From a virus, in the IMG/VR virus record IMGVR_UViG_3300042375_000684: a DNA stretch of 64,000 nt, one strand, 5' to 3'. Position numbers and translations under genes: made by a program. Shown here one piece after another: positions 1-64,000 of the stretch. The notes under the pieces were generated by a model. It saw only the letters and a program-made list of their open reading frames with translations. It was not told where the DNA came from and did no database searches. Each line of letters starts with the position of its first letter. The first letter of the stretch is position 1.

Positions 1-528
1 TTCCAAGGTCAAGGTGACTTCCTTTCTAAATTTGGTCTGGAAATTCGTGACCAGGTTACATTCACTGTTGCATATAGAACATTCGAGAGATTTGCAACAA
101 AAGATAATCCTGCATTAATAAGACCAAAAGAAGGCGATTTGGTCTACATGCCTATGAACAATAAGTTCTTTAAGGTTATGTTTGTAGAACACGAATCAGT
201 ATTCTATCAGGCTGGAGCATTACAGGTTTATGATCTTAAATGTGAACTATTTGAATATTCCAATGAGAGATTTGAAACTGGTGTTGATGATGTTGATAAA
301 CATTATGTTGATTTTAAAACAACCGAAATTAACAATCTTGAAGATATGTTTGCAGCAGACCCAATTGCTAAAAATATCTTCTATGAAGAAAAAGGTAATG
401 ATATTATAGACTTTACCGAAATTGATCCATTCAGCGAGACAATATTCCCACCATCGAACTATTTTGTAACAGCAGATTCAACTAAGGTAACCGCCGACGA
501 CGGTGGCATTACTGCAGATACTATATAA
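1..528 (+). CDS. gp14: Neck protein gp14 (5'-truncated by window edge)
   Basis: Frame is open from base 1 (FQGQGDFLSKFGLEIRDQVTF...RPKEGDLVYMP...YDLKCELFEYSNE), typical gp14 motifs; lies upstream of gp15. Confidence 0.9.
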   Translation, partial: FQGQGDFLSKFGLEIRDQVTFTVAYRTFERFATKDNPALIRPKEGDLVYMPMNNKFFKVMFVEHESVFYQAGALQVYDLKCELFEYSNERFETGVDDVDKHYVDFKTTEINNLEDMFAADPIAKNIFYEEKGNDIIDFTEIDPFSETIFPPSNYFVTADSTKVTADDGGITADTI

Positions 529-537
529 GAGGAACAA

Positions 538-1890
538 ATGGCTAAACAAACCATCAATATAGGAACTACGGCCAATGACCGTACCGGTGATCCTTTAAGA
601 ACCGCATTTACTAAAACAAATAGTAACTTTACTGAACTATATGCAAATGTCGCAACATTGAATAGTTCTGTAGTCACTGATGTTTCGGATTTAACTGATA
701 CTGAAGGATTATTTTTCTCTGGTGATTATAGAGATCTTTCCAATACCCCATTTATCGGTACAGATGTTTCAGATTTAACTGATACTGAAGGGTTACTTTT
801 CTCCGGCGACTATGATGATCTTTTCAATACTCCATTTATTGCAACTGATATATTAGATTTAACAGATAATAATAATCTATTAACTGTAAAAGATCATATT
901 GAGTTAACTGGTATATATCAAACATCCAATAACATCATTTCATTTACAAAAGCACCAAATACAGATTCAAATACAGTCTTTGATACGATATCTGAATATG
1001 TAATTCTTACAAGAGATGCATCTGGTATTGGTGGTCTGGGCGGCGGCATCTATAATAGTGCATTCGAAGTAGCCTATGATGTTGCCATAAGCCCAATATC
1101 AACAATATGGAATGCAGATGGCTGGGATGATGTATCAGATATTGAAACAAGATATTATCAAACTTTCAGACAGGCACTTCGCAATAGCGTAGGTGCAAAT
1201 ATTGTTGGTGCTGAACTTATTATGAAGGATACAGCAAGTAACGAATATTACAAGATTAAATTTTCTCAATGGGCACAGGGTGCTAGTCACGACGGCAGTT
1301 TTGCATATACAAGAGAGAAAATAGATACTACTACACCTATCGGAATTACATTCTATGATGGATCTACATTACCGAAAGCACCAAATACAAAACCAAAATT
1401 TGAACAATCATATGTAGGTGATTTTGGAGGATATGGCCTAACTATTTCACAAGCTGGTAGACAAGTTTATATTTATGATAATATTGTAGAAATTCCTAGT
1501 TACAATGAGCAAAACTTTAAAATTGGTGATGTAATTCAAATTATTACTGGTGGCTTTGCATCAACTATAAGACCTAAAGTAAATGACGATATCGAATTAC
1601 CAGATGCTACTCTCTATATTCAAGGTGAAACAAATTCTGTAGCATCTTTTGATATACCAGCAAGATCTATGGCTTTTCTTAGTAAAATTGCTCAAAATAT
1701 TTGGCAACTTTCTATAAGTAATTCTTCAGTTATAAAAAATGATTTAGCACCAAACACAAGCATAGGTGATAGCACAGATGTAGAAGGTATAGTTGCGTTT
1801 GATTCTACTTATTTCTATTACTGTACTTCAGACTATACCGGATCTGATAATATTTGGAAACGAATTGCTTGGAGCAATGATACCTGGTAA
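538..1890 (+). CDS. Virion structural/fibre-like protein inserted between gp14 and gp15
   Basis: N-terminal KQTINIGTTANDRTGDPLRTAF motif (shared by T4-like baseplate/fibre proteins), internal 28-aa repeats, C-terminal AFDSTYFYYC..WKRIAW module. Confidence 0.65.
   Translation: MAKQTINIGTTANDRTGDPLRTAFTKTNSNFTELYANVATLNSSVVTDVSDLTDTEGLFFSGDYRDLSNTPFIGTDVSDLTDTEGLLFSGDYDDLFNTPFIATDILDLTDNNNLLTVKDHIELTGIYQTSNNIISFTKAPNTDSNTVFDTISEYVILTRDASGIGGLGGGIYNSAFEVAYDVAISPISTIWNADGWDDVSDIETRYYQTFRQALRNSVGANIVGAELIMKDTASNEYYKIKFSQWAQGASHDGSFAYTREKIDTTTPIGITFYDGSTLPKAPNTKPKFEQSYVGDFGGYGLTISQAGRQVYIYDNIVEIPSYNEQNFKIGDVIQIITGGFASTIRPKVNDDIELPDATLYIQGETNSVASFDIPARSMAFLSKIAQNIWQLSISNSSVIKNDLAPNTSIGDSTDVEGIVAFDSTYFYYCTSDYTGSDNIWKRIAWSNDTW
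676..870 (+). repeat. 84-bp (28-aa) tandem repeat, about 2.3 copies, within the 450-aa protein
   Basis: TDVSDLTDTEGLFFSGDYRDLSNTPFIG / TDVSDLTDTEGLLFSGDYDDLFNTPFIA / TDILDLTD. Confidence 0.85.
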
Positions 1891-1900
1891 GGAACTTTAA

Positions 1901-2716
1901 ATGGCTTTTGTAAATTATTTTTATAATGCAACTACTAAAAAATACATAGCTCTTTTCGGAACTATGTTTAATAAAATTTCTATTGCACGTGATGATCCAA
2001 ATACTGGTGATGAAGTACAGCGTATGGTTGTGCCTATTTCATATGGCCCTTATCAAAAATTTCTTGCAAGAGTAAATCAAGATCCAGACTTAAATAGAAA
2101 AACTGCCATCACACTTCCTAGAATGGCTTTCGAGATAACAGGAATGGAATATGATGGTTCAAGGAAAGTTAATTCTGTAAGAAGAATTTCTGGTCAAACA
2201 CACAGTGATGATAAAAAAACATTTCAGTATGTTGGAACACCTTATAATCTGAATTTTACGCTTAGTATTATGACTAAGTATGCTGAAGATGGAACACAAA
2301 TATTAGAACAAATAATCCCTTTCTTTAAACCCGAATGGACTTACACTGTAAAGTTAATTGATAATCTTGATCCAATAGATATTCCACTAATTCTAAATTC
2401 CGTGAACATGGAAGATCTGTATGAGGCAGACTTTGAAACTAGAAGAAGTCTCTTATGGACTATTACATTTACAATGAAGGCTTGGTATTTTGGTCCACAG
2501 AGAGAAGGTAGTGTAATAAAGTTTATTGATATCAGATCGCACACCAAAATTGACACAACCGCAACACCAGAAGGTCAAATTACAATACAGCCTGGTTTAA
2601 CTGCAAATGGGCAACCAACAACATCACTTGATGAAACACTTGATTATGAACTTATTAATATTGATGATGATTGGGGAATAATTACAATTTTTAGAGATGA
2701 GATTGAGGTAACATAA
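1901..2716 (+). CDS. gp15: Tail sheath stabiliser/terminator gp15
   Basis: FGTMFNKI..., VPISYGPYQKFLAR, TLPRMAFE, QILEQIIPFFKP motifs; synteny. Confidence 0.92.
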   Translation: MAFVNYFYNATTKKYIALFGTMFNKISIARDDPNTGDEVQRMVVPISYGPYQKFLARVNQDPDLNRKTAITLPRMAFEITGMEYDGSRKVNSVRRISGQTHSDDKKTFQYVGTPYNLNFTLSIMTKYAEDGTQILEQIIPFFKPEWTYTVKLIDNLDPIDIPLILNSVNMEDLYEADFETRRSLLWTITFTMKAWYFGPQREGSVIKFIDIRSHTKIDTTATPEGQITIQPGLTANGQPTTSLDETLDYELINIDDDWGIITIFRDEIEVT

Positions 2717-3159
2717 TGAGTGATGATAAGATTGCAAATGCACTGGGTTTGAAGCCTCTAGCTGAAGTTTTAGATGCGACTGTAGAACCTTCAACTGAAC
2801 TTGCATTAGCAGATCCGGTTGAAATTGTCACTGTCATTGCAGAAGATAATGAAACTGTGAGAGATATTGAACAGGCAAGAGGTAATATAAAGAATATCAT
2901 TGAGCAAGGTGATGATGCACTTAAGGAAATGATGTCTCTTGCAAAACAATCCGAGAGTCCAAGGGCATTTGAAGTTGCTTCAACTTTGATGAAAACACTT
3001 TTGGATGCAAACAAAGACTTTGTTGAAATGTCTATGAAGAAAAAGTATGCAGTGGATGAAGTCAATGGACCAAAAGAAGCTGCTCAGACTAATGTGACAA
3101 ATAATAACTTGATTGTATCCACTGCGGATCTATTGAAAATGCTCAAAGGAGAAACTTGA
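2716..3159 (+). CDS. gp16: Terminase small subunit gp16
   Basis: ESPRAFEVASTLMKTLLDANKD and NVTNNNLIVSTADLLKML motifs; synteny. Confidence 0.88.
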   Translation: MSDDKIANALGLKPLAEVLDATVEPSTELALADPVEIVTVIAEDNETVRDIEQARGNIKNIIEQGDDALKEMMSLAKQSESPRAFEVASTLMKTLLDANKDFVEMSMKKKYAVDEVNGPKEAAQTNVTNNNLIVSTADLLKMLKGET

Positions 3160-3755
3160 TAATGACACCTGAAATGATTGAAGATTATAAAAGATGTATG
3201 GGTGATATTGAATACTTTGCTGAAAAACATATTAAAGTAAGACATGTAGAATTAGGTTTAGTACCTCTGAAATTAAACGAATTTCAAAGACAAGCTATTA
3301 AAGATTATAGCGAAAAGAATGTTTTTGCAAAATACGCAAATAGAATGGAAGGTAAAACTACTATTGCCGCTATTATTCTTTTACACCATGCAATCTTTAA
3401 TCAATATAGAGTAAGTCTTATTATGGGTCCAAAGATGCAATCAAGTAATGAAGTGTTGGATCTAATTTATGATATGCACCAAAATCTTCCAGAACACATC
3501 CAAGCAAAAATTGTTACACATAATAAAACAAAACTAGAATTTGATAATATGTGTGCTATTATAAGTGGAGGCAGCAATACTCATCAAGGTAGAGGTAGAA
3601 CACTATCAAATATCTATATTGATGAAAGTGAATTTATGAATACTCTTGATGAAGTTTTTACTAATTTATATCCTTGTATCTCAACAGCAAATAAAGGTAA
3701 ACTTTTTGCATTCACTTCAACTAGAACTTCAGAATATTTTAGAGATCATAAATGA
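3156..3755 (+). CDS. Truncated terminase large subunit paralogue (ATPase domain only)
   Basis: Collinear with the gp17 N-domain: LNEFQ (Q motif), NRMEGKTT (Walker A), IYIDESEF (Walker B), FTST (coupling motif); stops 11 aa later with no nuclease domain. Confidence 0.75.
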   Translation: MIMTPEMIEDYKRCMGDIEYFAEKHIKVRHVELGLVPLKLNEFQRQAIKDYSEKNVFAKYANRMEGKTTIAAIILLHHAIFNQYRVSLIMGPKMQSSNEVLDLIYDMHQNLPEHIQAKIVTHNKTKLEFDNMCAIISGGSNTHQGRGRTLSNIYIDESEFMNTLDEVFTNLYPCISTANKGKLFAFTSTRTSEYFRDHK

Positions 3756-5377
3756 CAGATTCTGGCGGCTACTTAGGTAATTCACTTCTTAAAAAATCTG
3801 GTACTCCAATTGAATGGACTCCAGAAATGCTCAAGGAGTATATGAAATGTGCGGAAGATCCGATCTATTTTGCTGAACGGTATATTAAAATTGTTCACGT
3901 TGATCACGGGTTTATTCCAATTAAGTTATATGATTATCAAAAAGACATTATCAATGCAATTAGTAATAATAGACGAGTTGTAGCAAATACTTCTCGTCAG
4001 GCAGGTAAAACAACTACCGCTATGGCTATTATTTTGCACTATATATTGTTTAACGAATATAAAACTGTTGCACTTCTCGCCAATAAAGCAGCATCTGCTC
4101 TTGAAATTCTTAATCGCATCCAGATGGCATTCGAAGCATTACCTGGTTGGTTACAGCAAGGTGTTATCACTTGGAATAAAGGTTCTATGGAATTAGAAAA
4201 TGGTTGTAAGGTTATTGCCGCTGCATCATCTTCAAGTTCCATTCGTGGTAAATCTATCGCATTCCTATATATCGACGAAACTGCCTTCTTAAATAATTGG
4301 GAAGAGTTTTTTGCGTCCGTTTATCCTACCATTTCATCTGGTAAAGAAACAAAAATTCTATTGACATCCACTCCGAACTCTTTGAATCACTTCTGGAAAA
4401 TCTGTAAAGAGGCACAAGAAGAAATTGATGAAAGAGGCAGGGGCAAAAACGGTTATATCTATATTGAAGTTACTTGGGATAAAGTTCCAGGCAGAGATGA
4501 AGCATGGAAAGAAGATACACTTGCTTCTATTAGTTGGAATATGGAACAGTTTCAACAAGAATTTTGTGGATCATTCATCGGAAGTTCCAGCACTCTTATC
4601 TCCGGAAGTAAACTGAAAGAACTTTCATTCTCCACACCTTTGCATGAAGGTGAGGGAATTAAACAATATGCAACAGCAGTCAAGGGACATGCATATGCCA
4701 TGGTTGTTGACGTTTCAAGAGGCAAGGGCCTTGACTATTCTACATTCTCTGTTCTTGATATTACAACAATGCCGTATCAACAGGTTTGTACATTCAGAGA
4801 TAACTACATTGGCCCCGTAGATTACGCCAGCATTATCTACAGAATAGCAAAATTGTATAATGAGTCATCCGTATTAATTGAAATAAATGATATTGGTGGT
4901 CAAGTAGCTGACGTTCTCTACTTTGATTATGGTTACGAAAATATGCTATTTACTGAAAGTGCTGGTAGATCCGGAAAACGAATTTCAGGCGGTTTTGGTA
5001 AAAATATTGATAGAGGTATTAGAACAACAAAAACTGTAAAATCAATTGGTTGTTCCATATTGAAATTACTAGTAGAACAAAATCAAATACTGCTTAATGA
5101 CTTTGAAACTATACAAGAATTGGCCAGATTTGCTCGTAGAGGTCCTTCATACGAGGCAGAATCTGGCGCACATGATGATATGGTTATGACATTGGTACTT
5201 TTTGCTTGGTTAACTGACCAAACATTCTTTAAAGACATGACAGACATAAATACACTTGCAAAACTTCGTGAAAGAACAGAAGAAGAAATAGATGATTTTC
5301 TATTACCTTTTGGTTTTTATGATAATGGAAGTGATGACATTGAGCAGCCTATTTACATGAATCCAAATAATTGGTAA
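3752..5377 (+). CDS. gp17: Terminase large subunit gp17
   Basis: SRQAGKTT, LYIDETAF, LTSTPN, nuclease motifs VDVSRG and HDDMVM. Confidence 0.97.
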   Translation: MTDSGGYLGNSLLKKSGTPIEWTPEMLKEYMKCAEDPIYFAERYIKIVHVDHGFIPIKLYDYQKDIINAISNNRRVVANTSRQAGKTTTAMAIILHYILFNEYKTVALLANKAASALEILNRIQMAFEALPGWLQQGVITWNKGSMELENGCKVIAAASSSSSIRGKSIAFLYIDETAFLNNWEEFFASVYPTISSGKETKILLTSTPNSLNHFWKICKEAQEEIDERGRGKNGYIYIEVTWDKVPGRDEAWKEDTLASISWNMEQFQQEFCGSFIGSSSTLISGSKLKELSFSTPLHEGEGIKQYATAVKGHAYAMVVDVSRGKGLDYSTFSVLDITTMPYQQVCTFRDNYIGPVDYASIIYRIAKLYNESSVLIEINDIGGQVADVLYFDYGYENMLFTESAGRSGKRISGGFGKNIDRGIRTTKTVKSIGCSILKLLVEQNQILLNDFETIQELARFARRGPSYEAESGAHDDMVMTLVLFAWLTDQTFFKDMTDINTLAKLRERTEEEIDDFLLPFGFYDNGSDDIEQPIYMNPNNW

Positions 5378-5391
5378 CAAAACATCAAGTT

Positions 5392-5399
5392 TATAAATA
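5392..5399 (+). promoter_or_regulatory. T4-type late promoter TATAAATA for gp18
   Basis: Exact consensus 53 nt upstream of the gp18 start. Confidence 0.8.
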
Positions 5400-5451
5400 G
5401 AATTGAGATTTGAATTAAGAATAATCTTATTTTATAACAAAGGAGAAAAAT

Positions 5452-7320
5452 ATGGTTTTTTCTGTAAGCCCATCCGTAACAGTCCGTGAGGTTGATGCTA
5501 CAGCAACAATTCCAGCGATCGCAACTCCTCCTGCTGCAATCGCTGGTGTTTTTAGCTGGGGACCAACTAACGAAAGAATTCTAGTAACTTCTGAAAACGA
5601 GTTAGTTTCTCGTTTTGGGAAACCTACGGATTCTAACTTTGAAACATTCTTTACTGCAGCCGACTTTTTGTCGTATTCAAATGCACTATACGTTACTCGT
5701 GTAACAAGTGATGATGCTGCAATCGCGTCCGGCACATATTTTAATGCAAAACACCCAGGTGCATTAGGTAATTCCGTTGAAGTAGCATATGTAACAAGTT
5801 CCAGTGCATATGGCAATACTGCATTATTTGATACAGACCTAATTGAAAATGTAGATAATTCTGATATTATTGCTATTGGCACAAATACATTACAAATTAT
5901 CACAACAGAAAATGTTTCTGGTATTCTTTCTAATGGTGATATTATTGTAGTAGGTAATAATGATGTTGGTTATCAAAACCTAATAGTTAATACGTATACT
6001 GTTGCATCAGTAGTAGATACAGCAAACACAGCAAACACAGCAGACGATATTACAACATATACTTATACTATAAATCTAAAAAATAGATATTCACTACCAG
6101 TAACATCTTATCTTGATCTAACATATAAGAGATATTGGGGTCTTTCATATTTATTTAGTAATGCACCAACATCAGGTAATATGCACATTGTGGTTACAGA
6201 TAGAGATGGTGATATTACTGGTGTGGCAGATACTATTCTTGAAGTGTATGAAAACGTGTCAAAGACACCATCTGCAAAACTTCAGGATGGGACAACAAAT
6301 TATTATGCAACAGTAATTGAAAACAAATCTGCTTGGATTATTGCTGATAGTACCGATAAATTAGATGGATCTGGAAATCTTTCTGGATATGAAAATCTGG
6401 CTGGAGGTCTCAATGGATCTAATGAGGCATCAATACCGTTTGGTAAAGTTGCACTTGGTTATGATCTTTATAAAGACTCTGCAGATGTTGATATTGCTTT
6501 TGTTCTTCAAGGTAAAGCAGTAAATGCAAATATTTCAAACTATATTGTTCAAAATATTGCCGAAAGAAGAAAAGATTGTGTTGCATTCATTTCACCTACT
6601 GCTGCAGCTGCCGTAGCACCATCTAATCCGATAGATAAGATGAATGCAGTTATTGCATTCAGATCACTTGTTCAAAATTCATCTTACTTCTTCATGGACT
6701 CCGGCTATAAATACCGTTATGATAAGTATAATGACGTATATCGTTGGGTACCATTAAATGGAGATATGGCAGGTCTTTGCTCTCGTATCACTCCATGGGA
6801 ATCACCAGCTGGTTATAAGCGTGGTATCATCAAGAATGTTGTAAAACTTGCTTTTAATCCAAATAAAGAACAACGTGATCAACTATACGGAAATGATATC
6901 AATCCAGTTGTTTCTCAAGTAGGTCAAGGTATCCTTCTATTCGGTGATAAGACTGGTCTTGGAACTGCTACAGGTAGTGCATTCACTCGTATTAACGTGC
7001 GCCGTCTATTCATTACAGTCGAAAAGGCAATTGCAACAACTGCTGCTTCATTCCTATTCGACTTCAATGATGAGTTCACTCAGACACAGTTTAGAAACTC
7101 AGTAGAACCATTCCTAAGAGATATCCAGGGAAGAAGAGGTATCATAGACTTTAGAGTAATTTCCGATTCTACTGTAAATACTCCTGATGTTATTGATAGA
7201 AATACATTTAGAGGAAATATTTTCATCAAACCTAGTAGAACCATTAACTTTATCGAACTTACATTTGTCGCTACTAGAACAGGTGTTGAATTTGATGAAA
7301 TTATCGGCCAGGCTCTTTAA
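5452..7320 (+). CDS. gp18: Tail sheath protein gp18
   Basis: SPSVTVREVD, FMDSGYKYRYDKYND, ESPAGYKRG, RINVRRLF motifs. Confidence 0.97.
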   Translation: MVFSVSPSVTVREVDATATIPAIATPPAAIAGVFSWGPTNERILVTSENELVSRFGKPTDSNFETFFTAADFLSYSNALYVTRVTSDDAAIASGTYFNAKHPGALGNSVEVAYVTSSSAYGNTALFDTDLIENVDNSDIIAIGTNTLQIITTENVSGILSNGDIIVVGNNDVGYQNLIVNTYTVASVVDTANTANTADDITTYTYTINLKNRYSLPVTSYLDLTYKRYWGLSYLFSNAPTSGNMHIVVTDRDGDITGVADTILEVYENVSKTPSAKLQDGTTNYYATVIENKSAWIIADSTDKLDGSGNLSGYENLAGGLNGSNEASIPFGKVALGYDLYKDSADVDIAFVLQGKAVNANISNYIVQNIAERRKDCVAFISPTAAAAVAPSNPIDKMNAVIAFRSLVQNSSYFFMDSGYKYRYDKYNDVYRWVPLNGDMAGLCSRITPWESPAGYKRGIIKNVVKLAFNPNKEQRDQLYGNDINPVVSQVGQGILLFGDKTGLGTATGSAFTRINVRRLFITVEKAIATTAASFLFDFNDEFTQTQFRNSVEPFLRDIQGRRGIIDFRVISDSTVNTPDVIDRNTFRGNIFIKPSRTINFIELTFVATRTGVEFDEIIGQAL

Positions 7321-7326
7321 TAAATA
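7319..7326 (+). promoter_or_regulatory. Late promoter variant AATAAATA for gp19
   Basis: One mismatch to consensus, 25 nt upstream of the gp19 start; the same variant recurs at 37214 and 62166. Confidence 0.55.
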
Positions 7327-7350
7327 AAGACATAACAAGGAGTTTCAAAA

Positions 7351-7887
7351 ATGGCATTTTCAATAAATGAATTCAAATCACAATTAGTAGGAGGGGGTGC
7401 TCGCAGCACCCTCTTCCAAGTACAAATAACAAATCCAATTCTTGGTATTGCAGACTTTAAAATACCTTTCATGGTAAAAACAGCAGCTATTCCAGAATCT
7501 TCAACTGGTATTATACCAGTTCCATATTTTGGAAGAATAATTAAATATGGCGGTGATAGAACATTCGGACCATGGCCTGTTACTATTATCAATGATGAAG
7601 ACTTTGCTGTTCGCAATGCAATGGAAGCTTGGTCAAATGCTATCAACTCGCATATTACTAACTTCAGAGCAGCACCATTTGACTATAAGGCACAAGCTCA
7701 AGTCACTCAGTATGGTAAAGATGGGAGTGTATTAAGAGAATATACATTTGAAGGTTTGTTCCCAACTTCAATTTCAACTATTGATCTTTCATGGCAAGCA
7801 CAAGACCAAATTGAAGAATTTAGTGTAACATTTGAATATGATCTTTGGAGAGTATCCGGCGGAGTTACTGGTAATTCTACCACGTAA
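7351..7887 (+). CDS. gp19: Tail tube protein gp19
   Basis: GGARSTLFQV, IPVPYFGRIIKYGGDRTF, IEEFSVTFEYD. Confidence 0.96.
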   Translation: MAFSINEFKSQLVGGGARSTLFQVQITNPILGIADFKIPFMVKTAAIPESSTGIIPVPYFGRIIKYGGDRTFGPWPVTIINDEDFAVRNAMEAWSNAINSHITNFRAAPFDYKAQAQVTQYGKDGSVLREYTFEGLFPTSISTIDLSWQAQDQIEEFSVTFEYDLWRVSGGVTGNSTT

Positions 7888-7907
7888 TTTATTAGAAGGA
7901 ATATAAT

Positions 7908-9539
7908 ATGAGATTATTTGGATTCGAGATCAAGCGACCAGATGATGATGTAAAAAATCAGCCAGTATCTTTTGCTGAGCCTTTAAATGATGATGGAGCT
8001 TTAACCGTAGGAGGTGCCGTTGGTGGCTCCTACGGTATGCTTTTGGATTTGGAAGGAACTGCAAAATCTGAAGCTGAACTTGTGACTCGCTATAGAGCTT
8101 TGACTATAAATCCAGAAATACAGCAAGCTATTGATGAAATTGTAAATGAATCTATCAGTGTTGATTCTCATGATAAGGTTGTCAACATAATTCTTGATGA
8201 AACAAATCTTCCGGATAAAGTCAAAGAAAAAATAAGTGAAGAATTTCAGAATATTTTACAACTTCTAGATTTTTCTAATAGTGCATATGAGATATTCACT
8301 AAATTCTATGTAGATGGCAGATTAAATTATCACGTTATTATAGATGAGAAAAATTTAAAAGAAGGTATCAAAGAACTTAGATATCTTGATCCAAGAAAAA
8401 TTAGACTCATTCGTGAAATGCAAAATGAACAAATAAAAGATCAAGCTAGCAATGCATTGGTAAAGAAGATCAAAAAGGAGTACTATATGTATTCTGAAAG
8501 TGGATTTGGTGCTAGTAAAGTATCAAATTATTCTTCATCAATACAAGGGCTAAAGATTGCTAAAGACGCAATTGTTAGAGTTACATCCGGTCTGCTAAAC
8601 GAGAATAATTCAGTAGTTCTTTCACACTTGCATAAGTCTATCAAGTCTCTCAACCAATTGAGAATATTGGAAGATGCTACTATTATCTATACAATGACAA
8701 GAGCACCAGAACGCAGAATTTTTTATGTTGACGTTGGTAACTTGCCAAAAGCAAAAGCTGAACAGTATCTACATGATATGATGGCTCGTCACAAGAATAG
8801 AGTGACGTATGATCCATCATCTGGTGAAATTAAAGATGATAGAAAAATGATGACTATGACCGAGGATTATTGGTTTCCAAGAAGAGAAGGCAATAATGCG
8901 ACCGAAGTGACTACACTAAATGGTGGATCTGGTTTAGGTGAAGATAAAAACCTTCCGTATTTTCAATCTAAACTATATAAATCGCTAAATGTCCCAGTTG
9001 CAAGGCTTCAACCGGAAACTATGTATTCATTCGGTCGAATGTCAGAAGTGACTCGCGAAGAATTAAAATTTGCTAAATTTATTAAAAGACTTCGCACAAG
9101 ATTTTCAATTCTATTTGATAGATGCCTTGAACGACAATTGGTTTTAAAGGGTGTTATTTCACCTGACGAATGGAAAGAAATTCAAAATAAAATCCGTTAT
9201 GACTTCATGAAGGATAACTATTTTGAAGAGTTGAAAGAAGCTGAAATACTTCGCGAAAAGCTTGAAACACTTCGCCAGATTGAGGAACAAATTGGTAAAT
9301 ACTTCTCTCGTGAATGGGTTGTCAAGAATGTTCTTTACATGCCAGAAGATGAATGGAAAGACATGAAGAAGCAAATTGATAAAGAAGCAAAAGAAGAGCC
9401 TCCTATTGACGATATGCCTCAAGATAGTCAAGGTGCAGCTCCACCACAGCCGCCACAAGATGATCAACCTACAGAAGAAGGTTTGACCGTTATAAATAGA
9501 AAAAATCTTACTAATTTTTCAAAAAGGGCTCAAAAATGA
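7908..9539 (+). CDS. gp20: Portal protein gp20
   Basis: YVDGRL, IYTMTRAPERRIFYVDVGNLPK, EDYWFPRREG. Confidence 0.97.
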   Translation: MRLFGFEIKRPDDDVKNQPVSFAEPLNDDGALTVGGAVGGSYGMLLDLEGTAKSEAELVTRYRALTINPEIQQAIDEIVNESISVDSHDKVVNIILDETNLPDKVKEKISEEFQNILQLLDFSNSAYEIFTKFYVDGRLNYHVIIDEKNLKEGIKELRYLDPRKIRLIREMQNEQIKDQASNALVKKIKKEYYMYSESGFGASKVSNYSSSIQGLKIAKDAIVRVTSGLLNENNSVVLSHLHKSIKSLNQLRILEDATIIYTMTRAPERRIFYVDVGNLPKAKAEQYLHDMMARHKNRVTYDPSSGEIKDDRKMMTMTEDYWFPRREGNNATEVTTLNGGSGLGEDKNLPYFQSKLYKSLNVPVARLQPETMYSFGRMSEVTREELKFAKFIKRLRTRFSILFDRCLERQLVLKGVISPDEWKEIQNKIRYDFMKDNYFEELKEAEILREKLETLRQIEEQIGKYFSREWVVKNVLYMPEDEWKDMKKQIDKEAKEEPPIDDMPQDSQGAAPPQPPQDDQPTEEGLTVINRKNLTNFSKRAQK

Positions 9540-11665
9540 AAACTTTCAGTAGAATCTTATCAGAGGTTGCTCAACCAAACTCAGAAGATGAACTAAACTT
9601 TAAACAAAAACACATAATAGATCCTATTGACCACACTGTTGCACCAGAGAGCACATTTTCTGGTGCAGTAGATAAAGATGATATTGATGGTATGAAAAGA
9701 TACCGCAAGAATAAGCGCCTTGCTGATTATCAAAGACCAGATGATGAAGATGTTTATGAAGCTGTTACTCTCAAAAGAGATCTTTCAGGTCAAGAAGATT
9801 CTGATGTAGATAATGATGATGATAGTGATATGACAGATGCTCAATACAAATATCGTAAACACGCGCAAATTAAAATGCACAAAATTGATGAAACTGTATA
9901 TGTCATTCCAGAAGAAATTCTTGCAACTGAAAAGAATGCTTTCCATACCGCGGCCGCTAATGCTCATGCTACAGGTAAAAAACACTTTGCATTTGCCGGA
10001 AAGAAATACCCAGTCACAATGTCAAAAGATGCTGCTAAGACATTTGCTGGCAAGGGTGATATGTCCGAAGCAATGGATCCAGTTGGCAAAGAAGATGATG
10101 ACATCAATAATGATGATAAAGTAAATAAGAGTGACAAGTATCTTCATGCTCGCCGCAAAGCAATTTCCGCATCTATTCGTACCAAAATCAAAGAAGGTTT
10201 TGGTGCTGTAGCTGCTGCTGGCGGTGACTATGATGAAGAACCATCACACCAACGCTACAAGAAGTCAAATTCCACAAAGAAAGAAGATGCGGCGCTTGGC
10301 GGCGGCAAAGGTTCTAAGATCTATGCTGGTAAAACCAGAGAGTCACAGATTGATGAAGTACAAATCAAAAAACCAACCAAATCCGAACGTGAAATTGCTT
10401 ATGCAGATGGTTCATCAAATTCTTCTGCAAACATGAAAGTTAATAGATTGGCCTATGCTTTGGATAAAGAACCAAAGAAAAAAGTAAGTCTCCCAAAAAC
10501 TCCTTGGAATGAGGAACTTGAAGAAGCGATGTCTTTAGATAAAGTCAATAAGGTTCATGCTGAAAGCGGTGCCGAAGGTTTTGCTAAAGACTATGTCAAA
10601 GGTAACAAAGGTGATTACATTTCTGGTGGTCCTACTGAAAAGCATGAAAAAGATTCAGAAAAGTTCCATACAACATATAAGCGTGTAGGTGGAAAATCAG
10701 GTTTCGGTGGTTCAGGACATGACATTTATCAACACAATACAACTGGTGAGAAGTTCCGTATTGACCGCACTCCAAATGGTAAAGGTTTCCATGGTACCGA
10801 TCATGCAGTTTCAAAAATCAATGAAGAAGTTGAACTTGATGAAGTATCAAAGAAGACTCTTGGTTCATATATTAAGAAAGCATCTCACGATGTTGCTACT
10901 AACTCTGCAGCAACCGCCCGTTATTCTGAAAGAGCTAATAAGGCGCTTGATAAAATGAAAACAGGTGATTATTCTGGTGATGGACAAAGAAGAAAAGATA
11001 CTGCAGTTGCTGATAAAGCTTTTAACAAATCATGGAAGCGCCGTCAAGGTATTGCTATGGCAGCTGATAAACTTACAAAAGAAGAAGTAGAACTTGATGA
11101 ACTCAAGAAATCAACTCTTGCTTCTTATGTGACTAAGGCAGCATATGATACAGCCGCACATGCTGCTAGATTTGGTGCAGACCAAAAAACTAAAAAAGGT
11201 GGCTCTTCGTTTGTAAAAGCGCATCAAAGACTTTCTGGCATTAAAAAAGCAAGTGATAAACTCGCTAAGGAAGAAGTTGAGCTAGATGAAGTTTCAAAGG
11301 CTTTGCTTGGAAGATACATCAAAAAAGCAAAAACTGATGTTGCTGGTAAGGCATATCAACTAGGCGCTAAAGATCCACTTAAGCCACAAGCAAGCTGGTC
11401 AAAGACTTTGGGCAGAGAAAAGCGTATTGATAAAGCAGTCGACAGACTTACTAAAGAAGAAGTTGAGCTTGATGAAGCATTCAACGCAGGTTTGCTCAAA
11501 CTGAATGATGGTTCATCTATTTCAGTAAATTCGCAGGATGCAAAACTTCTTAATCAACTCATCAATGGTCTCCGCCAAGAAAATGCAAAGAAAATGATGA
11601 AAGTTGCAATGACTGATAAAGACGGCTTTAAAGAAATTTTAGGTTTTGCAAGAGAGGCACTCTAA
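9536..11665 (+). CDS. Large repeat-containing prohead core/internal protein
   Basis: Lies between gp20 and gp21 (T4 gp67/68 position); repeated EEVELDE junctions and K-TL-SY-KKA modules; highly charged. Confidence 0.7.
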   Translation: MKTFSRILSEVAQPNSEDELNFKQKHIIDPIDHTVAPESTFSGAVDKDDIDGMKRYRKNKRLADYQRPDDEDVYEAVTLKRDLSGQEDSDVDNDDDSDMTDAQYKYRKHAQIKMHKIDETVYVIPEEILATEKNAFHTAAANAHATGKKHFAFAGKKYPVTMSKDAAKTFAGKGDMSEAMDPVGKEDDDINNDDKVNKSDKYLHARRKAISASIRTKIKEGFGAVAAAGGDYDEEPSHQRYKKSNSTKKEDAALGGGKGSKIYAGKTRESQIDEVQIKKPTKSEREIAYADGSSNSSANMKVNRLAYALDKEPKKKVSLPKTPWNEELEEAMSLDKVNKVHAESGAEGFAKDYVKGNKGDYISGGPTEKHEKDSEKFHTTYKRVGGKSGFGGSGHDIYQHNTTGEKFRIDRTPNGKGFHGTDHAVSKINEEVELDEVSKKTLGSYIKKASHDVATNSAATARYSERANKALDKMKTGDYSGDGQRRKDTAVADKAFNKSWKRRQGIAMAADKLTKEEVELDELKKSTLASYVTKAAYDTAAHAARFGADQKTKKGGSSFVKAHQRLSGIKKASDKLAKEEVELDEVSKALLGRYIKKAKTDVAGKAYQLGAKDPLKPQASWSKTLGREKRIDKAVDRLTKEEVELDEAFNAGLLKLNDGSSISVNSQDAKLLNQLINGLRQENAKKMMKVAMTDKDGFKEILGFAREAL
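10820..11476 (+). repeat. Four EEVELDE junction repeats bounding three ~60-85-aa basic modules
   Basis: gaagaagt(t/a)ga(a/g)ct(t/a)gatgaa at about 10823, 11080, 11270 and 11456. Confidence 0.85.
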
Positions 11666-11666
11666 T

Positions 11667-11924
11667 ATGGTAGATATAGTTCTTAAACTAACGGGAGAAG
11701 AAGTTTCAGTTTCATCGACACCAGATACAGTTAACGATGCAGTTCTTTTCAGAGTATATACTCCAACTGGTGGAGATTCATTTGTAATAGTAAGAGACTC
11801 TGCTAATAATGTAATAGGGTCAATGTCTCAACCTGCCGGTTTTGTAGAAATAATGGAAAAGCGAGCGACCGATACAGTTGAAGCAAATACTGCTATTAAA
11901 TGTACCCCGGTTGCTTACAAATGA
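11667..11924 (+). CDS. Small hypothetical protein upstream of gp21
   Basis: ATG one base after the previous stop; fills the gap before the late promoter. Confidence 0.7.
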   Translation: MVDIVLKLTGEEVSVSSTPDTVNDAVLFRVYTPTGGDSFVIVRDSANNVIGSMSQPAGFVEIMEKRATDTVEANTAIKCTPVAYK

Positions 11925-11940
11925 TTCAGGTTCATAATCT

Positions 11941-11948
11941 TATAAATA
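11941..11948 (+). promoter_or_regulatory. Late promoter TATAAATA for gp21
   Basis: Exact consensus in the intergenic region. Confidence 0.8.
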
Positions 11949-11970
11949 AAAATAAAAAAGGAAACAAGTT

Positions 11971-12645
11971 ATGAAACTAATAACAGAAGTATATGATGAC
12001 GATTGCATGGTGATTACTGAAGCTTCAGAAGATGGCAAAAAAGGCTATTTTATAGAAGGTATCTTCATGCAGGGAGATATTCAAAATCGTAATGGTAGAA
12101 TTTATCCTTCTACAATACTTGAAAATGAAATGAATCGCTATAATGATCAATATATCAAAACAAAGAGAGCATTAGGTGAACTTGGTCATCCAAATGGTCC
12201 ACAAATTAATGGTGATAGAGTTTCTCACCTAATCACTGAAATGAAAAGAGATGGGTCAAATTTCATTGGTAAGGCAAAGATCCTTTCAACACCAATGGGT
12301 CAAATTGTAAAGACTTTCATTGATGAGGGTGTTAAAGTTGGAGTATCTACTAGAGGTCTTGGTTCTGTAAAGGCAACAAAGCAAGGCATAATGGAAGTAC
12401 AAGATGATTTTCACCTTGCAACTGTTGATATTGTTACAGACCCTTCAGGTCCTAATTGCTTTGTAAAAGGTATCATGGAAAATACTGAATATTACTATGA
12501 TATAGCATCAGGTAATTGGAGAGTAATGGAACAATTAGAAGAAACAGTTAAGGAACTTAAGAAAGAAGTTGCCACTCGTAATCCCATTAGTGAATCAAAA
12601 GCTCTTAGAATATTTGAAAACTTTATAGGTTCTTTAAAAGGATAA
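11971..12645 (+). CDS. gp21: Prohead protease gp21
   Basis: IEGIFMQGDIQNRNGRIYP, LGELGHP, GVSTRGLGS, DIVTDPS. Confidence 0.97.
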   Translation: MKLITEVYDDDCMVITEASEDGKKGYFIEGIFMQGDIQNRNGRIYPSTILENEMNRYNDQYIKTKRALGELGHPNGPQINGDRVSHLITEMKRDGSNFIGKAKILSTPMGQIVKTFIDEGVKVGVSTRGLGSVKATKQGIMEVQDDFHLATVDIVTDPSGPNCFVKGIMENTEYYYDIASGNWRVMEQLEETVKELKKEVATRNPISESKALRIFENFIGSLKG

Positions 12646-12660
12646 ATAAATTTACTTTTT

Positions 12661-12668
12661 TATAAATA
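12661..12668 (+). promoter_or_regulatory. Late promoter TATAAATA for gp22
   Basis: Exact consensus in the intergenic region. Confidence 0.8.
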
Positions 12669-12708
12669 AACTATGAGATTAAATTAAATCCATAAGAAGG
12701 AGAACAAA

Positions 12709-13662
12709 ATGTCAGAACACAATTTACAAGAGTTTAAGGCGGATCACAGCGGTGGTGATGTTGTCAAAGGTGCAGAAGTTCCTGATCCAGTAACACCAGC
12801 GGGTGGTGCTATCAAACCTAAGTTGGCAGATGTTAAAAAGAAAGTTGATCCAACTGCTGATAAACTTGGTGCTGCTTCAGGCGTTACACCTGAAGTGAAA
12901 GAAGACGTAGATGCTTCAGAATCATTTGATTCATTATTTGAAGGTCTTGATCTTTCTGAAGACTTTAAAGGTAAACTTTCACTAGTATTTGAAGCTGCTG
13001 TCAATGAAGCTTCCACTGCAAAAGCCAATGAAATTGCTGCTTCACTAGAAGAAGAATTTGCTGTACAGTTAGAAGAATCTGTTAACGAAGCAATGGAAGA
13101 GATTGTTGAAAATCTTGACAATTATCTTGACTATATTGTTTCTGAATGGATGGAAGAAAATACCGTTGCAATCGAATCTGGTATTAAGGTCCAAATGGCA
13201 GAATCATTCATGGATGGCCTTAAAGAACTATTTTACGAGCACAATGTAGAAATTGATGAATCAACAATTGATATTGTTGCTGATTTAGAAGAAGAAATTG
13301 CTTCACTTAAAGAAGAAGTTAATAAAACAATCAATGCAAACATCGAACTTTCTGAAGCAGTTGAAATGCTACAGGCAGAAAAAATCTTCGAAGAACTTTC
13401 TGAAGGTCTAACAACTTCACAAAAAGAACGCTTCCGTATTCTTTCTGAAAAGTTAGATGTAGATAATCTTGATTCTTATTCATCAGATCTTTCTACTCTT
13501 AAAGAGTCATTCTTTAAATCAAAGTCACCAGTAATCACTGAGTCTGCTGTTGATGATGAAGAAAATGAAATTATGCTTGAAGAAACCGCCCCAAAGAAAG
13601 TTTCTGCATATGACTCTGTAAATGCAATTGTTAATGCTCTAAATTCAAAACAGTTTAAGTGA
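12709..13662 (+). CDS. gp22: Prohead scaffold protein gp22
   Basis: Acidic helical protein with VFEAAV, YLDYIVSEWMEEN, AESFMDGLKELF. Confidence 0.93.
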   Translation: MSEHNLQEFKADHSGGDVVKGAEVPDPVTPAGGAIKPKLADVKKKVDPTADKLGAASGVTPEVKEDVDASESFDSLFEGLDLSEDFKGKLSLVFEAAVNEASTAKANEIAASLEEEFAVQLEESVNEAMEEIVENLDNYLDYIVSEWMEENTVAIESGIKVQMAESFMDGLKELFYEHNVEIDESTIDIVADLEEEIASLKEEVNKTINANIELSEAVEMLQAEKIFEELSEGLTTSQKERFRILSEKLDVDNLDSYSSDLSTLKESFFKSKSPVITESAVDDEENEIMLEETAPKKVSAYDSVNAIVNALNSKQFK

Positions 13663-13674
13663 AAATAATAAAAT

Positions 13675-13682
13675 TATAAATA
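13675..13682 (+). promoter_or_regulatory. Late promoter TATAAATA for gp23
   Basis: Exact consensus 36 nt upstream of the start. Confidence 0.8.
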
Positions 13683-13717
13683 AATCTATAAGATAACAAC
13701 AATAAGGAGAGACAAAA

Positions 13718-15058
13718 ATGAGTCTATCAAATCGCGATTTAGTTGCAAAGTGGGGCCCAATTCTTGAGCACGCAAACTTCGCACCTATCCAAGATGCCCA
13801 AAGAAGATCAACTACTGCAACTATCCTCGAGAATACCGAACGCTCTATGCGTGAAGATAGAACATCTGTTTCTATGTCTTCACTTCTAATGGAAACACCA
13901 ACAATGAATGCTGGTGGTTACGGTTCAACAGGTTTCAGCTCAGGCGCTGATGCCGGTGGTCCTGTAGCTGGTTATGACCCAGTTCTTATCAGCCTTGTTC
14001 GCCGTTCCATGCCAAACCTTATCGCATACGATATTGCTGGTGTTCAGCCAATGACTGGTCCAACCGGACTTATCTTCGCTATGCGCTCTAAGTATGGCAC
14101 TGCAAACAGCAACAACGAAGCTTTCTATAATGAAGCTGATACCGATTATTCAGGTGCTGGTACACATACTACAGACGGCACTGGTTCAGGTTCAACAAAT
14201 ACCGTTGGTTCACCTGCAAGTGCAAATACTGGTACTGCAATGTCAACCACAACCGCTGAAGCACTTGGTACAACCGGTGGTCAGTTTGCTGAAATGGCTT
14301 TCTCAATTGAAAAAGTTGCTGTAGAAGCTAAGAGCCGTGCGCTTAAAGCAGAATACACCACTGAACTTGCACAAGACTTGAAAGCAGTTCATGGTCTAGA
14401 CGCTGAAACAGAACTTGCAAACATCCTTTCTTCTGAAATCCTTGTTGAAATCAACAGAGAAGTTGTTCGCACAATCTATAACTCAGCAGTTTCAGGTGCT
14501 GCAAACACTTCAGCTGTCGGTGTATTCGACCTTGACGTAGATGCTAACGGCCGTTGGTCAGTTGAAAAGTTCAAGGGACTTATGTTCCAGATCGAACGTG
14601 AAGCTAACCAGATCGCAAAAGACACCAGACGTGGTAAGGGTAACATTGTTATCTGTTCCTCAGACGTTGCTTCTGCTCTTCAGATGGCAGGTGTTCTTGA
14701 TTATACACCAGCACTTAACTCAAATGCACTCAATGTTGACGACACCGGCAACACCTTCGCAGGTGTTCTAAATGGTCGCTTCCGCGTTTACATTGACCCA
14801 TATGCTGCTAATAACTACCTAGTTGTTGGTTATAAAGGTTCCTCATCCTTCGACGCAGGTATCTTCTATTGCCCATACGTTCCACTACAGATGGTTCGCG
14901 CTATCGGTGAGGACAGCTTCCAGCCAAAAATCGGCTTCAAAACCCGTTACGGTATGGTTGCTAACCCATTCGCTCAAGGTTCTAGCCAGGGTCTTGGCGC
15001 TCTTACCGCAAATACCAACAAGTACTACAGAAGAGTTCTTGTTCGCAACCTTCTCTAA
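13718..15058 (+). CDS. gp23: Major capsid protein gp23
   Basis: LVRRSMPNLIAYDIAGVQPMTGPTGLIFAMR, SRALKAEYT, FQPKIGFKTRYG. Confidence 0.98.
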   Translation: MSLSNRDLVAKWGPILEHANFAPIQDAQRRSTTATILENTERSMREDRTSVSMSSLLMETPTMNAGGYGSTGFSSGADAGGPVAGYDPVLISLVRRSMPNLIAYDIAGVQPMTGPTGLIFAMRSKYGTANSNNEAFYNEADTDYSGAGTHTTDGTGSGSTNTVGSPASANTGTAMSTTTAEALGTTGGQFAEMAFSIEKVAVEAKSRALKAEYTTELAQDLKAVHGLDAETELANILSSEILVEINREVVRTIYNSAVSGAANTSAVGVFDLDVDANGRWSVEKFKGLMFQIEREANQIAKDTRRGKGNIVICSSDVASALQMAGVLDYTPALNSNALNVDDTGNTFAGVLNGRFRVYIDPYAANNYLVVGYKGSSSFDAGIFYCPYVPLQMVRAIGEDSFQPKIGFKTRYGMVANPFAQGSSQGLGALTANTNKYYRRVLVRNLL

Positions 15059-15069
15059 TAAAAATAAAA

Positions 15070-15129
15070 GGTCCCGGAAACAACCGGGACCATCCAATAA
15101 CTTGGCGGATCTTCGGATCCGCCTTTTTT
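15070..15129. terminator. Tandem bidirectional terminators at the strand switch
   Basis: GGTCCCGG-aaacaa-CCGGGACC (15070-15091, A-rich 5' flank) and GGCGGATC-TTCG-GATCCGCC-T6 (15104-15129). Confidence 0.9.
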
Positions 15130-15130
15130 A

Positions 15131-15733
15131 TTATGAAATCAATTCTGCGTTCCAGTGTGAATGATTATGACTAACGGACTTAAAAAATCTGTATGAAGCA
15201 CCGGAAATTGAAATCCCATAATCTTCTGCTACATCTGCAATAGACTTATATTCGGTAGATCCGATAAAATATGCATATCGCTTGCCATTTTTAGTATTGA
15301 TATCTTGTTTCAACAGATCAATTCCACAGTCTTTATATGCCTTGCGCCAGTGAATACCAGGATTCTTTTTGTTATATTGTTTGAGAAGATTATTTTGTTT
15401 TGCCGTGACTTTATGAACTCTTGAACGACTTTTCAGGAATAAGATAAGAGCTTTTTCACTCCTTTTGGGGTTGGTTTTAATTTCATGGACCAACCTTTTT
15501 GCACTTTCAGTTCTTCCATAGAAGTGTTCTTTTGTTCTTTTATCATATGGTAGTTCAAGTGCTTCTTCTGAAATTAAACCAGTATATACTGAAGGCAGAG
15601 AAAAAATAGCATTGCGGATCATTATGATCATGTATTTTTCATCGGTTTTATTTTTTGTTTTCTTTGCAAGAAGTTTTGCAAGTTTCACAACAGAATGGAA
15701 CTCTTGATCTTTTTTGTCGTTTGATTTGGTCAT
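15131..15733 (-). CDS. Hypothetical protein; possible His-Me/HNH-like region plus C-terminal NUMOD-like HTH
   Basis: TKEH...VTAKQNNLLK and EYKSIADVAEDYGIS motifs; has its own promoter (15756-15784). Confidence 0.4.
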   Translation of the reverse strand: MTKSNDKKDQEFHSVVKLAKLLAKKTKNKTDEKYMIIMIRNAIFSLPSVYTGLISEEALELPYDKRTKEHFYGRTESAKRLVHEIKTNPKRSEKALILFLKSRSRVHKVTAKQNNLLKQYNKKNPGIHWRKAYKDCGIDLLKQDINTKNGKRYAYFIGSTEYKSIADVAEDYGISISGASYRFFKSVSHNHSHWNAELIS

Positions 15734-15755
15734 GGTAATTCTCCTCTATAGAATC

Positions 15756-15784
15756 AATATAAACCAACTGTATTCATTTGTAAA
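15756..15784 (-). promoter_or_regulatory. Sigma70-type early promoter (divergent copy of the cassette family)
   Basis: TTTACA-17-TATATT followed by GATTCTATAG. Confidence 0.6.
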
Positions 15785-15795
15785 CAAAAGATTTG

Positions 15796-16323
15796 TCAAG
15801 TTGAAAGTAATGTCATGGTCATGTATCTTGAAAACTCTTCATAACCATGATAGAAATTAAAGATGGGTATGTTACGATCTTTGGCAATCCGAAGAGCTTG
15901 TCCAGTTCCACCCCTAGCTTTACCATCACGTGTCCAGCATAGAACGAATTCCACGGGTGTTTTCAAATCTTTTCCAAGTACCTGATATGAGTTTCTAGAC
16001 ATAAATTTCCACCCCTCATCTGACAAAGCGCTTGGTTTTGGATGGTATTTTTCAACAAGATCGGCATTAAATGATGGTACTATATAACTACCTTCACCAT
16101 GTAGTTTAGTCAGTGTGTCAATATATCTTTTGTTAAATCCATCCCAAGGAAGAAAGATTTGTCTGTTAATAACTGCGCCTCTTTCGAATGCAGTATCAGC
16201 GCCATCAGCACCACCAGAGTTACAGGTATAGCCAAGAGACGCTAATCTCTTGGCTATTGCAGTCATATACAGGCATATATCTTTGGGTGTTTCCCTAGAA
16301 CCTATCCCTGCATAGTATTTCAT
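15796..16323 (-). CDS. SLOG-superfamily (DprA/YspA-like) protein
   Basis: YAGIGSRETP, SGGADGADTAFE, GGTGQA motifs. Confidence 0.8.
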   Translation of the reverse strand: MKYYAGIGSRETPKDICLYMTAIAKRLASLGYTCNSGGADGADTAFERGAVINRQIFLPWDGFNKRYIDTLTKLHGEGSYIVPSFNADLVEKYHPKPSALSDEGWKFMSRNSYQVLGKDLKTPVEFVLCWTRDGKARGGTGQALRIAKDRNIPIFNFYHGYEEFSRYMTMTLLST

Positions 16324-16574
16324 TGCATCCCTAGCGCAGACTTGTACATTTCTAGAACGGCTTCTTCTTCGGCGATAGAATCTGCATCACGCTTTCGAAG
16401 AGCAATCAGCTTTTTCATTACTTTCGTATCATAGCCCCGACCTTTGGCCTCCTGCATTAGTTCTTTCTTTTGATTTTTAATTTCTTTTTCTTCTGAGTCA
16501 AATTGCTCGTGGCGCTCAATAAACTGGCGAAGTTCATCTGCTGTTACATTATATGCACTGTTAGTGTCGTTCAT
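16320..16574 (-). CDS. gapR: GapR-like nucleoid-associated protein (DUF2312/UPF0335)
   Basis: ELRQFIER...EAKGRGYDTKVMKKLIALRKRD...LEMYKSALGM; start set at 16574. Confidence 0.9.
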   Translation of the reverse strand: MNDTNSAYNVTADELRQFIERHEQFDSEEKEIKNQKKELMQEAKGRGYDTKVMKKLIALRKRDADSIAEEEAVLEMYKSALGMQ

Positions 16575-16584
16575 GTTAGTCTCC

Positions 16585-17748
16585 TTAATTTCCAATTGTA
16601 GATGATTCATAAATTCGATTATGAGTTTCAGTGCAACGGATAAATGTTGCACATTTTGAAAGATATTTCAGTTTTGATGCTCCTGCATATGTGCATGTTG
16701 ACCGGACTCCACCAAGAATATCCTGTATGGTTATATTAACATCACCTTTGTATTTTGTCAATACAGTCCTACCTTCAGATGAACGATAATCTTTCAGTCC
16801 GCCAAAGTGTTTATCATTGGCGGATTTTGAACTCATCCCGTAAAACTTAACAAACTGTTTTTCTTCAATTTTATAATCTTGTATCAAAAACCCTGCATCA
16901 TCTTTTGCATATGAGTTTATCTCATTTGTTTTATAGTATTTGGTAATTACTTCTCCGCCGCCCTGATCATGACCTGCAAGCATCCCACCGAGCATTACAA
17001 AATCTGCACCAGCAGCAAATGCTTTGGCTACATCCCCAGGTGTAGAACACCCACCATCAGCGATAATGTGACCGCCGAGACCATGAGCAGCATCAGCACA
17101 CTCGATGACTGCGGATAGTTGCGGAAAACCCACGCCGGTCTGGATACGAGTCGTACAAACCGACCCAGGGCCAATCCCAACTTTAATGATGTCTGCTCCA
17201 GCAAGAATAAGTTCCTCCGTCATTTCTCCAGTAACAACATTACCAGCGATGATTACAAGTTCGGGATATCTTTCACGAATGTTACGAACATGTGTTACAA
17301 ATGTTTCTGTATAACCATTTGCAACATCAATACATAGATACTTCAGTCTTTCACTTAGTGAAAGATATACTTTGCAAAATTTATCATAATCTGAATTACT
17401 GATACCGATACTCATTGCAACATGATCAGTACGGTAGCGATCACCTGTGTCATAGTTAAAGTAGGTAATCAGCTCCTCTACGGGATATGTCTTGACCAAA
17501 CAGGTGAATAGCCCCTGACGTGCCAGCGTATCAGCCATCTCAAAAGTTCCAACACCATCCATATTGGCAGCCATAATAGGAACACCACGGTAATGCCAAT
17601 CTTCAAAACTATCAGAAAAATTGGGTTTATAATTACGGAATGTAAATTTGCGTTCTAAATCTACTTCTGCTCGACTACCAAGAGTACTTCGCTTTGGCCG
17701 AATAAGTACTGAATTATAATCCAATTTAATTTCATTATCAATTCTCAT
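16585..17748 (-). CDS. guaC: GMP reductase
   Basis: [44 protein letters not shown]. Confidence 0.93.
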
Positions 17749-17914
17749 TATTGTTCGAGAGCTCCTTTAATCTAATTGTGGCAGATATTGCAGCGTCTAA
17801 TTCACCTGGTGTCTCTGACATAAAGACACAATCCCAGAGTTCATTAAATGAAACACCGCTGAAGTATGCATTTCCGATTGCACTACCAATATAATTATAA
17901 TCAGTAATCTTCAC
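17738..17914 (-). CDS. Small hypothetical protein (58 aa, GTG start)
   Basis: Hand-translated; overlaps both neighbouring genes in an operon-like way. Confidence 0.5.
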
Positions 17915-18063
17915 TTTCGTTCCTCTGCAATTCGGATCAATTCGGCGAGTAATAGCAATCCTGCAGTTATATGTGCTGCAATAAAACCAAATGCAAGACC
18001 ACCAAATGCAATCACTCTAAGTGTACTTTTAGTGTAAGATAGATATAATCTATAATCTTTCAT
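17911..18063 (-). CDS. Small membrane protein (50 aa)
   Basis: Hand-translated [50 protein letters not shown]; ATGA overlap. Confidence 0.55.
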   Translation of the reverse strand: MKDYRLYLSYTKSTLRVIAFGGLAFGFIAAHITAGLLLLAELIRIAEERK

Positions 18064-18503
18064 CTGTGTAGCGGAAACCTTTTCAGCAGAACAGTTGCAA
18101 TCTCGTCCTTTTCCTTATTTGGAACAAAGATATATGCACAGGTATCCAGCGGAATGTGATGGACTACTTCACCATCAACAATTGGATATGTAGGATCGTG
18201 CACGACACCAGCCACATAGCCCATAGCATTAAAAATGGAGACTACAGGGATAATATCAGCCATTCTGGCTTCGAGGGCCAGGACGGTTCCGAACCCCTGA
18301 GTGGTTGACTGTTCCCACTCGTTGAACCCGTTCATGGTAGCCGTTTGAATACTTTCATGAACTGATTTGGAATTGTATTCTTGTGCATAACCATTGAAAT
18401 GATAAACAAATGCATTTGCAGCATGTGAACCTTGTGCAATTGCTTTGCCTGAATTAAGAGAGTTCAAGTCATTTCTCATCATGATGTACAGAACTGCTGT
18501 CAT
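18060..18503 (-). CDS. Peptidyl-tRNA hydrolase 2 (PTH2)-like protein
   Basis: LYIMMRNDL...GKAIAQGSHAA motif. Confidence 0.7.
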   Translation of the reverse strand: MTAVLYIMMRNDLNSLNSGKAIAQGSHAANAFVYHFNGYAQEYNSKSVHESIQTATMNGFNEWEQSTTQGFGTVLALEARMADIIPVVSIFNAMGYVAGVVHDPTYPIVDGEVVHHIPLDTCAYIFVPNKEKDEIATVLLKRFPLHR

Positions 18504-18867
18504 TTTTACTTGCTCCCATTAAATTAGTAAGAAGGTGAATTACCGAATGTGTTGCTGCAACCCACGCAAACCCCACAAAACCGATAAGATAGATATGGTA
18601 AGATGATACCATGTAAAGGAGTGAAATTAAAACATTAATTCCGGCTGTATTTGCAACGATTACTTTTGACGCTGGCGGTGTTAATCCAAAACCAGAAAAT
18701 GCAACACTAGCTCCTAGTGTTTGAATTGCAATTACTATACAGATCATTGCCATTACAATATAGAAAGGCCAAATAACTGCAAGTTGTTGAAATGCAAACA
18801 CTGCACATAATTGAATAGTAGCATTCAGATAAAAGAATACCTGTGAGTTTTGTTTTTGTTCTTCCAT
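18469..18867 (-). CDS. Membrane protein
   Basis: Several hydrophobic segments. Confidence 0.65.
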   Translation of the reverse strand: MEEQKQNSQVFFYLNATIQLCAVFAFQQLAVIWPFYIVMAMICIVIAIQTLGASVAFSGFGLTPPASKVIVANTAGINVLISLLYMVSSYHIYLIGFVGFAWVAATHSVIHLLTNLMGASKNDSSSVHHDEK

Positions 18868-18895
18868 TTATTTTCTTTCTGGTAGAGAAGCGGCA

Positions 18896-19852
18896 TCAAG
18901 CCGCTTCTGCCATATCAACTGCAAGTTTCAGGGCATTGACCTTACGCTTTGCGTTACCACCGAACCAAGCGGAAGTCAGACGAGTATCTGCGGACCGACC
19001 AAGTTCGTGGTCCGTCATATAAGTTACGGCATTGAACATATTCCAGAAGGTGCCGGGACGAAACTCTGCGCCGGGCTGGTTTTCAACAAGTGCCAGAGCT
19101 TCCTCTGCGGTCCGAGAAAGTTCCTTGTCGTCCTTAGTCGACCGACCGAACACCTCACCGAAGTAAGTTTCCAGATCGGACTTCATGTAGGTCTTGGAAC
19201 CAAGGAACTCTGCAGCATCCTTGAACTTTTCAACCTTGCGGTGAGACAAACCGAGAATTTCTTTGACACGTTCGGCATCAAACTGCGACCGGTGGTTGAC
19301 ACGAACCGATGGTTGGCCTTTTTCATTCAATGCAACAGCAATGGTGTTATTGCAGACCACCCGAGTCAAAACAAACTTCACGTCAATCGAGTTGCCGTAG
19401 AGGTGTGGGTTGGAGAACAACAGGTAACCTTTGACTTCATCACCACCAAAGAGAGTGAAACCATCACGGACATCAGCAAGAGCCCAGACAATTTTTCCGC
19501 CTTTCAGTGAACCGGCAGTATCCATTGCCATGTCACCTTTATGAACAAAATCAGTAAAGAAGTCAAAAGCATCTTTGTTTTGGACGGGGTTCCAACCCTT
19601 GCCGACTTGTGTCAGGATCTTTCCGTCAGAGTCACGAATAAGTGCCTGCATACCGGTTTTGACTTTCTTGTCATTAAACTCGAAGAAAGTGTCGACCTTG
19701 CTGACGGTCCAGTCCAGACCAGCAGCTTTCATCATTTCGTCGGGGGTCATGTCATCGCCGACGGCGACACCCAGTCCGTGCCAGGGGAGACCTGCGGACT
19801 TGCGGTATGCCATTTGAGCTTGACCGTTGATCATTTCGAGTTCGTGTGCCAT
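18896..19852 (-). CDS. DUF932/DUF945-family phage/plasmid protein
   Basis: PWHGLG, MDTAGSLKGGKIVWALA, RVVCNNT, FNAVT motifs. Confidence 0.85.
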   Translation of the reverse strand: MAHELEMINGQAQMAYRKSAGLPWHGLGVAVGDDMTPDEMMKAAGLDWTVSKVDTFFEFNDKKVKTGMQALIRDSDGKILTQVGKGWNPVQNKDAFDFFTDFVHKGDMAMDTAGSLKGGKIVWALADVRDGFTLFGGDEVKGYLLFSNPHLYGNSIDVKFVLTRVVCNNTIAVALNEKGQPSVRVNHRSQFDAERVKEILGLSHRKVEKFKDAAEFLGSKTYMKSDLETYFGEVFGRSTKDDKELSRTAEEALALVENQPGAEFRPGTFWNMFNAVTYMTDHELGRSADTRLTSAWFGGNAKRKVNALKLAVDMAEAA

Positions 19853-19880
19853 GGTATAGTTCCTTTCGGTGTGTGTCTGT

Positions 19881-19926
19881 ATCGGTTTATAGTTTGAATA
19901 TAAACCGATTCTCCTGATATGTCAAC
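19881..19926 (-). promoter_or_regulatory. Early promoter with an 11-bp perfect inverted repeat over the -10/start site
   Basis: TTGACA-17-TATATT; ATCGGTTTATA-gtttgaa-TATAAACCGAT (19881-19909). Confidence 0.75.
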
Positions 19927-19942
19927 CATTATTTTGAAAAGA

Positions 19943-20503
19943 TTAATTACCTAGTTTCATAGGTTCTTCAAGTCCAGTCTCGAATGCGCCGTCTGCCCGC
20001 GCAGTTGAAACAATTTTATATTCTGCAAGATCAATACGAGGATAACCAGCCACCCCTAACCAAGTCCCTTGCCAGAAACTACCTAGGGATGTCTCATATA
20101 CCCTTTTCTGGTCTGTGAGTTTGGTCTGTGCTGTCGTGAACTCGTTGCGTCCAGCTTCAATCATTCGCTGTAGTTGAACATATACAGTCGAGTCAATGGT
20201 TGGATTTTGTTCTTGAATCCACTGGAATACAGCCTGTGAACCATTTTCACCATATCGGCCCTCAAGAGCAGCGGTAACCACAGCAGATAGATCATCTCGC
20301 TGCATTGCAGGAACTTGAGCAGCTTCAGCGATCTTGTTGCCGTATTGCGCAAGAATATTTCTGTTATTCTCATACGTTGCTTTGATACTTTGTTCAAGAC
20401 GGTTACCAGTGTTATATGCACTAATGTAACTTCCGACACCAAGTGTAACTGCACCGCCGACGGTGACGGCAAGCACAACAGCGATAATAGTTCCAGTATT
20501 CAT
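19943..20503 (-). CDS. LemA-like membrane-anchored coiled-coil protein
   Basis: N-terminal TM helix, ISAYNTGNRLEQ, helical body. Confidence 0.55.
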   Translation of the reverse strand: MNTGTIIAVVLAVTVGGAVTLGVGSYISAYNTGNRLEQSIKATYENNRNILAQYGNKIAEAAQVPAMQRDDLSAVVTAALEGRYGENGSQAVFQWIQEQNPTIDSTVYVQLQRMIEAGRNEFTTAQTKLTDQKRVYETSLGSFWQGTWLGVAGYPRIDLAEYKIVSTARADGAFETGLEEPMKLGN

Positions 20504-20517
20504 TTTCAGTTTTCTCC

Positions 20518-21618
20518 TTAAAACCTGTTAGTTGGACGTGAGAAGTAATATGTAACCAATGGACTGATTACCAAGAGGATAATTGCAGCAATGATATACA
20601 GCCATGTTGGAGGTGGGATATCTTCTGCTAGATACTCGAAGTTGTCCATTGATTCTTCATCATAGTATTCCATTACTGAGAATTTGATAATATCATTGAT
20701 TCGAGTTTTGTCAATAGTTTTTAAGTTCATAACTTCATCACGGATTGTAATATTCACCAGATCATTTTTGCTCCAGCTACGAACATCAACCCATTTAATG
20801 TTTTCACCATCAGCACCAATTACAACAATCAAGTCATTAATATTATGTGCATCCCATGCTTGTGCTAGTCTTTCCGCCCAATCTGGATTTTGATTAGTAA
20901 CAGCAATAATTGCGTTTGCTCCAGTTTTCCGAATGTCAGAGTTCACCTTTGCAAGTTCTTCATTCCATTTGTTTACAAAATCTGCGCTTGCGGGAATACC
21001 GAAATAGATTACTCTCCGAGCGTTATAGTAATCATAGATATCAGGATATGCAATTGGTGGCACATCTTCATACTTCTGGTTAAAGAGAGTACTCGACGCA
21101 CCTTTAATGTAATTGGTATATGATACGGATTGTGTTACTGGATCACCTACTTTAATTGAAGAAAATCGGGGCGGTGCTGTAGCGCCCTGTCGATCAACTC
21201 TACTAATTTCGTGTTCGGAAATTTCAGTTTTTACAAAATATTTAATTTCCCACGGATAAATTGAACGATATTGTGTCTTGTACTTTGGTGCACAGGTCCG
21301 GATTTTATTCACAGTAGTACACGTTTGTCCATTTCGAACTGATCTAGTGGTTTCATTTGTGCAGAAACTATCGGAATAGTCGCTCCAATTCTGATTACAA
21401 GATTCTTTTCTTGCATTCAATTTTGTCACAACACCATTAACCAATTTTTCGTCGACTGTCTGATAGTGACTTGATGCCATGACAAGAATACTCAATACCC
21501 CTGCAGTAATAGCAGCTTGAATACCCATTTCAGACCATGAAAATTCATGTCGGAAAATAATCTTTCCAATAATAATCCAAGCAATTAAAGGGATGATAAA
21601 AAGAAATGTAATATACAT
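20518..21618 (-). CDS. Membrane protein with N- and C-terminal TM helices (TPM-like domain possible)
   Basis: Two N-terminal TM helices, Cys-rich loop, alpha/beta domain, C-terminal TM helix; coupled to the LemA-like gene. Confidence 0.6.
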   Translation of the reverse strand: MYITFLFIIPLIAWIIIGKIIFRHEFSWSEMGIQAAITAGVLSILVMASSHYQTVDEKLVNGVVTKLNARKESCNQNWSDYSDSFCTNETTRSVRNGQTCTTVNKIRTCAPKYKTQYRSIYPWEIKYFVKTEISEHEISRVDRQGATAPPRFSSIKVGDPVTQSVSYTNYIKGASSTLFNQKYEDVPPIAYPDIYDYYNARRVIYFGIPASADFVNKWNEELAKVNSDIRKTGANAIIAVTNQNPDWAERLAQAWDAHNINDLIVVIGADGENIKWVDVRSWSKNDLVNITIRDEVMNLKTIDKTRINDIIKFSVMEYYDEESMDNFEYLAEDIPPPTWLYIIAAIILLVISPLVTYYFSRPTNRF

Positions 21619-21917
21619 CAGTGAATGGCCTCCGAGATCATTGGTATAAGGTCAATTAGTTCATGAATATATTCTTTATAACCAGATTTAATTACATCCA
21701 CGATATTTACATATTTGGTGTTTGTTTCGATGCAAATCACACCATATGTTTTATCTTTTTTTGGAAAATATTTTTCGATATAGTATTCTGCATCTTCTTC
21801 AGAATCAAAACCAGGTGCTTTGATGATCGGAAAAACATTATGTTTAGCAAAGATAAAAATACCCTGGTAAACACCAAGAAATAGACCGAGTTCTTTTTCT
21901 ACTACAAGATATCTCAT
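21618..21917 (-). CDS. Hypothetical protein
   Basis: ORF track; overlaps neighbours. Confidence 0.65.
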   Translation of the reverse strand: MRYLVVEKELGLFLGVYQGIFIFAKHNVFPIIKAPGFDSEEDAEYYIEKYFPKKDKTYGVICIETNTKYVNIVDVIKSGYKEYIHELIDLIPMISEAIH

Positions 21918-22672
21918 GCGAGAAGTTTTACACCTCCCTGAGGCCCATCGTGAACTTCGCGGTTAAACCGAACAGATTCTGCAGCCTTTTTACCAGCTTC
22001 AAAGGCAGAACCTCTACGGAAGGTCACACCTCCGCCACCACCTTTTCCAAGATTAGCAGTCACATCATTCTTGAAGGAAGTTTCAACAAGTTGCTTTTTC
22101 AAAACAACAAGCGATTTCCCGTTTGACTCGTCAATGTTTACCTTTTTCATATCAATCAGTCGATCACGGAGACGAATTGACATGCCGAGCTGAAATGTCG
22201 TCCGAGCTTTTGCCCGAGCACCTGCCGGCACAGTCCTAGAAAACTTTTTCCATTCCAATTCAACTGCAGCATCACAGATCTTGTAGATATATTCCGCAAG
22301 TTCAACATCGACTGAGTAACCGTAGAACATGATGTTTGATGTATACTTAGGTTTGGTATTTTTCTTGCCCATCTTGAAACCGTCGAACCCCTTCGAGTTC
22401 CAGACTTTGGTATCGGTGTAGGCTGCAATAGCAGAAGCAACAAATTTGTCAACCACCGAAAGGTTCTTTGAACCTTCATTGACATGTCGTTTGGAAAAAT
22501 CACGAGCCGCTGCATTATTCTCTTTGATGTCTGCAAGTGTGACACCGTGTTCAGCCATAAGTTTGGATGCAATCGTCATTGCCGAAGCAGCTTCTGCTTC
22601 AGATGCACCGTTTGCCTCGGTCTTTTTCATGAGAGCAGAGATTTTGGCGCGAATCTTATCAACGTTAGACAT
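21914..22672 (-). CDS. DUF2786-domain protein
   Basis: DKIRAKISALMKKTEANGASEAEAASAMTIASKLMAEHG. Confidence 0.75.
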   Translation of the reverse strand: MSNVDKIRAKISALMKKTEANGASEAEAASAMTIASKLMAEHGVTLADIKENNAAARDFSKRHVNEGSKNLSVVDKFVASAIAAYTDTKVWNSKGFDGFKMGKKNTKPKYTSNIMFYGYSVDVELAEYIYKICDAAVELEWKKFSRTVPAGARAKARTTFQLGMSIRLRDRLIDMKKVNIDESNGKSLVVLKKQLVETSFKNDVTANLGKGGGGGVTFRRGSAFEAGKKAAESVRFNREVHDGPQGGVKLLA

Positions 22673-22700
22673 GTCAGTTCCTTTCATACCTTATATTTTG

Positions 22701-22730
22701 AGTATAAACTGATTCTATTGTCGTGTCAAC
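22701..22730 (-). promoter_or_regulatory. Early promoter (class B, AGAATCAG in spacer)
   Basis: TTGACA-17-TATACT. Confidence 0.8.
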
Positions 22731-23121
22731 TAGAAAAAAGTGAAAGTACACCAAGAATTACAAATATCCAAAAAAACCACACCCACATTGGAGTTTTTCC
22801 ATGGACATTTGGAATTACAGTATTTGTCACTTTTGTAACTACAGTTAAATTTGGATTCACTGTACTTTGTATACTATAACAGTTTTTACATGACCAAACT
22901 GTCTTTTTTCTGCTATATGTTCTTTGTCCGCTATTAAAACCTGCTCTATTTATTGCTCGTTGCGATGCTTTATCACCAAGTCCAGAACCTAAATATGTCC
23001 AGCCAGATACTGTTGCCTGGCTTTTACCTGTTTCTTCGTAGATTTCTTCTTTATTCATTAGTGGTTGTGCTCTCTTAGCGCCACACTTATGACAAGTTTT
23101 ATTTGCATATTTTACTGTCAT
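22726..23121 (-). CDS. Hypothetical Zn-ribbon protein with C-terminal TM helix
   Basis: CHKC...CKNC; hydrophobic tail. Confidence 0.6.
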   Translation of the reverse strand: MTVKYANKTCHKCGAKRAQPLMNKEEIYEETGKSQATVSGWTYLGSGLGDKASQRAINRAGFNSGQRTYSRKKTVWSCKNCYSIQSTVNPNLTVVTKVTNTVIPNVHGKTPMWVWFFWIFVILGVLSLFSS

Positions 23122-23690
23122 TATACAGCTTCCTTTACTTTGAACCAATCGGGAATTGGCCGCTTGGTCCAAGCCATTCGGAACCGTTCTTGTTTCGTTT
23201 GATAGAATGCACGATAAGAACCAACAACATCATTTGGATTCATACATTCTGGATTTGATTTCATTGCAAGCGGTTTGTTTGTAAGATATCCAACGGGAAT
23301 ATTCCGAGGAAGTTGCTTCAATCTATCACGGAGAAGTTTATCGGTGGAATGAATTTTACCATACCTATAAGTATATTCATCACAGAGAGCAGTAAAATGA
23401 ATCCAATGCCATGTGTAATTATTATTGGACTTCATGGTCCACACCGTGCAGGGATGATAAATATGCACAGCTTTGTAAAGAACTTGTTCCATATCTGAAT
23501 CAGGATGGATCCATTTCTTTGAAATACGTTTTCCAGAATTTGAAGGCCCAGTAGTTGCAGTACCATCCAGCATTCTATGTGCGGTGGAAAGCATTTGTGC
23601 GCTTTCCACTACCATTTTGCCACCAGCATGCTTGTTACAAAGCAGCTGAGCAGCTTTTACAGGATCTTTATCCAACACAAAGATATTCAT
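23121..23690 (-). CDS. Pyrimidine-dimer DNA glycosylase (DenV-superfamily)-like protein
   Basis: MNIFVLD..P..AAQ...KH..KMVVESAQMLSTAH; HPCTVW. Confidence 0.75.
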   Translation of the reverse strand: MNIFVLDKDPVKAAQLLCNKHAGGKMVVESAQMLSTAHRMLDGTATTGPSNSGKRISKKWIHPDSDMEQVLYKAVHIYHPCTVWTMKSNNNYTWHWIHFTALCDEYTYRYGKIHSTDKLLRDRLKQLPRNIPVGYLTNKPLAMKSNPECMNPNDVVGSYRAFYQTKQERFRMAWTKRPIPDWFKVKEAV

Positions 23691-23845
23691 TTCTTCAGTT
23701 TTCCCAGCAGTTCCAATTCATATTCTTTGGCAAGTTGACTGGCAAGAAAAAGAAGTTCTCCGGAGACTTCGTGAATTGAAAGTTCCTCGTGAAAAATTTT
23801 ATGAACGATTTTTTTTAATTCTTCTGAAATTGTATACTTATCCAT
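23687..23845 (-). CDS. Small hypothetical protein (52 aa)
   Basis: Hand-translated; ATGA overlap with the downstream gene. Confidence 0.5.
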   Translation of the reverse strand: MDKYTISEELKKIVHKIFHEELSIHEVSGELLFLASQLAKEYELELLGKLKK

Positions 23846-23847
23846 GG

Positions 23848-24255
23848 TCAGTCCATCCGCGAGCCAGAGTAAGATTTCAGTCCGTTTGCACGGAGAACCT
23901 CTGCAAATGCACGAGCATAGGTTTCTTTTTTCTGCATGGACTGATTGAACTCCGAGATCCAGAGTTGATAACTTTTCTCGTAATCATTTTTACGGAAACC
24001 GAAGCGTTCGAGGATCTTACGCTCCTCTTTACCGGCACGAGTGTTACCTTTATTGACAGGATACACGTCAACCCAAGCAAATCCACAAACCCCGTCAGCA
24101 ACATAATGCATCGGTTTGGTGCGGTCAATCACATTCGAGAACAGAGAGGTCTCTTGACCGACAATCATCGGGACAACATTGAGTTTTTCAACGGCCGCCA
24201 TACCTGCGGCATTTGCTTTTTTGCAGATCAGTTCGAAAGTTTCGAGGTCAAGCAT
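23848..24255 (-). CDS. Conserved hypothetical protein (CGFAWV family)
   Basis: GVCGFAWV...QSMQKKETYARAFAEVL; first gene after a promoter cassette. Confidence 0.75.
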   Translation of the reverse strand: MLDLETFELICKKANAAGMAAVEKLNVVPMIVGQETSLFSNVIDRTKPMHYVADGVCGFAWVDVYPVNKGNTRAGKEERKILERFGFRKNDYEKSYQLWISEFNQSMQKKETYARAFAEVLRANGLKSYSGSRMD

Positions 24256-24267
24256 GATAGTTCCTTT

Positions 24268-24313
24268 GTTACCTTATAGAATCAGTATAAACTAGTTGAA
24301 AACATTTGTCAAC
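24268..24313 (-). promoter_or_regulatory. Repeated early promoter cassette (class A)
   Basis: TTGACA-17-TATACT-GATTCTATAAGGTAAC. Confidence 0.9.
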
Positions 24314-24560
24314 CAAGAGATACGCGCCGCTTATAAGTTTTCCGTTGATGTTTAGGAGAACTTACATTAGCTTGAGCATTTTGGATTGCATGACGGATGA
24401 TCCGAATTTCAAGATCACTCAATTTATATTCTCTCTTCGCTACTTCGAGCCGAACTGCAAGCGCAGATGCTGCATTTGCAATTATGTCATTTGCATCTTT
24501 CTCTGCAATATTATAAAGAGGAATGAGAATTTTACGAGCTTGGATATCATTGATGCGCAT
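24309..24560 (-). CDS. Hypothetical protein
   Basis: ORF between two cassettes, with SD. Confidence 0.7.
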   Translation of the reverse strand: MRINDIQARKILIPLYNIAEKDANDIIANAASALAVRLEVAKREYKLSDLEIRIIRHAIQNAQANVSSPKHQRKTYKRRVSLG

Positions 24561-24580
24561 CAGGTGTCCTTTCAGGTTAA

Positions 24581-24622
24581 CCTTATAGAATCAGTATAAA
24601 CCATTTGAAAGCAAATGTCAAC
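24581..24622 (-). promoter_or_regulatory. Repeated early promoter cassette (class A)
   Basis: Same ~45-bp repeat. Confidence 0.9.
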
Positions 24623-24624
24623 AA

Positions 24625-24936
24625 TTATGTGTGTTCTACAAACTTAATTCCAGCAGCCTCGATTGCACTTCGGCAAACAGGGCAAGGTTTTGCATTCTTC
24701 TCCTCGCCTTCTTTATCAAACCGCATCACGACAATCTTATGTGCACTATCCAGCTTTCTGCAGAGTGCAATTGCGTGAATTTCGGCATGTAGAAATTGCT
24801 TGTCAGGAAGACCGACTTTGCATGCATGATGATTTTGGAGCGGGTGAGTTTTCACATAACTGTTCTTTCCAATCGAAAGAACTTTACCACGTTTATCATA
24901 GATAATGGCAGTAATATCGAATCGGGCTTTAGTCAT
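24625..24936 (-). CDS. Zn-dependent cytidine/dCMP deaminase-fold protein
   Basis: HAEIHAI and PCPVC motifs. Confidence 0.8.
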   Translation of the reverse strand: MTKARFDITAIIYDKRGKVLSIGKNSYVKTHPLQNHHACKVGLPDKQFLHAEIHAIALCRKLDSAHKIVVMRFDKEGEEKNAKPCPVCRSAIEAAGIKFVEHT

Positions 24937-25204
24937 TGATCAGCAGGGCCTTCAGTTGCTTCAGGCCAGGAGTAACACAGTCAAAGCGGAGACCGGCGAC
25001 TTCTTCAGCACAACGGTCAAACCCAACAAAAGCAAAAACAGCAGGTTTGCCGGTTTTCTGAGAAATGACAGTAAAACCGTAATCGGCTGCATCGTCATAA
25101 ACACGCTCTAGTTTGGGATCACCAAGACATGAAAGTTCAGCAACAAACACGTTATTCTTGAACGAAAACTTCGAGGACGAGATCGGAGTGGGGTTCAGTA
25201 GCAT
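24929..25204 (-). CDS. Hypothetical protein
   Basis: ORF after cassette, with SD. Confidence 0.7.
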   Translation of the reverse strand: MLLNPTPISSSKFSFKNNVFVAELSCLGDPKLERVYDDAADYGFTVISQKTGKPAVFAFVGFDRCAEEVAGLRFDCVTPGLKQLKALLIND

Positions 25205-25216
25205 TGTATTTCCTTT

Positions 25217-25262
25217 GTTACCTTATAGAATCAGTATAAACTATTCACAGGTTACTGTCAAC
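25217..25262 (-). promoter_or_regulatory. Repeated early promoter cassette (class A)
   Basis: Same repeat. Confidence 0.9.
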
Positions 25263-25641
25263 ACACAAGTTCGTCAAAGGTTTCCTTCATGTCGTAAGGT
25301 AGACCCAGTTCAAAGCAAATATATGAACCACCATACCACTTGTCATTTTCAGAAAGGTCCATGGATTCGACAAGCCAACGGATCGCAGTCTCACGACTCG
25401 AAGCTCCCATATTCATAAGGAGTTCGATCCGACCTTCGAACCGCTTGACTGCGGCTGCCTGTTCACTCCGCTCACGTGCGGCTTCCCACTCAAGTTCAAC
25501 GAGCAGAGAATCCCATGTAGACTGCTTATCTGCATCGGAAGATGCAGTCCACATTTCCCACCACACAGAATAAGGGCGATAACCGCGAGCATCTTTGTGG
25601 AGATCAGAGACAATGGATTCGTCGAAGGTATATACAGTCAT
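25258..25641 (-). CDS. Conserved phage hypothetical protein
   Basis: SDLHKDARGYRP motif; flanked by cassettes. Confidence 0.75.
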   Translation of the reverse strand: MTVYTFDESIVSDLHKDARGYRPYSVWWEMWTASSDADKQSTWDSLLVELEWEAARERSEQAAAVKRFEGRIELLMNMGASSRETAIRWLVESMDLSENDKWYGGSYICFELGLPYDMKETFDELVC

Positions 25642-25654
25642 GATCGGTTCCTTT

Positions 25655-25700
25655 GTTACCGTATAGAATCAGTATAAACTATTTGAAAACATTTGTCAAC
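25655..25700 (-). promoter_or_regulatory. Repeated early promoter cassette (class A)
   Basis: Same repeat. Confidence 0.9.
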
Positions 25701-26142
25701 CGTTAAGTTTTGCTTTAATTTCAAGGAAGAACGTGTGGTACTTTGTCATTCGTTCAATGTCCTTAGGTGTCACACCCTTGAGTCGGCGGATATCAGTATT
25801 ATGAGTCAAGTCTGCCATCTTGACAATCATTGCATCTTTGCTCGAGAATACACCTTCTTTGTATTCTTCGTAGGATTGACCACGTTGTTTGGTGAGCAGT
25901 CGGACCGCATCAATGATTCGATCATTCATACCTGCTTCACGCAATTCAATGTATGTGATCCTTGTATCTTCCACAACGTCGTGAAGAAGTGCAACACACT
26001 GAAGTTCTTCTTCAGCACTTTCAAGGAGACCCATTACAGCGAACGGGTGTAGAATGTAAGGATTACCACCTTTGTCGAATTGCCCGTGATGGGCATTTGT
26101 TGCAATGTGGATGGCGGCGGAGAGCATTTCACCACGTTTCAT
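25696..26142 (-). CDS. HD-domain (p)ppGpp hydrolase-like protein (RelA/SpoT HD, Mesh1-like)
   Basis: AHHGQFDKGGNPYILHP, ALLHDVVEDT, VKMADLTHN. Confidence 0.82.
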   Translation of the reverse strand: MKRGEMLSAAIHIATNAHHGQFDKGGNPYILHPFAVMGLLESAEEELQCVALLHDVVEDTRITYIELREAGMNDRIIDAVRLLTKQRGQSYEEYKEGVFSSKDAMIVKMADLTHNTDIRRLKGVTPKDIERMTKYHTFFLEIKAKLNG

Positions 26143-26162
26143 GATTTAGCCTTTCAGTTGAA

Positions 26163-26208
26163 GTTACCTTATAGAATCAGTATAAACTATACAAAGGATA
26201 ATGTCAAC
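26163..26208 (-). promoter_or_regulatory. Repeated early promoter cassette (class A)
   Basis: Same repeat. Confidence 0.9.
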
Positions 26209-26210
26209 CA

Positions 26211-26414
26211 TTACCACCTCTTTGTGATAACATTGTCACCACAATTTCCACAAGTAAAGCCCTCTGCACCGTCTGGACCATCTGGCCCGCCACCATAGTC
26301 CGTCCCAGACCAAAGTGTTCGGACTTCATTCGGTGTATATTCATTGATAGCACTGCATTTCTGGCATGTTGCTTGTTTTAGTACCTTGGGATTAAATCCA
26401 ACTACTTTTGCCAT
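26211..26414 (-). CDS. Small Zn-finger protein
   Basis: CQKC...CGNC. Confidence 0.65.
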   Translation of the reverse strand: MAKVVGFNPKVLKQATCQKCSAINEYTPNEVRTLWSGTDYGGGPDGPDGAEGFTCGNCGDNVITKRW

Positions 26415-26425
26415 TATTTTATCCT

Positions 26426-26812
26426 TTATGCCATAATATTATCAAGGTTCATTTCAACTTCCTCAAAGCGAGGCCGAGATTGCCGACCTGCAGCATAGAA
26501 CCAAACTGCACCATCAAAAAGATAGAGATAATCAGCTCCAGCGTGATTATAACCACACTTCATGTAGACCTTTACCGAAGCATAAACAACAGGTTTTTCA
26601 TTTTTGTGAACGGAAGATTCAATCGAGGCATTGAGATTTTCATTCAGCGCGGACAAGTAACCTGATTCGGCAACTGCACGAGCCCGATTGGGACTGTTAT
26701 AATTGTCAACGAGTGTGCGCCCGTTACCTTCAAGATAGCCATCATAGTGGCAATATGTTGCGGTCACCGAGCCGTCTTCATTCACAATACCGATCATCGA
26801 GGGAGTACCCAT
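26426..26812 (-). CDS. Conserved hypothetical protein (YCHYDGY family)
   Basis: SMIGIVNEDGSVTATYCHYDGY. Confidence 0.75.
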   Translation of the reverse strand: MGTPSMIGIVNEDGSVTATYCHYDGYLEGNGRTLVDNYNSPNRARAVAESGYLSALNENLNASIESSVHKNEKPVVYASVKVYMKCGYNHAGADYLYLFDGAVWFYAAGRQSRPRFEEVEMNLDNIMA

Positions 26813-26829
26813 AGTATAGTTCCTTTCAA

Positions 26830-26875
26830 GTTACCTTATAGAATCAGTATAAACTATTTGAAAGCAGTTGTCAAC
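26830..26875 (-). promoter_or_regulatory. Repeated early promoter cassette (class A)
   Basis: Same repeat. Confidence 0.9.
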
Positions 26876-26877
26876 CA

Positions 26878-27048
26878 TTAATCGAAGAAGTTACCTTCAA
26901 TCCACTTAAATTCTTTATGAGTGCAGTGCATCCAAGCACCTGGATGGTTCACTTCCAAATTACGATTGGCCTCGGCCATCGCTTTGAGATGAGTTTCTGC
27001 TTCAGTGACGAATTTCTGGTTGCCGGCGTAGAATATAAAAGTTGTCAT
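26878..27048 (-). CDS. Small hypothetical protein (56 aa)
   Basis: Hand-translated MTTFIFYAGNQKFVTEAETH...; has SD. Confidence 0.55.
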   Translation of the reverse strand: MTTFIFYAGNQKFVTEAETHLKAMAEANRNLEVNHPGAWMHCTHKEFKWIEGNFFD

Positions 27049-27060
27049 CGTGTTTTCCTA

Positions 27061-27255
27061 TTACCAGTGATGTTGAGCAGCAGCGCCGAGTTGAATTTCA
27101 CGAATCTCAAACGACTCAGAACCGCGCAACTCGGGGTAGTGAGCGGTCTCGAACACTTCTGAAGCGGCAGTCGCAGCATCGGCGGACGAATAGACTCCGA
27201 GGATCATCTCGCCTTCGTAGGCAGTTGAGAGCATAAGTGCATATACAGTCGTCAT
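27061..27255 (-). CDS. Small hypothetical protein
   Basis: First ORF after cassette. Confidence 0.65.
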   Translation of the reverse strand: MTTVYALMLSTAYEGEMILGVYSSADAATAASEVFETAHYPELRGSESFEIREIQLGAAAQHHW

Positions 27256-27271
27256 ATCGTGTTCTCTTTCA

Positions 27272-27317
27272 GTTACCTTATAGAATCAGTATAAACTATT
27301 TGAAAGCATTTGTCAAC
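27272..27317 (-). promoter_or_regulatory. Repeated early promoter cassette (class A)
   Basis: Same repeat. Confidence 0.9.
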
Positions 27318-27522
27318 CACAAAGTTTAGCTTCAACTTCTTTAATATGCTTACAACGTTTGAAAGACACGCAATCACAAGTAAAACCATGCGATCCCATG
27401 ATTACCTTGTATGTCTTGTCACCCTTTGACGAAAGGATATTCCAGCACATTCCGATAGCAAAGTGACATTTGGTGGCAATTTCAGTTGACGGCCAAGACT
27501 TCGGACCAGTTTTATATGCCAT
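27313..27522 (-). CDS. SWIM zinc-finger protein
   Basis: FTCDCVSFKRCKHI. Confidence 0.7.
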   Translation of the reverse strand: MAYKTGPKSWPSTEIATKCHFAIGMCWNILSSKGDKTYKVIMGSHGFTCDCVSFKRCKHIKEVEAKLCG

Positions 27523-27542
27523 AGTAAAACCTCAGTTAACTA

Positions 27543-27896
27543 TCAGATACCAAGAACTTCTCGTTCTTCAACTGTTAGTTTTGAAATAGCTGATGCTTTG
27601 AGTTCTGCTTTGCGGTGTAGTGCAGCTTCTAGCTTTAGTCGAGTTTCATCTGCAGCTTTATGCTTTTTCCACCATGTTTCGACCTTTTTTCGTGTAACTC
27701 CAGCTTCTTTCCAATCGACATTAGAAAGCCAGAGTGGCAACATGTCACTGATTTGGTCTTTACCTTCAAGTGCGGTGAATAGACCGCACAGAACTGCTTC
27801 AAAATCAGAAAGTTCCATTCCATGACGATTTTCACGAGGAGTGGTAAGATTACGAGTACGAGTATCAGTCGGACCCCAGCCGTCTCTGCAAGGCAT
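27543..27896 (-). CDS. Hypothetical protein
   Basis: ORF with SD after a partial cassette. Confidence 0.7.
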   Translation of the reverse strand: MPCRDGWGPTDTRTRNLTTPRENRHGMELSDFEAVLCGLFTALEGKDQISDMLPLWLSNVDWKEAGVTRKKVETWWKKHKAADETRLKLEAALHRKAELKASAISKLTVEEREVLGI

Positions 27897-27914
27897 TTGA
27901 TTTCTCCTTTATTG

Positions 27915-27940
27915 GTTACCTTATAGAATCAGTATAAATT
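27915..27940 (-). repeat. Truncated promoter cassette (-10 and downstream part kept, -35 missing)
   Basis: TATACTGATTCTATAAGGTAAC is present; the expected -35 position reads TCATGT, inside the upstream gene. Confidence 0.8.
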
Positions 27941-27942
27941 AT

Positions 27943-28305
27943 TTAAGCTGCAAACATGAATTTTGCCATGTCTTCGGCACACTTGTAGCGCTTGCCGTCA
28001 GCAGCTTTGAGATATATGAAAGGCATTTTGTGTGCACGAGTGTTATAACCAACAAGTTCATCACCTTTGGTATTTTTCAGTTTCAAACCTTTGAGTTTAA
28101 TCATGGTTTCAAGCATCGAATCGGCTCGAGTCTTAGCACCGAGAACTTTAGCGGTCACTTTAATCTCAACTTCAGCTTCGGTGAACTTCATATTGCCGAC
28201 AGCAATTTCAAGATTTGAGTCGATACCATATTTGCTCAGGAGTGTGGACATCTCAGCGCGAAGGTTGTTGAGGTTTTTGCGGTCGAATTTTGCGAACTTG
28301 GTCAT
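27943..28305 (-). CDS. Hypothetical basic protein
   Basis: ORF after cassette. Confidence 0.7.
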   Translation of the reverse strand: MTKFAKFDRKNLNNLRAEMSTLLSKYGIDSNLEIAVGNMKFTEAEVEIKVTAKVLGAKTRADSMLETMIKLKGLKLKNTKGDELVGYNTRAHKMPFIYLKAADGKRYKCAEDMAKFMFAA

Positions 28306-28320
28306 TTTGATTCTCTCTGT

Positions 28321-28366
28321 GTTACCTTATAGAATCAGTATAAACTATTTGTAAGCAAATGTCAAC
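28321..28366 (-). promoter_or_regulatory. Repeated early promoter cassette (class A)
   Basis: Same repeat. Confidence 0.9.
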
Positions 28367-28368
28367 AA

Positions 28369-29025
28369 TCAGAGTGAAACTTTTTCACGAAGTTCGATAA
28401 ATTTTGGTAACCAGTCACGTGCTTTCTCCACAAAGATCTGAGCAGGTGCATCATCTACTGTCATAACAATGACAATGTTCTTTGGCAGAATACCAAGCCG
28501 CTCATAGACCATATAAGAATAACATGACGCTTGCATAAAGTATCCATGGATCGAGTCTCGGTCTTTTGCTCGTTTGGATGTTTTGAAGTCGATAATTGCA
28601 TACTCACCATCCCATTTTGCAAGACAATCAACCCGTCCTGCAACTCTTAATTTGTCAGAATACAGTGGAAGTTCTAATCCACCGACAATTGTAATGTGCT
28701 TATCTAGATATGGCTTGATGTAATTAAAGCTTGCAATATTTGCAGGCATGTGACCTTTCTTGTAGTCAGGCCGATTCTTTAGGTAATGTTCCGCAATTTC
28801 ATGGACTGCAGTCCCTCGGCGGGATGCTTGACCTGAAACTTTGGCTACTTGTTCTTCACCAACTCTGGCTTTCCAATCTTCCATCCACGATTTATCAGAA
28901 CCAGCACCTAAAATTGTAGTTACGGATGGATACTTATTTCCTTCAGGTGTTGTGTAGAAACGGCCATTTTCAGTTGTTTCTGCACTCAATTCTGGTAATT
29001 CAATACCAGACATATGTTCAAACAT
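28369..29025 (-). CDS. PD-(D/E)XK (Cas4/RecB-like) exonuclease
   Basis: YPSVTTIL, RGTAVHE, AGRVDCL, IIDFKTS, YFMQASCY. Confidence 0.88.
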   Translation of the reverse strand: MFEHMSGIELPELSAETTENGRFYTTPEGNKYPSVTTILGAGSDKSWMEDWKARVGEEQVAKVSGQASRRGTAVHEIAEHYLKNRPDYKKGHMPANIASFNYIKPYLDKHITIVGGLELPLYSDKLRVAGRVDCLAKWDGEYAIIDFKTSKRAKDRDSIHGYFMQASCYSYMVYERLGILPKNIVIVMTVDDAPAQIFVEKARDWLPKFIELREKVSL

Positions 29026-29026
29026 G

Positions 29027-29506
29027 TTATTCCTCTATGTCTTCAATTATCAATTTATCATATTTTGGTTTGAAGTCGGGTAGTTCTATATCACTTACAT
29101 CTCTTTGTTCTTTTGCATATGAAAGTGAAATATGTGGCTGATATGAAGGCCACTTATCTTCCAAACCGAGACTTTCATACTGTTCTCTTAGATCTTTGAT
29201 ACCGCCTGAAAGTTCTATTGAAAATACTGGAATATCTTTATCATCACCAAGAAACTTGATCCCAGTGATTATGACTTCAGTTGGAGTAATATTCTGTTCT
29301 TTATTACGAATGTTACTCTCATTAGTACTATAAAACACTGTCGTGTGAAAGTCAAACTCTTTCGGGTCTTGTTTATCACCATTGTATTTGGCAGATAGAT
29401 CAAATCTATTCTTTGTTGCCCAGTCTCTTAATTTATCTTGTGACTCTTTATCATATTGAACAGAAACGTATTTCCGTTTTGCCATAAATTCTTTTAATGT
29501 TTTCAT
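29027..29506 (-). CDS. acb1: 2H phosphoesterase, T4 gp57B/Acb1-like (candidate anti-CBASS nuclease)
   Basis: Two HxT/S motifs: FHTTVFYS and PHISLSY; 159 aa. Confidence 0.75.
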   Translation of the reverse strand: MKTLKEFMAKRKYVSVQYDKESQDKLRDWATKNRFDLSAKYNGDKQDPKEFDFHTTVFYSTNESNIRNKEQNITPTEVIITGIKFLGDDKDIPVFSIELSGGIKDLREQYESLGLEDKWPSYQPHISLSYAKEQRDVSDIELPDFKPKYDKLIIEDIEE

Positions 29507-29899
29507 TTATACCGCCACACTTGGTCCGCCAATAAACACCTTTGATGATCCAGTACTTATTGTATGGTCAAAAGATGTTCCTGTATTAAATTTACTTCCT
29601 ATACGAACTGCTTTCTTTCCACCTATTGATACTTTACCAGCACATAGTGAAGTAGTGGGTGCATGAAATACTGGAGCAGGTACACAGGGTAAGCCATCAG
29701 GGTGTGAAGCCATAGCATCACCTTCTACCGCGACTAATTTGCCCTGTACAAATACTTTTGAATTGCTAGTTGATGCTGTTACTTGTGTACTTGAGACACT
29801 CCACGTCCAATATGGAGGTGGAGCACACTGAGGACCTTTAGTCCCATCAGTACAAGCTATTTGACTCTCACCGAGAGCAAATGCGAAAGATTCTCCCAT
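29507..29899 (-). CDS. PAAR-like spike tip protein (gp5.4-like)
   Basis: SKVFVQGKLVAVEGD..SH, KVSIGGKKAVRIG, ISTGSSKVFIGG. Confidence 0.75.
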   Translation of the reverse strand: MGESFAFALGESQIACTDGTKGPQCAPPPYWTWSVSSTQVTASTSNSKVFVQGKLVAVEGDAMASHPDGLPCVPAPVFHAPTTSLCAGKVSIGGKKAVRIGSKFNTGTSFDHTISTGSSKVFIGGPSVAV

Positions 29900-29936
29900 A
29901 TGTTAATTGGAGAGGCTTTCACCTCTCCAACTCCTT
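29900..29936 (-). promoter_or_regulatory. Split RBS: SD, then hairpin, then 7 nt, then AUG
   Basis: AAGGAG + TTGGAGAGG-tgaaag-CCTCTCCAA + TTAACAT + ATG. Confidence 0.65.
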
Positions 29937-29943
29937 CTTTAAA

Positions 29944-30687
29944 TTACGCTGCTTCTAGTTGTTCTTCGGCAATAATAAATTCTTTTACTAGTCCACTTCT
30001 AACAATATCATCTACAGTAAATTCAATTGTTTCGAAGCAATCTGTGCTCATTTTGTCAATAACTTTTTTAAAGTGTCTTAGACCTGAAACATCTAGTCTA
30101 TTTTTTGATGTTGCAAGATCATCCTGTTTCGTGTCACCGCAAAGAATAATTCTGGAACTTTCTCCGACTCTCGTCATAATTGTTCTAAGTTCATCCCATC
30201 TCATATTTTGGCATTCATCAACAATAATAAGAGCATTGTCAAATGTCAAACCCCTAATAAAGGATGTACTCATAAATCGAATCATATTTTTCTGCTTCAT
30301 GATTTGATATGCATCACCTCGTTCAAACAGATCATTTACAATATCAACATATGGTGCTTCAAAATACGACATCTTTTCCTGTGCACCACCCGGCATGTGA
30401 CCTTGTTCACGTGATTGAACAGATGATCTAACGACTATAATCTCCTTGTATTGTTTTTTTGCCATAACGTCTTTAAGTGCCAAATAGAGAGAAATGTAAG
30501 TTTTTCCGGTACCTGCCGAACCTACTGCCAAAATATTCTTGCCATTATTATATGCATCAAATAATTTTGTTTGCGTATCTGTAATAGGTTCAATCCGTTT
30601 CATGCCAAATTTTGTATCTATCAGATAATCAGTTTCTCTAACGACTTGGGTTCTTTTTGTTTTTGTCAGACGTTTTCTAGTTGACAT
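29944..30687 (-). CDS. phoH: PhoH-family ATPase
   Basis: GSAGTGKT, FIRGLTFDN, IVDECQN, GDTKQDDL, DIVRSGLV. Confidence 0.95.
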   Translation of the reverse strand: MSTRKRLTKTKRTQVVRETDYLIDTKFGMKRIEPITDTQTKLFDAYNNGKNILAVGSAGTGKTYISLYLALKDVMAKKQYKEIIVVRSSVQSREQGHMPGGAQEKMSYFEAPYVDIVNDLFERGDAYQIMKQKNMIRFMSTSFIRGLTFDNALIIVDECQNMRWDELRTIMTRVGESSRIILCGDTKQDDLATSKNRLDVSGLRHFKKVIDKMSTDCFETIEFTVDDIVRSGLVKEFIIAEEQLEAA

Positions 30688-30717
30688 GTAAACTCCTGTT
30701 ATTGATTAAGAGTAAAT

Positions 30718-30954
30718 TTAAAACGTATTGATACTATCCTTCTTATGATGGTGTCTTACGTTCCTTAGAACATCACGAAAACCGTCGTCGGGCTTTCTTA
30801 TCCCAAGACGGACCGGGTCACCGAATCCCGGAAACTTATTAAAAATTTGTGTGATATGAGAATTGTCTTCTAAATAACCCGCAAGTTCTGAGTATTTCAG
30901 AACTACTTCAAACTCTTCTTGAGTGTTGTCATTTCGCATAGAGTAGATTGGCAT
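30718..30954 (-). CDS. FmdB-like small protein (T4-like conserved)
   Basis: MPIY.......EEFE...; typically adjacent to phoH in T4-like phages. Confidence 0.55.
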   Translation of the reverse strand: MPIYSMRNDNTQEEFEVVLKYSELAGYLEDNSHITQIFNKFPGFGDPVRLGIRKPDDGFRDVLRNVRHHHKKDSINTF

Positions 30955-30967
30955 TTAGTCTCCTATA

Positions 30968-30999
30968 AAAAAATGGGGTCGGCTTTGTAGACCGACCCC
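30968..30999 (-). terminator. Intrinsic terminator
   Basis: GGGGTCGG-9nt-CCGACCCC followed by A and T7. Confidence 0.8.
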
Positions 31000-31034
31000 G
31001 TATCAAAATATCATTATTCCTACGATCTACAAGT

Positions 31035-31646
31035 TTATTTATACCAATTATGATTTTCCGAACCATCAATTAGTGAATAAATTTGCTTCCAGTTATCAAC
31101 TCTTTTGATCCTTGAATTAACTGCATCATTTGCATTATAGTGATGGTTTACTAAAATACAGCGCATGTTATAGTCTAGACCATATTCTGCATTCTTTGTA
31201 AGATCTTCCAACCAGAAACAATCTGTATCTTTGTATTCCTTAAGAAGTTCCTTTTTATTTTTGGATGAACCACAAAGAATTAATTGTTCGAATGTTGTTT
31301 TACCAAATAGATTGTGAATATTTTCCATCCGAGCTTCATACATATCCTGTGTATTAGGGATTGCAGAGATACAATGAAAAACATATCCATGTTCCTCGTG
31401 TAGTTTTCGGATATACTTGATTGCATCTTTGAAAGGTGCTAGTCGTTTAAGTGCAGCACTTTCATTGAAGGCTTGTGTTAGCATTTCAGCTTCACTAGAT
31501 GAGATACCATACATATCTTCAATATCATAGCAACCCATTTTCAGGATTTTATAACCATTTGCAATCATCCATTTATGGAAACCTGGTTCCCAATATCCGC
31601 ATACACCATCATAATCTGTGACAATTACATTTCCATAAACTTGCAT
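31035..31646 (-). CDS. HAD-family 5'(3')-nucleotidase-like protein
   Basis: TDYDGV; WLEDLTKN; RVDNWKQIY. Confidence 0.75.
   Translation of the reverse strand: MQVYGNVIVTDYDGVCGYWEPGFHKWMIANGYKILKMGCYDIEDMYGISSSEAEMLTQAFNESAALKRLAPFKDAIKYIRKLHEEHGYVFHCISAIPNTQDMYEARMENIHNLFGKTTFEQLILCGSSKNKKELLKEYKDTDCFWLEDLTKNAEYGLDYNMRCILVNHHYNANDAVNSRIKRVDNWKQIYSLIDGSENHNWYK
31036..31043 (-). promoter_or_regulatory. Possible late promoter TATAAATA
   Basis: Exact consensus overlapping the stop codon of the upstream gene. Confidence 0.45.
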
Positions 31647-32125
31647 TATTTTGATCCTAAACTTAAAGCAATGGCAAGATTGTGATTTGTTGTTTCAAAA
31701 TCTTTGTGGTGAATTGCAAAACCACCATGTTCAGCCCATGGAATACAGTTCTTTTCAAAATCATCAATAAGGACATCGCCGGGTGAATGCATAAACAAGC
31801 ACTTATTCTTGCCACCCATCATCGGGATAACTGTGATATCAGGTGAAAGATGTTTATAAACCCACTGACGTTTCTGCACAGCAGCTACTGTATAGTTTGA
31901 TTTTGGGCATGCAGTCAAAATGGTTGGATTCATATGCTCAACTGAACGAAAGAACTCAAGAGCACCTGGCATAAGCGGGAGATTACTAAAGAAATTTCCA
32001 TGCCCGTTAATCCATTTCCAAAGTGTAGGATCATCAAGTTTATGGCTTTCGATTCCAAATGCTTCAAGAAAGTATTTGTCAAAGTCAGCCATCACACCGT
32101 CTAGGTCGATATAAAGCTTAGTCAT
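31646..32125 (-). CDS. HAD-family 5'(3')-deoxyribonucleotidase (NT5C-like)
   Basis: IDLDGVMADF, FFSNLPLMPGA, LIDDFEKN. Confidence 0.82.
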   Translation of the reverse strand: MTKLYIDLDGVMADFDKYFLEAFGIESHKLDDPTLWKWINGHGNFFSNLPLMPGALEFFRSVEHMNPTILTACPKSNYTVAAVQKRQWVYKHLSPDITVIPMMGGKNKCLFMHSPGDVLIDDFEKNCIPWAEHGGFAIHHKDFETTNHNLAIALSLGSK

Positions 32126-32148
32126 AATATAGTATAACCTTTCAGGAA

Positions 32149-32304
32149 TTATTCATCTTCACGATCTTCAAACCGCGAAAGTTTTTCATTTGTTTTCTTG
32201 CGACGATTATCACGGCGTTCACGCAATTTACGATCCTTCTCGTAATCATCGTTACCCCACTCGTCGTCCCATTCTTCGCGGAACTTCTTGAAGGATTTAG
32301 TCAT
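32149..32304 (-). CDS. Small charged protein (51 aa)
   Basis: Hand-translated MTKSFKKFREEWDDEWGNDDYEKDRK... Confidence 0.55.
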   Translation of the reverse strand: MTKSFKKFREEWDDEWGNDDYEKDRKLRERRDNRRKKTNEKLSRFEDREDE

Positions 32305-32339
32305 TTAGTGATTCCTTTTCCATTTATAGATATAATATA

Positions 32340-32783
32340 TTATGATTCTTTTGATTTGTCAATAGTTTCTAGCGGAAACTCTTGTGGAAATGCAGTAATA
32401 ACGACATTTTTTGACAAACCTTTTAGTGGTTTTTGTTCGATCATTTTGCAAAGAAGTTCCGCATCTTCATTATCCACATCTTCCAAAAGTGATATAAAGA
32501 GTTGTTCTCTCTTTACACTATTTAGATTATCATATCCACCACCTTTGACAAATATTCTTAGACGTCTTGCTTCTGCATATAACATACCTTCAACTCCAAC
32601 ATAGGAATTTTTCTTCCATGGTGGTGCTGTATTAGGAATCAAAAATTCCACATTTTTATCATATGTATATTTCAAAACTGTGCGAAGAGCAGGGTTATCG
32701 TGCTTTCTAAGCCAATCCACTTTTTCTTCCACAGTCTTTAATTCTGTTGCTTTATTTACAATTTCTGCTATTGAAAATCGCAT
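32340..32783 (-). CDS. Conserved T4-like hypothetical protein downstream of rnh
   Basis: LYAEARRLRIFVKGG, REQLFISLLE motif. Confidence 0.75.
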   Translation of the reverse strand: MRFSIAEIVNKATELKTVEEKVDWLRKHDNPALRTVLKYTYDKNVEFLIPNTAPPWKKNSYVGVEGMLYAEARRLRIFVKGGGYDNLNSVKREQLFISLLEDVDNEDAELLCKMIEQKPLKGLSKNVVITAFPQEFPLETIDKSKES

Positions 32784-33640
32784 CAAAAGTCTCCAATATC
32801 TGTTATAAGGTTCTTTAGTTTACGTGTTACAAAATAGTTAAATAGCGATGATCTACCTACTTCTTTCTCTTTTGCAAATTCTGTTAGAATTTGTTCTTTA
32901 TAGTTGGCAGGAACTTCAGCAAGATCAATCATTGTCTTGTTGCGGAAATATCTACTTTTGGTAGTTTCATCCATATGTTCAGGGCCCCTCATCAAGTCTT
33001 CCAGTCGCTTCGATGTAACGGCTTTTTGGCGTTCACCAACTACAATCGAATTGTCTGGAGACAAAATATTAGGAACTCCGTCACTGCCATCACCCCGGAT
33101 AATGTGTTCAGCTAGATATTTATTTGGTTCATTATTTTGAACCCACTTTTTCTGCACTGGATTGTATTGTTTGACATTTGCATATTTTTGCAGCTGGATA
33201 TAGTCTTTATCTCCGGACAATACCAAAATACTTTCAGTACCATTATTCATTTCCACGCCATATTTATGACAGATAGTACCGATAGTATCATCAGCTTCGC
33301 AGTGATCAAAGTGTAATACTTTGTATGGAAAAAACTCGTCTAGTTCTTCACGAATAGTATTGATGATACGGAATAATTCATTCCAATCAAGTTCAGACTC
33401 TTCACGAGATTTGCGGCGGCCTGCCTTGTAGTATGGAAAAATCTGACGGCGCCAAGACTTTTGACCATCTGCACAGATCACGAGTTCACCAAAATTTTCA
33501 GTAAACTTTTTTCGATTAGCTCGTAGGGAATTTAGAAACATATGACGAATTAAATTTTCGTCAATATCAACATTTGTATGATTACCAATACTCATAAAGA
33601 GTGAGGCAAGCATGACCTGGTTATAGTCTACAAGTATCAT
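32783..33640 (-). CDS. rnh: T4 RNase H (5'-3' exonuclease)
   Basis: ILVDYNQ, WRRQIFPYYKAGR, EADD, SGDKDYIQL, GDGSDGVPN. Confidence 0.93.
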   Translation of the reverse strand: MILVDYNQVMLASLFMSIGNHTNVDIDENLIRHMFLNSLRANRKKFTENFGELVICADGQKSWRRQIFPYYKAGRRKSREESELDWNELFRIINTIREELDEFFPYKVLHFDHCEADDTIGTICHKYGVEMNNGTESILVLSGDKDYIQLQKYANVKQYNPVQKKWVQNNEPNKYLAEHIIRGDGSDGVPNILSPDNSIVVGERQKAVTSKRLEDLMRGPEHMDETTKSRYFRNKTMIDLAEVPANYKEQILTEFAKEKEVGRSSLFNYFVTRKLKNLITDIGDF

Positions 33641-33698
33641 CCTATTTTATCCTTATTCAATTTTATACATAATAACTATAACATACTTTAAGCAAATG

Positions 33699-33998
33699 TC
33701 AACTATTTTCATCAGTGATAGTGAATACATTTCTTGCATAGTCCTGTAGAAAATGTTCTTCTTTTCTTAGATTTAATTGTAGTGATGTTATTGCTTCTTT
33801 CAATAAAATTATGGATGGCAGTATTTCATTAAAATTCTCTTCGAGATTATAACCAAGTCTAACTAATGATTCAAGAGATGAACTTAAGATTGTATCAGTG
33901 ATTACTTCTACTTCATAGTCCAGTTTAGGTTCTTGAATAGTTGTTGTGTTTGTTTTACTCAATCGTGATTTAAAATCAATTATTTCAGCCATTTCCAT
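33699..33998 (-). CDS. Hypothetical protein
   Basis: ORF track. Confidence 0.65.
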   Translation of the reverse strand: MEMAEIIDFKSRLSKTNTTTIQEPKLDYEVEVITDTILSSSLESLVRLGYNLEENFNEILPSIILLKEAITSLQLNLRKEEHFLQDYARNVFTITDENS

Positions 33999-34941
33999 TT
34001 AACTGCTTTAGAAGACTAATCCATTTAGATTGAAAATGTGGTATCGAGTTTTTATTAAGTTCTCTGATTGTATCTGCAGAAAGTGCACTAATAAATCCAG
34101 GGTTTTTATGTTCTTGCTTTAGAAGTGACTTTGTCATTATATATGCAACATTTGCATGCATATTATGATTTTCAGTATAGTCATACATGACAGTTGCACC
34201 TCCTGCAGTTTCTGGGAGCGCACCTAAACTTGGGTGTATTACTGTGCAGCCACACTTAATTGCTTCAATCATAGCAATACAAGATGTTTCAGTCCAAATG
34301 CAGGGATACAAAAATACATGTGATTGCTTGAGTGCTGCAAGTACTTCTTCGTTTGATTTTGTTCCGTGATATGTAATCTTTGGATGTGTTTTCAAAGCAT
34401 CAAAAAGTTTTTCATAATGTTTGTCACGTTCTTTCCAACCATAGATTTCAAAAGATGAGTAGACATCCAAGTGAATATTATCAAATTCTTTTGAAAGTGC
34501 ATCAAAAATTGGATACAAAAGTTCCAGCCCGCGATGGGGTGTTGTGTGATATATAAACCGAATAGGACCAATCGGCCTTTCAATATATTCAAACTCAGTT
34601 TCAATGGCATTTTCAATTACAGAACACATCGAATACGGAATACCATACATAGTAATATATTGATCTCTTTGCCAGTGTGAAACAAACACTAATTTTGAAA
34701 ATTTATTCCACCCACCATTTAGAAGGATTTTATTCTCTGGATCGGCTGCCAAATCATGGCAATAAAAGATATTTTTAACATCATCATAAATTTGTCTAGG
34801 TCTAGAAAAATGGATGGCAAAATTATCTAGTAGAGATGAGGGAACCGCCGCTAAAAGCCGATCCCTCATCATTTCAGTGCCACCTCTAGCGTTTCTAGAT
34901 AGATCAGTATCTACTATTGCGCCTCGGTAAATACAACTCAT
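33985..34941 (-). CDS. GT-B fold glycosyltransferase (GT4-like)
   Basis: RGGTEMM, FVSHWQ, YHTTPHRGLE, FLYPCIWTETSCIAMIEA. Confidence 0.85.
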   Translation of the reverse strand: MSCIYRGAIVDTDLSRNARGGTEMMRDRLLAAVPSSLLDNFAIHFSRPRQIYDDVKNIFYCHDLAADPENKILLNGGWNKFSKLVFVSHWQRDQYITMYGIPYSMCSVIENAIETEFEYIERPIGPIRFIYHTTPHRGLELLYPIFDALSKEFDNIHLDVYSSFEIYGWKERDKHYEKLFDALKTHPKITYHGTKSNEEVLAALKQSHVFLYPCIWTETSCIAMIEAIKCGCTVIHPSLGALPETAGGATVMYDYTENHNMHANVAYIMTKSLLKQEHKNPGFISALSADTIRELNKNSIPHFQSKWISLLKQLNGNG

Positions 34942-35210
34942 GCAATAAACTCACTTGTAAAATCTTTGACTGAGTCCCATCTAAAACTGCGCCAGCCAGG
35001 TGCATTTACATCATATACTGGCTGGACGGCGGGATTTTCTGTCTTCGATTTAGTTGTTTCGGACAATACACCATCAGAAGGAATCATTAATTCATTGAGA
35101 GTGCAATACATCACTCGCTCTTCACCATTAACCTTTGTAAATGTTACTTTACAGATTTTCTCATAAAGGGCATTTTTAATTGTGTCTCTATCTAGCAATT
35201 CCATTATCAA
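34938..35210 (-). CDS. SH3/WYL-like beta-barrel protein
   Basis: VTFTKVNGEERVMYCT...GWRSFRWDSV. Confidence 0.75.
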   Translation of the reverse strand: MIMELLDRDTIKNALYEKICKVTFTKVNGEERVMYCTLNELMIPSDGVLSETTKSKTENPAVQPVYDVNAPGWRSFRWDSVKDFTSEFIA

Positions 35211-35485
35211 CCCCCAGTCATACTGAATGATTTCTTTTCGAGTTCCTTGCGTGATCCGTGCATAAGATCATTGTAGCGAACTCGAATAAATTTCTTATCA
35301 GTCTGTTCTTTATTTGGATTTGCCATAGTAACCCAAGGATTACTACCATTAATCCAAGCACTCTGGCGGTTCAACATATCTTGTCCGGTATCACGATCTG
35401 CGCGGATTGCATTACATGTAGCATTTGCTACATTCTTGCGTTCGCCTTTTGAGATATATGTCTTACCGCTTGCCTTTTTAGCCAT
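35207..35485 (-). CDS. Conserved hypothetical protein
   Basis: YISKGERKNV motif. Confidence 0.65.
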   Translation of the reverse strand: MAKKASGKTYISKGERKNVANATCNAIRADRDTGQDMLNRQSAWINGSNPWVTMANPNKEQTDKKFIRVRYNDLMHGSRKELEKKSFSMTGG

Positions 35486-35500
35486 AGTATATTCACTCCT

Positions 35501-35737
35501 TCATTTTTTTGGTAATTTTATTAGACCTAAGTCCATGAGAATTTTATAATTAATTTCTGTAAGATCACCGAATGGGTTTAATCTTAGGGCCGTAATTAAT
35601 CTATCTATATAAATTAATTCTTTTTCATTTTTACTTGCAATACTAAAAGATTCAAAGAAAGTTTCTATGTCATATGGATTTTCACATAATATCCTGGTCG
35701 ATACCACCTTTTTCTTTTTTATTGATTTTTCTTCCAT
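35501..35737 (-). CDS. Hypothetical protein
   Basis: ORF track. Confidence 0.55.
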   Translation of the reverse strand: MEEKSIKKKKVVSTRILCENPYDIETFFESFSIASKNEKELIYIDRLITALRLNPFGDLTEINYKILMDLGLIKLPKK

Positions 35738-36362
35738 TGGATTCCTTTTCGTGGATCATTTGAATCGCACTAAAGAACTCTGTCTTAGTGCCGTTATTAT
35801 GAACACGATAGGTGCGAATATCTGGTTGTTCAGAAAGAAGATGTGATTTTATAATAGGGGTTTGTTTGCCCAAAACAAGTTCTTCCACAAGGTTTCCATT
35901 AAAGTATCTTCTTGAATCCGAAGAAAAATTGCAACCTTCTCGTGTAAGCTGAATGACTAATATAATTTCAGCTCCAAACTTATTTATAATTGGAGAAAGT
36001 TCCTCTTGGAAGCCGCCGTCACTGACACAGAAATTGCGGTCAGTTGTTATCTGTTCTGATAACTTTTTGCCAAAATATTCTTTACCGTATTTAGGTTTGA
36101 TATATTGTTCGGAAACATAGATCATTGCATCTCTACGACTTAATGACTGTCCGTTTATTTTTAATTGGGGAACAGGTTGCTCTTTTATTGTTCTATCATT
36201 ATAACCTTTCATAAACCAACCTTTAGAAACACCAAAGAATTTGAATGTTTCTTTGAATAGTTCTTCTTTGAATGAAAGGTGTTTGTATCCTAGTGTCTCA
36301 TAAAATAAACAGGCTGCGTCTTTGCCGCAGCCTGGAGGACCATTAAAAACTATTACTGACAA
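35682..36362 (-). CDS. Deoxynucleoside monophosphate kinase (gp1-like)
   Basis: NGPPGCGKD Walker A, SFKEEL, VSDGGFQEE. Confidence 0.8.
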   Translation of the reverse strand: MSVIVFNGPPGCGKDAACLFYETLGYKHLSFKEELFKETFKFFGVSKGWFMKGYNDRTIKEQPVPQLKINGQSLSRRDAMIYVSEQYIKPKYGKEYFGKKLSEQITTDRNFCVSDGGFQEELSPIINKFGAEIILVIQLTREGCNFSSDSRRYFNGNLVEELVLGKQTPIIKSHLLSEQPDIRTYRVHNNGTKTEFFSAIQMIHEKESNGRKINKKEKGGIDQDIM

Positions 36363-36575
36363 TTAAACCTCTGCACCTAGATCTGAAAAGGCGTCATCCC
36401 ATTCTTCTGCTGTAATACCAGAAAGAATAAATTCACGGTCGCTGTCAGTAAGATAGGGCATAATGTCGTGGATATTCCCATGACCTGCCTGCCATGCCAT
36501 GTAATCATCAAGATTAACGGGAATGCTACGAGTACGTTCGATGCCAGAGATTACGCTTTTACGTTTGATATACAT
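36363..36575 (-). CDS. Conserved small phage protein
   Basis: DREFILSGITAEEWD; promoter TTGACA-17-TATATT at 36612-36640. Confidence 0.7.
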   Translation of the reverse strand: MYIKRKSVISGIERTRSIPVNLDDYMAWQAGHGNIHDIMPYLTDSDREFILSGITAEEWDDAFSDLGAEV

Positions 36576-36620
36576 GTCGATCCATCCTCATTTATATTTG
36601 TCGTATAATTCAATATATAC

Positions 36621-37187
36621 TCATTCATTTGGTTTGTCAACCATTTTGTTGAACCCAAGTTTTGCTATATAGTAAGCATCAACTATGTCAGAGACTGGGT
36701 TCCATATTTTCTCGTTCATTATGTCGAGTGTCTTTCGAATGTCGACATTTGTTTCTTCTAGAAAACATTCATACAAACGTTCTTTATTTGAATTTCCCTT
36801 TCCCGTGGCGTGTTTCTTTATTTCAGATGGCGCAAAAACAGAAAATGGTATTCCATCTTTCCATAATTTATATTTAAGAAGACCAGTGTTTTCGGCAATC
36901 TGAAAGACTCTACCTACTGCATTATATGCATAACCTTCAATGAAGCATTTTTCTGCTTTATTTTCCATAATAATACGAGAAGACCAACCTGATATATTAT
37001 CATATCTGTGAGCATCCGAATCATATTTTTCGTATTCAGTCCCAAAGAACTGCCCAGAAAAAACAATCCATTTTGGTTTTGGGGAAAGATAATAAAACTT
37101 ACAATTCTTGACATCCCACGTGTCACCATCGTGAACACAAATAGATGGACTTGTTAAACTATAATCAATACCAGCAATAATAGTCAT
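36621..37187 (-). CDS. RuvC-like Holliday junction resolvase
   Basis: AGIDYSLTSP, FIEGY, IKKHATGKGNSNK, SDIVDAY catalytic pattern. Confidence 0.78.
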   Translation of the reverse strand: MTIIAGIDYSLTSPSICVHDGDTWDVKNCKFYYLSPKPKWIVFSGQFFGTEYEKYDSDAHRYDNISGWSSRIIMENKAEKCFIEGYAYNAVGRVFQIAENTGLLKYKLWKDGIPFSVFAPSEIKKHATGKGNSNKERLYECFLEETNVDIRKTLDIMNEKIWNPVSDIVDAYYIAKLGFNKMVDKPNE

Positions 37188-37221
37188 AAATACCTCTACA
37201 TTTTCTATAGAGGTATTTATT
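37186..37221 (-). promoter_or_regulatory. 13-bp SD-sequestering hairpin with a late promoter in its 5' arm
   Basis: ATAAATACCTCTA-9nt-TAGAGGTATTTAT covers SD GAGGT and AT of ATG; AATAAATA at 37221-37214. Confidence 0.75.
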
Positions 37222-37228
37222 TCATTAC

Positions 37229-37420
37229 TTACATGTTGTCAGAATACCGCTTCATTTGTTCTCGTGCTTCTTCCAAGTAATTAGAAGCACCACCGACTCC
37301 ACCAGTTTCATCAAACCAGACAAAGACACCTTCATCATATTGATAGATATGACTTTCAATTACAATGGGATATTTTGGTTTGGCAAGATATTCGGTATTA
37401 TCATAATATTCCATAGTCAA
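37229..37420 (-). CDS. Hypothetical protein
   Basis: ORF track. Confidence 0.6.
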   Translation of the reverse strand: MTMEYYDNTEYLAKPKYPIVIESHIYQYDEGVFVWFDETGGVGGASNYLEEAREQMKRYSDNM

Positions 37421-37719
37421 TTCCTTCTCATTTGAGCAACATCAATAGCGGCTTCTCTGTTATCACGCCGAATAGGAACAAGATTTGATTTGTGCATTAC
37501 TGTAATTCCCATAATCTCGTTTCCGGAATATACATTTTCAAGTTTTTTTGGTGTTTGGCCTGGAATAGTATCTGAAGTTTTTGGAAGTGTTGATTTTACT
37601 CTGTAGTCTGGTATTTCATTAACGATAATACCCTTATATCTACCAGTAAACCCAACACGAACCAAAAGTAATTCCATTTGTCTTTCAGCTTCAATTAGTG
37701 ATTTTCTTTTCTTTTTCAT
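37417..37719 (-). CDS. Conserved hypothetical protein
   Basis: GITVMHKSNLVPI motif. Confidence 0.7.
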   Translation of the reverse strand: MKKKRKSLIEAERQMELLLVRVGFTGRYKGIIVNEIPDYRVKSTLPKTSDTIPGQTPKKLENVYSGNEIMGITVMHKSNLVPIRRDNREAAIDVAQMRRN

Positions 37720-38021
37720 GTCAATGGTTTCAATTTGAAGTCGGGAATTTGATAAGTGTAAATCTGCATTAACATACTGACCTTGTATAGATCTTGATTC
37801 AATCTACCTTCTAGATAATCCACAAGATCTATAGTTGAGTTTGTATCTACAAGATGCATATCAAAATCAACTTCAAGAGCTTCAGATATTGTACAATCCA
37901 AATCAATCATAATTTCTACAATACTTTGTTCATATGAACAAATAGTGACGTGAGTTTTATAATAAACCGATTCTAGTAAATTGTCAATAATTGATTTAGA
38001 ATGGTTGGTCACCATACCCAC
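37716..38021 (-). CDS. Hypothetical protein
   Basis: ORF track. Confidence 0.6.
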   Translation of the reverse strand: MGMVTNHSKSIIDNLLESVYYKTHVTICSYEQSIVEIMIDLDCTISEALEVDFDMHLVDTNSTIDLVDYLEGRLNQDLYKVSMLMQIYTYQIPDFKLKPLT

Positions 38022-38247
38022 CGATCGTATTTTCTACTTCTTTTACTAAATCTTCATAACCACCAATGTATCTATCATCCCACCATATCTGCGGTACTGT
38101 TTTTACACTAGGTAATTTTACTTTCATATCGTTCAGATTCTTGTCATCATCTGTGTCTTTCCATTCATATCTGAGACTATATCGTTCCGCAAGTCGTTTT
38201 GCTCGGATACACCAACCACATCTTGAATGGCCATAAATTGTAATCAT
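37996..38247 (-). CDS. Glutaredoxin
   Basis: CGWC active site, TVPQIW, YIGGY. Confidence 0.9.
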   Translation of the reverse strand: MITIYGHSRCGWCIRAKRLAERYSLRYEWKDTDDDKNLNDMKVKLPSVKTVPQIWWDDRYIGGYEDLVKEVENTIGGYGDQPF

Positions 38248-38480
38248 TTCTTTAAATCCTTTCTTGTAAACCAATAACTCCAAGAGTGTAGACAGTGATG
38301 TGGATCAAACCAAAATATGGAATCAATTAACAATACTAAATTAAACTTACCTTCTCTTTTTCGTTGGTAGTTTCGTGCGCTGAAACTTTGATTGCTATAA
38401 CCACCAAGAATTACGTTTAATAATATCGAAAATGCTATAAATATTCGCTGAAAATATTTCTTTATTTTTATTGGTTCCAT
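38244..38480 (-). CDS. Hypothetical protein
   Basis: ORF track. Confidence 0.6.
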   Translation of the reverse strand: MEPIKIKKYFQRIFIAFSILLNVILGGYSNQSFSARNYQRKREGKFNLVLLIDSIFWFDPHHCLHSWSYWFTRKDLKK

Positions 38481-38540
38481 GGAATAACTCCTTCATAATG
38501 CCATGGTGTATTTATTCCATATCAGATATCTTTTATGTGT

Positions 38541-39002
38541 TCACTCCTTAAACTCAACTGGCACACAAAAGCCATTCTTCCATGACGAATATTTTGCCTT
38601 AGCAAGACTAGTTTCAGTTTCTCCGCTGTACAGAATTTTATTGAGCTTGATTTTTTTACGCTTGTCGAGCCAAGTTCCGAGCATAATAATCCCTATAAAG
38701 GAAGCAACAAAAACCGTTAATACACCAGTTGTTACTAAAGCGTCGGCTGTGTGGTAGATAAACCCATATCCAATTGAATATACAAGCCAAATGAAGGCCG
38801 CGGCGACAGCAAGTACAAATGTAGCAACAACAAGAACTTTAAAGATACTATAGAGAGTCAGTTGCCAATATGAACAAAGATTATCTTTACTCTGGACATA
38901 TCGCTGGGCATAACCTTCACTTTTTAAAGTACCATTTGTCTGGCACATCTCAAGATTAAGTTTATAATGCCAGGAATTTTTATTTACGGAAAATAGTTTC
39001 AT
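38541..39002 (-). CDS. Membrane protein
   Basis: Two TM segments. Confidence 0.65.
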   Translation of the reverse strand: MKLFSVNKNSWHYKLNLEMCQTNGTLKSEGYAQRYVQSKDNLCSYWQLTLYSIFKVLVVATFVLAVAAAFIWLVYSIGYGFIYHTADALVTTGVLTVFVASFIGIIMLGTWLDKRKKIKLNKILYSGETETSLAKAKYSSWKNGFCVPVEFKE

Positions 39003-39478
39003 TTGATACCTTCTTCATCTAGTGCTTCACGGAGCAGTTTAAGCAATTCATCATATGTCTCTACCATAGGCATAGCATACCGATCACATACCATCTTTAC
39101 ATTACCATACCGATAAAACTCTTTTGGGCAACAAACAATGACATTATCGCCGTTAAATAGTCCAAGTTCAAGAAGAGTGATTGGTGCTTTTGAATCAGCA
39201 GTAAAGTAGTATAAATTTGCATCTGCTTGCTCTTGACATTCCAGTTCCCATTCTACTTGTTCATAGAATTTTGTTCCTGGTGTTGGATCTTGAATCCAAG
39301 ATGAATCCCAATCATCGCGGCGGGGATTTAGAAGGACCAGATCGGTATAATCTGAAAGATCATTTGTTAGGCGTACTTGCCAATTCTCTGCTGCACCCAT
39401 GTCGATTGATCCGCCGAGGAAAATACTCATTGACTCGTCTTGAATGTAGGGTTCTGGTGCTTTAATTACCCGTGCCAT
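38999..39478 (-). CDS. Nucleoside 2-deoxyribosyltransferase-like protein
   Basis: IFLGGSI..NWQ, LNPRRDDWD, QVEWEL, SKAPITLLELG. Confidence 0.82.
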   Translation of the reverse strand: MARVIKAPEPYIQDESMSIFLGGSIDMGAAENWQVRLTNDLSDYTDLVLLNPRRDDWDSSWIQDPTPGTKFYEQVEWELECQEQADANLYYFTADSKAPITLLELGLFNGDNVIVCCPKEFYRYGNVKMVCDRYAMPMVETYDELLKLLREALDEEGIK

Positions 39479-39479
39479 A

Positions 39480-39920
39480 TTATACTCCGTAAATATCTGT
39501 TGCAATTTGACCTGCGCGTTTCATGTCAGCAAGTGCGCCAAACTGATCACGGAGTGCTTTCATAATTTCACCTTTCTTAGGTACAGAACTCATTTTACTG
39601 TGACCAGTCATGAATACTCTAAGAAATGTAGTGATTTCTTCATCTGATGCCATTTGTGGTAGAACACCAACCAGAATTTGTTTTTCAAAGTTAAGAGAAA
39701 TACGACGACCATCATCAATATTCAACTTAAGATTTTCATCAATCGTAGCAACAAGTTTTTGGATTACTTTAATTGCTTCATCTTCAGTCGTGGCACGATT
39801 ACCGTTATTTTTACCTACTTTTTCAATTTCACTAAGAGCAAATAGAATAGCAGGTGCAACGGGGCTTCGTACTTTTCGAAGAGCCATAGACTCGGTTTTT
39901 AGTTTTTCTACGATATTCAT
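39480..39920 (-). CDS. YqeY/GatB-like protein
   Basis: Helical fold pattern: LKTESMALRK...EDEAIKVIQK...LPQMASDEEI. Confidence 0.6.
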   Translation of the reverse strand: MNIVEKLKTESMALRKVRSPVAPAILFALSEIEKVGKNNGNRATTEDEAIKVIQKLVATIDENLKLNIDDGRRISLNFEKQILVGVLPQMASDEEITTFLRVFMTGHSKMSSVPKKGEIMKALRDQFGALADMKRAGQIATDIYGV

Positions 39921-40204
39921 TTTACTTTCCATTGTTTTTTTACTGATTGAATCGCAGATATCATTGCAACAGAGTTGCCTTGAACATCAACGATTCTTTT
40001 CCAATATTTGAGTTTACGTTTTGCAATTAAAATTTCTGCTTCTGCTTGACGTTTTTCAGCAAAAGTTGATCGAGAGTTTACTGCGATAAAGTCAAGATAC
40101 ATCAAATTCGAAAAGTGTTTTTCATATTGTTTAACTCCATCGTAATGATAAGGATCAAACGGACCTTCGAACTTAGAAGAAGCAGTATCGTAGATGATTC
40201 CCAT
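39917..40204 (-). CDS. Hypothetical protein
   Basis: ORF track; promoter-like TTGACA at 40254-40259. Confidence 0.6.
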   Translation of the reverse strand: MGIIYDTASSKFEGPFDPYHYDGVKQYEKHFSNLMYLDFIAVNSRSTFAEKRQAEAEILIAKRKLKYWKRIVDVQGNSVAMISAIQSVKKQWKVK

Positions 40205-40295
40205 GACATATTCTCCTGATTTATTAATCTATAATAATACAAGTGTTAAGAAATGTCAACTGTATTTTACGACACATAAACAACTTAAACTATCA

Positions 40296-40745
40296 CTATC
40301 GAAGTGTTCTTCGATTTTCAACAACTGTGACCAAATCAAATCCAATAATCTTGACGGTAACCGATCCTTTATGAATTCCATCTACAGTAATTTCCATGAA
40401 CCCCTCACCATTACCATATGCTGTACCCCAAATGTCAAGCATTTCATGCACCATTTCTTCGGAGGCATAACCATCAATACACATACGAAGATTGTTTATA
40501 GAAGATGAATCCAGTGCATATGGCGATGATCCATATTCAGTGTCAAAATTCATAAACTCAATTGGCAATTCGGGATACTCTTCATCCACATCACTGAGAA
40601 GTGGTCTAACTTTAGCATCAAAAACTTTTCGAGCCTGTTCTGCACCGTATCGTTCTGCACCCCAACCAGTCAACGCAACACAAACAATCTCGTCAACATT
40701 GCCAGCATACTGGTCCAGTTTTACTACTAGGAATTTATCTTTCAT
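40296..40745 (-). CDS. Hypothetical protein
   Basis: ORF track. Confidence 0.6.
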   Translation of the reverse strand: MKDKFLVVKLDQYAGNVDEIVCVALTGWGAERYGAEQARKVFDAKVRPLLSDVDEEYPELPIEFMNFDTEYGSSPYALDSSSINNLRMCIDGYASEEMVHEMLDIWGTAYGNGEGFMEITVDGIHKGSVTVKIIGFDLVTVVENRRTLR

Positions 40746-40912
40746 TTCAAATCATCCAATTCAGGGTCATACTTCAAAGTTACTTGGTATTCTTTTTGTA
40801 GGTGGTCGCGTATCCATTCTGCAACACCTGGCACCGCTTCACAGAGCGCCAGGTCTTCTAGTGTTGAATAGACTTCTTGAAGGTCTACTTGAAGGTCTAC
40901 TTGAATTCCCAT
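40742..40912 (-). CDS. Small hypothetical protein (56 aa)
   Basis: Hand-translated; overlaps both neighbours. Confidence 0.5.
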   Translation of the reverse strand: MGIQVDLQVDLQEVYSTLEDLALCEAVPGVAEWIRDHLQKEYQVTLKYDPELDDLK

Positions 40913-42063
40913 CAATCGCCGCCTTTCAGCAAAAACGAGTTGGAAATGGTTTTGAAGCTGAAGCTCGGGTCTTCATTGCACTTCCACACAAGGCCTTCGC
41001 GGATTTTGTGACTGATACTTGGTCCTTCTGCAAGAGCAAGACCTTCGTCAACGCTGTTAGGCGCTTTCCAGTCAGTGCCAAGAACAGGAACATGATCTAG
41101 CTCATGAAAATCGGCAACCCATTGGCGATTTGCCGGAGTAAGGTATTCGTGCTTTACAATGTCAAAAATGTCGAATACAAAGAAACGATGTTCCTTAAAG
41201 TTTTCACGGTTACCTTGGATCGAAGGCCCGCACATTTCTCCCTGAAATGCTAGACCATCTTTGATCTTATCACCAATCTTGAGAGCCATAGCAACAAAGG
41301 TGTTGCCTGCATTTTCTTCATTGATCTTGAGCTCAAGGTTACGACTGCAAACACGAAGAACACCTTCCCAGCGGAAGATTGTGCAACTCGAACCGTCCAG
41401 TTTCATTGTAACTTCGTAGGTAGGTTCTTGGAAGTCAGCAGGAACAACGACAGGATGCTCTTGAAGAGTCTGAGTCTCAGCATTCCAGACCTTCTCAGTA
41501 GCAAACCTCTTGGCCCGCTTTTGAATATCACCAAAACAGTTCTGAATACGCTCTTGATCGGTCTTGGGGATCAAGGAAGTCGGAAACATACCCACAGCTT
41601 GGCCTTGAAGCTGAGCAGGAATTGGAGATTCCCACTTTTGGATGCCGAGGTATTCAGTGCAGTCGTATCCTTCAGACAATGATACTGAAGTATCATTTGC
41701 ACCAAACCAAACTACATCTTTCTCATCTTCTGGATTTGTTGCTCGTGGGCCAAAGACATCAAGAATGTCGGTATCGAGTAGAAGCCCTTGAGAAACCTGA
41801 CCACGCAAGCGAATAGTTCGTAGACGTTCGCCTTTCACTCCGTTGTATTCGCGCGGTTCATTGCCTTTCGACAAGAAAGGAGCAAGTTCAGTTGGGACCC
41901 AAGCGTCAATTTCAATGTAGGCTGCAAGGTCACCGACCGCAAACTCACTTTTTTTCACTACGACTTTCCAGCCGTCAATAGTTGCTACTTCGATGGCGTC
42001 AGCACCTTCGATGGGCTGAATATCGGCAATCCGACGAATAGAAGCAAGTTTACGTTCGGTCAT
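40912..42063 (-). CDS. RNA ligase (DRB0094/Rnl2-like)
   Basis: RKLASIRRI, KTDQERIQN, MKLDGSS, FQGEMCG, REGLVWK. Confidence 0.9.
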   Translation of the reverse strand: MTERKLASIRRIADIQPIEGADAIEVATIDGWKVVVKKSEFAVGDLAAYIEIDAWVPTELAPFLSKGNEPREYNGVKGERLRTIRLRGQVSQGLLLDTDILDVFGPRATNPEDEKDVVWFGANDTSVSLSEGYDCTEYLGIQKWESPIPAQLQGQAVGMFPTSLIPKTDQERIQNCFGDIQKRAKRFATEKVWNAETQTLQEHPVVVPADFQEPTYEVTMKLDGSSCTIFRWEGVLRVCSRNLELKINEENAGNTFVAMALKIGDKIKDGLAFQGEMCGPSIQGNRENFKEHRFFVFDIFDIVKHEYLTPANRQWVADFHELDHVPVLGTDWKAPNSVDEGLALAEGPSISHKIREGLVWKCNEDPSFSFKTISNSFLLKGGD

Positions 42064-42072
42064 GTGATTTCC

Positions 42073-42456
42073 TTAATCGGACGAGGATGAGTAAGAGGGG
42101 CCAGAGTCATACGACGAAGAACTCGAAGAGTCGTGTGAATGTGAGTGAGAAGACCAACTAGACCCAGAGTCGTGAGAGTGTTTTGGTGGATCATAGTCTG
42201 GTTGATTCAAGGGATTTAGAGGGGAAATTGGATTTAGTGGGTTGAAAGGATCCGTCAATGGATCGTATGTCGAGGATGGTGTTTCACGCCGATATGTCGA
42301 GTATTTGTTTCCACCAACAATATCACCAGATGCTTTGGCACCTCGTTGATTTACAATATTTGTGGTTTGTGTAACACGATTACGGTTACTCGAGAAGTTG
42401 ACCTCTTGAGTCACCTTCACTTCAGTCTTCTTTTTTCCGAAAAGCCATCCGAACAT
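42073..42456 (-). CDS. Hypothetical protein with Pro/Asn repeats and Ser-rich tail
   Basis: DPFNPLNPISPLNPLN; DSSSSSSYDSG. Confidence 0.65.
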   Translation of the reverse strand: MFGWLFGKKKTEVKVTQEVNFSSNRNRVTQTTNIVNQRGAKASGDIVGGNKYSTYRRETPSSTYDPLTDPFNPLNPISPLNPLNQPDYDPPKHSHDSGSSWSSHSHSHDSSSSSSYDSGPSYSSSSD

Positions 42457-42480
42457 CTATATCTCCTTCATTACAAGATC

Positions 42481-42510
42481 ATATTATACTGATTCTTTAA
42501 CTATGTCAAC
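42481..42510 (-). promoter_or_regulatory. Early promoter (class B)
   Basis: TTGACA-17-TAATAT with AGAATCAG in the spacer. Confidence 0.65.
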
Positions 42511-42700
42511 CGACAAGTTCAGATTCATCGGTAAAGTATGCAAGTATTTTATGATCGTTTACAATTGATCCCATGGATTGATATTCATCAGGCCAACGTG
42601 GTTCATTGACTTTTTCATAGACTTGCATAAGATCAGGTTCTTTCCTGTGATCCGCATGTACTAGATAATGATTGCAATCATATTCAACGAGTACTTTCAT
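42506..42700 (-). CDS. Small hypothetical protein
   Basis: Start reassigned to MKVLVEY. Confidence 0.55.
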   Translation of the reverse strand: MKVLVEYDCNHYLVHADHRKEPDLMQVYEKVNEPRWPDEYQSMGSIVNDHKILAYFTDESELVG

Positions 42701-42875
42701 TATTCTGTTCCTCTTGAATTTCCTTGATAATAGCAGCCATTTCATCAGTATTAACTTCGGCAAATTCATCAACATAGGCTTGAATTTCCCAAGCAACAGT
42801 TTTTGGTTCCCAATCCCAAACTGGTTGGCCATTTTCAGCAGAGTTCTGCATCAGTTCAAGCAATTGCTCTTTCAT
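42684..42875 (-). CDS. Small hypothetical protein
   Basis: Start reassigned to MKEQLLE, with SD GGAGG. Confidence 0.55.
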   Translation of the reverse strand: MKEQLLELMQNSAENGQPVWDWEPKTVAWEIQAYVDEFAEVNTDEMAAIIKEIQEEQNNESTR

Positions 42876-42879
42876 TTCG

Positions 42880-43308
42880 TTAACCTCCATAATATTCATG
42901 CCCGCTCCAGTTACAAAGAACTTTTCCGATTGCATCATATACGGGACTAACACCGCAATCGGTTGTAGGTTCATATTTAGCCGCATAATCATACAAGTCA
43001 GGAAACAAATAGATAGAAAGAATATGAATATTCATCGGCGGGCCTGGATGCCGTGGATTTTGGAACACGTCTACACGCTCGATCAGATTTTTAATATGTT
43101 CTTTTTGTTCTAGAGCATGAATTGCGGTTTTCATATCTCTCACTGTAACAATATTACTCGGAATACGCTCGTTAACATAAGAGAGACTTTTATTCAGATA
43201 AGCAATAATTGGTGTAAGATCAATAGAATTTTTCTGATCATGTTCATCGATTGCTTTTTTAATATGTTTTCCAAGCAGTCGAGCTTTTGTTGCTGCAATG
43301 TCAGTCAT
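42880..43308 (-). CDS. Hypothetical protein
   Basis: ORF track. Confidence 0.6.
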   Translation of the reverse strand: MTDIAATKARLLGKHIKKAIDEHDQKNSIDLTPIIAYLNKSLSYVNERIPSNIVTVRDMKTAIHALEQKEHIKNLIERVDVFQNPRHPGPPMNIHILSIYLFPDLYDYAAKYEPTTDCGVSPVYDAIGKVLCNWSGHEYYGG

Positions 43309-43310
43309 AA

Positions 43311-43514
43311 TTAATTTCCTTCACAGCGAATGTAGGTAAGAGTTTCGGCATCAATTGCAGGTGCCAGACTTTTTCCATATCCACCTGCACTATCAAAATA
43401 ATATTTGACACCATTCAAGCAAGCAACTTCAAACCCATTCACAACTTCATTTGTAGTTTCAGTTGGTTTACAAGCAACAAGAAATAGAACGGATACAATG
43501 ACAAGATATTTCAT
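43311..43514 (-). CDS. Small lipoprotein
   Basis: MKYLVIVSVLFLVA-C lipobox. Confidence 0.65.
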   Translation of the reverse strand: MKYLVIVSVLFLVACKPTETTNEVVNGFEVACLNGVKYYFDSAGGYGKSLAPAIDAETLTYIRCEGN

Positions 43515-43720
43515 TGGACTTCACCTTCAACAAAAATATTGGTAGCATGGATTTCACGAACCGATTCATCATCCCATTGGACTTTAAGAATTGTTTGAAA
43601 TCCATTATTTGAGAACCCAACGATGTGACCAAACATAGGACGAGCATCTTCTCCAGTGTGTAGACCACCGCAAGAACCATCTTTCTCACGAACAACAGTT
43701 CCGATTTTATATTTCCACAT
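43511..43720 (-). CDS. Hypothetical protein
   Basis: ORF track. Confidence 0.55.
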   Translation of the reverse strand: MWKYKIGTVVREKDGSCGGLHTGEDARPMFGHIVGFSNNGFQTILKVQWDDESVREIHATNIFVEGEVQ

Positions 43721-44140
43721 TCATTTTACTCCGAAGAAAGTTTTGACGTCCTTCCAGGTGCCCGTCACGAGCGGCTGATTGAATCCATTTTCATGACCCC
43801 AAACCTCGGCCCGACCTTTAGTTGCATTAAAACCGGAGGAAGGAATAATGGTGTAAAGAACATCACCGGTTACCATGTCGCAGATACGAATGTCGTCATA
43901 GAGACTACCGATCATCGGACAGTTATTCTTGAAGAACACATAGTTCTTTTCAGTGTCGATTTTGGAAGACTTCATGAGACGAAGAACTTTTTTGCCGAGG
44001 TTCTGGGTTTTTGCAGCAAGAGAAGTGTCGCGGCAGAACCAGTCATACCAACCGGCTTCAATCTGAGTGGATCGCTTGTTTGCATCAAAGTCACCGCGGA
44101 GAAAACGAATAGCAAAGTCGGCGATGGGCATATTAGACAT
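43721..44140 (-). CDS. Conserved hypothetical protein
   Basis: AGWYDWFC...YVFFKNNCP; first gene after cassette. Confidence 0.7.
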   Translation of the reverse strand: MSNMPIADFAIRFLRGDFDANKRSTQIEAGWYDWFCRDTSLAAKTQNLGKKVLRLMKSSKIDTEKNYVFFKNNCPMIGSLYDDIRICDMVTGDVLYTIIPSSGFNATKGRAEVWGHENGFNQPLVTGTWKDVKTFFGVK

Positions 44141-44155
44141 CTTGTAGGTTCCTCT

Positions 44156-44201
44156 GTTACCTTATAGAATCAGTATAAACTATTTGTAAGTAAATGTCAA
44201 C
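44156..44201 (-). promoter_or_regulatory. Repeated early promoter cassette (class A)
   Basis: Same repeat. Confidence 0.9.
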
Positions 44202-44391
44202 CACTAAAAAGTTTCCAAAGTACAAAAATTGGAATTGACAACGGCCAAAAAAGCCCCGCAGCACAAGATACCAGTGCATCGAGACCTTCAGGATCACCAT
44301 CTTTATTTTGTTTATCAAAATATTTAAGTGACTTAAAATAAACAAATAATCCAATAACTAGGTAACTTGCAAATAAAAGTTCAGTTACCAT
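44197..44391 (-). CDS. Small membrane protein
   Basis: Two hydrophobic segments, FWPL motif. Confidence 0.6.
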   Translation of the reverse strand: MVTELLFASYLVIGLFVYFKSLKYFDKQNKDGDPEGLDALVSCAAGLFWPLSIPIFVLWKLFSG

Positions 44392-44639
44392 ACACTCAAT
44401 CCTTTCTTGCGGATTACATTATTAATCCGCTTCTTCAGAACATCTACGTTAATGTCATAATCTTCTTGGATATCATAGAATGCTTCCCATTTTTCATTCT
44501 GGGACATTTGCATCTTATTATCTACAAACCATTCAATACGCTTATTGAGATTTAGAACACGAATTTTATCTTCGTAATCAAGCTCTTCGAGAAGATTTTT
44601 TCTTTGTTTTTCAAGTACTTCCATCATGCTACGTTCCAA
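44385..44639 (-). CDS. Hypothetical protein
   Basis: ORF track. Confidence 0.55.
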   Translation of the reverse strand: MERSMMEVLEKQRKNLLEELDYEDKIRVLNLNKRIEWFVDNKMQMSQNEKWEAFYDIQEDYDINVDVLKKRINNVIRKKGLSVW

Positions 44640-44968
44640 TCAAGATCTTCTTTTGTTTCAACAGATTCATAACCATCATATTCAGTGATACGGTACAAAT
44701 TGCCTTCTGGAACATCTTCGATCCGAAGTTTTGCAAAGGTGCCGCTAGCCTTGTCACCAAGCGTTTCTACGACTTGAACAAGAATCGGATCATCTCGTTT
44801 AATCGAGTGGGGACCATAGAAGTTTTCTAGTCCTTCTACTTTAAACGTATTACCCCATTTAGTTTTTTCTTCTGTATACTTGAAACCTTTTAGATCAAGA
44901 TACATGCGAGTTGCTTCATCAGAAATACCAAATCCACCATAACAAGCATTATATACAATTTTAGTCAT
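44624..44968 (-). CDS. Conserved phage protein
   Basis: KIVYNACYGGFGIS...EYDGYESV. Confidence 0.75.
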   Translation of the reverse strand: MTKIVYNACYGGFGISDEATRMYLDLKGFKYTEEKTKWGNTFKVEGLENFYGPHSIKRDDPILVQVVETLGDKASGTFAKLRIEDVPEGNLYRITEYDGYESVETKEDLDWNVA

Positions 44969-45162
44969 TTTGATTCCTCATATTGTTTTAAAACATTTGT
45001 AATACGATCATTAGATTCTCGAAACCATTCTACACAAGATTCTGCGCAGGCTTTTGCTTGTGGATCATTAATATAAAATGAAAGCACATGAAATTTATCT
45101 TCTGCTTCAAACATATCAACAAGACACCGTTTTAGTTCTGCAATTAAACTAGCTTCAGTCAT
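44965..45162 (-). CDS. Hypothetical protein
   Basis: ORF track. Confidence 0.55.
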   Translation of the reverse strand: MTEASLIAELKRCLVDMFEAEDKFHVLSFYINDPQAKACAESCVEWFRESNDRITNVLKQYEESK

Positions 45163-45415
45163 TAGTCAAACCTTTCCAAAATGAATGTTCCAGAATATAT
45201 TCGGCAGATATTATAAAAACTGATTTATGTTCATCAGTCCGTTTTTCACCTTCTGGAAGTTTTCGTTCAATCAGATGAAATACTACAGAATGATCCAGTG
45301 GCTGGGGTTTCTCAATTCCAATCACAAGTTTATTTCGATGTGTCGGTTTAATATGGTGCAAAAATTGCGTTGCACGGGCTAAATCACTGATAGAAGAATC
45401 TGCAAAGTCCACCAT
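45155..45415 (-). CDS. Hypothetical protein
   Basis: ORF track. Confidence 0.55.
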   Translation of the reverse strand: MVDFADSSISDLARATQFLHHIKPTHRNKLVIGIEKPQPLDHSVVFHLIERKLPEGEKRTDEHKSVFIISAEYILEHSFWKGLTND

Positions 45416-45416
45416 A

Positions 45417-46544
45417 TTAAACCTCCATCCAGTTCATCATTGCTTCGTACTTCGGACCGTTACCAACAGAGTCACGTATCTTCTTGATTACAAGGGCCCG
45501 AAGTTCCTTTCCGTCAAGAGCAGAGAAGATGAAAGCAGCATCTTCTTTGTTAAGGAGGTTCGGAACAAAGTTGATAGCAACTTCCTTCTTTACTCCACCA
45601 TGCAGGACACGAGCAAGAGTGACAAGACCTTCGAGTCGACCAAGAACGTTTTCAATAGCAGCATCGAGTCGAAGTTCATATGCGCGAACAACAGCAAGAT
45701 CAGTTGCATCCAACAAAGGCAGGACGTCATCGAGTTGTTCATTCACGATGATATCAGCAATGTTCCGATCAGAACGGATCAGGTCCTTGGTCTTGTGGAT
45801 ACGGACATACCAATCATTCTTGATTTTCAGCATGTGGCCCGTGGTAAAACGGATGATGTCACCCTCACGTCCCTGTTGTTGGCGGGCACGTACGATGTAG
45901 TCTGACAGCCCACCGTCTACAGACCCATACTGCGGAACAACCTCGAAAGGAGCACCGAAATGCAAGTTGCTGATATACTCACCAGTAACAGTGTTACGAA
46001 TGGCGGTCAGGATCAACTTCGGCTCAGAGTAGTCAATAACGATCTTGTTGGTCGGTGCAATGTATTCAAAGATCGGAGTTAAGCCATCGTCCATCATATA
46101 TTCAAGCCAATCATACTGATTAGCATCAAGCAACTTTTCAGACTCGACAGCGATATCAGTCACACCCATCTTGGTGGCAAGACGAATCATTCCGTTCATG
46201 CGGAGCGGACGAATCATCGAGCCGTCCATCTTTTCCATGATAACATGAGGTTGAGTCATGTCAATCATATAAATCTGAGTCTCTTCACGCTCGTTCACGT
46301 TGAAGAACTTGTGATAGGGCCGCGACATGATGTTGCCTTCAGTATCGAAGATGATACCGCGGCACTCACGACGAATAGCAGCGCCAAGATCATCAGGACC
46401 AGCCATGTTGAAAGTATCCGCCATGGCCACAACATAGTTAATTACCGTGCCAAACTCGCGCTCAGCAACAATAAATTCGGAACGGCCTTCGATGTAAGGA
46501 AGGACATCAGTGATGGTACGAATTTCAGGAAACACATAGTTCAT
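45417..46544 (-). CDS. rnlA: RNA ligase 1 (T4 RnlA-like)
   Basis: RECRGIIFD, RPYHKFFNVNE, EKMDGS, EGDII, LKIKNDWY. Confidence 0.88.
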   Translation of the reverse strand: MNYVFPEIRTITDVLPYIEGRSEFIVAEREFGTVINYVVAMADTFNMAGPDDLGAAIRRECRGIIFDTEGNIMSRPYHKFFNVNEREETQIYMIDMTQPHVIMEKMDGSMIRPLRMNGMIRLATKMGVTDIAVESEKLLDANQYDWLEYMMDDGLTPIFEYIAPTNKIVIDYSEPKLILTAIRNTVTGEYISNLHFGAPFEVVPQYGSVDGGLSDYIVRARQQQGREGDIIRFTTGHMLKIKNDWYVRIHKTKDLIRSDRNIADIIVNEQLDDVLPLLDATDLAVVRAYELRLDAAIENVLGRLEGLVTLARVLHGGVKKEVAINFVPNLLNKEDAAFIFSALDGKELRALVIKKIRDSVGNGPKYEAMMNWMEV

Positions 46545-46546
46545 TT

Positions 46547-46726
46547 TCAGTCTTCCATCATTACAAAAAAGTTGTGGGTGCCAGCAAAGAAGTCGTTCAG
46601 CCAGTCATTGATCATTTGCTTGTAGTCGCTATAGTGAGCGACTGGATGAGTCAGGAGCTTTAGACCTTTGATTGGATCAAAGGTCGTGTAGGCAGTTTCA
46701 TAAACCGTGTATTCTACATTGATCAT
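46547..46726 (-). CDS. Small hypothetical protein (59 aa)
   Basis: Hand-translated; first ORF after cassette. Confidence 0.55.
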   Translation of the reverse strand: MINVEYTVYETAYTTFDPIKGLKLLTHPVAHYSDYKQMINDWLNDFFAGTHNFFVMMED

Positions 46727-46740
46727 GGTCAGTTCCTCTT

Positions 46741-46783
46741 ACCTTATAGAATCAGTATAAACTATTCAGGTGGTAATGTCAAC
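46741..46783 (-). promoter_or_regulatory. Repeated early promoter cassette (class A)
   Basis: Same repeat; spacer variant shared with the 62307 copy. Confidence 0.9.
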
Positions 46784-47104
46784 CCACTTAATCAAATTAA
46801 AATCAGGAAAAACAATTTTTGCATGCACAACTTCACAGAGACCATTCTGAACTCTTGCTTTCCAAAAATCATCAGATCCTTCGCCCTTACCTTCAAGTTC
46901 AATTAGAATTTTTGGATATTGCAAGGAGACTCGCGCGCAATCTTCTTTCCAGTCATACCATTTTGATTCAAAATAATTTGTAAGTGTGGTCCCATCATCC
47001 AAAAATTCATAGTCATGAAGATCAAGATCTTTTGCAATCTTCAAACCTTGGTTTGCATTATCAAGATTTGAAATTTTTAACTCATATTGTGTGTAGTATC
47101 CCAT
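46766..47104 (-). CDS. Hypothetical protein
   Basis: MGYYTQYEL...KWYDW..GEGSDDFWK. Confidence 0.65.
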   Translation of the reverse strand: MGYYTQYELKISNLDNANQGLKIAKDLDLHDYEFLDDGTTLTNYFESKWYDWKEDCARVSLQYPKILIELEGKGEGSDDFWKARVQNGLCEVVHAKIVFPDFNLIKWVDITT

Positions 47105-47355
47105 TAAAATCCCCCGTTAGTGTCCCAGTATTCTGCATTTTCTTTTTCAATTTGATCCCACTGTTCTTTGAGAATCGACACATCATATTCATTAGCCAAA
47201 TATGGCTCTTGCCAGTAAGGTTCTCCGACAGGTGCCATTACAGAGGTTCCACCTTCATGAACATAGAACATATCGCTGTAATCTGCATCTACATAGATGC
47301 GAATTTCCCCGCCTTCTTCATAAGAAGACCAGCTAGCTTCATAAACAAGTTGCAT
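47104..47355 (-). CDS. Hypothetical protein
   Basis: ORF track. Confidence 0.55.
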   Translation of the reverse strand: MQLVYEASWSSYEEGGEIRIYVDADYSDMFYVHEGGTSVMAPVGEPYWQEPYLANEYDVSILKEQWDQIEKENAEYWDTNGGF

Positions 47356-47356
47356 T

Positions 47357-47512
47357 TTAAACCTTCATACATAGAAGTGTAAGTTTGGCATAGCGCCGAA
47401 TTTCTTCATCGGATGATTCTGAAAAGTCAAACGAATACATTCGTTCATAGACTAGACTGGCAGTTTCCATAGGAATATTCAGAAGTTCAGAGATAACACT
47501 AACCCAGTACAT
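47357..47512 (-). CDS. Small hypothetical protein (51 aa)
   Basis: Hand-translated; first ORF after cassette. Confidence 0.5.
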   Translation of the reverse strand: MYWVSVISELLNIPMETASLVYERMYSFDFSESSDEEIRRYAKLTLLCMKV

Positions 47513-47529
47513 TGTGTTTCCTTTTCATG

Positions 47530-47571
47530 CCTTATAGAATCAGTATAAACTATTTGAAATCAAATGTCAAC
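47530..47571 (-). promoter_or_regulatory. Repeated early promoter cassette (class A)
   Basis: Same repeat. Confidence 0.9.
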
Positions 47572-47599
47572 AAAAAAGGCGAGGAATTTCTCCCTCGCC
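47572..47599 (-). terminator. Intrinsic terminator after the SPFH gene
   Basis: GGCGAGG...CCTCGCC hairpin with T6 on the minus strand. Confidence 0.8.
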
Positions 47600-47623
47600 G
47601 AAATTTATTTGTAAGGATAGATC

Positions 47624-49015
47624 TTATTTTGTAGTAATGGTTGTATCCACTGCAAGATCTTTTGCGGTTTTCACCATCAGCATGTTCATGAAACTTTCAA
47701 CAGTCCCAAGGGCCGAACCAGAATTTCCTGAACCATTGCCACCAGCAATAACTGTGGATGGAACATTGATCTTGGAAGCAGCATCAGCCCATACTTTTTG
47801 TGCTTCGGTCCATGCCGCAAGTTTTTGTGCAAGAGCACCATCGGCCTCAAGGATTACACGCTTTTCATATGCAGCAGCATCGGCACCAACTTGAACAGAT
47901 TCAGCATCAATTCGAGCACGTTCAAGGTTAATAGCAGCAGTTTCCTTTGCTACACGAGCCTCTTCACGGACACGTTCAGCAGCAGTAATTGCAAGTTTCT
48001 TCTGGGTTTCGGCCTCGGTGGTCAACTGGATTTGTTCGGTCTTTGCTTCTGCTTGACGCTTTGCAATTTCAGTATCACCTTCTGCAATTCGGAGCAGACG
48101 CTGTTCCTCTTGTTCAAGCCGCTGTTCCTTTGCAATGACCCGACGAGATACAGCATCCTTACGCTTCTTTTGTTGTTCCTCGAATGCAGGGTCAGCCTCG
48201 ATTTTTTCTAGGATTGCCTGACTAACTAGGATACCATATTGCAGATATTCCGGAACAGTACGAATTTCTTTACCATTACCATCAAGCACCTTTTCGGCAA
48301 CCATGATAGTGACGGTGGTAGCACCAACATCTGAAGTATCAGCTGCGTTTACAGTATCAGATGCAGCAGCACCGGAAGAATCAGCATTCAGTGCATCAAT
48401 TACTTTTGGAACAAGTTGGACTTTGGGTTGACCTTTCATCAGAGTATCTTTGAACTCGATTTTAAATTGATCTCGCATCTGGCCAGAGAAATACTGTTCC
48501 ATAGTAAACATGTTAGCAACAGTGTCGATTGCTGTAGTAACACTTGGACGAAGTGTCGTGGTAATCAGGCGCTCTGGTGACCGAAAGTCGCGGGCCATTT
48601 TCAAGAATTGGTCCGAATCTTGAGGAATACCGAAACGAGTTGTTTGGAATACATCGCCAGTCCAGTTATCACTCATACGAACATTATATGAGCCGCTAAC
48701 TGAACTTCCTTCAGCGTCAGGATCAAGTGTATGTGCTACAGTAATGAAGTAAGGCCATGCAGTTGAAGTTCCCCAGGCAGAAAAATACCAACCAGTTTCA
48801 CAAGTTGAACTTTCAGATCCAAAAATTGTTCGGACGTGTTGGCAATAACCAGCATCATTATAACTGATGGCACCAAAACCACCGATGAGAAGACCAAATG
48901 ATGCAAGAATAGGAACAAAAATCCTTTTCAAAGTACCAAGTTCTGCCGGCACCCTGACAAGTTTAAGTACAGTAGCAAGTACCAAAAATAGTACGGCCAT
49001 AAAAATAGTAAACAT
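47624..49015 (-). CDS. SPFH/band-7 (prohibitin/flotillin-like) membrane protein
   Basis: Two N-terminal TM helices, SPFH-like core, long alanine-rich coiled coil. Confidence 0.78.
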   Translation of the reverse strand: MFTIFMAVLFLVLATVLKLVRVPAELGTLKRIFVPILASFGLLIGGFGAISYNDAGYCQHVRTIFGSESSTCETGWYFSAWGTSTAWPYFITVAHTLDPDAEGSSVSGSYNVRMSDNWTGDVFQTTRFGIPQDSDQFLKMARDFRSPERLITTTLRPSVTTAIDTVANMFTMEQYFSGQMRDQFKIEFKDTLMKGQPKVQLVPKVIDALNADSSGAAASDTVNAADTSDVGATTVTIMVAEKVLDGNGKEIRTVPEYLQYGILVSQAILEKIEADPAFEEQQKKRKDAVSRRVIAKEQRLEQEEQRLLRIAEGDTEIAKRQAEAKTEQIQLTTEAETQKKLAITAAERVREEARVAKETAAINLERARIDAESVQVGADAAAYEKRVILEADGALAQKLAAWTEAQKVWADAASKINVPSTVIAGGNGSGNSGSALGTVESFMNMLMVKTAKDLAVDTTITTK

Positions 49016-49279
49016 TGTATAGTTTCTCCTTAGTGTGTTTTATTTAGTTGTGTTTGTTGATCTTTGTATTCGGTGTAAACCCATACAAAGAATGGAATAT
49101 ATGCTAGAAAAAGTGCAATCGCTAAGTTCATTTATCTTGTTCCCTATTATCAACTACCTTTTCGACAATATTTCCATCTTCGTCCTTATCTTTGACATAT
49201 GTATAAGTATTTTTACTTTTAACAGGCCAGAAGATACCGATAACAAGAACGATAAAACATGTAATAAGAATTAGCGTAA

Positions 49280-49510
49280 TCATGATAGAATCTCAGCTGG
49301 TTCAAATTCTGTTCGGACTGTTTCAGGAGTCCCGTAATAGACACTCCATTTCATACGAAACTTCTTTCCAGTTTTGTGTAAAAAATCACGGGTGAATACT
49401 CCATAATCCTCTTGACTGTCAATACATTCTTCATCTGAGATTGCAGTAAAAAGTGGATGAAGTTCATCAATGATGCAGTGTAGGTGTTGCTCGATAATTG
49501 ATATTGTCAT
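49280..49510 (-). CDS. Hypothetical protein
   Basis: Start reassigned to MTISIIEQ. Confidence 0.55.
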   Translation of the reverse strand: MTISIIEQHLHCIIDELHPLFTAISDEECIDSQEDYGVFTRDFLHKTGKKFRMKWSVYYGTPETVRTEFEPAEILS

Positions 49511-49680
49511 TAGGTTTTTCCAATAAGTCCTCTGATAAATGCCCAAATGAAGAAGATAGGAGTTAGAAAAATCAGTAACAATAACCCTATCCAAAAATGT
49601 TCTACAAGTACAAGTGCAGAACCATATACTGTTACTAGAATGAAAGCAAAAACAATAATTGCAAAAACCAGTTCAACCAT
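49510..49680 (-). CDS. Small membrane protein (56 aa)
   Basis: Hand-translated MVELVFAIIVFAFILV...; two TM segments. Confidence 0.55.
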   Translation of the reverse strand: MVELVFAIIVFAFILVTVYGSALVLVEHFWIGLLLLIFLTPIFFIWAFIRGLIGKT

Positions 49681-50018
49681 TATGGTCTCACAATAATATT
49701 GTTGTCTCTATAGCGAGAAACTAGAATTACTTCATAACCTTTGAGTTCTGGGTGTTTCCGAAGATGCCGCAGGAATGCCCGATATGATTTGCAATCAGAA
49801 TGAGTAGATGCACCCGCGGGTGTCATCGTATTAGCAGTTACCCACTTCTTTGTCTGAAAGCACCACCAAAGTGAAGGTTGATCATCATTCCGAAATACGG
49901 TGATTCCCATGAACCATCGACGGAGAATACGTTGACCTTTTGGTGCTTCGAAAGTGATGTTCATTTGATTCTTTAATGATATTAAGTAAGAAGATTTTGC
50001 GAGTTTGCTGTTGGTCAT
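49680..50018 (-). CDS. Hypothetical protein
   Basis: ORF track. Confidence 0.6.
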   Translation of the reverse strand: MTNSKLAKSSYLISLKNQMNITFEAPKGQRILRRWFMGITVFRNDDQPSLWWCFQTKKWVTANTMTPAGASTHSDCKSYRAFLRHLRKHPELKGYEVILVSRYRDNNIIVRP

Positions 50019-50287
50019 TACACTTCCACATCTTGATATTGAACTTCCAAGATTTCATAGTCATGCTTTGGGTTTTTAGGAATCCAACGACCTGTTACAT
50101 AACGATGTTTATTACCATGGTTTGGTAAATCCAAGTATGCTTCTTTCGATGTCGGCCACGATTCCAATACAGACCTGTCACCTCGTATGGACATACCATA
50201 TTGATCTACTTGTTGAATGACGACTTGCCACTCACATCGCATTGTTTTGATACGGAAATTCTTCGTTTGGTTCATTTTGTACCTCAT
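50018..50287 (-). CDS. Hypothetical protein
   Basis: ORF track. Confidence 0.6.
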   Translation of the reverse strand: MRYKMNQTKNFRIKTMRCEWQVVIQQVDQYGMSIRGDRSVLESWPTSKEAYLDLPNHGNKHRYVTGRWIPKNPKHDYEILEVQYQDVEV

Positions 50288-50293
50288 ATAGAC

Positions 50294-50322
50294 AATATAT
50301 ACTGATTCTCTACTGTTGTAAA
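50294..50322 (-). promoter_or_regulatory. Early promoter (class B)
   Basis: TTTACA-17-TATATT with AGAATCAG in the spacer. Confidence 0.7.
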
Positions 50323-50330
50323 CAAAAATA

Positions 50331-50540
50331 TTATGCCAACACGATTTTAATTTCTTTCAACTCAAAGTCAGGAAGATCATCTTTTGCATATGAAGGTTGA
50401 TTTGTCATTGTACGAGTTGCTGCACCTTTCGATGTGTAGACACGAGCTTTCTGAAGCTCATCGGTCAATGTGTGACCCCATGCATCTGTTTTCTGCAGAT
50501 ATTTCAGAGTAAGTTTATCTCGGAGAACATATGAGGTCAT
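50331..50540 (-). CDS. Small hypothetical protein
   Basis: Start MTSYVLRD with SD. Confidence 0.6.
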   Translation of the reverse strand: MTSYVLRDKLTLKYLQKTDAWGHTLTDELQKARVYTSKGAATRTMTNQPSYAKDDLPDFELKEIKIVLA

Positions 50541-50570
50541 GGTCGTTTCACCTTTTGTTTTCATAATAGC

Positions 50571-50599
50571 AATATATACTGATTCTATTTCATTGTAAA
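50571..50599 (-). promoter_or_regulatory. Early promoter (class B)
   Basis: TTTACA-17-TATATT with AGAATCAG in the spacer. Confidence 0.7.
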
Positions 50600-50632
50600 C
50601 CAAATTATTTTACTTAAGTACGATATTTTTAG

Positions 50633-50660
50633 TTGACATTATCTTAACACATGGTATAAT
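50633..50660 (+). promoter_or_regulatory. Consensus sigma70 promoter on the + strand with no convincing sense gene downstream
   Basis: TTGACA-16-TATAAT with TG just upstream (ATGGTATAAT). Confidence 0.65.
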
Positions 50661-50732
50661 TGGATTATCATCCATAAAGATATATGAATCAGTTAATTGA
50701 ATTTAAACTGAAAGAATCAAGAAAAGTATATA

Positions 50733-50918
50733 TTAGTCGTCCCAGGCAGCATTGCTCCATCCTTCATCCCAAGCAAGGTAAAAATCCCACTCGTCATTGT
50801 TGTTATACTGGTTATCCTCCGATCCCATACCGTTTTGATATGCACGATAGCATTCTTCACGTGCATCCGATACAGTATGATCCGAAGAATGAACCCAGTT
50901 GTAGTATTCTTCGTCCAT
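50733..50918 (-). CDS. Small acidic protein
   Basis: ORF track. Confidence 0.55.
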   Translation of the reverse strand: MDEEYYNWVHSSDHTVSDAREECYRAYQNGMGSEDNQYNNNDEWDFYLAWDEGWSNAAWDD

Positions 50919-51053
50919 TAACTTGCTCCCAAAATTAACATCATCACGCCGAAAACAGTAAACAAGATTGCAAATGCAGTACCTACTTTATCGGTAGATA
51001 TAACAAATAGCAATGGTGTGATCACAAGCATAATTAGACCTGCGGCAGCCATT

Positions 51054-51323
51054 TCACTTCACTCCGTCACGAAGATAAGCGGATTCCAGAAGAAGAATGA
51101 CGCCAAGAGCTTCAAGCGGATTAAGCTTTTCGCCGAGAGCACTTGCAGTCACAGCCCGTTTTTCAAAGAAGTCGATTGCTTCGCGAACCGGCTTGCCTTC
51201 CATGTATCCAATATTTGAGTGGATACCCATCTTAACAATGTCGTAGTCAGCACGGTTCACCCATTCAGGGTTGTGAGGAGTAAGGTTTTCGCGCATTTGT
51301 TGAAGCAATTCTAGAAAGTTCAT
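51054..51323 (-). CDS. Hypothetical protein
   Basis: First ORF after cassette. Confidence 0.65.
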   Translation of the reverse strand: MNFLELLQQMRENLTPHNPEWVNRADYDIVKMGIHSNIGYMEGKPVREAIDFFEKRAVTASALGEKLNPLEALGVILLLESAYLRDGVK

Positions 51324-51338
51324 GGTCGGTTCCTTTAT

Positions 51339-51380
51339 ACCTTATAGAATCAGTATAAACTATTTGAAAGCAAATGTCAA
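51339..51380 (-). promoter_or_regulatory. Repeated early promoter cassette (class A)
   Basis: Same repeat. Confidence 0.9.
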
Positions 51381-51646
51381 ACGTTATCAATACGCCTGTT
51401 GTGCATCTTTAAAAACTTTTTTGCATTCTTAAAAGTTTCACGATCTATAACATCAAAGTCAGGTGTCCATGGATGATTCGAAGAATAAGGATGATCAGAA
51501 AATCTGAACAAGTATGTTTTATTTCGTACATCCAGTTCAATATACCTTGAAGTTTGCGACCCACGCACACGATATTTGCACATCCTTTTGGTGCAAAGAT
51601 TCTTGAAGAAACCGTAAAACTTATTCTTTTCAGTAAAGTTTTCCAT
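51377..51646 (-). CDS. Hypothetical protein
   Basis: SQTSRYI...FRFSDH; flanked by cassettes. Confidence 0.65.
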   Translation of the reverse strand: MENFTEKNKFYGFFKNLCTKRMCKYRVRGSQTSRYIELDVRNKTYLFRFSDHPYSSNHPWTPDFDVIDRETFKNAKKFLKMHNRRIDNV

Positions 51647-51660
51647 GCTGACCTCTTTGA

Positions 51661-51700
51661 TTATAGAATCAGTATAAACTATTTGAAAGCAAATGTCAAC
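51661..51700 (-). promoter_or_regulatory. Repeated early promoter cassette (class A)
   Basis: Same repeat. Confidence 0.9.
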
Positions 51701-51947
51701 GGATAATTAGTTCTTTCTTTGCAAAAACCATTTCTGGATCCAACCCAACAAGATCAATACCACAAAGATCGAACTTCTTGTAACTCAAGCATTCTTTATA
51801 ATCTAGAATTTCACCAAGAAGTTCCTTGATCTTTGCGATGTATTTCTCTGGTGCTGTGCTGTTTATTCTTGAAACATTTTCATAGAGACCAATTTCATCA
51901 TATCTAATACCACTTTTTAATTTTGGAAATGTCGGTAATTTTTCCAT
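51696..51947 (-). CDS. Hypothetical protein
   Basis: ORF track. Confidence 0.55.
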   Translation of the reverse strand: MEKLPTFPKLKSGIRYDEIGLYENVSRINSTAPEKYIAKIKELLGEILDYKECLSYKKFDLCGIDLVGLDPEMVFAKKELIIR

Positions 51948-53293
51948 TATTTTAAACCTTTTGCCATGTCTTTAGTTTCAAGTGCCCGTTCCAGTGTATC
52001 GGTTTCGGTTTTATCATCACGGACCTCAATGAACCGAGGATGTGAAAGTGCATAGTGCTCATTTGCACGACCACGAGTCAAGTCATTGCACCGAACAGTG
52101 ACAATTTTACCGATCATTTCTGCTCGACGAGAATTGAAGTCCTGAAGTAGATCATCAGTAAAACCAGATGTCCGACCTTTAATCTTACCATCATCAGTTT
52201 CAAAGAGTATTGCACCAAACGTTTCTGCACGTGCAGTTCCAGGTGTTCCTTCTTGGAACCCAGTAATCCGAACCTCAAGATCAATTTCGAGCTTCAGCTT
52301 CAACTGATGTTTACTAGTCCCATTCTTGAAAATACCATCTTTATCCTTCAAAACACCACCTTCAAGATCTTGATCCATCCACATTGAAGTCACTTCAAGT
52401 GCTTCATCAATGGTTTTGACCTCGTGATACGCAATCACGTGAATATTAGACGAATTCATTTCCGAAACAAGATTTTCAAGTTGTCGCAGTCGGTCTTTGT
52501 ATTTGGTCTTGTTTGGCACTTTATTATGTGCATTTGCATATTCTTCTGGTGTAATATAATCCCAAACATGAAAATCAATAATATCGTGTGGCGGTGTATC
52601 AGAATTGATCAAGCCGTTTGATTCTGCACGATTTGGTGACCCACGGACAAGCAACTCACCCACGTAGTAACCGTCTGGCGATTGAGCCAGGTACGATTCT
52701 AGCACAGGATATGTATATGATTCGCCAGATCGAGAAACAAATTCAACTTTGCCACCGGAGACAGATGCCTCACGATAAGTACCATCAGCTTTCAACTGAA
52801 TATATGCAGGGAACTTGATGTCTTTTGCGGTTTTTGGACCAAAAATGCCGCAGCGCATATAGACGGGTTTCATAATCAGATCAGGGAACACTTTATTGAT
52901 CTGAGTCCGACCCATGTTTGTACGAAGGTCTCGGTTTAAAATTCGTGTCGCAACAATTGTATCTTCCGGAGAAAGTCCGATCAGACATTCATGCATCTTG
53001 GCAATAGCTTCATTGCCAGTAACATTACGAGTCGAAAGTTTATTTGCCATGAACTCGAGGACTTCATCAAGTGTGTGAGTTACAGTTTTTGTTTCCGCAA
53101 AAACTTCATCATGCATATCACCAGATAGCCAATGTTTAATAGAAAGACCATATGTAAACTTGACTCGATCATGTGTCATTTGGAGAACACGTTGTAATTG
53201 TGTATGATCGGTATACTTTTTGAGAACGGCTAGCTTGTAATTACTACCATTCTCGATGTTTAATTCATTGATAATTTCAAATACTGATTTCAT
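51947..53293 (-). CDS. gp30: ATP-dependent DNA ligase (gp30-like)
   Basis: QLKADG, YVGEL, EGGVLK, LKLK, LSHPRF. Confidence 0.93.
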   Translation of the reverse strand: MKSVFEIINELNIENGSNYKLAVLKKYTDHTQLQRVLQMTHDRVKFTYGLSIKHWLSGDMHDEVFAETKTVTHTLDEVLEFMANKLSTRNVTGNEAIAKMHECLIGLSPEDTIVATRILNRDLRTNMGRTQINKVFPDLIMKPVYMRCGIFGPKTAKDIKFPAYIQLKADGTYREASVSGGKVEFVSRSGESYTYPVLESYLAQSPDGYYVGELLVRGSPNRAESNGLINSDTPPHDIIDFHVWDYITPEEYANAHNKVPNKTKYKDRLRQLENLVSEMNSSNIHVIAYHEVKTIDEALEVTSMWMDQDLEGGVLKDKDGIFKNGTSKHQLKLKLEIDLEVRITGFQEGTPGTARAETFGAILFETDDGKIKGRTSGFTDDLLQDFNSRRAEMIGKIVTVRCNDLTRGRANEHYALSHPRFIEVRDDKTETDTLERALETKDMAKGLK

Positions 53294-53493
53294 TCTTTTT
53301 CCTTCCATTCAATCATAATATATGCTTCGTCACCTTGGTCGTAGGCACCATATTCATGCCGGAATGCAACTTGAACAAGTTCGCAACCTTCAGGAATCCA
53401 TTTATTGAAGAAACTCATATCAGAAAAAGCATCACAGTCCAACTCGTGCATTTGAACATTTACATAACCTTCAAAAGGCTTTTTCTTTTTCAT
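53290..53493 (-). CDS. Hypothetical protein
   Basis: ORF track; ATGA overlap with the ligase. Confidence 0.55.
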   Translation of the reverse strand: MKKKKPFEGYVNVQMHELDCDAFSDMSFFNKWIPEGCELVQVAFRHEYGAYDQGDEAYIMIEWKEKE

Positions 53494-53659
53494 TCCACGT
53501 TCCCCACAAGTTTATAGCCACGATCTTCTTCCCAGATGAGCATTTGTGCGTCAATCCAGATTTCTGCCGATATAGCAGACGCAAAAGGTACCGAGTCGAT
53601 AATCTCCTCGGTACGCATGTCTTTTACGAGAACAGTCATCATAGCAGGTTCCTTTATTC

Positions 53660-53702
53660 ACCTTATAGAATCAGTATATACTATTTGTAAGCAAATGTCA
53701 AC
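53660..53702 (-). promoter_or_regulatory. Repeated early promoter cassette (class A)
   Basis: Same repeat. Confidence 0.9.
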
Positions 53703-53747
53703 TCAGAAGTTGTGTTCTTCCTTATATTTTTGAAGCCATTTCAGTCT

Positions 53748-53981
53748 TCATTCTTCATCACCATCATCAGTGTCGTCATCAATATCATCATCAGTTTCAT
53801 CATAGATCGTATCTACTTCGTGACCAAGAAGTTCTTCCAGAACATACCGATAAGCATCTTCTGTATTCATAAATAGGCGATCTTCGACTTCCTTGCCGTC
53901 AATATAAAGGATAGTTCCATACTCGGAGCAGCAACCAGGTTCACCACAAGTCCAGTAATAATCTTTTGTTACAATTTTCAT
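53748..53981 (-). CDS. Small acidic protein
   Basis: ORF track. Confidence 0.55.
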   Translation of the reverse strand: MKIVTKDYYWTCGEPGCCSEYGTILYIDGKEVEDRLFMNTEDAYRYVLEELLGHEVDTIYDETDDDIDDDTDDGDEE

Positions 53982-54346
53982 TAGAATGCTACCTCATCTT
54001 CATATGTTTCTTTGACTCGTTTCTTTTTCTTGGCAAGAATATAGTTTGTCTCTTCACCTGATTTATATCGTTCTCTGGCATCTTCAATTACAGAATTATA
54101 ACCAAAACCAACTGGATCACCGGCCCAAGTCAATTTTGTTTTACTTTCTGTCACTGGTTTCCAACCATTGGTTTTCTCTCCGCGGCCGTTATATGCTTGA
54201 AGAATACTTGAATTTTCATCAAAGTGTAGATACCAAGCACCATTCTCTACCCAACCAGTCCAGATACCATTCTTGTATGTGACATCAGAACAGTATAACC
54301 AATGGTTTTCATCAAATAGAAATACTTTACTAGCCACGATAATCAC
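53981..54346 (-). CDS. Hypothetical protein
   Basis: ORF track. Confidence 0.55.
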   Translation of the reverse strand: MIIVASKVFLFDENHWLYCSDVTYKNGIWTGWVENGAWYLHFDENSSILQAYNGRGEKTNGWKPVTESKTKLTWAGDPVGFGYNSVIEDARERYKSGEETNYILAKKKKRVKETYEDEVAF

Positions 54347-54584
54347 CTACACCGAGATCACTTTTTAGACCCTGTCCTCCTGGCATAAATCCCACAGAGG
54401 ACCTGGTATTAGATTTTACTTTCAGACTAACATCAATCGTAATTTCATTCCCAAGTTGATAGATTTTATCACCATTCTCTGGTTTATATTCACCACTTTT
54501 GTAGACCTCAAGCGGATCATCAATTAATCCTATAGCGCTTTCACCAGTTTCAAACTTTTTTATGAATACATATTTCATAACCAA
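54330..54584 (-). CDS. Hypothetical protein
   Basis: ORF track. Confidence 0.55.
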   Translation of the reverse strand: MVMKYVFIKKFETGESAIGLIDDPLEVYKSGEYKPENGDKIYQLGNEITIDVSLKVKSNTRSSVGFMPGGQGLKSDLGVGDYRG

Positions 54585-54931
54585 TCTCTCCCAATCTTTT
54601 TCTCTGGAACATTTGCAACAGCAATAGAAATTTCTTCGATATAGAATTCGGATTTTAATCCATTTTCTTCATCATCATCGTGATACCATTCAGACCAATA
54701 ATCATAAACAAGACGAAATGATTTACCATCTTCAAATACAAAATCATGTGTTTCATTACCACCGCAGTCGTAGTCCCAATGTCTGATGTGAGCATAAAAG
54801 TAATTTATAATTGAATTTTGATATACATCACCGTGATCATCATAATTTTTGTCTGTATATTCAATCCAAGCTTTAGGTATATTACCAATACCAGCTCTAT
54901 AGACAGTGTTTTTGGTGGTTGTAAATTTCAT
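54575..54931 (-). CDS. Hypothetical protein
   Basis: ORF track. Confidence 0.55.
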   Translation of the reverse strand: MKFTTTKNTVYRAGIGNIPKAWIEYTDKNYDDHGDVYQNSIINYFYAHIRHWDYDCGGNETHDFVFEDGKSFRLVYDYWSEWYHDDDEENGLKSEFYIEEISIAVANVPEKKIGRDWL

Positions 54932-55179
54932 TCTTTGTATAACTCATCTGGTTTTAAAAAGTCGACTTGGCACGTTGTCGTGAATTTATTATCGGGAAAT
55001 GCAGATTGCTTCAACTCTATTAGAGTATCTTGATCCGAATATGACGCATTTATATCACTCGCAATAAGTTGAGTTAGATCAAGACATTCTCCGAGTGTCT
55101 GGCCTTCGTATCCCATTGAAAATACTACGGTACCTGCATACCATAATGTAGCCCAATAAGTCATATTGTAGTGAACCAC
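54928..55179 (-). CDS. Hypothetical protein
   Basis: ORF track. Confidence 0.5.
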   Translation of the reverse strand: MVHYNMTYWATLWYAGTVVFSMGYEGQTLGECLDLTQLIASDINASYSDQDTLIELKQSAFPDNKFTTTCQVDFLKPDELYKE

Positions 55180-55361
55180 TTCTTGAGGTATTTTGCCATA
55201 TCATCCCTGCATTCAAATGTAAAACTTTTAGTAAATTCAGATGCGTCATATACCCATTCAAAGAAACTCATAAAAATAAATGTGATATAAGAAAATACAA
55301 GGAATGCAACAACAAATGGTGTTGCTGGTAATTTAATTAGTATACGAATTATTTTTTTCAT
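55161..55361 (-). CDS. Small membrane protein
   Basis: One TM segment. Confidence 0.55.
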   Translation of the reverse strand: MKKIIRILIKLPATPFVVAFLVFSYITFIFMSFFEWVYDASEFTKSFTFECRDDMAKYLKKWFTTI

Positions 55362-55490
55362 TCATCATCATCCTCGTGAACCCATTCTTGGTCCTGATCG
55401 GTGAATCCATCTTCTAGCATTGCAGCAAAGATATCATCATAGATATGATCATCACCTTCGATAAGCATCATGCACCATTTTGCGTATTGT

Positions 55491-55715
55491 TCAGCCGTTG
55501 CCATCTTGTATTCCTTCTTTGTTAATAAGTTCAATTACTTTCAGTATTGAGTGCCGAGTCATATAACACTCATCCTTGTAGCGTTGTATAATTTCGTCTT
55601 TGGTAAGTGGACTGTGTCTGAAACCAACTTCTAGCGGATTGTATGTTGGATTTTCTAGACAGTTTGCCCAATATTCAAGATTCACTAGAATATCAATAGT
55701 CTTCATCTGGACCAA
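55491..55715 (-). CDS. Hypothetical protein
   Basis: ORF track. Confidence 0.5.
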   Translation of the reverse strand: MVQMKTIDILVNLEYWANCLENPTYNPLEVGFRHSPLTKDEIIQRYKDECYMTRHSILKVIELINKEGIQDGNG

Positions 55716-55896
55716 ATACTGTTAGGATACTTTGTATTTCTTCAAATACTAGTTTATATTGTCTGACTGCTTTTAATAGTTGTTTATCTTGAATATCATC
55801 AATGTTTAGATAATCAAGGAACGTATGTTCAATTCCTTCGTACTCTGCTTTATTCCACAGTTCTTCATTACTGAAACCTTTAACTAGTTGTGCCAT
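55693..55896 (-). CDS. Hypothetical protein
   Basis: ORF track. Confidence 0.55.
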   Translation of the reverse strand: MAQLVKGFSNEELWNKAEYEGIEHTFLDYLNIDDIQDKQLLKAVRQYKLVFEEIQSILTVFGPDEDY

Positions 55897-56489
55897 TAAA
55901 TCATTCCGATACTTTCAAATAGTAGCCTATCAATAGGCCACTGCTTTTCACGGTAATTCTTTGCATCAAGAGCAAGATCTTCAATATTGACTGGTGTATA
56001 GTTCCGCATTTCTACACATACGGAAGTATAAGGGCCCATTTTTGGCGAACCCATTGTATGGGTATGACCGTGAACTTGGAACATCGGTGTGTCAATATTC
56101 TTGCCACGGAATAGTGAAGATGGATGTAATGGCACGTGATGAAAGACTAAACCATGATCAGTAAACATTCTCCAAAATAGTGTCTTCTTAAAAAATCCAC
56201 CACTCGATAGAAATTGAATATCATCGTGATTACCAACGATCAATCGCTTGGAGCCATTAAACTTTGGCCACGCGATTTTAAACTCGTCTTTGCTCCCAAA
56301 AAACGTGTCACCAAGTGTGTATACAATATCACCAGGCTTCACAACAGAATTCCAACGGTCGATCAAGAACTCATTCATCTGATCTACAGTATCAAATTCA
56401 CGAGTACGATTACCTTTATAGTCAATAAAATTCAAAATGTTAGCGTGATTGTAGTGTAAATCCGAAATAACCCAGATATCTTTACTCAT
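55896..56489 (-). CDS. Calcineurin-like metallophosphoesterase
   Basis: SDLHYNH, LGD, VGNHD, VHGHTH. Confidence 0.88.
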   Translation of the reverse strand: MSKDIWVISDLHYNHANILNFIDYKGNRTREFDTVDQMNEFLIDRWNSVVKPGDIVYTLGDTFFGSKDEFKIAWPKFNGSKRLIVGNHDDIQFLSSGGFFKKTLFWRMFTDHGLVFHHVPLHPSSLFRGKNIDTPMFQVHGHTHTMGSPKMGPYTSVCVEMRNYTPVNIEDLALDAKNYREKQWPIDRLLFESIGMI

Positions 56490-56540
56490 GATATATTCTT
56501 TCTTTGTACTCAGTTTACTATATACAAAATATAGTAAATG

Positions 56541-56807
56541 TCAACCATTTTTTAACTTTTCCCACACTTCTTGCATTATTTTTAGTGAAAGTTGATCTGG
56601 GTGCTCGAGAGCATAATCAACACCATCACGTATCTCGGGAGTCCAACTTGTATCCCAGAGTTTAAATTCATTCCGAATTGTCCTTCCGATAGTTCCATGA
56701 TATACTGACAATTTGTCTTTTGGTGTATTTACAAATTCTTTCTTTATTTCTTTAAGTGTTTCTTTATTCAGAAGTTGCACGACTTCACTTACCATATCAT
56801 CAAACAT
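56541..56807 (-). CDS. Hypothetical protein
   Basis: GRTIRNEFKLW...HPDQLS. Confidence 0.65.
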   Translation of the reverse strand: MFDDMVSEVVQLLNKETLKEIKKEFVNTPKDKLSVYHGTIGRTIRNEFKLWDTSWTPEIRDGVDYALEHPDQLSLKIMQEVWEKLKNG

Positions 56808-56808
56808 C

Positions 56809-57918
56809 TTAGTTCCTCACCAATTTAATTTTTTCACTTGCTCTTGTTACCGCAGTATAAAGCCACTTCCACCTATCATCACGGAAACACCACGACTCGT
56901 CTTGGATCAAAACATACGGCCATTGAGAACCTTGTGCTTTGTGAGTTGTAATTGCATATGCATAATCAAATTGTTGTGAACCCTTTAGGAGTTTCCAATC
57001 TGGTTTTGCAACATCATCCATGAATAAACTTTTGTGAACCTTTGCCATAATCGGTGGCCGTTCTTCATCTTGTGACTCAAGTCTCATGTGCATAAAACTT
57101 GTTTTATATTTAGAAGTAAGAATTTGTTGAATGTCAAAAATCCCGCCATTGAAGATACCAAGGTCTTTATCATTCTGTAAACAAATAATCTTGTCTCCGA
57201 CCACTGGTGTATCTGGATCAAGTTTCTTCAATTTACGAATTTTTCTATTCATTTCAAAACGAGTAATATTTCTTCCAACCAATAATTGATCTGCTTCTAG
57301 AACATCTTTAGAACTTATCTTTTCAACCACACTACTTTGCTCATAGTCACCATAATCTGGCATGATACCTTGCCGAACTTGAGTTGCTAGATAGATAATT
57401 GGATTGTCTTTTGCCTGGCGATGAATTTCAGTCAACATGAAGTCCGGTGTTCCGGCAGTAAAATATCCAGTGCCTGAAATAGGTGGCAACTGACCTGGAT
57501 CACCTAGAACAAGAATTGGTTTTTTAAACCACAAAAGATCCTTGGCAAGATCTTCATCAACCATGGAACATTCGTCAATAATAATCAGTTTTGCACTATT
57601 AATGAACGAACCTTTATTTAAGTGAAAAGTCACTTCCCCTGTATTCTTATCTTGTTCTGCAAGGTAGATCATGCTGTGGATTGTTCGAGCTTCCTCACAC
57701 CCATTTTTGCGCATGACCAGTGATGCTTTACCTGTAAATGCCCCGAAAAATACGTCACCATCAATACCTTCCGCAAAATGTTTGGCCAGAGTAGTCTTAC
57801 CTACACCAGCAAACCCGCCAAGATAAAAGAATGGTTTGTCGGGTCTTCTGCTAGTGTAATACTCTTGCACCCATTTATCTACGGCCTTTAAAGCCTCATT
57901 TTGTTGTGATGTCCACAT
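56809..57918 (-). CDS. dda: SF1B helicase (Dda/RecD-like)
   Basis: GFAGVGKTT, IIDECSM, GDPGQLPP, LTEIHRQ, YAITTHKAQGS. Confidence 0.85.
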   Translation of the reverse strand: MWTSQQNEALKAVDKWVQEYYTSRRPDKPFFYLGGFAGVGKTTLAKHFAEGIDGDVFFGAFTGKASLVMRKNGCEEARTIHSMIYLAEQDKNTGEVTFHLNKGSFINSAKLIIIDECSMVDEDLAKDLLWFKKPILVLGDPGQLPPISGTGYFTAGTPDFMLTEIHRQAKDNPIIYLATQVRQGIMPDYGDYEQSSVVEKISSKDVLEADQLLVGRNITRFEMNRKIRKLKKLDPDTPVVGDKIICLQNDKDLGIFNGGIFDIQQILTSKYKTSFMHMRLESQDEERPPIMAKVHKSLFMDDVAKPDWKLLKGSQQFDYAYAITTHKAQGSQWPYVLIQDESWCFRDDRWKWLYTAVTRASEKIKLVRN

Positions 57919-57976
57919 AAAATATCCTTTATAGTATAATGGTACCAATTTAACATATATATTTGATTAGTCAACT

Positions 57977-58002
57977 AAAAAAGCGACCGAAGTCGCTTTT
58001 TC
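57977..58002. terminator. Bidirectional intrinsic terminator
   Basis: A6-GCGAC-CGAA-GTCGC-T6 (UUCG loop on the minus strand). Confidence 0.9.
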
Positions 58003-58257
58003 TTATTTTGTCTTTTCAAGAACTTTTTTCATGAACCTGTGCTCTTTAATCTTAGGGTATAGAGCGATTCCAATTTGTCTTGTATTTTCGAGCATTTTCT
58101 CTGTAACAACTGGCCGTGTCAATTCAAATAATGCTTGATTTTCAACTTTGATCCGGTTATTTCGTGCATCATTGAGTTTCCAAACATTTGCCATCCATTT
58201 AACATACTCTTTATATTCTGGAGTATGCATTTCATCGGCTGTGAAGTACATTTTCAT
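58003..58257 (-). CDS. Hypothetical protein
   Basis: ORF coupled to NAMPT. Confidence 0.6.
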   Translation of the reverse strand: MKMYFTADEMHTPEYKEYVKWMANVWKLNDARNNRIKVENQALFELTRPVVTEKMLENTRQIGIALYPKIKEHRFMKKVLEKTK

Positions 58258-58258
58258 G

Positions 58259-59758
58259 TTAATACCTATCTACAATAACGTCTTCGTACTCTGCTGGTTT
58301 GAGCTCAGACCGCTCACGAACTTGCTCGAACGTAGACTTGTTGAACAGCTCGCCGTTCAGGTATACCAGCTTCAAGAGGTTGTCTTCTGGTGTTACCATT
58401 TCCTCTGGTAGAGTTCTGTATCCGCAAGACCCCAAACCACATTGGCGTACCAGAGCAAGACGACCCTCTTTAGACTTTTTGCCGTGATCGCCAACTGGAT
58501 CCTTGCTGAACCCAACCCAAGGACCGTCAGCAATTCGAATTGCACTGGCCTTCATTGCATATTTCAGAGTATCACGATTCCATGCTTGCAACAGTCCGCC
58601 TCCCATACCAAATGCGATATTCTCTAGACTATAACCTGCCGCAATGATATTGTCAACAAGTACTTGCAGAGTATGTTCGTTCAAACCGTCACCTTGAATA
58701 ACTTTGACAATAGGTGATCCGTCTGGACGTTTTGCAAGAACTTTGTAGCCCTTGCTATTGACAGTGTAGCCAAAGCATTCTGCGAGGATGTCCATGATTT
58801 CAATTGGAACGGTCATCGGATCGCCAGAGTCAGGGCGGACGACCAAAGTGCCACCACTGTCGATCACCAAGTCTTTGAGTTGATTACCCCAAAGTTCACG
58901 AACTGCTTCGTAGATGTTGTAACTATCAGACACGCAGGCATAGATGCTTCCCGCAAAGCTGAACTGCGTAACCATATTGCGGTATGCTTCAACCTCGTTA
59001 GCACGACCCCAGCTGGTAACGGTGCTGTGCTCACTAGCAGGAATGGTCCGAGCAACAGGAGGTGCATCCAGACTAGTAATGTCAGCATCGTAGTATGCAT
59101 ATGCACCAAGAATACCTTCGACTGTATCCGACCCCCAGAAGTTAACCAAGTGACTCATACCACCAAGAACAGCACTTTCAGTTGAGCTTACACCGCGTCC
59201 ACCAAAGTCGTGCAGAGCAAACTTGATCACCAAATTCATCAACACGTCAACGGGAATGTCAGAGGTTTTCACCAGAGCCTTTGCAATGATCTTCTTGAAC
59301 TTACGGCTCTTGGTAGCAACAGTAGAAGGATACCAAACCCCACGCAACAGTGCCATTTCGATGTAGGAGGTCAGCCAGCCAAATCCACTCGTGGTATTTT
59401 TGACCTGCACTTGGACGTTATGAGTTTCCATAACGGTTCCCTCTGGAACGGCAGTGATTTCGAGTGGCAAAAATCCACCAAACTCGTTGAGCACACGTTC
59501 CCAACCTTCACGATTGAAGGGAGCGCCGTATACTTTGAAGATCAGCTCAGCAAAGTTGATGTCCGCCATAGTAATTGGTGTGGTCATGTAATCCATGATC
59601 CAAGCCTGTCCACCAAAGAAGGTACTTTTGTCTTCCCCACCACGAGACTCAATATATGAGCTGATGTGAGTTGTGCCTGGCGGGTATTGTTTAAATTGGG
59701 ATGGTTTGTAACCGTCAGTGCGCAGAATCGCAGTGAGTAGGTGTAGAATGTTTTTCAT
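58259..59758 (-). CDS. nadV: Nicotinamide phosphoribosyltransferase (NAMPT)
   Basis: TDGYKPSQ, LHDFGGRG, IPASEHS, VSDSY, VRPDSG, IQGDG, FGMGGGLLQ. Confidence 0.93.
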   Translation of the reverse strand: MKNILHLLTAILRTDGYKPSQFKQYPPGTTHISSYIESRGGEDKSTFFGGQAWIMDYMTTPITMADINFAELIFKVYGAPFNREGWERVLNEFGGFLPLEITAVPEGTVMETHNVQVQVKNTTSGFGWLTSYIEMALLRGVWYPSTVATKSRKFKKIIAKALVKTSDIPVDVLMNLVIKFALHDFGGRGVSSTESAVLGGMSHLVNFWGSDTVEGILGAYAYYDADITSLDAPPVARTIPASEHSTVTSWGRANEVEAYRNMVTQFSFAGSIYACVSDSYNIYEAVRELWGNQLKDLVIDSGGTLVVRPDSGDPMTVPIEIMDILAECFGYTVNSKGYKVLAKRPDGSPIVKVIQGDGLNEHTLQVLVDNIIAAGYSLENIAFGMGGGLLQAWNRDTLKYAMKASAIRIADGPWVGFSKDPVGDHGKKSKEGRLALVRQCGLGSCGYRTLPEEMVTPEDNLLKLVYLNGELFNKSTFEQVRERSELKPAEYEDVIVDRY

Positions 59759-59807
59759 AATAGAACTCCTCTATTGTTAGTGTTGTTACCAATTCTCTCT
59801 GAACTGG
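59759..59807 (-). ncRNA. Two-hairpin 5' leader motif, copy 1 (nadV)
   Basis: CCAGUUC-AGAGA-GAAUUGG ... AAUAGA-GGAGU-UCUAUU-AUG. Confidence 0.7.
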
Positions 59808-59852
59808 ATTTAGTTTAAATATATACTACTTTACTTGTTTGTCAACTGATTC

Positions 59853-60146
59853 TTATGCGGCTTGATCTTGGGCATCATGCCATTCTACAGTCCATTTTTG
59901 TAATTTTCTGTGGCCTTTTGGCCAATCATTCATGCCAAGGTATGTGACTTGATCACAGCATGGGCATTTAAAGCATACAGTTGGATTACAATCACATTTT
60001 TCATCAAAGTAACCTGGGCGATAGCGTAGATCATTCCAATCAATTTCAAGTAGTGCTTCGCAGCCTTCATTATCGCCACCCCAACCAGTGCAGCGATGTT
60101 GAATGGTCCATTGTTCTTTTGTTTTGCCTAGTTCAAGAATTTTCAT
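59853..60146 (-). CDS. Hypothetical Cys-containing protein
   Basis: ORF track. Confidence 0.6.
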   Translation of the reverse strand: MKILELGKTKEQWTIQHRCTGWGGDNEGCEALLEIDWNDLRYRPGYFDEKCDCNPTVCFKCPCCDQVTYLGMNDWPKGHRKLQKWTVEWHDAQDQAA

Positions 60147-60174
60147 AGCTTCTCCAATACTTCATCTAATTCTT

Positions 60175-60330
60175 TCAGGAAACTCCAGGCGGGATTATCG
60201 CCCGAAGTATGTTTTCATTATCAATATATAATGAAACCAAATAACCTAATTCTTGAAGTTCTCGTTTATTGGCAGAGATATTCAAGACATAATCTGATGC
60301 TGTTAGTTGTACATCCATTTGTTTATCCAA
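60175..60330 (-). CDS. Small hypothetical protein
   Basis: 3' part of track ORF; start uncertain. Confidence 0.4.
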   Translation of the reverse strand: MDKQMDVQLTASDYVLNISANKRELQELGYLVSLYIDNENILRAIIPPGVS

Positions 60331-61387
60331 TGTTAATGAAGTTGTCGATGATATGAAAATGATCTTCGAAGAGCTTCTCTTGTTTGACTTGGTTGAATGG
60401 AACCCAGAACGCTTTTTCAGCATCATCGGAACCTTTGACCTTTGGAAGTTCACCAACACCAAGGTCAATCAAGAATGCCTGTGTGATGGTACGACCACGA
60501 GATGAGCGGTTCGGAGCATCAAAAGTCTTGGACTCTTTGATAGAACCCTTGAGAACGGGAACAGGAACCTTGATTTTTGTTTCCTCTTTCAACTCACGGA
60601 TAGCCCCATCAAGCATAGTTTCATCTTGATTGAGGAACCCGCCAGGCAGCGCCCATAGTCCTTTTCCTGGCATGTCGCCACGTTTCACGAGAAGGATGTG
60701 ACCTGACTGAATAACAACAGAGTCAACAGTCATGAAGGTTGGTGGGAACGGCGCAGATTTCCAAGCTTCCTTGTATTTCTTGACCATATCATATTCTTTA
60801 GAAAGAGTATCCCATGCACCGCCAATTTTGGCATTTTGCATGATAGTATTAGCCATCGCATCATATGAAGGTTTTGGCATTGCGGCAGCAATTTTACTTG
60901 GGGACCCATTTTCACCGAACAACATCTTCCGAATATCAGTAGCATTGATACCGTTAACATCACCAACTTCGACATGGTCCTTCCAACGAGGAAAGATGTT
61001 CAAGTAGTAACTAGTACTGTCCTTCGAATGACCGATAAGACCAACATCTTTTGCATCAGGGACGGTTTCATCAACAATCTTCTGGATCGCGTTGACCCAC
61101 TTGTTGTCGTCATATGGAAAGTCAGAGACTGGAACCACTTTGATGCGAGGTGTCTTGTTTCGACCCTGTGCACCGTCATAAGTGAAGTGCTTTGGTTCAT
61201 TGAAGCAAGCTTCAATCATAGTCTTGCGTTCTTGGAATGTAAAGGGATTTCGGATATTTCGTGCGGCAAAAGAGGAACCGACTACGATTACTACTTCTTT
61301 TGCTTGTTCTAATGCAGCATCAATAACTGCTTTGTGTCCATTGTGAAACGGTTGGAATCTTCCGATAAAAACTAGTGCATCGCGCAT
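60323..61387 (-). CDS. nadM: Bifunctional NMN adenylyltransferase / ADP-ribose Nudix hydrolase
   Basis: IGRFQPFHNGH, RNPFT, INATDIR; Nudix box GGFLNQDETMLDGAIRELKEET. Confidence 0.93.
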   Translation of the reverse strand: MRDALVFIGRFQPFHNGHKAVIDAALEQAKEVVIVVGSSFAARNIRNPFTFQERKTMIEACFNEPKHFTYDGAQGRNKTPRIKVVPVSDFPYDDNKWVNAIQKIVDETVPDAKDVGLIGHSKDSTSYYLNIFPRWKDHVEVGDVNGINATDIRKMLFGENGSPSKIAAAMPKPSYDAMANTIMQNAKIGGAWDTLSKEYDMVKKYKEAWKSAPFPPTFMTVDSVVIQSGHILLVKRGDMPGKGLWALPGGFLNQDETMLDGAIRELKEETKIKVPVPVLKGSIKESKTFDAPNRSSRGRTITQAFLIDLGVGELPKVKGSDDAEKAFWVPFNQVKQEKLFEDHFHIIDNFINIG

Positions 61388-61389
61388 TT

Positions 61390-61433
61390 GCAAAAACTCC
61401 TTTTGCTATATTGAGTGATCCTCTCTGGATCAC
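61390..61433 (-). ncRNA. Two-hairpin 5' leader motif, copy 2 (nadM-Nudix)
   Basis: GUGAUCC-AGAGA-GGAUCAC ... GCAAAA-GGAGU-UUUUGC-aa-AUG. Confidence 0.7.
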
Positions 61434-61438
61434 ATGTT

Positions 61439-61469
61439 TATTTATAATCTATAGTTGGTATTTTGTCAA
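61439..61469 (-). promoter_or_regulatory. Composite early/late promoter
   Basis: TTGACA-17-TATAAA(TA): the -10 hexamer is part of an exact TATAAATA. Confidence 0.7.
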
Positions 61470-61472
61470 CAA

Positions 61473-62114
61473 TTATTTACGACCAGTTGGGCAATTTCGT
61501 TCGGCACCACGTTTCTGGTATGTTTCAGCAATCGCCAATTCATGATTAATTGAGTTACCTTTCAGTGCATACACATCTTTTGAAACACTGATTTTAACAA
61601 ATGTACGAATACCAGGTTGAATGTTTGTATCAACTTTATGCAAGACTCGTTGATCAAGTTTCATGAGGTTCTTATTTGCATAACGGAATTGTTTTGACGG
61701 ATCAGGTTCACATAATTGGTTCATTTCATCTAGTGAATGAACATGATCAGCAGAAAAACTGTGAAGTGAATTGTCACAGAAAAACACTGTGGGATTTTTG
61801 TCAGACCAAATGTAGTTTAGATCACCCGTCATAAAACCATCGCTGTGCCAACCAGGGCGATTGCCAGGTGTTTCGGGTTTGACATAAAGTGTTTTTGCAG
61901 TAATGTAAACATAATCATTGTCCCATTCATCGGCACGATCAAGTTTTACTTTTTCAACTAATGGCAAGAATTGCATTAGATTTGCGGGGATTACGGTATC
62001 AGACATGCCAGGAGTTTTAATTGGACAATACATCCAAAACATCATTTCAGTAGGATCAAGTTCTACCGGACCTAAATTTTCAGGTTGGGTTCCATAAATC
62101 TTATCAGTCGTCAT
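61473..62114 (-). CDS. Putative 2OG-Fe(II) dioxygenase-fold protein
   Basis: PGWHSDG (HxD), distal VLH, RTF; family call by motif only. Confidence 0.55.
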   Translation of the reverse strand: MTTDKIYGTQPENLGPVELDPTEMMFWMYCPIKTPGMSDTVIPANLMQFLPLVEKVKLDRADEWDNDYVYITAKTLYVKPETPGNRPGWHSDGFMTGDLNYIWSDKNPTVFFCDNSLHSFSADHVHSLDEMNQLCEPDPSKQFRYANKNLMKLDQRVLHKVDTNIQPGIRTFVKISVSKDVYALKGNSINHELAIAETYQKRGAERNCPTGRK

Positions 62115-62117
62115 GAT

Positions 62118-62159
62118 GCAAAAACTCCTTTTGCGGTATCAATGATCCTCTCTGGATCA
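62118..62159 (-). ncRNA. Two-hairpin 5' leader motif, copy 3
   Basis: UGAUCC-AGAGA-GGAUCA ... GCAAAA-GGAGU-UUUUGC-auc-AUG; AATAAATA just upstream. Confidence 0.7.
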
Positions 62160-62306
62160 GATGCTTATTTATTAATTTGCTTTACAGATGCGAACCATCC
62201 AACGGTAAAAACCGAATTTTCGGCTTTGACTGACTTTAGCACCTTGAGAAAGAATAAAGTCACGGTCGATATTCATCTTACGTAGAGGCATGTGTTGTTC
62301 CTTTTC

Positions 62307-62349
62307 ACCTTATAGAATCAGTATAAACTATTCAGGTGGTACTGTCAAC
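62307..62349 (-). promoter_or_regulatory. Repeated early promoter cassette (class A)
   Basis: Same repeat. Confidence 0.9.
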
Positions 62350-62653
62350 CCTTCTTTTCACAATCGGGATAAGTACAATGCAAATTATGTAAAGGGCAGT
62401 TACCGTTTTCATCTTTGTTTGGACATATTGACTCTGTTTCTTCTAATAGACTAATGAGTCGTTCAGCACCTGCTTTTGCATCAGCTGCCATTACATCAGG
62501 TGAATATCCAAGCAGATATGCAGCAACCATGGCACCATAAAGGGAAGCAAGAAGATCATCAGCATCTTTACTATCTTCAAGTTGTTGCAGCCATTCCTGT
62601 AGGTGAATGGCTGCATTATTATTGATTTTCTTTACTCGTTCATCTTCACTCAT
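62345..62653 (-). CDS. Hypothetical protein with C-terminal Cys/His cluster
   Basis: CPNKDENGNCPLHNLHCTYPDC. Confidence 0.6.
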   Translation of the reverse strand: MSEDERVKKINNNAAIHLQEWLQQLEDSKDADDLLASLYGAMVAAYLLGYSPDVMAADAKAGAERLISLLEETESICPNKDENGNCPLHNLHCTYPDCEKKG

Positions 62654-63429
62654 TTCACATATCCTACTCTCTGGTCAAGTGTATAGTCACCAAAGAACAC
62701 AAGATCAAGTTCTTGAATTTTAGTTCGTTTAACAAGAACATCAGCATCTGGACGTTTATGTTCTGGTATCTTCATAAGTTCTGCTTGAGTCAAATATGAC
62801 TCAACAGTAACTGGCTTTGCATAAGTGCCATACTTATATTTGTTTGGAAGCTCGGCCCAATCAGTAAAATAGTCAGACTTAAGAAGTGCTTTCATTTCTT
62901 CACCTGATAGACCGTGCATCTTCGAATGACCCACAGTCCAACGAAATAGTGATGAAATACTGTTCTTTCGAGCATCTTGAACACGCCACAAAAGTACGTT
63001 TGATGCTTCGGCAAGGTCAGGAACAGCCCATGCACGGCAGTCAAAGAAAGCAGGTTTATCCATCTTTACACACTCAGAAAGAGTGGCATTAAAATGGAAT
63101 GTTGCCATAGATGCAAGGATCGAGTTGATCTTTGATACTTTACCACCGAACATATATTCAGATGACTTCTCACCTGGTGTGTAGATCAATGTGATTTCGT
63201 CCGATTGTGTATACCCAATACTTGCATGAGTGTACTTGACAAGGTTCATCATAGTGTTGACCATGACACCACCAAGGATATCATCGAATGGCTTCTTGAA
63301 ACCTTTTGTGAATTTACTGAAACCTTTGCCGTCGATCCGAACACAAAGGATCTTATCAATTGGTACATAAGCTTCTGTATATTCGTGTTCGTGTGCTTTC
63401 ATCCTGTCGCCAAATTCATCGTTTTTCAT
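62650..63429 (-). CDS. tRNA(His) guanylyltransferase Thg1-like protein
   Basis: RIDGKGFSKFT, GYTQSDEITL, GKVSKINSILAS, FDCR. Confidence 0.9.
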   Translation of the reverse strand: MKNDEFGDRMKAHEHEYTEAYVPIDKILCVRIDGKGFSKFTKGFKKPFDDILGGVMVNTMMNLVKYTHASIGYTQSDEITLIYTPGEKSSEYMFGGKVSKINSILASMATFHFNATLSECVKMDKPAFFDCRAWAVPDLAEASNVLLWRVQDARKNSISSLFRWTVGHSKMHGLSGEEMKALLKSDYFTDWAELPNKYKYGTYAKPVTVESYLTQAELMKIPEHKRPDADVLVKRTKIQELDLVFFGDYTLDQRVGYVK

Positions 63430-63679
63430 GTCTTGCTACTTCTTTCACAACTTCAATAAAATTATCCCATGTTAATTCTTCTCTGGTTATATTAATTTTC
63501 CTACCCTTATGAGAATCATTGGGCTCCAGTGTCACCCAAAAACAATCTATATCATTTTGTGACAAATGTAAAGGGAAAAATCCAAGTTCTCGAACCTTTG
63601 TTCTAAGATCTTCTAGAATATCTTCTCTTCGTCCAAAGTGACCTGGATCAAAACTTTCAATTGTCTGCTTTAGATTCAT
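63416..63679 (-). CDS. Hypothetical protein
   Basis: Start reassigned to MNLKQTIE. Confidence 0.55.
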   Translation of the reverse strand: MNLKQTIESFDPGHFGRREDILEDLRTKVRELGFFPLHLSQNDIDCFWVTLEPNDSHKGRKINITREELTWDNFIEVVKEVARHEKR

Positions 63680-63905
63680 CTTTTGATTTCCAGTTAAGTT
63701 TAAACAACTTTGCAAGCATCCATGCACTTCCGATAATAATAATAGCAGGGACTGTAATGAACCAAAGCATAGCAAACATAAACACCATGAAAAGTCCAAG
63801 TATTGTATCTTCAGTTAATGGATATTTCTTTTTATTTTGGTGGACAAATACAAAAATACTTCCGACAAGCATTGTAAGTGCAAACATAATAGCATAGATA
63901 CTCAT
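63657..63905 (-). CDS. Membrane protein
   Basis: Two TM segments. Confidence 0.6.
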   Translation of the reverse strand: MSIYAIMFALTMLVGSIFVFVHQNKKKYPLTEDTILGLFMVFMFAMLWFITVPAIIIIGSAWMLAKLFKLNWKSKDESKADN

Positions 63906-64000
63906 TACAAATCTCCTTTTAGAATACGGGCTAGATTCATGGTAGATACGATACCTCGCATCACTTGTTTGTAAAATTCACGATGATCTGGATCAGTTTC

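Follow-up and report, generated by a model that had tools for sequence, protein, structure and literature searches.

What does a marine T4-like phage gain from encoding, between the genes of its small and large terminase subunits, a second and much shorter protein that resembles the large subunit? The question is raised by a stretch of 64,000 nucleotides (the window) that is part of a 137-kb IMG/VR virus record (IMGVR_UViG_3300042375_000684) of a marine T4-like myovirus. Positions 1901-7320 encode a module consisting of gp15 (tail sheath stabiliser), gp16, the additional protein (here X), gp17 and gp18. Gene 16, for the small terminase, lies at 2716..3159 on the + strand (147 aa; Pfam PF11053 DNA_Packaging, E 1.7e-7; phrog_445 'terminase small subunit', E 2.5e-26). 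The full-length large terminase, gp17, is encoded at 3752..5377 on the same strand (541 aa; Terminase_6N, E 2.9e-24, and Terminase_6C, E 1.9e-5). Between them, X is encoded at 3162..3755 (+, 197 aa) and is assigned by BLASTP, by its match to phrog_5989 and by an AlphaFold2 model as a stand-alone TerL ATPase-core paralogue of the gp17.2 / phrog_5989 family.

A sequence-only reading of the window had described X as an ORF of 199 aa, from 3156 to 3755, overlapping each neighbour by 4 nt. The ORF is real and lies on the + strand, and the overlap with gp17 is correct, where the X stop codon (3753-3755) and the gp17 start share the four bases ATGA. The start required correction. The TTG at 3156 is in frame with an ATG at 3162 and would overlap gp16. 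The gp16/X junctions of three related loci (L004, L016 and L019) share the CTTGATAATG arrangement and the context GGAGAAACTTGATAATG, where gp16 ends with TTGA and X starts at the ATG two bases further on; the TTG at 3156 falls within the end of gp16 in all three. Because this context is shared, we set the start of X at ATG 3162. The conserved ATG lies 2 nt 3' of the gp16 stop, so the overlap with gp16 is lost, and 10 nt 3' of a Shine-Dalgarno-like AGGAG (3147..3151, +) read from the sequence; GGAGAAACTTGATAATG also surrounds the AGGAG and the X start in L016 and L019.

Neither a T4-type late promoter (TATAAATA) nor a terminator-like site was found between gp15, gp16, X and gp17, and the first TATAAATA occurs at 5392, ahead of gp18. 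X therefore looks co-transcribed with the terminase genes; it also looks like a late gene that is translationally coupled to gp17. The box ahead of gp18 (5392-5399) is ~50 nt upstream of that gene, and the window contains 10 such boxes where 4.4 are expected by chance. Upstream of gp15, at 538-1890, is a 450-aa ORF with a near-perfect tandem peptide repeat (…TDVSDLTDTEGLFFSGDYRDLSNTPFIG / TDVSDLTDTEGLLFSGDYDDLFNTPFIA…). Its slot varies among relatives, which carry a version with 38-67% identity or lack the ORF.

Two explanations for a partial terminase gene at this position were rejected. Fusion of X to gp17 by programmed frameshifting is ruled out, as the gp17 frame has a TAA (3749-3751) immediately before its ATG and the X/gp17 junctions of relatives differ (ATGA, TGATG, TAATG, TAAATAATG), with no common slippery site. 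X is also not, in the window, an exon of a split or intron-containing gene 17, as gp17 is complete alone, with both domains. Rfam introns or other RNA families were absent from positions 1-9000 of the window and from two relatives (L008 and L018).

Residues 1-190 of X align with residues 22-210 of the downstream gp17 (BLASTP: 36% identity and 61% positives over 190 residues), and the E-value of 8e-44 is well past chance. This bears out the earlier by-eye alignment to gp17 residues ~20-210. The best-matching PHROG is phrog_5989 'terminase large subunit' (E 3.5e-39). X scores 32.3 bits (cut-off 22; E 1e-7) against Pfam PF03237 Terminase_6N, covering profile positions 9-105 of 215. Pfam identifies Terminase_6N alone in X, and Terminase_6N plus Terminase_6C in gp17; X has no NCBIfam match. 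The AlphaFold2 model of X, built with 35 homologues, has a mean pLDDT of 88.1 and a pTM of 0.86. The structures closest to it are those of the T4 gp17 ATPase domain (Foldseek E 4e-18, TMq 0.86-0.88); alignment with 2o0j gives a Z of 22.9 and an rmsd of 2.3 Å over 196 residues at 31% identity (VIA-align).

The four motif pairs quoted from the sequence for X and gp17 (LNEFQ/LYDYQ, NRMEGKTT/SRQAGKTT, IYIDESEF/LYIDETAF and FTST/LTSTP) are as described. In an alignment of 35 X homologues, Q42, R61, G64, K65, T66, T67, Y152, D154, E155 and S186 are invariant or at least 90% conserved. The Q (adenine-binding) motif is F41-Q42 (3282..3287, +), whose invariant Q42 aligns with Q143 of T4 gp17. Walker A is R61-M-E-G64-K65-T66-T67 (3342..3362, +) and aligns with T4 SRQLGKTT; here R61 and G64 are invariant, and K65, T66 and T67 are conserved in at least 90% of sequences. 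Walker B and the catalytic Glu lie in Y152-I-D154-E155-S156-E157 (3615..3632, +), with Y152, D154 and E155 invariant; their T4 gp17 counterparts are MIYID followed by the catalytic E256. S156 and E157 are 91-95% conserved in X, where gp17 has (T/V)-A. The resulting signature YIDESE[F/W], with Glu instead of the gp17 Ala two residues past the catalytic Glu, is specific to X. The coupling (C) motif is T185-S186-T187 (3714..3722, +); S186 is 95% conserved and the motif aligns with T286-T287 (TTT) of T4 gp17. A candidate inter-subunit arginine occurs in R144-G145 (3591..3596, +), the counterpart of an 'RG' that in gp17 lies 11 residues ahead of the catalytic Glu. G145 is conserved in at least 90% of sequences, and position 144 is R or K in most members of the X family and lost in two (P0060 and L010). 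By analogy with R139 of P74-26 TerL, R144 may be an arginine finger. Among ~55 cluster representatives, Walker B or catalytic residues are degenerate in three alone (P0068, P0075 and P0096).

These comparisons make X a diverged paralogue of the gp17 ATPase core that retains every residue needed for ATP binding and hydrolysis. The model describes a foldable Rossmann ATPase core whose active site is intact.

X ends ~10 residues past the coupling-motif strand and thus lacks ~80 residues of the ATPase domain as well as the nuclease domain. The Terminase_6N match in gp17 spans residues 79-289, and after the C motif gp17 has ~80 more ATPase-domain residues than X. X does not amount to a complete ATPase domain (Rossmann core plus the NsubII side). 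The C-terminal RNase H-like nuclease/translocase domain is also missing: there is no Terminase_6C match and the protein ends at residue 197. The earlier statement that X stops after the coupling motif and has no nuclease was therefore accurate. The term 'ATPase-only' holds for the ATPase core and is slightly generous for the domain, given that X corresponds to the Rossmann (NsubI-like) core.

Six residues that are invariant in gp17 (n = 19 gp17 sequences) are free to vary in X (R76, Q85, K114, R124, E130 and K203). Because these gp17-invariant surface residues are not kept, X is not simply a second motor subunit. There is no informative difference in pI or net charge between X and the homologous segment of gp17. 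T4 makes short forms of gp17 (gp17' and gp17'') from internal starts, giving more than one gene-17-derived polypeptide per infected cell. Those forms are N-terminally truncated products of the same gene, whereas X is a separate, diverged gene in which the N-terminal core is kept and the C-terminal parts are gone.

The T4 structures indicate what the truncation may mean. In T4 gp17, ATP occupies the cleft that separates NsubI, the Rossmann subdomain, from the smaller NsubII, and NsubII together with the hinge forms the 'transmission' to the C-domain (PMC9958956). X shares with the T4 gp17 ATPase domain (PDB 2O0H/2O0J; PF03237) the fold and the Q, Walker A, Walker B/Glu and C motifs, starts from T4 residue 102 and matches 196 of the ~259 residues up to residue 360. 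Unlike T4 gp17, it lacks the segment after the C motif, with its contribution to the ATP cleft and its link to the C-domain, lacks the nuclease domain, has lost several gp17-invariant residues and has its own YIDESE[FW] signature. In T4 gp17 terms, X is essentially the 'engine' alone. Given the missing coupling segment and nuclease/translocase domain, we infer that X cannot be a DNA-translocating subunit and cannot translocate or cut DNA.

X is under purifying selection. For close pairs, the dN/dS of X is 0.14-0.35 by the Nei-Gojobori method (NG86) and 0.01-0.17 by maximum likelihood (ML), compared with 0.004-0.04 for the homologous part of gp17. Between the window and L019, dS is similar for X and the gp17 core (1.17 and 1.09), and dN is 0.306 for X versus 0.015 for the gp17 core, a ~20-fold difference. 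In comparisons with L004, L016 and L019, no other gene of the module is as divergent as X: identity to the window is 58-63% for X, 81-86% for gp15, 80-86% for gp16, 95-96% for the N-terminal half of gp17, 83-92% for its C-terminal half and 76-81% for gp18. The identities of X track neither neighbour, and thus give no sign of co-variation with gp16 or gp17. None of the 14 X-bearing loci (the window, Sinorhizobium phage phiM12 and 12 further metagenomic loci) has a frameshifted copy. A decaying pseudogene is ruled out by the dN/dS of 0.12-0.35, the intact frames in these loci and the invariance of catalytic residues among the 35 homologues. The proposal, made from the sequence, that X reflects selection and not decay is upheld on the same grounds, and X is evidently a real protein-coding gene under purifying selection.

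The family to which X belongs is large. A word-indexed search recovered 60 homologues with 40-100% identity, all of 193-207 aa save one fragment of 110 aa. A profile search run exhaustively against 1.84 billion cluster representatives recovered at least 45 clusters (50% identity) of relatives with 178-215 aa, counting those that scored above or among gp17 proteins. X-like proteins fused to other domains were absent from the top hits of that search; the long hits are gp17-type proteins in which the match begins near residue 20. Among 50,697 records of cultured phages, an X-type gene was found in the Sinorhizobium phages phiM12, phiM7, phiM19 and phiN3 alone.

The phiM12 protein, gp17.2 (AGR47745.1), is annotated as 'terminase DNA packaging enzyme large subunit; gp17.2'. 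It resembles X in its slot between gp16 and gp17, its size (196 aa), its end just after the coupling motif and its canonical Walker A and B. X and gp17.2 also have the same best PHROG, with an E-value of 1.5e-73 for gp17.2 against phrog_5989. Unlike X, gp17.2 is from a soil rhizobiophage and not a marine phage, and it sits on a long branch, with 28% identity to X (and 34% to its own gp17); the gp17 proteins of the window and phiM12 are 58% identical. In an ML tree of the shared region, all X proteins and gp17.2 form one clade apart from every gp17 (support 87/97), and the marine X proteins form a clade with support of 99/96. Placement of gp17.2 as sister to the gp17 of phiM12 is not rejected by the AU test (p 0.10). 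A single origin of X and gp17.2 would be the simpler reading because slot and truncation point are identical, and X probably arose once, by duplication of the 5' part of gene 17. A separate feature of phiM12 is that its gp17 (L001:3935-5563) has a deviant Walker A, SRQSAKTT, with Ala for the Gly before Lys; that Gly is present in the other gp17 proteins aligned, and gp17.2 has the canonical GKTT.

The phiM12 protein is known just from its annotation as a terminase large subunit, and no discussion or functional study of gp17.2 was found in the literature searched, a search whose reach did not extend to the phiM12 genome paper. The gp17.2 / phrog_5989 family is thus already annotated and, as far as we found, uncharacterised. 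What is new here is how large and diverse the family proves to be in metagenomes, the contrast in rate with gp17, the behaviour of the gene as a cassette and the demonstration that it is optional.

Wherever X occurs, its place is fixed: the order gp16-X-gp17 and the tight junctions are kept in all 14 X-bearing loci, so the synteny that the sequence-only reading proposed to look for is found, and yet X is optional. We scanned 80 viral contigs recruited by a gp17 59-95% identical to that of the window. X is present in one of them, the already known L004, and in ~70 the gp16 stop abuts or overlaps the gp17 start (gap of -14 to +2 nt). Three X-less loci (L027-L029) have the junction GGTGAATAATG and gp17 proteins 94-97% identical to those of X carriers. 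L027, which lacks X, has a gp17 97.0% identical to that of L019, which carries it; for X-less L031 and X-bearing L015 the gp17 identity is 92.6%. Only six gp17 columns have no residue in common between X-bearing and X-less sets; none is in a motif, and one of the six is an extra pre-start residue of the X-less rows. A complete relative with terminal repeats (G001, 194,645 bp) encodes gp17 and has no X anywhere. The loci found with X as the query suggest a core gene of the clade, an idea that the gp17-seeded scan and G001 contradict. Because near-identical operons and a complete genome lack it, X is dispensable, with repeated losses or gains.

Other insertions were observed at this junction and within gene 17. 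In the relatives L032 (2299-2995) and L033 (gp17 74% identical), a free-standing GIY-YIG-type homing endonuclease ORF, in a gap of 692 nt, replaces X between gp16 and gp17. In L105 (592-2503) and L106, gene 17 has two intein-like insertions, one inside Walker A (…RQAGK|CVSVD…SHN|TTTAV…) and the other after the RGKS that precedes Walker B (…IRGKS|CVTGD…). In L018 (4606-7385) and L008 (6576-9372), a GIY-YIG gene separates the ATPase part of gene 17 (293-299 aa) from the nuclease part (384-386 aa), an arrangement that may represent a split gene or an uncatalogued intron. The gp16|gp17 junction and gene 17 are hotspots for selfish elements.

X also moves between lineages. In sliding-window nucleotide comparisons of the window with L015, identity rises to 83-91% only at ~3150-3700, within X, and is mostly 60-80% in the flanks. 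In comparisons with L004, L016 and L019, it falls over the same interval to 57-80%, with flanks mostly at 75-93%. Between the window and L015, dS is 0.30 in X and ~2 in gp17. The window groups with L015 in the X tree, and with L004, L016 and L019 in the gp17 tree. From the sliding-window identities, the dS contrast with L015 and the discordant trees, it follows that X alleles have been swapped between lineages as a cassette, with breakpoints at the gene borders.

Our leading, and still tentative, explanation is that X is a non-essential, ATP-dependent modulator that acts on the soluble terminase. Encoded within a late gp15-gp16-X-gp17 operon and coupled in translation to gp17, X would bind ATP and, via putative interfaces on the conserved surfaces of the ATPase core, associate with gp17 and/or the gp16 ring. 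It would act in trans on the soluble terminase, and not as a DNA-translocating motor subunit, and might modulate assembly, ATPase firing or nuclease licensing at packaging initiation. X would then be a tuning factor and not a structural part of the motor. In T4, regulation of the ATPase and nuclease of gp17 at packaging initiation is a function of gp16 (PMC9958956). Consistent with a modulator are the homology and fold, the conserved catalytic residues, the purifying selection, the fixed position and the lack of an internal promoter or terminator. The sequence-only reading had proposed a packaging-motor regulator, a hetero-oligomer partner or a decoy for defences that sense terminase ATPases; the dispensability of X argues against an essential motor part. 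Against a modulator, most close relatives lack X and show no compensating change in gp17, and a few family members (the three representatives listed above) have degenerate Walker B or catalytic residues. Fast evolution and allele swapping would also not be expected of an intimately co-adapted partner, and sporadic distribution together with fast evolution is as typical of conflict genes as of tuning factors.

The main rival explanation, which we consider rather unlikely, is that X is itself such a conflict gene, a mimic of the terminase ATPase facing host sensors of the TerL ATPase domain (Avs1-3, Upx). It could be a competitive antagonist, could shield gp17 by masking it or, conversely, could be a secondary target, in which case the phage would escape by losing or varying it. 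The polymorphic presence of X among near-identical phages, its status as the fastest-evolving gene of the module (58-63% versus 76-96% for gp15, gp16, gp17 and gp18) and allele exchange limited to its borders would all fit, and coupling to gp17 translation would time a mimic rightly. The ATP-site residues reportedly contacted by Avs2 (bound ATP/Mg) are those conserved in X. The ATPase domain alone activates EcAvs2 and Upx (bioRxiv 10.64898/2026.04.30.721860), and a third partner that hides terminase from KpAvs2 has been the subject of speculation (PMC11564622). However, T4 vs.8 and Ksap2, the small TerL-like proteins known so far, have recently been found to trigger Avs2 and not to block it (bioRxiv 10.64898/2026.04.30.721860; PMC11564622), and a phage decoy that mimics a PAMP was not found in the papers searched. 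Hydrolysis, to which the strictly conserved catalytic Glu and coupling-motif Ser point, is needless for mimicry. The overall dN/dS of X is well below 1, and X has no match in PADLOC, which covers defence and not counter-defence proteins.

T4 vs.8 deserves separate comment. It reportedly has Walker A and B, is homologous to the ATPase domain of TerL, and on co-expression activates Avs2, with toxicity in the case of EcAvs2 (bioRxiv 10.64898/2026.04.30.721860). Like X, vs.8 (NP_049732, phrog_1488) is encoded by a T4-type phage as a separate ATPase-like protein of ~200 aa; unlike X, it lies at an early-gene locus between vs.7 and denV and belongs to a different PHROG. No similarity between the two was detectable (BLASTP E 11, hhalign probability 1.5%, no phrog_1488 hit for X), and no vs.8 homologue occurs in the genome of the window. 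Orthology of X with vs.8 is thus without support, and within reach of these tools vs.8 is an independent analogue of X and not a relative.

A more specific form of the conflict explanation, to which we assign a still lower probability, is that X and gp17.2 are a counter-measure or an immune-exposed accessory with respect to Avs1-3 and Upx, a PAMP mimic co-translated with TerL. X would occupy or blunt the sensor, or shield gp17, and its sporadic presence, rapid divergence and cassette swaps would reflect host-specific immune pressure. Since vs.8 and Ksap2 trigger Avs2, X may just as well be a liability, which phages would lose when immune pressure is exerted.

The remaining explanations are less likely than either a modulator or a conflict gene. 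Use of X against other phages is improbable; here it would be a dominant-negative 'poison' subunit directed at co-infecting relatives, whose terminase assemblies it would cap or disrupt. X would suit such a role as a truncated ATPase core that has kept its active site and a candidate inter-subunit Arg and has neither lid nor nuclease, and its polymorphic presence and divergent allele types would also fit. However, the gp17 ATPase cores of the phage and its relatives are 95-96% identical, which leaves no visible basis for distinguishing self from non-self, and we know of no precedent for a dominant-negative terminase weapon. The chance is similarly slim that X is a by-product, a partial duplicate of gene 17 generated by recombination or homing-endonuclease activity that brings the phage little or no benefit. 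Dispensability is consistent with this, as are the GIY-YIG endonuclease at the same junction (L032/L033) and the inteins (L105/L106) and split (L008/L018) in gene 17 of relatives, but X is intact in at least 45 clusters that have diverged below 50% identity, has no nuclease or mobility motif and, with its dN/dS of 0.12-0.35, invariant catalytic motifs and unshifted frames, bears the marks of selection. Finally, X as a third subunit that the terminase holoenzyme of this clade cannot do without, as might be supposed from the fixed slot between TerS and TerL, the translational coupling and the intact catalytic site, is effectively ruled out by the near-identical operons in which gp16 directly meets gp17 (~70 of the 80 gp17-seeded relatives, including L027-L029) and by the complete 194,645-bp genome with gp17 alone.

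The usual description of a viral packaging motor has two proteins, TerS and TerL. In many T4-like phages that infect marine and soil bacteria, an optional third protein, derived from TerL, is encoded between them. If X modulates the terminase, it would be a natural tool to dissect the control of ATPase firing and nuclease licensing when packaging starts. As phiM12 and its Sinorhizobium host are culturable, the question is directly testable. If X instead interacts with terminase-sensing immunity, it would represent a new kind of player.

Follow-up and report, generated by a model that had tools for sequence, protein, structure and literature searches.

A two-hairpin leader RNA at NAD salvage genes of phages and bacteria

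Introduction

Two riboswitches, NAD+-I (nadA motif) and NAD+-II (pnuC motif), are known from the leaders of NAD genes, and the NAD+-II riboswitch, also present upstream of pnuC, involves the Shine-Dalgarno (SD) sequence (PMC7749635). A DNA-binding regulator, the Nudix-related repressor NrtR, controls nadM-nadV, prs-nadV and pnuC-nadR (PMC2330246). NrtR binds duplex DNA palindromes with conserved arms, and its sensor domain and the Nudix domain of NadM are homologues.

In protein-read autogenous operators, such as the MS2 coat protein/replicase operator, the T4/RB69 gene 43 operator and the E. coli thrS operator, one or two short hairpins with a free stem and a fixed loop lie at or over the ribosome binding site (RBS). 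PyrR, a protein resembling a metabolic enzyme, works by transcription attenuation, recognising a hairpin in the leader RNAs of the pathway to which it belongs. The guanidine-II riboswitch (mini-ykkC) has two short hairpins in tandem, joined by a free linker; both loops are fixed and closed by C-G pairs, and the SD lies next to them.

Depleting NAD+ is a major way in which bacteria defend themselves against phages, and nadV together with nadM forms NARP2, a phage pathway that rebuilds NAD+. PnuC and a NadR-like enzyme form NARP3; the NARP3 paper mentions no leader, hairpin or riboswitch (PMC13464706), and the control of NARP genes is not explained in the searchable literature. Here we describe an RNA element found before the NAD genes of a phage in a 64,000-nt stretch of DNA (the window) from a 137,360-bp record that is 68% complete.

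Results

Three leaders of one phage share a two-hairpin layout

We found that three minus-strand genes are each preceded by the same RNA architecture, which matches the description in the first-pass annotation exactly: a hairpin 1 of 6-7 bp with an AGAGA loop on a C-G closing pair, a linker of 8-13 nt, and a 6-bp hairpin 2 whose GGAGU loop is the SD and which ends 0-3 nt before the AUG. The first gene, nadV (58259..59758), encodes a 499-aa nicotinamide phosphoribosyltransferase (Pfam NAPRTase 7e-47, NAMPT_N 1e-17; phrog_448 3e-142). In its leader (59759..59807), hairpin 1 pairs CCAGUUC with GAAUUGG, one G-U pair included (59807-59789, loop 59800-59796), and a 13-nt linker (59788-59776) leads to hairpin 2, formed by AAUAGA and UCUAUU (59775-59759, loop 59769-59765), with the AUG at 59758. 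The second gene, nadM-Nudix (60323..61387), encodes a bifunctional NMN adenylyltransferase / ADP-ribose pyrophosphatase of 354 aa (Pfam NUDIX 1e-20, CTP_transf_like 1e-12; PDB 2qjo 4.7e-90). Its leader (61390..61433) has GUGAUCC paired with GGAUCAC in hairpin 1 (61433-61415, loop 61426-61422), an 8-nt linker (61414-61407) and GCAAAA paired with UUUUGC in hairpin 2 (61406-61390, loop 61400-61396), followed by the AUG at 61387.

The third leader (62118..62159) is a near copy of the nadM one, including the preceding A-rich stretch: hairpin 1 pairs UGAUCC with GGAUCA (62159-62143), the linker is again 8 nt (62142-62135), hairpin 2 is identical (62134-62118) and the AUG lies at 62114. Its gene (61473..62114, phrog_1843) encodes a 213-aa protein that gave no match in a Protein Atlas and PDB sequence search. 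The predicted structure (AF2 pLDDT 92) is 2OG-Fe(II) oxygenase-like: the PDB matches listed by Foldseek are almost all 2OG or related Fe(II) oxygenases, and H90-x-D92, H159 and R170 are invariant in 24 homologues. The gene is a lineage-specific addition to the regulon with no evident NAD link, and its best relative, in locus L047, keeps hairpin 2 and has no hairpin 1.

Both hairpins were recovered by minimum free energy folding of all three leaders (-10.1, -15.0 and -12.6 kcal/mol), with a z of -2.5 for nadM-Nudix, and by hairpin scans. A covariance model of the element (R1), which is biased towards phage copies, scored 52.5 bits (E 6.6e-8) at nadV, 59.8 bits (E 1.9e-9) at nadM-Nudix and 51.1 bits at the 213-aa gene.

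The stems covary around retained loops

In an alignment of 26 distinct copies, 98% of cells are paired, changes on both sides occur at 12 of the 13 pairs, and the covariation score reaches 0.997, against 0.23 for shuffled and at most 0.15 for slid controls. A second alignment, of 13 nadM leaders (12 distinct) picked purely by gene position, has 97.7% of cells paired and double changes at all five inner pairs of hairpin 1; the hairpin-1 arms of these orthologous leaders share no common sequence, with the loop retained.

Across 94 copies, loop 1 is a pentaloop, A-N-N-G-A, closed by C-G or G-C (C-AGAGA-G and G-AYAGA-C are among its types), with positions 2 and 3 variable even inside one genome, and loop 2 reads GGAG followed by U, C or A. 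Thus the two loops, earlier described as invariant, are so within this genome and looser across the family. The closing A-U pair of hairpin 2 is invariant, and the linker spans 1-22 nt; about eight nucleotides are conserved, five of them being the SD. The hairpin-2 stem is A-U-rich and marginally stable; it takes in the AA on the 5' side of the SD GGAG, and some bacterial copies pair the AUG within it as well. It ends 0-3 nt upstream of the start codon in 75 of the 94 copies, and at most 3 nt from it or overlapping it by at most 3 nt in 87. With the SD in its loop, the element overlaps the RBS as translational operators do. Inspection of the copies revealed no consistent complementarity between loop 1 and hairpin 2 for a pseudoknot or kissing contact, no covarying pseudoknot, and no complementarity of the two loops.

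In 1.55 Mb of phage loci, every R1 match at E<0.01 lies on the gene strand, as do all model matches at E<0.8. The annotation had argued for a selected RNA structure, and we agree: stems that covary around a retained asymmetric loop indicate a strand-specific selected hairpin rather than a DNA operator. The opposite reading, in which a dimeric repressor, NrtR-like or other, binds hairpin 1 as a palindromic DNA operator, draws on hairpin 1 being an inverted repeat beside promoters and on the NrtR operators upstream of nadM-nadV in Synechocystis (PMC2330246). However, the arms of hairpin 1 are wholly different among orthologous leaders, the asymmetric centre stays fixed and lies on the sense strand in every case, many copies lie away from promoters, and NadM-Nudix is the only Nudix protein in the 68%-complete record, in which a host-encoded regulator would not appear. 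We therefore reject membership in the NrtR operator class, which has conserved arms where this element has free ones, from the lack of common arms in the 13 nadM leaders and the gene-strand-only matches, and give such a DNA operator almost no credence.

The element is specific to NAD genes

The motif had been reported before these three genes alone, and R1 recovers just these, in the window at E<=1 and in the record at E<=10. Likewise, an exact scan of the 137,360-bp record found four hairpins with an AGAGA loop and 5 bp or more: three lie in these leaders, and the fourth has no SD hairpin downstream. A stem of at least 6 bp around a GGAGU loop beside a start codon occurs in these three places alone. 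Nor does the element precede unrelated genes genome-wide: in five whole phage genomes (195-382 kb) R1 finds two to three copies each, all in NAD clusters. The genes behind the matches at E<0.01 in the phage loci are nadM, nadV, pnuC, the 213-aa gene or its L047 relative, and one gene adjoining pnuC.

A motif descriptor matched 28-43% of nadM and nadV leaders; its background rate was 0.9% at random positions and 4.9% at other SD-led ORFs. As a stand-alone detector its mismatch-tolerant form gave many chance matches upstream of short ORFs, and it was used with controls only. R1 yielded nothing usable on whole bacterial genomes (150 candidates scored per genome); a single Hahella match, upstream of an acylase-like gene, was a false positive.

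The element recurs in many phages and in bacterial chromosomes

The element precedes nadM, nadV and pnuC (PF04973, 2e-37; loci L087-L089) in many IMG/VR phages, and nadV retains it even 14-40 kb distant from nadM. This recurrence, far-off nadV included, bears out the proposed NAD regulon. Among nadV-seeded loci, R1 matches 12 of the 27 that have nadM nearby and none of the 19 that do not, a link between element and nadM that is confounded by shared descent and by the way loci were fetched. The region itself gave zero megablast matches in INPHARED phages, where the best identity to the NadV protein is 52%, and all 24 listed sequencing runs containing the stretch are DNA from lake-water metagenomes, none of them an RNA run.

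We also found the element in bacterial nadM/nadV leaders of Stenotrophomonas, Xanthomonas, Lysobacter, Dyella, Hahella, Microbulbifer, Sulfurovum and a Xenococcaceae cyanobacterium, a range that takes in Xanthomonadales and Campylobacterota besides the cyanobacterium. With copies on bacterial chromosomes, the regulon extends beyond the phages to which it had been assigned. In a NadM-Nudix tree the motif-bearing members are scattered throughout, and many members have no motif.

The nadM hairpin 1 starts at an inferred transcription start

A sigma-70-like promoter, TTGACA-16-TATATT (59818..59845, minus strand, 11/12 matches), places the inferred nadV start 4-5 nt ahead of hairpin 1. For nadM, sequence matching gave a minus-strand promoter pair (61439..61469), TTGACA-17-TATAAA overlapped by TATAAATA at 61446-61439, the T4-type late promoter consensus; by the start-site rule of T4 late promoters, the inferred +1 is 61433, base one of hairpin 1. 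In 12 phage nadM leaders the gap from TATAAATA to hairpin 1 is at most 7 nt, and 2-5 nt in 10 of them. A promoter scan placed a further sigma-70-like promoter, TTGACA-17-TATACT (62320..62348, minus strand), ahead of a 39-aa ORF (62291-62175, minus strand) that stops just short of the 213-aa gene leader.

Such positions would suit a constitutive, signal-free module, in which hairpin 1, at the 5' terminus or a processing stop, guards against 5'-end-dependent decay and hairpin 2 presents the SD. Hairpin 1 at the inferred +1 in the 12 phage nadM leaders is consistent with this, as is the retention of hairpin 2 alone in some relatives (L008, L018, L047). However, a protective stem needs no fixed A..GA loop, neither nadV copies nor bacterial intergenic copies sit at a promoter, and in the five whole genomes the module occurs at NAD genes alone. 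We consider such a module rather improbable.

The GGAG exposed in a loop and the T4-type TATAAATA boxes of this phage could also mark the leaders as targets of RNA processing or repression by a phage or host system, with RegA, CsrA and the T4 RegB nuclease, which cuts GGAG, as examples. The RegB and RegA families (PF10715, PF01818) have no match in the record, which is weak evidence since the record is 68% complete, and control genomes have no match either. The motif is chromosomal in bacteria without such phage proteins, and the GGA that CsrA requires is rarely in loop 1, making this kind of target very unlikely.

The element matches no known RNA family

Within the window, no match to an Rfam family attains the gathering score, and NAD+-I and NAD+-II are unlisted at E<=10 in 59700-62400 and in 61375-61445. 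The impression that these leaders are neither of the two NAD riboswitches is thus confirmed, and no other catalogued family matches; unlike both, the element has no bulged domains and no pseudoknot.

The PyrR loop consensus contains UCCAGAGAGG, which resembles the UCCAGAGAGGAU read in the nadM and 213-aa copies. This likeness extends no further than the loop and two closing pairs, and the family as a whole does not conserve the CC/GG pairs. The PyrR binding site (RF00515), a bulged stem with a purine-rich terminal loop, gave no match to the 71-nt nadM leader even at E<=10. PyrR also differs in mode of action, transcription attenuation, for which these leaders have no terminator: none of the three has a T run after either hairpin on the minus strand, and a terminator scan flags hairpin 1 on the antisense strand only, where the tail is the promoter's A-T-rich box. 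Furthermore, NadV is a type II phosphoribosyltransferase, whereas PyrR is type I-like.

With guanidine-II the element shares two hairpins, fixed loops, a free linker and an adjacent SD. We nevertheless reject membership, as the loops are A-N-N-G-A and GGAG(U/C/A) in 94 copies, versus an ACGR tetraloop twice; the loops are not self-complementary, and the gene context is NAD salvage. The shared layout is one reason to weigh a new riboswitch class, in which the two loops would dock around a metabolite related to NAD (NAD+, NMN, ADP-ribose, nicotinamide or nicotinamide riboside) and, with no protein involved, mask or free the SD. A biosynthetic enzyme, a salvage enzyme and a transporter make a typical riboswitch regulon, the element moves with its genes over phages and distant bacterial phyla, and no protein feature tracks it. 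Against this stand the very few conserved nucleotides outside the SD, the variation at loop 1 positions 2-3, the 1-22 nt linker, the lack of loop complementarity or a covarying pseudoknot, and the small pocket that a pentaloop and an SD loop would offer a dinucleotide. On balance we regard a riboswitch as a possible but unlikely explanation, and the narrower proposal, a very small class sensing an NAD-breakdown product or precursor (ADP-ribose, nicotinamide, NMN, or NAD+ itself), as slightly less probable still. If true, the phage could induce its NAD-rebuilding genes exactly upon defence-driven NAD+ depletion, namely NARP2 and, in relatives, the PnuC/NadR-like NARP3 pair.

Discussion

We hypothesize that the element acts as a translational operator and that its reader is a protein carried along with the genes, with NadM-Nudix as the leading candidate. 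From sequence comparison we hold this with slightly less than even confidence. Hairpin 1, with its free stem sequence and fixed A-N-N-G-A pentaloop, would be the specific address, and hairpin 2 holds the SD GGAG in its loop on a weak stem directly ahead of the start codon. A protein contacting both hairpins could stabilise hairpin 2 and exclude the 30S subunit, and one signal would then couple translation of nadM, nadV and pnuC, plus the 213-aa gene in this phage. As the nadM copy starts at the inferred +1 of an early/late promoter pair, its hairpin 1 may also cap the 5' end of the mRNA. The element probably sets the amount of NAD enzymes translated, with repression as the proposed direction.

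The MS2, gene 43 and thrS operators are the nearest parallels, with one or two short hairpins at or over the RBS, a free stem and a fixed loop, and a dimeric protein could span two hairpins here as well. Unlike these, each of which belongs to a single gene in a single phage or species, the element is shared by several genes of a single pathway across many phyla, has no sequence likeness to them, and its reader is so far a candidate. The movement of the element with its genes across phages and several bacterial phyla implies that the reader either co-travels or is universal. NadM-Nudix would qualify as an enzyme reading the leaders of its own pathway, as PyrR does, and its Nudix domain has a homologue in the NAD regulator NrtR that serves as the sensor of ADP-ribose. 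By contrast, a 97-aa Cys-rich protein encoded between nadM and nadV was rejected as a universal partner, because it is missing from part of the motif-bearing loci.

Counting against the protein-operator reading are the many NadM-Nudix genes with no motif, the few conserved nucleotides, the 213-aa gene with no evident NAD link, and the similar layout of guanidine-II. Apart from an N-terminal alignment artefact, no residue class of NadM-Nudix separates motif-bearing from motif-less lineages.

The element is uncatalogued: it belongs to no Rfam family, and we found no published description in the searchable literature. Small, widespread and specific to NAD genes, this leader RNA offers a direct handle on the control of NAD-rebuilding genes. 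It would represent a new class of riboswitch or else a new instance of a metabolic enzyme that reads the mRNAs of its own pathway. It points to unannotated nadM-nadV regulation in Xanthomonadales and other bacteria, and can serve as a marker for further regulon members, here a 2OG-Fe(II) oxygenase-like gene.

NAD genes and their leaders in the record

The window belongs to an IMG/VR record of 137,360 bp (36.8% G+C, estimated 68% complete), from which it differs at two positions, 6245 and 6255. The region's genes are all encoded on the minus strand and include nadV (58259-59758; NAMPT, Pfam 7e-47), nadM-Nudix (60323-61387; NUDIX 1e-20 plus a nucleotidyltransferase domain; PDB 2qjo, 4.7e-90) and a 213-aa gene (61473-62114; phrog_1843, 2OG-Fe(II) oxygenase-like), each preceded by a leader made of hairpin 1 with a fixed loop, a linker, and hairpin 2 with the Shine-Dalgarno (SD) sequence in its loop. 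A 97-aa Cys-rich ORF (59853-60146) encodes a zinc-ribbon-like protein (HRCTGWG...EGC...VCFKCPCC) with no match in Pfam or PHROG; in the related phage locus L089 a protein with 54% identity is encoded between nadM and nadV, and about half of the close relatives have a copy. A 39-aa basic ORF (62175-62291) with its own TTGACA-17-TATACT promoter stops just short of the 213-aa gene leader, and the phage also carries a Thg1-like tRNA-His guanylyltransferase family gene (62650-63429; PF04446, 1.6e-28).

The first-pass annotation had read the three leaders directly from the DNA, and that reading proved exact when the sequence was re-read. The two proposed hairpins form the minimum-free-energy fold in all three leaders. 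Exact scans of both strands of the record found four AGAGA-loop hairpins with at least 5 bp, three of which are these leaders, and a 6-bp stem around GGAGU adjoining a start codon at these three leaders only. Furthermore, the three leaders are the only matches in the record to R1, a covariance model of the element. By itself the word CAGAGAG shows no enrichment (10 occurrences, 5.9 expected); the signal is structure and position rather than this word.

Covariation and consensus

We drew relatives of nadV, nadM-Nudix and the 213-aa gene from IMG/VR and found that their nadM and nadV leaders have an identical layout with quite different stems, hairpin 1 being for example UGAGGAC/GUCCUCA, GUAGGAGCC/GGCUCCUAC, GUAUAGUUC/GAACUAUAU or CCAACUC/GAGUUGG. 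The strict form of a descriptor, a pattern scan for the two-hairpin layout, gave 61 matches in 1.6 Mb, compared with 4-13 in shuffles. In a MAFFT alignment of 26 distinct copies, the same set from which R1 was built, 98% of cells pair, 12 of 13 pairs have changes on both sides, and the covariation score is 0.997, compared with 0.23 in shuffles and at most 0.15 with slid partners. Because these copies had been chosen by a descriptor that demands pairing, we counted again in 13 nadM leaders from one NadM clade (72-88% protein identity), chosen by start-codon distance alone: 97.7% of cells pair, each of the five inner pairs in hairpin 1 has double changes, and the slid-partner controls are flat.

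Across 94 distinct copies, loop 1 has the consensus A-N-N-G-A (AUAGA 33, AGAGA 23, ACAGA 12, AGUGA 10, AAAGA 8) closed by C-G or G-C, its stem is 5-10 bp long with a single exception of 14 bp, and the linker measures 1-22 nt. Loop 2 is GGAG followed by U, C or A within an invariant A-U closing pair, and in 87 copies hairpin 2 either stops no more than 3 nt from the start codon or extends up to 3 nt into it. Position 2 of loop 1 covaries with the closing pair, C-G going with AGAGA or AGUGA and G-C with AUAGA, ACAGA or AAAGA, which may reflect a base triple or merely two lineages.

Rfam 15 contains no match for the leaders at gathering scores or at E<=10, NAD+ classes and PyrR site included. The loop of the PyrR site resembles UCCAGAGAGG of two copies here; membership was rejected for lack of a match even at E<=10. 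No description of the element was found in the literature searched, and the leader is a new family within cis-regulatory leader RNAs.

Restriction to NAD genes

Five phage records that are whole or nearly so (195-382 kb) gave 2-3 R1 matches each at E<=1, all within the NAD cluster. Over the 1.55 Mb of phage loci retrieved, every match at E<0.01 lies on the gene strand, and the genes behind these matches are nadM, nadV, pnuC, the 213-aa gene (or its relative in locus L047) and one 120-aa gene adjoining pnuC. PnuC, a nicotinamide riboside/NMN transporter (PF04973, 2e-37), is the product of the third leader-bearing gene in loci L087-L089, where a NadR-kinase-like AAA_28 gene follows it. Both lie upstream of nadM/nadV (L087:1999-3725, L088:917-3655, L089:867-2903), bringing NARP3-like and NARP2 routes together in one cluster; an extra leader copy at L088:456-504 precedes the 120-aa gene (MAILKSTTYTCSDGS...) immediately upstream of pnuC. 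In two records nadV lies 14-40 kb away from nadM and keeps its own copy (R1, 39.0 and 36.2 bits). A looser descriptor matched 28-43% of nadM and nadV leaders, compared with 0.9% of random positions and 4.9% of other SD-led ORFs. Given this specificity and the separate nadV copies, the term regulon proposed in the first-pass annotation is justified, and the case which that annotation had named as refuting it, copies before unrelated genes across the genome, did not occur in the phage's own record or in the five records of 195-382 kb.

The 213-aa protein has a confident predicted fold (pLDDT 92) whose PDB matches are almost all 2OG-Fe(II) or related Fe(II) oxygenases, and the HxD...H...R signature of 2OG-Fe(II) oxygenases is invariant across 24 homologues. 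Its leader nearly duplicates that of nadM, down to the A-rich stretch that precedes hairpin 1. The best relative (66% identity), in L047, likewise lies next to nadM and nadV and retains hairpin 2 alone, preceded by a TATAAATA box; the numerous relatives from G+C-rich phages lack the motif. The gene is a lineage-specific recruit to the NAD regulon, and no tie between it and NAD is evident. At least three phage lineages encode such a phrog_1843 protein next to nadM/nadV or in their vicinity (window 61473-62114, minus strand; L047:4001-4633; L012:12664-13263).

Promoter context

A putative nadV promoter (TTGACA-16-TATATT) ends 11 nt upstream of hairpin 1, and a putative nadM promoter (TTGACA-17-TATAAA) is overlapped by TATAAATA; by the T4 late-promoter rule, the nadM +1 would presumably coincide with the opening base of hairpin 1. 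Twelve related nadM leaders repeat this spacing, with hairpin 1 beginning no more than 7 nt downstream of TATAAATA, and 2-5 nt downstream in 10 of them. This 5′-terminal position is not a general property, since nadV copies in relatives and bacterial intergenic copies lie away from promoters. On the antisense (plus) strand, hairpin 1 at 61415-61433 and 62143-62159 has a terminator-like score because the promoter's A-T-rich box supplies a T-rich tail; no plus-strand gene lies near either.

Occurrence in bacteria and possible mode of action

Scanning 80 bacterial loci retrieved with a NadM-Nudix profile, using R1 and the descriptor, we found the element ahead of nadM, nadV or both in several taxa, among others Xanthomonadales (Stenotrophomonas, Xanthomonas, Pseudoxanthomonas, Luteimonas, Lysobacter, Dyella, Ahniella), Hahella and Microbulbifer, Sulfurovum and other Campylobacterota, and a Xenococcaceae cyanobacterium (40.7 bits). 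In some bacterial copies the AUG lies inside the 3′ arm of hairpin 2. The descriptor seldom picks up the element in Psychrobacter, where R1 gives weak matches before nadV.

A palindromic DNA operator is excluded by the strand asymmetry, free arms and fixed loop, and a terminator by the absence of a U run. Readers confined to phages, for instance RegA or RegB, neither of which was found in the record (estimated 68% complete), are disfavoured by the copies on bacterial chromosomes. The remaining options are a reader that accompanies the genes, one that is universal, and a metabolite. A riboswitch agrees with the spread and the regulon, but its conserved pocket would be very small, and we consider it rather unlikely. 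That the leader is a constitutive stabiliser and SD presenter is quite improbable, as this would leave both the fixed loop and the restriction to NAD genes unexplained.

We tentatively favour a translational operator read by a protein. Hairpin 2 is weak and encloses the ribosome-binding site, and hairpin 1, with its free stem and fixed loop, is a signal of the type that proteins read. NadM-Nudix, the sole protein always at hand, is the candidate reader: in a nadV-seeded sample R1 matched 12 of the 27 loci where nadM lies close by and none of the 19 where it does not, an association that is confounded by descent. NrtR's ADP-ribose sensor and the Nudix domain of NadM are homologous (PMC2330246; PDB matches). 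Against a protein-read operator counts that no NadM residue class tracking motif presence was found. On a tree of 169 NadM-Nudix proteins the motif is dispersed over most large clades and absent from some, such as a jumbo-phage clade, a scattered distribution that fits an old element, lost repeatedly.
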